Positions 1 through 14,152 of a stretch of DNA of 14,152 nucleotides are shown piece after piece (positions within the stretch are counted from its first letter, which is position 1; each line of letters opens with the position of its first letter). The DNA is from Candidatus Micrarchaeota archaeon (lineage in GTDB: Archaea > Micrarchaeota > Micrarchaeia > Anstonellales > Anstonellaceae). The DNA lies in the NCBI GenBank assembly GCA_013331805.1, contig DUFS01000030.1, positions 1 to 14,152 on the forward strand. Direction: 5' to 3'. The notes under the pieces were generated by a model that ran no database searches, had not been told where the DNA came from, and saw only the letters and a program-made list of their open reading frames with translations. The translations under genes and the position numbers were made by a program.

Positions 1-117
1 ATCAGCTCAACCGGAACAAACTACCAGAATTATACCTACAACTACGAGCTGATGGCTCCGACTTCGCCTGGCGCTGCGACCACCGAGGTCTATTACTTCT
101 ACGCAGAGTTCAATTAG
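1..117 (+). CDS. 3' end of a partial CDS, probably a secreted/surface protein (…NYTYNYELMAPTSPGAATTEVYYFYAEFN*)
   Basis: Frame 1 is open from the window edge to TAG at 115-117. T/N/Y-rich beta-strand-like C-terminus, followed directly by a T-rich tract. Confidence 0.6.
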   Translation: MSSTGTNYQNYTYNYELMAPTSPGAATTEVYYFYAEFN

Positions 118-120
118 GCA

Positions 121-149
121 TTTTTTTTCCTCTTTTTGTTTTTCCTTTT
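121..149 (+). terminator. Archaeal oligo-T/pyrimidine-rich terminator
   Basis: TTTTTTTTCCTCTTTTTGTTTTTCCTTTT begins 4 nt after the stop codon. Confidence 0.6.
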
Positions 150-200
150 CCCTAATTTATGTGCACCTGTTTATTATTCTGGCGCGAGCCCACTAATGCC

Positions 201-581
201 ATGAGGGTGCTGGTGTTCGGGAACCCCGTTGCTGAAAGGGACTCCTCAGCTGTGAAAATTGCCGATATGCTGGAGGGGAAACTCGCGGGCATTGAATTTG
301 TCCGTTTCGATACCGCAGAGGATTTGGAAAAAGAAGGGAGCGAAGTTGCGATAATGGATGCGGTAGCGGGCCTGCGCTCCCCCCGGCTGATTTCCCTTGA
401 GGAATTGGAGCTTCCGGAAAAGCCCCTAACGCTTCACGGCTTTGACCTCATGTGGAACCTGCTCCTGCTGAAAAAGCTTGGTAAAATAAAAAAGGCGGTT
501 ATAATCGGGGTGCCTGCCTCAAGGCCTGTTAAGGAAAGCCTTCCGAAAGTGAGGAGACTGCTTGAGAAGCTTGAGGTATAG
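201..581 (+). CDS. Hydrogenase maturation protease (HycI/HybD family)
   Basis: N-terminal VLVFGNPxxxxD, IMDAV and TLHG motifs; close to the NiFe large subunit. Start moved to ATG 201 because TTTATTAT (170-177) lies at about -30, consistent with a leaderless mRNA. Confidence 0.85.
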   Translation: MRVLVFGNPVAERDSSAVKIADMLEGKLAGIEFVRFDTAEDLEKEGSEVAIMDAVAGLRSPRLISLEELELPEKPLTLHGFDLMWNLLLLKKLGKIKKAVIIGVPASRPVKESLPKVRRLLEKLEV

Positions 582-600
582 AAAATTAGTGAAGCGGTTC

Positions 601-816
601 TCACATAATTTTTTCGAATTCTCCCTTGTCTATGCCGCAGTCCTTCAGGATCCTGTTGAGAAGTCCTGCGCGTATTTCCTTCAGCGGGATGGTGACGCAT
701 ATGCTTCCCCTGTTGAGCGTCACGTGGCTGCCTTTCTGACGCAGCGCGGCAAAGCCGAACCTGTTGCAAAGAATTCTCATCAGCTTTTCGCCGCTTATTG
801 CGCTGAGCTTGCCCAT
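601..816 (-). CDS. hicA: HicA family toxin (mRNA interferase), type II TA
   Basis: 71 aa, basic, with GFxxxRQKGSH and GLLxxILK motifs; overlaps the upstream HicB-like gene by 22 nt. Confidence 0.9.
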   Translation of the reverse strand: MGKLSAISGEKLMRILCNRFGFAALRQKGSHVTLNRGSICVTIPLKEIRAGLLNRILKDCGIDKGEFEKIM

Positions 817-1040
817 GGCAAACCCACCCGGAATTTCGCTTTCGCAGAAAGAGATTTGACCGCATTTGAGCGCAGGGCGGATAGGTGCAGGTCCAAAGCC
901 TCTATGAAGTCCTTCTTCGCTTCTGTGATGGTGCTTCCCACCGCGTAGACGCCGAGCGCTGAGCAGGCTATTGCGTAGCTTCCGTCCTTCTCGTTGATGA
1001 CATCCACTTCGATTTCCCTTATGAGGGCCTTTTTCGCCAT
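795..1040 (-). CDS. hicB: HicB family antitoxin (short form, no obvious C-terminal DNA-binding domain)
   Basis: DGSYAIxCxxLGVYAVGxTxxEAxxxFxEALxLHL pattern of the HicB partial RNase H fold; paired with hicA; TATA-like TTAAAA about 25 nt upstream. Confidence 0.85.
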   Translation of the reverse strand: MAKKALIREIEVDVINEKDGSYAIACSALGVYAVGSTITEAKKDFIEALDLHLSALRSNAVKSLSAKAKFRVGLPWASSAQ

Positions 1041-1093
1041 GCTTTTATTTTGTATTGGCAGCTTTTAATTGTTTACCTGTCACGTTTGTTTCG

Positions 1094-2446
1094 CTAACGC
1101 TTTCCCTCAACCGAAAAGGTCCAGGGATTGGCTGGCAGGCGGACTGCCTTTTTCGTCTCCCTGACCTTGAGCTTGAGGAAGTGGGTGGCGCAGCTCATGC
1201 AGGGGTCGTACGCCCGGACGAGCTTTTCCACTTCCATGGAGATCTCGTCCTTCTCCTTCCCTGCGTCGAAATTGTCCTGCACCACCTGCGCGATGTCCTT
1301 TTCAATGTTTATGAAGTTCTGCGCGGTCGGTATGACGAGGTTGATGTAGTCCACCATCCCCTGCTCGTTCACCTTGATGGCGTAGAAGAGCGTGCCGCGC
1401 GGCGCTTCGGTCACCCCGATTCCGCTTCCCGCCCTTATGGGCGGGGTCTTGTACTGCTCCATCTTGAAGTCAAACCCTTCCAGCCTCTCGATCGCGTGGT
1501 CAATGCAGTGCACGATCTCGATTGCCTGCGCAAGGTTGTTCATGTACATGTTGCTCGAGGGGAAAAGCGAAAGCGTTCCCGCAAGGTCGCGCCGCGTGTC
1601 CTTGTGCAGCGAGCCCTTGTTCAGGTTCATCCTGGCCAACGAGCCCACCATGTACTCCTTGCCCTCGAACTCAAAGCCCGTTGCCTGCGAGTAGGGCACC
1701 ACCACGCGGTCCAGATGGTCCCAGAAGTTACCGCGCGGGATGCAGTAGCCTTCTGACGAGCAAAGCTCCCCTCCTGTGAATTCGTAAGCAGGGTTTTTCA
1801 GCGCAATGAAGTGCGTCTTCCTTGAAAACGAGGGCATCCTGTCCCTGAAAAGCTCCACGAACTCGATCGCATGCTCGCGCGCGTGCGAAAGCGTGTGCGC
1901 CATTTCGCGCGCCTGCTCGTTGGTCAGGACCTTCGTGAATCCGCCCACATTGGGGTAGGGAGCATGCACGCTTCGCCCTGCCACCAGCTTGGAAAGCTCG
2001 TTGCCCGCGCTTTTCACCTCGAGCGCCTTTTCTATGAGCGACTTGTCTCGGTCGGCAAGCTCAAGGACTGAATCGGCGTTCATTATGTCGGGCAGGGAGA
2101 ATATGTAGAGGTGCATGGCGTGGTCCCGCACCATCAGGCCGTCGTTGGTAAGGTGGCGCAGCGCCATGGTCTGCTCGCTTGGGACCACGCCCATCGCATT
2201 TTCCACTGCCTCGATGCAGGACTGCAGGTGGGCAATCGAGCAGGTGCCGCATATGCGCGAAACCAGTTGTGCCACGTTGAGCGCGGGCTTGCCGCGGACG
2301 CCCTGCGTGAAGAAGCGCTTGGATTCGGAAATTTTAAGGTGCGCGTATTGCACCTTGCCCTCCTTTACCCTGACCTCAAGGTCGGTGTGCCCTTCGATTT
2401 TCGAAAGGTGCCTGATGTCAATGTCGAATTCGCCTTCCTTGTGCAT
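1094..2446 (-). CDS. hydA: [NiFe]-hydrogenase large subunit, group 3 (3b-like)
   Basis: KIEGH, L1 motif RICGTCSIAH, EAPRGTL, and L2 motif RAYDPCMSCATH followed by a cleavable C-terminal extension; GGTGGT SD upstream. Confidence 0.95.
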   Translation of the reverse strand: MHKEGEFDIDIRHLSKIEGHTDLEVRVKEGKVQYAHLKISESKRFFTQGVRGKPALNVAQLVSRICGTCSIAHLQSCIEAVENAMGVVPSEQTMALRHLTNDGLMVRDHAMHLYIFSLPDIMNADSVLELADRDKSLIEKALEVKSAGNELSKLVAGRSVHAPYPNVGGFTKVLTNEQAREMAHTLSHAREHAIEFVELFRDRMPSFSRKTHFIALKNPAYEFTGGELCSSEGYCIPRGNFWDHLDRVVVPYSQATGFEFEGKEYMVGSLARMNLNKGSLHKDTRRDLAGTLSLFPSSNMYMNNLAQAIEIVHCIDHAIERLEGFDFKMEQYKTPPIRAGSGIGVTEAPRGTLFYAIKVNEQGMVDYINLVIPTAQNFINIEKDIAQVVQDNFDAGKEKDEISMEVEKLVRAYDPCMSCATHFLKLKVRETKKAVRLPANPWTFSVEGKR

Positions 2447-2470
2447 GAATATACCACCAGCTGATCAAAC

Positions 2471-2953
2471 TCACTTCACTTCGAACTCAGCCAACAGCTT
2501 GGATAGCGTGTCCAGGAATATTTTCTCATCCATGGGGCAGCCCGGAACCTGGTAGTCCACCTTGACTATGTCCTTTATGGGGTGCACCTTTTCCAGATGC
2601 CCGAACCTTTCCACTATGAGCATGATTTCGCGCCTGGTGGAGTCGTCGAAGGTGTTCCTCTGCGCCGAGGGAAGGCCTGTGCAGGCGCAGGAGCCGATTG
2701 CCACCAGCCTCTTGGACTTCTCCCGGATCATCTTCAGCTCCTCCTCGTCCTCCTTGGTGGCTATCGCCCCCTCCACGAAAGTCACATCCGACCCGTCAAA
2801 GCTGTTGCCCTTGTTCTTGAGCAGCCTGCAGTAGCGGAAGTCGAGCTTCTCCTTCCATTCGAAGAAATGCTCGTTCAATAGCTCCACGAACAATATGGAG
2901 GAGTCCTCGCAGCAGGCAAATGTGACCCAGGAAACGGCAAGCTTCTTCCCCAT
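2471..2953 (-). CDS. hydD: [NiFe]-hydrogenase small subunit (NuoB/Oxidored_q6 domain only; 160 aa, alternative start 2983)
   Basis: VEGA, AIGSCA and VPGCP motifs; directly upstream of the large subunit; GAGGGA upstream of ATG 2953. Confidence 0.88.
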   Translation of the reverse strand: MGKKLAVSWVTFACCEDSSILFVELLNEHFFEWKEKLDFRYCRLLKNKGNSFDGSDVTFVEGAIATKEDEEELKMIREKSKRLVAIGSCACTGLPSAQRNTFDDSTRREIMLIVERFGHLEKVHPIKDIVKVDYQVPGCPMDEKIFLDTLSKLLAEFEVK

Positions 2954-3027
2954 GAAAATATCCCTCGGGAGATTTTCAGACATTTTCCTCGAGGAAAATG
3001 CTGATACCCAAAGCGTCGCAGATTAAT

Positions 3028-3035
3028 CTTTTAAA
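3028..3035. promoter_or_regulatory. Candidate bidirectional TATA box between the hydrogenase operon and EamA
   Basis: CTTTTAAA reads as TTTAAA on both strands in the divergent intergenic region. Confidence 0.4.
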
Positions 3036-3126
3036 CCAAAACGTGCCATTTGTGGTCATGATTGCATGAGACGCCCTTCCATCTGCATGAGGAGGACGGC
3101 CAAACAGGAAAATTAGGGGGATTGGC

Positions 3127-3168
3127 ATGCGATACATGGGGCTGGACGCGCACAGGGGGTTTTCATAG
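3127..3168 (+). pseudogene. 13-codon ORF MRYMGLDAHRGFS*, resembling an IS110-family transposase N-terminus (remnant) or a uORF
   Basis: Fits the M-x-Y/F-h-G-h-D-x-H-K/R start of IS110 DEDD/RuvC domains (recalled pattern, not searched); preceded by GGGGGA; its TAG abuts the EamA ATG. Confidence 0.4.
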
Positions 3169-4089
3169 ATGGAAAACGGCAAAGGGGCCGCACTGGCATA
3201 TCTTACGGCGATAGTGAGCGGGATTTCGGTTTTCGCAAACAGCTTTGGCGTGCTAACTATTGACCCGACTGCGTACACGTTCCTGAAGAACGCGCTTGTG
3301 GCGGGGATTCTCGCTGCGATTTGCGTTTCATTGGGAAGCTTCCGCGAGTTCTTGCAGCTCAACAGGAAGCAGCTCCTGCAGCTTTCTTTCGTGGGCGTAA
3401 TCGGCGGAGGGGTTGCATTCGCCCTCTTCTTCTCGGGCCTTGCGCTCACCACAGGCTCAATGGGCTCGTTTGCCTACAGGCTGCTTTTCCTGTTTGCCGC
3501 AGTGATTGCGGTCGGCGCTCTCAAGGAAAAAATGAGCTGGAACGCAGCGCTCGGCGCAATTGCGATCCTTGCGGGCAACTTCATCCTGCTTGGCGATGCG
3601 GCGCTTTCAGCCTCCGAGGGGGTTCTTCTCATACTCGCGGCAACCATTCTTTGGGCAGCGGAATACGCGGTTTCTAAAAAGGCGCTTGAGTCGCTCTCGC
3701 CAACTACGGTGGCTGGCGCAAGGATGGGGATTGGCTCGCTCGTTCTGTTGGGAATTCTCCTTTACACAGGTAAAATTTCCTCGCTTTCGCAGATTGCGCC
3801 TGATTCCATCGCTTGGATAGCAATTGCAACCGGCTTCCTAACAGTTTTCGTGACCCTCTGGTATTCCGCCCTGAAGCACACGTCGCTCATCTCAGCAACA
3901 GCCGCACTCACGCTCGGGGGGCCGATTTCGGCACTGCTTTCCTTAGCGTTCGCAGGAAAGGCGCTTGTTCCAGAGGCTGCCGCAGGACTTCTGCTCGCTT
4001 CAATCGGCGCAATTGCCGTGCTGGGCTTTACTGAAACTCTTGCCGCATTTGCCTGGGCAAAGGAAAGGGCGTTTGGCCTGAGGCTGTAG
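3169..4089 (+). CDS. EamA/DMT-family transporter
   Basis: 306 aa, about 10 hydrophobic segments in two repeats; LKEK, ILWAxxxxxSKK and WYSALK patterns. Confidence 0.9.
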   Translation: MENGKGAALAYLTAIVSGISVFANSFGVLTIDPTAYTFLKNALVAGILAAICVSLGSFREFLQLNRKQLLQLSFVGVIGGGVAFALFFSGLALTTGSMGSFAYRLLFLFAAVIAVGALKEKMSWNAALGAIAILAGNFILLGDAALSASEGVLLILAATILWAAEYAVSKKALESLSPTTVAGARMGIGSLVLLGILLYTGKISSLSQIAPDSIAWIAIATGFLTVFVTLWYSALKHTSLISATAALTLGGPISALLSLAFAGKALVPEAAAGLLLASIGAIAVLGFTETLAAFAWAKERAFGLRL

Positions 4090-4128
4090 GAAAAATATTG
4101 CCCCCTCAGCCAACGGTCCGTGATTATT

Positions 4129-4854
4129 ATGGAAGGAGTGGAACTTGCTGCCCGCTTTGCCCTTGCTCCGAACTCCCTTTCATACTGCGGCACTCCTGCT
4201 TTTCGCGGCGCATTCTCTGATTTCCTTGATTTGAAAACGGCTGCGGCAGCAGGTGCGCTTGAGTCCTCGCTGAAAAAATTCACAGCCCATTATGCCTATC
4301 TCTGCCTGATCGCAGAGGCGAGCGGGAAAAGCCCGTTTGACAGGGAGGTCGCCGAAGCTTTCTGGCTGGGCAACGGCCTGCTTTGGGAAGTGAAAAAAAA
4401 AGAGCTTGCCAGCCTGATTTCCGATGAATTCTGCGGAACCGGCATGCTTTCCCATGGGCGCGCAATGAAACTGGCGGACGAATTGCCGGACGGGTTCCTG
4501 CCGCACCACTCCTTTCATGTGCTTTACCTGCACACCATTTCTGGCGCAATCGAGCCGAGCTTGAGAAACGCGGATTTGTGCAGGGTATCCTGGGGCAGGG
4601 TTATTGGGGTTGACGGGAACATTGTTGCAGTAAAGTCGCAAAAGCTCATCAGGGTGAACGGCAAATTGGCGCTTGTTGAGCAAAAAAGGAAGTGGAAGGC
4701 ATCCTGCGCAGGAATCCGGCTGCTTGAAGGCGCACGGCGCGGGGACTTCGTTGCGTCGCACTGGGGCTTTGCGGTCATGAAGCTTTCCCAAGCTCAGGCT
4801 GCAAGGCTGGAAAAATTCACCCTGCAGAACCTGAAGGCGGCAAACAGGCTCTAA
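4129..4854 (+). CDS. DUF6390-like protein with HypC-like C-terminus
   Basis: ARFAxxPNxLxYCG, YxYLxLIA, VAEAFWLGN, PHHSFHV, CRVSWG and GDxVxxHWG motifs, recalled as DUF6390. ATG 4129 follows GTGAT. Confidence 0.75.
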   Translation: MEGVELAARFALAPNSLSYCGTPAFRGAFSDFLDLKTAAAAGALESSLKKFTAHYAYLCLIAEASGKSPFDREVAEAFWLGNGLLWEVKKKELASLISDEFCGTGMLSHGRAMKLADELPDGFLPHHSFHVLYLHTISGAIEPSLRNADLCRVSWGRVIGVDGNIVAVKSQKLIRVNGKLALVEQKRKWKASCAGIRLLEGARRGDFVASHWGFAVMKLSQAQAARLEKFTLQNLKAANRL

Positions 4855-4888
4855 CATTTATTTTGATTGCCTTCGAAATGGCACTTGC

Positions 4889-5137
4889 ATGGGATGGGGG
4901 CTCCTGATTGCACTATTCATTTCCTTCCTGGCGTTCTACTTCCTGTTCCGCATGTTTCGCCGAATCATGCCCCTTGTCCTGCACGGGATTCTCGGCATGG
5001 CTGTATTCTGGGCTTTGCGCGAGACGAGAATACTGGTTGTGCCCATTGACATTGTGACCTTCCTCATCGCGGCTTTCGGCGGAATCCTTGGAGTGATTGT
5101 GGTAATCCTTCTTGCCTTTCTTGGAATACCTCTCTAG
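4889..5137 (+). CDS. Small membrane protein, BofA (pro-sigmaK processing inhibitor)-like family
   Basis: 82 aa with three hydrophobic helices and VPIDxxTxLIxAxGGIxGV; TTTATTTT at about -30. Confidence 0.7.
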   Translation: MGWGLLIALFISFLAFYFLFRMFRRIMPLVLHGILGMAVFWALRETRILVVPIDIVTFLIAAFGGILGVIVVILLAFLGIPL

Positions 5138-5150
5138 ACAGCCCTGGATC

Positions 5151-5777
5151 TTATCCCGAACTATTCTTCAGCACCTTGGGAAGGAGTTCCTCAATTTCCT
5201 GCTGGCCAGAAAGCTTGTAATTCCCAAAAAAAAGCATGGGCACCACCATGCTGTTTTTGAATAAGCCCTTTTCTGCAATAGTTCTTTCGAAGAATGCAAA
5301 GCCCTCGGGTGAAAGAACGTTGACCTTGTGCCATTCTGTGGAATTGGCGTACTCCCGTTCCAAGGACTCCGCCTGTGCCTTTACATTTGCCGAATACGGG
5401 CAGAGGGGCGAATAGAAGTAATACACCTGGGAAAGCTCGGGCTTTTTTGCGTCAAAAAGGTCAGCCAGGATGGCTTCGGTTTCGTTGATAGATATTTTCC
5501 TTTGGGGCTCGGAGACCAATGTGACGTCGTCCGCCCTTTTAGTGTTCGGCTTTGCGGTTATTGTGGACAGGGCATTGCTGCCGTTGAAAATCGAATTTTT
5601 TGGAATAGAAAGCGAAAATACCTCTGCCTTGGGCATCGTTTTTGCCCCCATTGGAGGTTGGGGAGGATCTGGCGGAAGGGGAATGGGGGCTGCCTCGTTC
5701 CTGAAAGACGCAGTGCAGCCAAAGCTACCAATCAGGAACATGCCCAGAACCGCAATTGCCAATTCCTGGTTTTTCAT
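5151..5777 (-). CDS. Thioredoxin/glutaredoxin-fold lipoprotein with CxxS (CPYS) site
   Basis: Signal peptide ending in a lipobox-like SFGC, Pro-rich linker, YYFYSPLCPYS and cis-Pro-like VPML. Start set at MKNQE (ATG 5777). Confidence 0.75.
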   Translation of the reverse strand: MKNQELAIAVLGMFLIGSFGCTASFRNEAAPIPLPPDPPQPPMGAKTMPKAEVFSLSIPKNSIFNGSNALSTITAKPNTKRADDVTLVSEPQRKISINETEAILADLFDAKKPELSQVYYFYSPLCPYSANVKAQAESLEREYANSTEWHKVNVLSPEGFAFFERTIAEKGLFKNSMVVPMLFFGNYKLSGQQEIEELLPKVLKNSSG

Positions 5778-5838
5778 ACCCAAAAAATGCTGACCAAGGT
5801 TAATAATGCTCACTAATGCATTCTCATTGGTGAATTGC

Positions 5839-5991
5839 ATGGCGAAAAAAAAGAGGTTTGTTTACGTTTGCGAGGGCTCCTGCGGGGCGATTGTTTCCCC
5901 CAGGCGCTACAAGGCGGGCTTGAAAAAATGCGGGGCTGAAAGCTGCGGCATGCATAACAGGGCATTCAGGAAAAAGCAGGTCATTGACTGA
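5839..5991 (+). CDS. Small Cys-rich putative metal-binding protein (50 aa)
   Basis: GGTGA SD at 5829-5833; Cx3C…Cx4Cx2H pattern (CEGSC…CGAESCGMH); basic. Confidence 0.6.
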   Translation: MAKKKRFVYVCEGSCGAIVSPRRYKAGLKKCGAESCGMHNRAFRKKQVID

Positions 5992-6039
5992 TGCCAAGAA
6001 AGGCTGAAAGCTGCGGCAGGCAAGGCAAAAAGGAATGAT

Positions 6040-6411
6040 ATGGATTGGCAAGGCTGCCTTACTCCGGAGCAGTACCGGATACTGCGCGAAAAGGGCACTG
6101 AGCTGCCCTTCACAGGAGCGCTCACCTTCAACAAGAGGAAAGGCGCTTACCTCTGCGCAGGCTGCGGAGCAGTGCTTTTCAGGTCAAGCGAAAAATTCGA
6201 GTCAGGCACAGGATGGCCGAGCTTCTTTGAAGTTGCGTCAAGCAGGGCAGTTGAAAAGCGCGAGGACGCATCCCTTGGAATGAGGCGCACTGAGGTCGTG
6301 TGCGCAAGGTGCAGGGGCCACCTGGGGCACCTTTTTGACGACGGGCCTGCGCCCACCGGCTTTCGCTACTGCATAAATTCGGCAGCGCTTTCCTTCAGGG
6401 AAAAGAAATAG
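6040..6411 (+). CDS. msrB: Peptide-methionine (R)-S-oxide reductase MsrB
   Basis: LTPEQYxILRxxGTE, CAGC and CARC zinc ligands, GWPSF, HLGHLF and catalytic RYCINS. Confidence 0.97.
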
Positions 6412-7014
6412 CTACTCCTTCTTCCCTGTGAGGCCCACGAGTATTTCGTAAATCCTCACTGCATCCGAGTTTCGCACCACCATCAATGTGTCGGTGTGGC
6501 AGGAGATGAACTCAAGCACGTTTATTCCCTCTGCGGCAATTGCATCGAGTATGGTGGAGACGCAGCCAGGAGTGTCCTGCAGCTCGGGAGGGCTGCAAAG
6601 TATGATGAGCGAAAGCTCGTCTATGGTCCGCAGGCCCTTTTTCCTAAGTTGCTTGGAGTAGGAGGAGTCGATGACGCTCATGACGCCTGACTTGCTGTTG
6701 GAGGTGGCGATGACTGGCACGCCTATGCCCCCTTTGCTTGAGACAACCGAGACGTTGCTCCTCACCTCCACGCTGGAGTTCTTGAGCACCTTTTCCACTT
6801 CCTTTTCCCAGGATTTTTCCTTTGCCTGCTCCTCCCGCGCCAGTCTGAGAAGAGCCGCCTTTATCGCAGTGAACTCAGACTTCCTGCCCGGGAAAATTTC
6901 CTTCTGGAGCCTTCTTGCCAGCGCCGAGTAGTTGCAAAGGCCGTTGGTCACCACTGACAGGAGCTGCGGTCGGCGCTTGAGGTAGAGCCTGACCAGGTTT
7001 GCTGTTGTTGCCAT
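6412..7014 (-). CDS. Archaeal ACT-domain protein with N-terminal HTH-like region (putative regulator)
   Basis: NYSALARRL near the N-terminus; C-terminal TPGxVxxILxxIAxxGINVLEFISCHTD ACT pattern; GAGGATGA upstream of ATG 7014. Confidence 0.8.
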   Translation of the reverse strand: MATTANLVRLYLKRRPQLLSVVTNGLCNYSALARRLQKEIFPGRKSEFTAIKAALLRLAREEQAKEKSWEKEVEKVLKNSSVEVRSNVSVVSSKGGIGVPVIATSNSKSGVMSVIDSSYSKQLRKKGLRTIDELSLIILCSPPELQDTPGCVSTILDAIAAEGINVLEFISCHTDTLMVVRNSDAVRIYEILVGLTGKKE

Positions 7015-7177
7015 CAAATCATCCTCTGAAATGCCCGTTTTTGCGCAAATAAGGCTTGTGTCCCATGTGGAACAAATTGTTTTCTGCAGAATAGGGATTA
7101 TAAAGCCATGGCCCTCGCGCCCAAAAGCCAGCACTGTTTCCCTTTTGTTTTTATTCTTTTCACCTCAATTCTCCCGC

Positions 7178-8614
7178 ATGAAGAACAAAAAGGCTGATTT
7201 CTCGGAATGGTACAGCGAGATTACCAAGGAGGCAGAGCTCTGCGACCTGCGCTACAACGTGAAGGGGTTTGTTGTGTTCATGCCCTGGTCGGTAATCTCC
7301 ATGAAGAAGATGTATTCCGTTTACGAGCGCGAGCTGGAAGCAACCGGACACCAGCCCGCCTGGTTCCCTGCGCTCATACCTGAAAGCAACTTCCACAGGG
7401 AAAGCAAGCACGTGGAGGGGTTCACGCCCCAGGTTTTCTGGGTGGAGCATGCAGGGGAGAACGCGCTTGAGGAGCGGCTTGCAATGAGGCCGACTTCCGA
7501 GACAGCCATTTACCAGATGTATTCCCTTTGGATCCAGGGCAAGGCGGATTTGCCTGTCAAGATATACCACCCTTCGCAGGTGTGGAGATATGAGACCAAG
7601 GCCACCAGGCCCTTTATCAGGAGCCGCGAGTTCTACTGGATTGAGTCGCACAACGCATTTGCCACGTTTCCGGAGTCCGAATCCCAGGTTGACGAGGACA
7701 TGCGCATGGCGGAAAACGCGATATTCGGGCATTTCGGGGTGCCTTTCATATTCTTCGAGCGGCCGCAGTGGGACAAGTTCCCGGGCGCGCTCTCAACATT
7801 TGCGGCAGACACCATGATGCCTGACGGCAGGGTGCTTCAGCTTCCCTCCACGCACCTTCTTGGGCAGAATTTTGCCAAGGCATTCGACGTCACATTCCTG
7901 AACGAAAAGGGCGAGAGGGAATACTGCTACCAGACCTGCTACGGCCCCTGCATTTCGAGGATTTATGCTGCAGTAATATCGGTTCATGGGGACGACCGCG
8001 GGCTGGTGCTGCCCTATGAGCTTGCCCCTTTGCAGGCAGTGGTCGTCCCGATATTGAAAAAGGGCAGCGAAAAAGAGGTTGAGAAAAAAGCCATGCAGCT
8101 TTCGGATTCGCTTTCGAAAAAAGGCATTCGGGCGAAAGCCGACTTAAGCGAAAGCACTCCTGGCTTCAAGTACAACCAGTGGGAGATGAAGGGAGTTCCG
8201 TTCAGGATTGAGCTTGGCGCGCGCGAAGCTGAATCAGGCGAGCTCACGCTTGTCAGAAGGGACAATGGAAAGAAGTCCAAGGTCAGGGAGGGCGAGCTTG
8301 CGGACTTCCTCTCCTCTGAATCCGCTTCAATGCTTGCTGACATGAAGAAAAAGGCGGTTGAGGAGTTCGAGTCAAGGCTCTCAAAAGCCATCAGCCTCAA
8401 GGAGCTCATGGGCGAGCTTGAGAAGGGCAGGCTGGTGTCAGTGCCGTTCTGCTCCAATGGAATGGAGGGCAAGTCCTGCGCAGAGGAGCTCAAGGAAAAG
8501 TGCGGCGGAGACGTGCGCGGCACCAGGCACGGCAGGAAGGAAAAGGCAGAGGGCAACTGCGTGGTCTGCGGCAAGAAGGCGAATGCTTTAGTATACGTTG
8601 CCCGCCAATACTAG
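7178..8614 (+). CDS. proS: Proline--tRNA ligase (archaeal/eukaryotic type)
   Basis: FSEWY, MRPTSET, motif 2 WRYETKxTRPFIRSREF, WEMKGVPxRIExG, C-terminal zinc domain ending ARQY. Start at MKNKK, with TTTTTATT at about -30. Confidence 0.97.
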   Translation: MKNKKADFSEWYSEITKEAELCDLRYNVKGFVVFMPWSVISMKKMYSVYERELEATGHQPAWFPALIPESNFHRESKHVEGFTPQVFWVEHAGENALEERLAMRPTSETAIYQMYSLWIQGKADLPVKIYHPSQVWRYETKATRPFIRSREFYWIESHNAFATFPESESQVDEDMRMAENAIFGHFGVPFIFFERPQWDKFPGALSTFAADTMMPDGRVLQLPSTHLLGQNFAKAFDVTFLNEKGEREYCYQTCYGPCISRIYAAVISVHGDDRGLVLPYELAPLQAVVVPILKKGSEKEVEKKAMQLSDSLSKKGIRAKADLSESTPGFKYNQWEMKGVPFRIELGAREAESGELTLVRRDNGKKSKVREGELADFLSSESASMLADMKKKAVEEFESRLSKAISLKELMGELEKGRLVSVPFCSNGMEGKSCAEELKEKCGGDVRGTRHGRKEKAEGNCVVCGKKANALVYVARQY

Positions 8615-8775
8615 AACCCTTTTGCTCGCTCCAGATGGGGACCGATTTCTCGCCGAAGCGAGAAATGGTCCATTGGTCGGTTCGCCGACCAATCGGACGC
8701 TCGGCATGTTCGTCGAAACGAACATGTCTGATGCATTTTGCGTTTCGACGCAAAATGCACATCGCAAAAGCGTTC
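8614..8775. repeat. Multibranch palindromic element (closing stem plus four hairpins); candidate ncRNA or miniature mobile repeat
   Basis: Closing stem GAAC-c-CTTTTGC (8614-8625) / GCAAAAG-c-GTTC (8764-8775). Hairpins at 8639-8671, 8672-8693, 8705-8726 and 8732-8759 with 9-12 bp perfect cores and loops CGAA, TTCG, CGAA, TTCG. Confidence 0.8.
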
Positions 8776-8807
8776 ACGGAAAATTGGAATATTTATAACT
8801 GGTTATC

Positions 8808-8880
8808 AGCCCCTTCGTCTAGTGGCCAAGGACACTGGGCTTTGGACCCGGTAACAGCGGTTCGAATCCGCTAGGGGCTA
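8808..8880 (+). tRNA. tRNA-Gln(TTG)
   Basis: Acceptor AGCCCCT/AGGGGCT plus discriminator A; D-stem GTCT/GGAC; anticodon arm CTGGG-CTTTGGA-CCCGG; T-arm AGCGG-TTCGAAT-CCGCT. A1-U72 is typical of archaeal tRNA-Gln. No intron, CCA not encoded. Confidence 0.97.
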
Positions 8881-8962
8881 CATTTCATTCCGCCCCTCGC
8901 GTTTGAAGCTGAGGCTTCAAATCTGTCGCAAACCTTCGGTTTGCTTCATCCGCTAGGGGCTA
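8866..8962 (+). repeat. 15-bp direct repeat of the tRNA 3' end (ATCCGCTAGGGGCTA) flanking a 67-bp two-hairpin spacer
   Basis: Identical copies at 8866-8880 and 8948-8962; hairpins at 8902-8921 and 8928-8944. Confidence 0.85.
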
Positions 8963-9588
8963 TCATTATTCTCTTTATCATGCACAGGTGCAGCCTTCCT
9001 TTTCCTGAATTCGAAAAATGCGGCAACCTGAAGTGCAACAGCAGCAACTCCGAGAAGCACGAGTGCGACTTCAGCTGCGTTCAGAGCCACAGGCTTTCCA
9101 TCACGCGAAAAAAGACCGTTTGCCTTGAGGATGAAATGCGCGAAGATGAGTATGTAAGCTGGATAGACGAACCTCTGAAGCGTCTTCCATTTGGCAAATC
9201 CCATTTTGGCAACCGCGAGGTCTGTGGCGGTGAGTGCCAGGATGAGCAACACCACTAAAGCAAGCATGGCAATTGCAAGAGGAAACATTGAAACCATCTG
9301 CCCGAAATCGAAGCCGAAGTAAAGCGAGGCAACCAAAAGAAAGTGCAGTGCTGCAAACACGAATGCCGCTATGCCGACCGCCCTCCGAGGCTCGATCAGG
9401 GGGGCAAATGAAGACTTGAAGACCGCAAGCGGCCCGATCATCAGGGACACTGAGAGAAGGAAGAATGCCGAAAGGGCGAGGAAGCGGATGAATGCCGTCT
9501 GTGCAGGCAGGTCCGAAAGCGCATGATACGCCCCCAGAAGCGCGACTCCCATAAGGAGCAGCAGGAAAAGGAAACTCGGTTTTTGTAT
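8953..9588 (-). CDS. MsrQ/YedZ-like ferric-reductase-family heme membrane protein (first ATG 9552; probable ATA start 9588)
   Basis: RRAVGIAAFxFAxLH, LALT, WKxLQRFVYxAYxLxxxH; 5-6 hydrophobic helices. Confidence 0.85.
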   Translation of the reverse strand: MQKPSFLFLLLLMGVALLGAYHALSDLPAQTAFIRFLALSAFFLLSVSLMIGPLAVFKSSFAPLIEPRRAVGIAAFVFAALHFLLVASLYFGFDFGQMVSMFPLAIAMLALVVLLILALTATDLAVAKMGFAKWKTLQRFVYPAYILIFAHFILKANGLFSRDGKPVALNAAEVALVLLGVAAVALQVAAFFEFRKRKAAPVHDKENNDSP

Positions 9589-9678
9589 TCAATCACCGGA
9601 GAGTTGGCAAGGATTAGGCTATTATTCCTTTTGCCAGCTCCCGATGGTTGCAGCCGCTGTTTCCCTATCTTACCTGTC

Positions 9679-11931
9679 CTATTCCCAGTATGGGTTTGGG
9701 CTTTGCTCCGCAATTTGCACCGAGGATATTTCCTCGAGGCTGCCAAGGCCGTTTGCCTTCACGAACCTGTCGGAGACGGTGTACAGGTAGTTGTCCATGT
9801 AAAGCGAGCGCTTCACATTTGAGTTCGACCAGTAGTACTCCCCGCTCTTTGCAAGCTCCTCCTCGTCTGCGTGCGTGATCCTGCCGCGCAGGGTAAAGCC
9901 GTCCTGGGGAGTCAAGCTGAACACATACGCTCCCTGGAAGGTGAAGTCCCCATAAGCGCTGGCAGGAAGCGGGCTGGAATACTTGCTCTCGTCTATTTCC
10001 GCAAGCGTTATTGGAATGACCAGCAGGTTCTTGCGCTTGGAGAACAGAAATGCCTTGTGGTCCTGCAGCGCATAGGAGTCCGTGCCCCGGTCGCCTATTT
10101 CGTACTTGGCAACCTCTTTGGGATTGGAAATGTCGCTCACATCGAAAAGCGAGAGCTTCACTCCCTGGTACCAGGCAAAGTCGCCCTGCTCTGCCGCAAC
10201 TGCCCCCTTGCCCAGCCCGATTACGTGGTTTTCATCGTAGATGTGCAGATAGTCGGAGTAGCCTGGAATTTTCAGCTTGCCCTCGAGCTTGGGATTCTTC
10301 GGGTCTGAAAGGTTTATCACGAAGAAGGGATCGATCTTCTTGAAGGTGACCAGGTAGAGCCGCTCGCCCATGAAGCGCGCGGAATAGATGGTTTCGCCTC
10401 GCGCAAGCCCTTCCAGGCTGCCCACGGTTTCAAGCGAGCCGTCCAGAACGTAGACGTTGTTGCTGGAAGCCTGCTCTGTTGGCATCATGCCCCTGCTGAC
10501 CTGCCCCACTGTCGTGGCAATCCTGAAGTAATCGCCTGACTCGTCCATTGAGAACTGGTTGAGAGCGCGCCCGGGCACCTCGCCCTTTGCTACATAGGTG
10601 AACGAATTGTCCAGCGCGATCTTGTTTATCACAGTTCTTTCGCTTTGCTGCCAGGGGCGCTGCGCAATGCTCTCAGCCTTGCTGTTGAATTCCTGCTGAA
10701 GGATGAGCGAGGTCGCCTTTTCAATAAGGCCGGATGACTCGTTGTAGACCGTGCGCTGCAGGAATTCGTTCGCCACTCCCACCTTGAGGCGCTCCTTTAC
10801 CCATTCCGACTTTTCTGATGCGTCAATGTCAGCGATTTTCTTTTTTGTGGCCTCGTCAAAATACTTGTAATAGACCTGGTCGTAGGGCTCCCACATCGGG
10901 TAATAGCTGTCATACCTTGTGTAGGTTATGTACATGTTTTCCTGTGACACATATACGTTCTGCGAGTATCCCATGAGCACTATCTTGCGGCTCTCCTCCT
11001 TGGCAAGGTTGTCCAGGTCCACGCCTATGAATGTGTCATAATTGTAGCTCTGGTCAGGCCAGTCGAAGTATTTCACTTCTGTGGGGGCGATTTCCTTCTG
11101 GACGCCGTCCACTGCGTAAAGCGGCATGGGGTAGCGATAGTCCGCCCCGTCCTGGAATATCGAATACACTTTCCCGCCGATCATGCGGGACTGGACATAG
11201 CTGCCCTTAACCTCGTAGGTCTTCTCGAGCTTGGGGTTTTCCCTGTCAGATATGTCATAGACTTTCATGAATGCAATGTTGTAGTTGTAATAGGGGGAAG
11301 GCATTCCGCAGTCAACGCAGGCGATTTTCTGCTGCGATCCGGCTGCTCCTTGTGTTTCCTCCATAACATACTTGTCCTGCCCGTAATCGTTGCCGAACGC
11401 CGCCAGCTTGTCCTTGTAGACGAATATTTCCTGCACGTTCCCCTCCACGCCGATTTCTGAAATGAGCTTCATTTTTTCCGCGGGGTAAGCGTCAAGTATG
11501 ACAATGCTCGAGGTTTCCCCATTCCCGTAATAATAGCCATTGTCCTGGGGAACTGCATAAATGTACTTGCCGTCGTTCTTCACTATGTCAGCCTCGTCCA
11601 CCCCTTCCACCTGTATGTTTGTGGAGGAATAGTCGGTTGCCTGTGAGCCTGCTTCTTCCATAGCGCCTGCCTTTGCATTAGCCATGGAAGGCAGTGCGAT
11701 CATGTCAACCAGCATTCCCCTGCCATAATACCCTCCGTAGTAGGAGCCGTATTGCGAAGCCTTGAGGAATTCCGACACTTCGCCCCAGTTGGAAAACGAC
11801 TTGAGGCCGCCTGATTCTGAAACTGGGGGGTTGGGCACGCCCGGGAAAAAGACCTGGCCAGGGCCCGTGCAGCCAATAAGTATCAAAGCAATGGAAAATA
11901 TCGATAGAGCGGCAATGGTTTCGGATTTCAT
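9679..11931 (-). CDS. Secreted/lipid-anchored beta-propeller domain protein (Beta_propel/COG4880-like)
   Basis: Hallmark YSxTNIQVEGVDEADIVKNDG, LNQFSMDE, YLVTFKxIDP and LKIPGYSDYLH. Start at MKSET (GAGGTG SD; TTTATATT at 11973-11966); lipobox-like LIGC. Confidence 0.9.
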   Translation of the reverse strand: MKSETIAALSIFSIALILIGCTGPGQVFFPGVPNPPVSESGGLKSFSNWGEVSEFLKASQYGSYYGGYYGRGMLVDMIALPSMANAKAGAMEEAGSQATDYSSTNIQVEGVDEADIVKNDGKYIYAVPQDNGYYYGNGETSSIVILDAYPAEKMKLISEIGVEGNVQEIFVYKDKLAAFGNDYGQDKYVMEETQGAAGSQQKIACVDCGMPSPYYNYNIAFMKVYDISDRENPKLEKTYEVKGSYVQSRMIGGKVYSIFQDGADYRYPMPLYAVDGVQKEIAPTEVKYFDWPDQSYNYDTFIGVDLDNLAKEESRKIVLMGYSQNVYVSQENMYITYTRYDSYYPMWEPYDQVYYKYFDEATKKKIADIDASEKSEWVKERLKVGVANEFLQRTVYNESSGLIEKATSLILQQEFNSKAESIAQRPWQQSERTVINKIALDNSFTYVAKGEVPGRALNQFSMDESGDYFRIATTVGQVSRGMMPTEQASSNNVYVLDGSLETVGSLEGLARGETIYSARFMGERLYLVTFKKIDPFFVINLSDPKNPKLEGKLKIPGYSDYLHIYDENHVIGLGKGAVAAEQGDFAWYQGVKLSLFDVSDISNPKEVAKYEIGDRGTDSYALQDHKAFLFSKRKNLLVIPITLAEIDESKYSSPLPASAYGDFTFQGAYVFSLTPQDGFTLRGRITHADEEELAKSGEYYWSNSNVKRSLYMDNYLYTVSDRFVKANGLGSLEEISSVQIAEQSPNPYWE

Positions 11932-11977
11932 TTCATCCACCTCGCTATACCTGTCCCTTAAGGTCAATATAAATGGT

Positions 11978-12044
11978 TCGGTTTTTGTTAGGGGCAAAAA
12001 ACGATGCATTTTCGTAGCGACGATAATGCACATCGGTTTTTGTT
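11978..12044. repeat. Hairpin homologous to hairpin 4 of the 8614-8775 element, bracketed by 12-bp direct repeats
   Basis: GATGCATTTT-CGT-AGCG-ACG-ATAATGCACATCG (12003-12035) versus GATGCATTTTGCGT-TTCG-ACGCAAAATGCACATCG (8730-8764). TCGGTTTTTGTT at 11978-11989 and 12033-12044. Confidence 0.75.
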
Positions 12045-12096
12045 TGGCAGATTTTATTTTATCCCCGTAAAAATTAGGCAACAATGGGGGATCTTA

Positions 12097-12738
12097 TCAG
12101 CCAGAAGCTTCTGCTTTTTCCAGCTTCCTCTTTATGGTCTTGAGCATGACAAAGGAGTCGCGCTCCATTTCCTCAAGCCTAAAGGAGATCATCTTTGCCT
12201 GGGTCTCCAGGCGGGGGATCATGACGAACTCAAGCGAGTTCACCCTCCTTTTGGTCTTTTCAATTTCAAGTATGAGCCTGCGGATTGCGTTCTCGGTTTG
12301 GGAGAGCTTGAATACCAGGTCGGTTGCTTTTTCGAATGCCTCAGCAACCTCGTCGATTTTCGCAGAGGTGCCCACCACTGAGTAGCCCCTTGAAAGCAGG
12401 GGCTTTTCCACCTGCGAGGATTCGAGAGAGGGGATTTTCACCCCCATGATGTTGCGGACGTCCACCTTCACCCCAGGCACGCGCTTGACCGAAAGCGAGG
12501 CGGCCTCGATTTCCTGCATCCCCTGGTAGGCCTGTGCAACTGCAAGCGCGGTGTAAGCCTTCTTCATCTGGGAGTTGAGCTCGCTTCGCAGGTCCTGCGC
12601 TTTTCCCAGGATCTTGAAGAACTCCATGATAAGGGCGTCGCGCTTCTGCTTCAGGAGCTTGTGCCCTTTTCTGGCAAGCTTTACCCTGGTCTTGGCCTTG
12701 AGAAGCTCCATCCTGGTCGGGTTCGGGTTTTCTGCCAT
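12097..12738 (-). CDS. atpD: A/V-type ATP synthase subunit D
   Basis: PTRMELL, GHKLLKxKRDALI, NIMGV, EIEKTKRRVNxLE; follows subunit B. Confidence 0.97.
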   Translation of the reverse strand: MAENPNPTRMELLKAKTRVKLARKGHKLLKQKRDALIMEFFKILGKAQDLRSELNSQMKKAYTALAVAQAYQGMQEIEAASLSVKRVPGVKVDVRNIMGVKIPSLESSQVEKPLLSRGYSVVGTSAKIDEVAEAFEKATDLVFKLSQTENAIRRLILEIEKTKRRVNSLEFVMIPRLETQAKMISFRLEEMERDSFVMLKTIKRKLEKAEASG

Positions 12739-12741
12739 TTT

Positions 12742-14130
12742 TCATCCCTTTCTGAACTTCCTTCCGTACTTTTCGATGAACTCCTTTTTCACGCGCTTGA
12801 GCTCGGACTCAGGGAGCATGCTCATCAGCTCCCAGCCCAGGTCCAGCGTCTGCTCGATTGTCCTGTCCTCATGGGAGTTCTGCCTGATGAAACGCTCCTC
12901 GAAAACGTCGGCGAACTTCAGGTAGATCTTGTCTGTTGCGGACAATGCCTCTTCGCCCACCACTGCTGCAAGCGAGCGCAGGTCCCTTCCGGTTGCGTAA
13001 GCAGCGTAAAGCTGGTCAGCCACTCCCCTGTGGTCCTCCCTTGTCCTTTCCTTGCCTATGCCCAGGTTCATCAGCCTGGACAGGCAGGGAAGCACGTCCA
13101 CTGGCGGGTAGATGTTTTTCCTGTGCAGGTCGCGCCCGAGCACTATCTGCCCCTCTGTGATGTAGCCGGTCAGGTCGGCAATAGGGTGCGTGATGTCGTC
13201 CCCTGGCATGGTGAGTATGGAAAACTGCGTGACCGTTCCTTCCTTGCCTTTTATCCTTCCTGCACGCTCGTAAATCGAGGAAAGGTCGGTGTACATGTAG
13301 CCAGGGTAGCCGCGCCTTCCCGGCACTTCCTCCCGCGCAGATGCGATTTCACGAAGGGCCTCGCAATAGTTTGTCATGTCTGTGATTATGACCAGCACGT
13401 GCATGTTCTTCTCGTACGCAAGGTACTCTGCTGTGGTGAGCGCCAGCCTTGGAGTGATGATGCGCTCCACTGACGGGTCATCAGCAAGGTTCAGGAAAAG
13501 CACTGCTCTTTCAAGCGCACCTGTCTTCTCAAAGTCGCGCATGAAAAAGAGCGCCTCCTCGTTCGTGATTCCCACTGCTGCGAATACCACGGCAAATTGC
13601 TCGCCCTTTGAGGAAGCTGATACCACCTTTGCCTGGCGGGCTATCTGCACCGCAAGCTGGTTGTGCGGAAGGCCTGAGCCTGAGAATATTGGAAGCTTCT
13701 GCCCCCTTACAAGCGTGTTCATGCCGTCAATTGTGGAAATTCCTGTCTGGATGAAGTCGCGCGGCTCGGCGCGGGCGTATGGGTTGATGGGCGCGCCGTT
13801 GATGTCCAGCCGCTTTTCCGCGATTATTGCAGGGCCCTTGTCACGGGGCTCGCCCAAACCGTTGAACACCCTTCCCAGCATTTCAGTGGAGACGCCAAGG
13901 TGCATTGTCTCGCCCAGGAATTTGACTCGCGTTTCTGAAACGTTGAGGCCTGCGGTGGTTCCGAAAACCTGTATGACTGCAAGGCCGCGGGAACTATCCA
14001 GCACCTGGCCCTTTTTCCTCTCTCCCGAAGGCAGCGTTATCTCCACTATTTCCCCGTAGGAAATGTCGTAGACGCCTTCCACAAAGACCAGCGGGCCTGC
14101 GATTTGCGTGACTGTTTTGTATTCCTTCAT
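12742..14130 (-). CDS. atpB: A/V-type ATP synthase subunit B
   Basis: [59 protein letters not shown] at 14139-14134. Confidence 0.98.
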
Positions 14131-14152
14131 GGTATCACCAACTTATCCATGC

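Follow-up and report, generated by a model that had tools for sequence, protein, structure and literature searches.

The element at positions 8614-8775 of the window (the whole 14,152-nt stretch of Candidatus Micrarchaeota archaeon DNA analysed here, contig DUFS01000030.1) is a composite, in which a core belonging to a tRNA-intron family follows the proS stop codon directly and carries two independent hairpin-pair modules nested within it. The module families occur in many copies whose feet and linkers are conserved and whose tips vary but stay complementary. We consider that 8614-8775 is probably palindromic DNA of a selfish, non-autonomous kind that has piled up in a spacer where it is tolerated, with no dedicated RNA gene. 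Repeats of this kind are carried in many copies by ultrasmall Micrarchaeota archaea.

The proS–tRNA-Gln locus

The element lies between a complete prolyl-tRNA synthetase gene and the only tRNA-Gln gene of the assembly (Table 1). Pfam matched ProRS-C_1 to residue 527 of the 527 in the proS product; the enzyme is complete to its conserved C-terminal tyrosine, which rules out a trans-spliced or extended proS. The stop codon TAG (8612-8614) adjoins the hairpin element, and the core element sits directly 3' of it and 24 nt 5' of tRNA-Gln. A BLAST search of the window's own genome with tRNA-Gln returned a single further match, partial and 81% identical.

The spacer that follows the core may be what is left of a second, decayed copy of the proS end. 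Such a proS-end repeat is clearer in the same-genus genome G014 at the equivalent place; in the window the likeness, judged by eye, is weak. A target duplication is not claimed for the window, where 8604-8619 and 8788-8799 resemble each other only weakly. Downstream of tRNA-Gln, the 15-nt repeat after the separate E module (8948-8962) equals the 3' end of the tRNA (8866-8880). We also found E modules behind tRNA-His (C13) and another tRNA (C36) of the own genome and behind tRNA-Gln of G014, and each copy is followed by a repeat of the 3' end of its own tRNA.

Table 1. Features of the proS–tRNA-Gln locus in the window
Feature	Positions	Strand	Basis
proS (prolyl-tRNA synthetase), complete	7031..8614	+	ORF list; Pfam tRNA-synt_2b, HGTP_anticodon, ProRS-C_1
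Core 5' arm and loop start (tRNA-intron-type element)	8615..8642	+	Identity to G003 and G019 introns
Module C: HP1 (8645-8666) and HP2 (8672-8693), GGACC/GGTCC/GGAC feet, within core loop	8643..8698	+	Missing from empty cores
Core fragment GCTC separating modules C and A	8699..8702	+	Empty cores read ..GGGGAC GCTC GCAAAAG.. unbroken
Module A: HP3 (8705-8726), linker TCTGA (8727-8731), HP4 (8732-8759), tail CATC	8703..8763	+	Linker and stem feet as in 63 non-redundant copies, several genomes
Core 3' arm (GCAAAAGCGTTCACGGAAAA..)	8764..8786	+	8762-8783 identical to G003 tRNA-Gln intron, 22/22
Leftover spacer with TATA-like TTTATAA (8793-8799)	8787..8807	+	
tRNA-Gln(UUG), intron-less, sole copy in assembly	8808..8881	+	ARAGORN; Rfam 59.7 bits
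Separate E hairpin-pair module (hairpins 8902-8921, 8928-8944), then 15-nt repeat	8881..8962	+	Sequence

A closing stem and four perfect hairpins on both strands

In the predicted fold, the closing stem pairs GAAC-c-CTTTTGC (8614-8625) with GCAAAAG-c-GTTC (8764-8775) and encloses four hairpins of unbroken Watson–Crick pairs: HP1, HP2 and HP3 of 9 bp, with loops CGAA, TTCG and CGAA, and HP4 of 12 bp with loop TTCG. As RNA, the + strand has a minimum free energy (MFE) of -82.2 kcal/mol; 200 dinucleotide shuffles give -48.2 +/- 4.1, and none of them folds as well (z = -8.25). Values for the - strand (-83.1; z = -8.01) and for single-stranded DNA (-54.3; z = -9.00) are similarly extreme. The preliminary description had drawn this architecture from the letters alone and called it modular, strand-symmetric and almost purely Watson–Crick; all of this is borne out, on both strands and well beyond shuffled controls.

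That description also recognized no family for the element and called it far more elaborate than an archaeal terminator, and our scans agree. Searching the whole window against Rfam with cmscan (E <= 1) returned tRNA only and nothing for 8614-8775. No terminator-like site (a G+C-rich hairpin with a T run) was found in 8614-8800 with a bacterial-type consensus, archaeal oligo-T signals being judged by eye only; the only site detected lies at 8943-8960. A reading of the CTGATG linker as part of a C/D-box sRNA was rejected by eye, because its boxes would overlap and its 'guides' are self-complementary. Across the own genome we counted 34 clusters of adjacent perfect hairpins, compared with 0-1 in five shuffles.

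The core is a tRNA-intron-type element

The core comprises 8615-8642, 8699-8702 and 8764-8786, about 55 nt in all; the GCTC fragment was parsed by eye, and the aligner placed these bases elsewhere. Aligned to the tRNA-Gln intron of same-genus genome G003, it is identical at 52 of 52 bases. The stretch 8613-8642 equals the start of that intron (30/30), and everything between this match and the one at the 3' arm (Table 1) is extra sequence in the window. Positions 8615-8642 are also identical (28/28) to an intron in the D-loop of a tRNA-Val in G019. Of 22 same-genus genomes, 15 have the core, whereas none of 18 genomes from 14 other genera does. Members of its intron family occur in numerous tRNAs in this genus of Micrarchaeota.

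A 17-mer core tag detected seven true core copies in the own genome, and short 'empty' cores occur at C5, C14, C47, C56, C62 and C68. After in-silico removal of the core, ARAGORN recovered tRNA-Pro (C14) and tRNA-Val (C62), confirming only two of the seven tRNA-embedded cores of the own genome; the others are D- and T-arm sequences read by eye. The same treatment yielded nothing for C47, C68, C11 and C50 and odd calls for C56, which may reflect additional introns, masked Ns or the ends of contigs. In relatives, all 11 displayed core copies lie in what by eye are tRNA-like contexts, including D-loop and T-loop positions. The pre-tRNA-Gln of G003 folds into a cloverleaf whose extended anticodon arm contains a short helix flanked by two bulges. 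Elsewhere in the genus, the core element is thus a bulge-helix-bulge-type tRNA intron.

Core copies also occur outside tRNA genes, in the window, in C5 of the own genome and in C17 of G001. The window core lies between the proS stop codon and an intact, intron-less tRNA-Gln, not inside a tRNA. In its MFE structure this copy has a bulge-free stem of 4+7 bp, interrupted by a 1x1 mismatch, and the bulge-helix-bulge motif (two ~3-nt bulges, ~4 bp apart) was not seen. It also lacks the 3' inverted repeat that gives tRNA copies their outer helix. Because both the repeat and the motif are missing, the window core is probably not spliced. The own genome has a gene for an EndA of 290 aa.

Two modules from different repeat families

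Modules C (56 nt) and A (61 nt) both lie inside the core; the boundaries of C were parsed by eye, with an ambiguity of 4 nt owing to GGAC. Module C recurs in three other genomes (C27 of G001, C31 of G003 and C27 of G041), and the G001 copy, 87% identical over 62 nt, lies in the opposite orientation at another core site. Among C copies the feet are conserved, and the tips differ yet stay complementary. What had been described as a single four-hairpin element and a candidate ncRNA gene is therefore a tRNA-intron-type core with two inserts from different repeat families. As for copy number, which the preliminary description had suggested checking, the full-length composite is single-copy in its own genome; its parts are repeated within and across genomes, in line with the earlier reading of non-autonomous repeated DNA.

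Matches to the A linker numbered 44 in G041, 18 in G003, 14 in G006, 11 in G022 and 8 in the own genome, whereas the reversed pattern gave 0-1. Copies of A measure 52-64 nt. The 63 non-redundant copies have many different loops, TTC being the commonest; the alternation of CGAA and TTCG highlighted in the preliminary description thus applies to this copy and its local subfamily, and not to the families. We found A at three different core sites (in the window, in C11 and C50 of the own genome, and in G015) and therefore regard these as independent insertions.

Pairing within A is maintained by compensatory change. In 49 of 61 copies, 98.4% of cells are paired compared with 86.3% after shuffling; the choice of copies with uninterrupted stems inflates the paired percentage. 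In the same set, 104 cells changed on both sides, compared with 29.3 in shuffles (0/500), and about 6 changed on one side only. G.U pairs are almost absent. Selection on a function could be an alternative source of this strong covariation.

By our reading of the table of copies, TC stands directly 5' of A in 60 of 63. A target duplication was not detected: 1 of 52 copies shares a 6-mer or longer across its flanks, compared with 3.8% in permutations. Some other module families carry long target duplications. With respect to host genes, A can point either way, and modules are also found inside ORFs elsewhere; in G003, 102 nt of palindromic repeat lie in frame in a cysteine-desulfurase-like ORF. 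A starts with AGCAT after the TC, C with GGACC and the core with AACCC; none has a GTAG/GTGG head, whereas a distinct 'B' hairpin family of the own genome does bear GTAGTGGA.

The idea that A always sits on a basal helix was rejected, with a flank stem of at least 5 bp no more than 5 nt away in 6 of 52 copies, against 3.7% (maximum 11.5%) in permutations. Longer-range flank complementarity was observed in several A copies.

The orthologous site and assembly support

Empty proS–tRNA sites, which the preliminary description had suggested looking for, exist in three genomes of the same genus, where the element-free proS–tRNA-Gln spacer measures 22 nt (G001), 17 nt (G015) and 18 nt (G007). More distant relatives have spacers of 0-35 nt. 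G014 carries the core at the equivalent place with two different hairpins inside. The core insertion is thus common to the own genome (G000) and G014 and has therefore been kept for some time; its persistence could also be explained by selection. The inner hairpins of these two genomes are completely different.

A search of sequencing runs for the stretch returned 20 DNA runs from 11 studies and no RNA run. One contig of 752 nt (X2), whose run belongs to another study than the run that matches the stretch best, spans 8350-8795 and differs at one place; two contigs of X8 cover 8350-8679 and 8701-8948. A joint of 8639 to 8762 in X16 was ruled out as an allele, since that contig belongs to another locus with an empty core in a tRNA; X16 and X19 leave parts of the stretch uncovered. 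An assembly artefact or chimera was worth considering in view of repeats that break the assembly elsewhere, several contigs ending within core copies. The X2 contig, from an independent run, runs from proS through the whole element and beyond and leaves this explanation with next to no probability, as the check proposed earlier was meant to establish; 8614-8775 is not an assembly artefact.

Search for a mobilizing enzyme

The preliminary description had suggested looking for linked HUH/TnpA or other nuclease genes. If such a link existed, the modules could be REP-like or miniature derivatives of IS200/IS605 (PATEs), with a Y1 HUH transposase (TnpA/RAYT) moving them by acting on folded single-stranded DNA. 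Hairpin-based ends, the lack of a target duplication of A and the near-invariant TC 5' of it would fit, as would three partial Y1_Tnp matches and seven TnpB genes in the own genome. Across genomes, however, the link fails: Y1_Tnp was matched in 12 of 42 family genomes and was not found in G041, G006 or G022, among the richest in A, although these genomes are 84-90% complete and absence is unproven. The downstream ends of the seven resident TnpB genes bear a hairpin unlike A. IS608 has a guide-plus-spacer layout, for which A has no room, because only 2 nt separate the presumed cleavage point from the hairpin foot. Together with the missing GTAG/GTGG head of A, C and the core, these points make movement by a Y1 enzyme quite unlikely. 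At C40 of the own genome, an A-like copy lies ~25 nt past the end of a TnpB element, outside the element.

Other enzymes fared no better. Cas1 turned up in 8 of the 42 genomes; no module-rich genome is among these, and nor is the own genome. A casposon-type miniature does not fit, because Cas1 does not track the modules and A has no 14-15-bp target duplication. The IS91 Y2_Tnp profile matched 0 of 42 genomes and equally 0 control genomes. We also searched G041, G003 and G006 for an autonomous parent, as a right-hand A hairpin without the A linker. None of the 17 regions found flanked a gene; they comprise A variants enlarged to four hairpins, variants of other kinds and chance matches. The candidates of the own genome likewise included no such parent.

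Origin of the element

The reading that we favour is one of selfish DNA. The modules would be mobile as DNA, in the form of folded single strands or cruciforms, and this would account for the strict Watson–Crick pairing of both strands. A would insert 3' of a TC dinucleotide without target duplication, moved by an enzyme acting in trans. The resulting pile would be a mere passenger of the proS 3' untranslated region and probably also of the 5' leader of pre-tRNA-Gln, where processing by RNase P would render it harmless.

Alternatively, the hairpins may have been exapted as cis-acting RNA, shielding proS mRNA at its 3' end or giving the leader of pre-tRNA-Gln its shape. REP elements stabilize upstream mRNA in bacteria, and here the sense-strand fold is very stable and starts at the proS stop codon. 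No oligo-T terminator was seen from proS to the tRNA, and read-through is therefore plausible; the core at this site is, moreover, common to G000 and G014. We nevertheless judge such a role unlikely, as three genomes of the genus do without the element, the two that share the core differ entirely in their inner hairpins, modules elsewhere lie in either orientation and within ORFs, and the near lack of G.U pairs is unexpected under selection on RNA only. A dedicated gene for a multibranch RNA of 162 nt that has a function of its own is very improbable. The folding z-score of about -8 and the compensatory changes across A copies would suit it, but the unit is single-copy and not conserved as such, the orthologous site is empty or holds other hairpins, and the sequence divides exactly into a copy of the intron and two inserts. 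Moreover, an own promoter was not seen, Rfam has no match, and the two strands fold equally well.

Relation to known elements

We found no description of these hairpin repeats in literature searches, and the systems closest to them differ in several respects. The bacterial REP, BIME and REPIN elements associated with RAYT are small extragenic palindromes, non-autonomous, present in many copies and alternating clusters, and marked by the GTAG/GTGG head. Our repeats are likewise small, multi-copy, non-autonomous and clustered in alternation, but A, C and the core have no such head, and copy number is not tracked by Y1 genes. Moreover, tRNA introns and ORFs also contain copies, and the tips vary with exact compensation. 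PATEs have hairpin ends and insert by a short fixed sequence without target duplication, resembling A with its hairpin ends and 5' TC; however, A is far smaller, the ends are unlike those of the resident IS, and the TnpA profile does not fit. Rickettsia palindromic elements are bacterial, 100-150 bp long and may land in frame in protein genes, as did the repeat in the G003 ORF, but they have neither the hairpin-pair module design nor a link to tRNA introns.

The double-hairpin elements of Allomyces mitochondria and further repeated elements that form hairpins (Paquin et al. 2000, cited in PMC2800124) also consist of two adjacent hairpins, occur in spacers, introns and occasionally genes, lack flanking duplications (as does A) and are taken to be mobile from presence or absence in close relatives. 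They are organellar, whereas ours lie on an archaeal chromosome, bear no sequence relation to them and form nested families, some with long target duplications. Thermoproteales have mobile tRNA-intron families and 'intron transposition' (Fujishima et al. 2010, cited in bioRxiv 10.64898/2026.10.13.758758 and PMC3239211), and the splicing endonuclease lineage of the present host group accepts relaxed motifs (PMC3239211). In both cases one family recurs in different tRNAs, at canonical and non-canonical positions, within one lineage. The present elements differ in belonging to DPANN Micrarchaeota, in core copies outside tRNAs, in nested hairpin-pair inserts and in a window copy without a bulge-helix-bulge.

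It is possible, although we put it forward only tentatively, that this Micrarchaeota family hosts an undescribed class of hairpin-pair mobile elements, comprising several families of one design. They would spread as folded single-stranded DNA or cruciforms through an enzyme other than a Y1, Y2 or Cas1 transposase. Loops and junctions of one element would serve as sites for another, and tRNA introns would be carriers that they enlarge and perhaps even found; one step of the chemistry may generate palindromes by copying the target inverted. The strict two-strand pairing, the covarying tips and the lack of a recognized transposase point to a way of mobilizing DNA that is so far undescribed in archaea. 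A 2026 preprint on Asgard tRNA introns calls the arrival of archaeal tRNA introns an open question, and such a class, if real, would offer a concrete route by which they arrive and grow. One sequence is a tRNA-Gln intron in some genomes and a free element beside an intron-less tRNA-Gln in another, and the core with its precise hairpin-module inserts provides a dated, comparable series for studying intron mobility and growth. For annotation, nests of hairpins mimic structured RNAs and hide tRNA genes: in the own genome, ARAGORN reported only 12 tRNAs.

Structure and setting of the element

Re-reading the sequence confirmed the closing stem and four hairpins that the preliminary description had placed at 8614–8775. 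The + strand folds as RNA at −82.2 kcal/mol, compared with −48.2 ± 4.1 for 200 dinucleotide shuffles (z −8.25; 0/200 as good), and the − strand at −83.1 (z −8.01), so the predicted folding is strong on each strand; the single-stranded DNA fold gave −54.3 (z −9.00). tRNA-Gln was the sole Rfam match in the whole window at E ≤ 1, with none for the element, and a hairpin-plus-T-run site was not found within 8614–8800. The adjacent tRNA-Gln(UUG) gene is intronless, and the assembly contains no second copy. The closest relatives of the upstream prolyl-tRNA synthetase come from Candidatus Micrarchaeota MAGs (top identity 77%). An assembly artefact was ruled out because a 752-nt contig from another study's run spans 8350–8795 with one difference. 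A further hairpin pair, at 2953–3000, lies across the boundary of two minus-strand ORFs (2471–2983 and 2976–3452); one of its hairpins has the downstream ORF's ATG in its 3′ arm and GAGG in its loop.

Features of the element, its surroundings and related copies (C, contigs of the window's own genome unless a G number, denoting a compared family genome, is given; L, individual loci)
Feature	Location	Details
Prolyl-tRNA synthetase ORF	7031–8614	Complete; ProRS-C_1 domain aligned through the final residue
Closing stem		GAAC-c-CTTTTGC with GCAAAAG-c-GTTC; encloses four hairpins
Module C	8643–8698	Parsed by eye
Hairpin 1	8645–8666	Loop CGAA; uninterrupted Watson–Crick
Hairpin 2	8672–8693	Loop TTCG; uninterrupted Watson–Crick
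Core bases GCTC	8699–8702	Parsed by eye
Module A	8703–8763	Parsed by eye
Hairpin 3	8705–8726	Loop CGAA; uninterrupted Watson–Crick
Hairpin 4	8732–8759	Loop TTCG; uninterrupted Watson–Crick
tRNA-Gln(UUG)	8808–8881	Downstream of the element
Module E	8881–8962	Hairpin pair directly behind tRNA-Gln
True core copies by 17-nt tag	C5, C14, C46 (the window), C47, C56, C62, C68	
Module A site in core, window		After GCTC, before GCAAAAG
Module A site in core, own genome	C11, C50	Within GTTCACGG
Module A site in core, G015		In the loop
Palindrome with proS-end repeat	L174 (G017), L175 (G011), L179 (G020), L181 (G003), L183 (G022)	
'B' family sites	C7:681–730; C55:5033–5079, 8447–8499; C34:11020–11066; C57:1082–1130; C8:2801–2884	

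The core belongs to a family of tRNA introns

BLAST of 8600–8800 against its own genome matched the full length only to itself and portions to other places. At the recurring places we read a core repeat of ~55–65 nt that starts with AACCCTTTT and ends with AAAAGCGTTCACGGAAAA. A fuzzy search with a 17-nt core tag gave 14 hits in this genome (7 true copies and 7 chance matches), and two additional copies, with the tag interrupted, were present on C11 and C50. Surroundings were tRNA-like for seven of the nine copies. Once the core was removed in silico, ARAGORN called tRNA-Pro at C14 and tRNA-Val(GAC) at C62, where the core sits in the D-loop. It did not recover the remaining five, which were assigned by eye from D- and T-arm sequence. 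Of 22 same-genus genomes, 15 carry the core (1–9 matches per genome); none of 18 genomes representing 14 other genera does. tRNA-like sequence surrounds all 11 copies displayed from the relatives (Val D-loop, Glu, Ala, Gly, Arg, T-loop), and each of these introns closes with 12 nt that repeat its start in inverted orientation. Pre-tRNA-Gln of G003 folded into a cloverleaf whose extended anticodon arm has two bulges flanking a short helix, a modelled arrangement that is bulge-helix-bulge-like.

The assembly (1.19 Mb, 83 contigs, 91.5% complete) yielded only 12 tRNA genes by ARAGORN with intron search and 16 above the cut-off of the Rfam tRNA model. These low counts fit the heavily interrupted tRNA genes of Micrarchaeum ARMAN-2, for which the accessible text of PMC3239211 gives 56% of tRNA genes as disrupted and an epsilon2 endonuclease that cleaves relaxed motifs. 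Among the encoded proteins is one of 290 aa that has both the N-terminal and the catalytic domain of EndA. Core repeats also break the assembly, because contigs including C14, C56 and C62 start or finish within core copies.

In gapped alignments, the window was identical to the tRNA-Gln intron of G003 at 30/30 positions (8613–8642) and 22/22 positions (8762–8783), and to the tRNA-Val intron of G019 at 28/28 and 26/28; the sequence between the two core-matching blocks is wholly extra relative to the introns. Our parse of this extra sequence into modules C and A was made by eye, as the aligner put two of the intervening GCTC core bases at arbitrary positions. The window copy is without the 3′ inverted repeat, as are two other non-tRNA copies found, on C5 and G001:C17. 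The C5 core begins directly after a TAC-TAG stop codon, as the window copy does after its stop, and the G001:C17 core lies between direct repeats of 16 nt that differ at one position. The bulge-helix-bulge motif was absent from the fold of the window element. Judged from sequence comparison, the element is a set of nested, non-autonomous palindromic repeats on a displaced copy of the tRNA-Gln intron. A structured ncRNA, the other reading offered for this strongly folding stretch, is unlikely because the element resolves into an intron copy and two nested repeat inserts; the proposal of a modular, non-autonomous repeat survives as such a nested set.

Turnover at the proS to tRNA-Gln site

We recovered the proS end in 10 same-genus genomes other than the window's own. 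The element was absent from G001, G015 and G007, whose proS to tRNA-Gln spacers are 22, 17 and 18 nt. In G014 the core lies directly 3′ of the stop codon and encloses two hairpins unlike those of the window, the right-hand repeat of the proS end is clearer than in the window, and tRNA-Gln has another intron. That intron (L180, G014:C9) is ~72 nt long, lies at 37/38 and has the terminal inverted repeat GCAAGAACCC / GGGTTCTTGC. Five genomes (G003, G011, G017, G020 and G022) carry a 20–27-nt GC-rich palindrome after proS, flanked by a ~21-nt proS-end repeat, and have the core inside tRNA-Gln as a canonical intron, with its own nested hairpins in G011 and G022. The proS-end repeat in these five provides a TTTATAT box ~30 nt before tRNA-Gln; read by eye, the tRNA-Gln promoter seems to derive from a target duplication. 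The tRNA is missing at the orthologous site of G006, and more distant Micrarchaeota have spacers of 0–35 nt. The differing spacer contents among relatives therefore mark the site as an insertion hot spot with turnover.

In the window, a TATA-like TTTAGTATAC lies within the 3′ end of proS (8586–8595); by archaeal promoter spacing it would place the transcription start near 8617, and the element would then form the pre-tRNA-Gln leader. By the same spacing, TTTATAA (8793–8799) is too near tRNA-Gln to serve as its promoter. The hairpin pile at this locus is probably passively carried.

Modules A and C vary with pairing conserved

Module A copies were counted by a linker pattern with at most 1 mismatch. 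G041, which belongs to another genus of the same family, was richest (44 matches), followed by G003 (18), G006 (14), G021 and G022 (11 each) and G017 (10); the window's own genome had 8, one of them chance, and a reversed-pattern control gave 0–1 per genome. Among 63 non-redundant copies, the first hairpin stem is uninterrupted for at least 6 bp in 59 and the second for at least 9 bp in 52. Distinct sequences number 51 for the first hairpin and 58 for the second, and most loops are 3–4 nt, of many kinds. In an alignment of 49 of 61 copies, picked for uninterrupted stems and thus inflated in pairing percentage, 98.4% of cells were paired compared with 86.3% when shuffled and 26–43% with slid partners. 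Both-side changes occurred at 9 of 22 pairs, and 104 cells were changed on both sides compared with 29.3 in shuffles (0/500 as high), with about six changed on one side only. Identical tip variants reappear at other loci and in other genomes; the variants are therefore copied.

By reading of the copy table, TC directly precedes module A in 60 of 63 copies. Target duplication of module A was not found (1/52 copies compared with 3.8% in permutations). At least 150 nt of open frame lies on both sides of 15 of the 63 copies. A cysteine-desulfurase-like ORF of G003 (L091, G003:C29, ~83922) contains a 102-nt in-frame insertion, bordered by 12-nt direct repeats (10/12 identical), that holds an antisense module A, a basal stem and a perfect hairpin of the target and its inverted copy. 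An A-like hairpin pair at C40:7483–7580 lies outside a TnpB element, ~25 nt past its right end, as judged by three aligned TnpB ends.

Module C occurs at three further places, with the same feet and with tips that differ yet remain complementary. The copy on G001:C27 (87% identity over 62 nt) lies within a tRNA-Val core intron, in the opposite orientation and at another site of the core than in the window; the remaining copies are on G003:C31 and G041:C27. Expanded A elements in G041, G006 and G003 have an extra conserved hairpin pair between the two A hairpins, so nesting commonly yields four-hairpin composites. The window's own genome contains 386 perfect hairpins with stems of at least 7 bp (162–198 in five block shuffles) and 34 clusters of adjacent perfect hairpins (0–1).

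Movement, candidate enzymes and known analogues

For the modules, precise presence or absence, independent insertion sites, both orientations relative to host genes and compensatory variation across the family are established. They would move as DNA through folded strands, because both strands retain the pairing and there are hardly any G·T intermediates. Some families have long target duplications (16 nt; 13–16 nt of tRNA 3′ ends; ~21 nt), and in two cases the target or a neighbouring arm is copied in inverted form to give a new perfect hairpin, which hints at a palindrome-making step.

A suggested link to HUH/TnpA nucleases was not borne out: in a profile search of 42 family genomes, Y1_Tnp gave matches in 12, with none in G041, G006 or G022. 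The Y2_Tnp search was silent, as was its control, and the ends of seven resident TnpB elements are unlike module A. Cas1 occurs in 8 of the 42 genomes, none module-rich, and its same-genus carriers, G012 and G016, lack any match to the core and any exact match to module A. This pattern is only a hint, coming from few genomes related by kinship.

The closest analogues include bacterial REP/REPIN elements, miniature derivatives of IS200/IS605 and Rickettsia palindromic elements. They also include the mitochondrial double-hairpin and other repetitive hairpin elements described in the accessible text of PMC2800124. The core family resembles Thermoproteales intron families in showing the pattern termed intron transposition (Fujishima 2010, as cited in the accessible text of PMC3239211 and of bioRxiv 10.64898/2026.10.13.758758), and these too are among the closest analogues. 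In the literature covered, which excludes most subscription journals, we found no published description of such repeats in Micrarchaeota or DPANN. The window nest belongs with known kinds of selfish DNA, as a variant thereof; it bears on the ways in which tRNA introns of archaea move and lengthen, and the chemistry behind module movement is also of interest.

Other hairpin families

Behind module E, a 15-nt repeat (8948–8962) copies the tRNA-Gln 3′ end (8866–8880). Module E also lies behind tRNA-His (C13), another tRNA (C36) and the G014 tRNA-Gln. Behind each copy come one or two repeats of the host tRNA's last 13–16 nt, which look like a long target duplication. Hairpin pairs of a 'B' family (AGTGGA..TCCACT plus TGAAAAA..TTTTTCA) occur at 5′ ends of genes in the window's own genome, often flanked by two ATGAAAAA repeats. 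Module A is nested in this family on C8, C60 and C68, and the C8 nest precedes the rpl15e start by ~20 nt.
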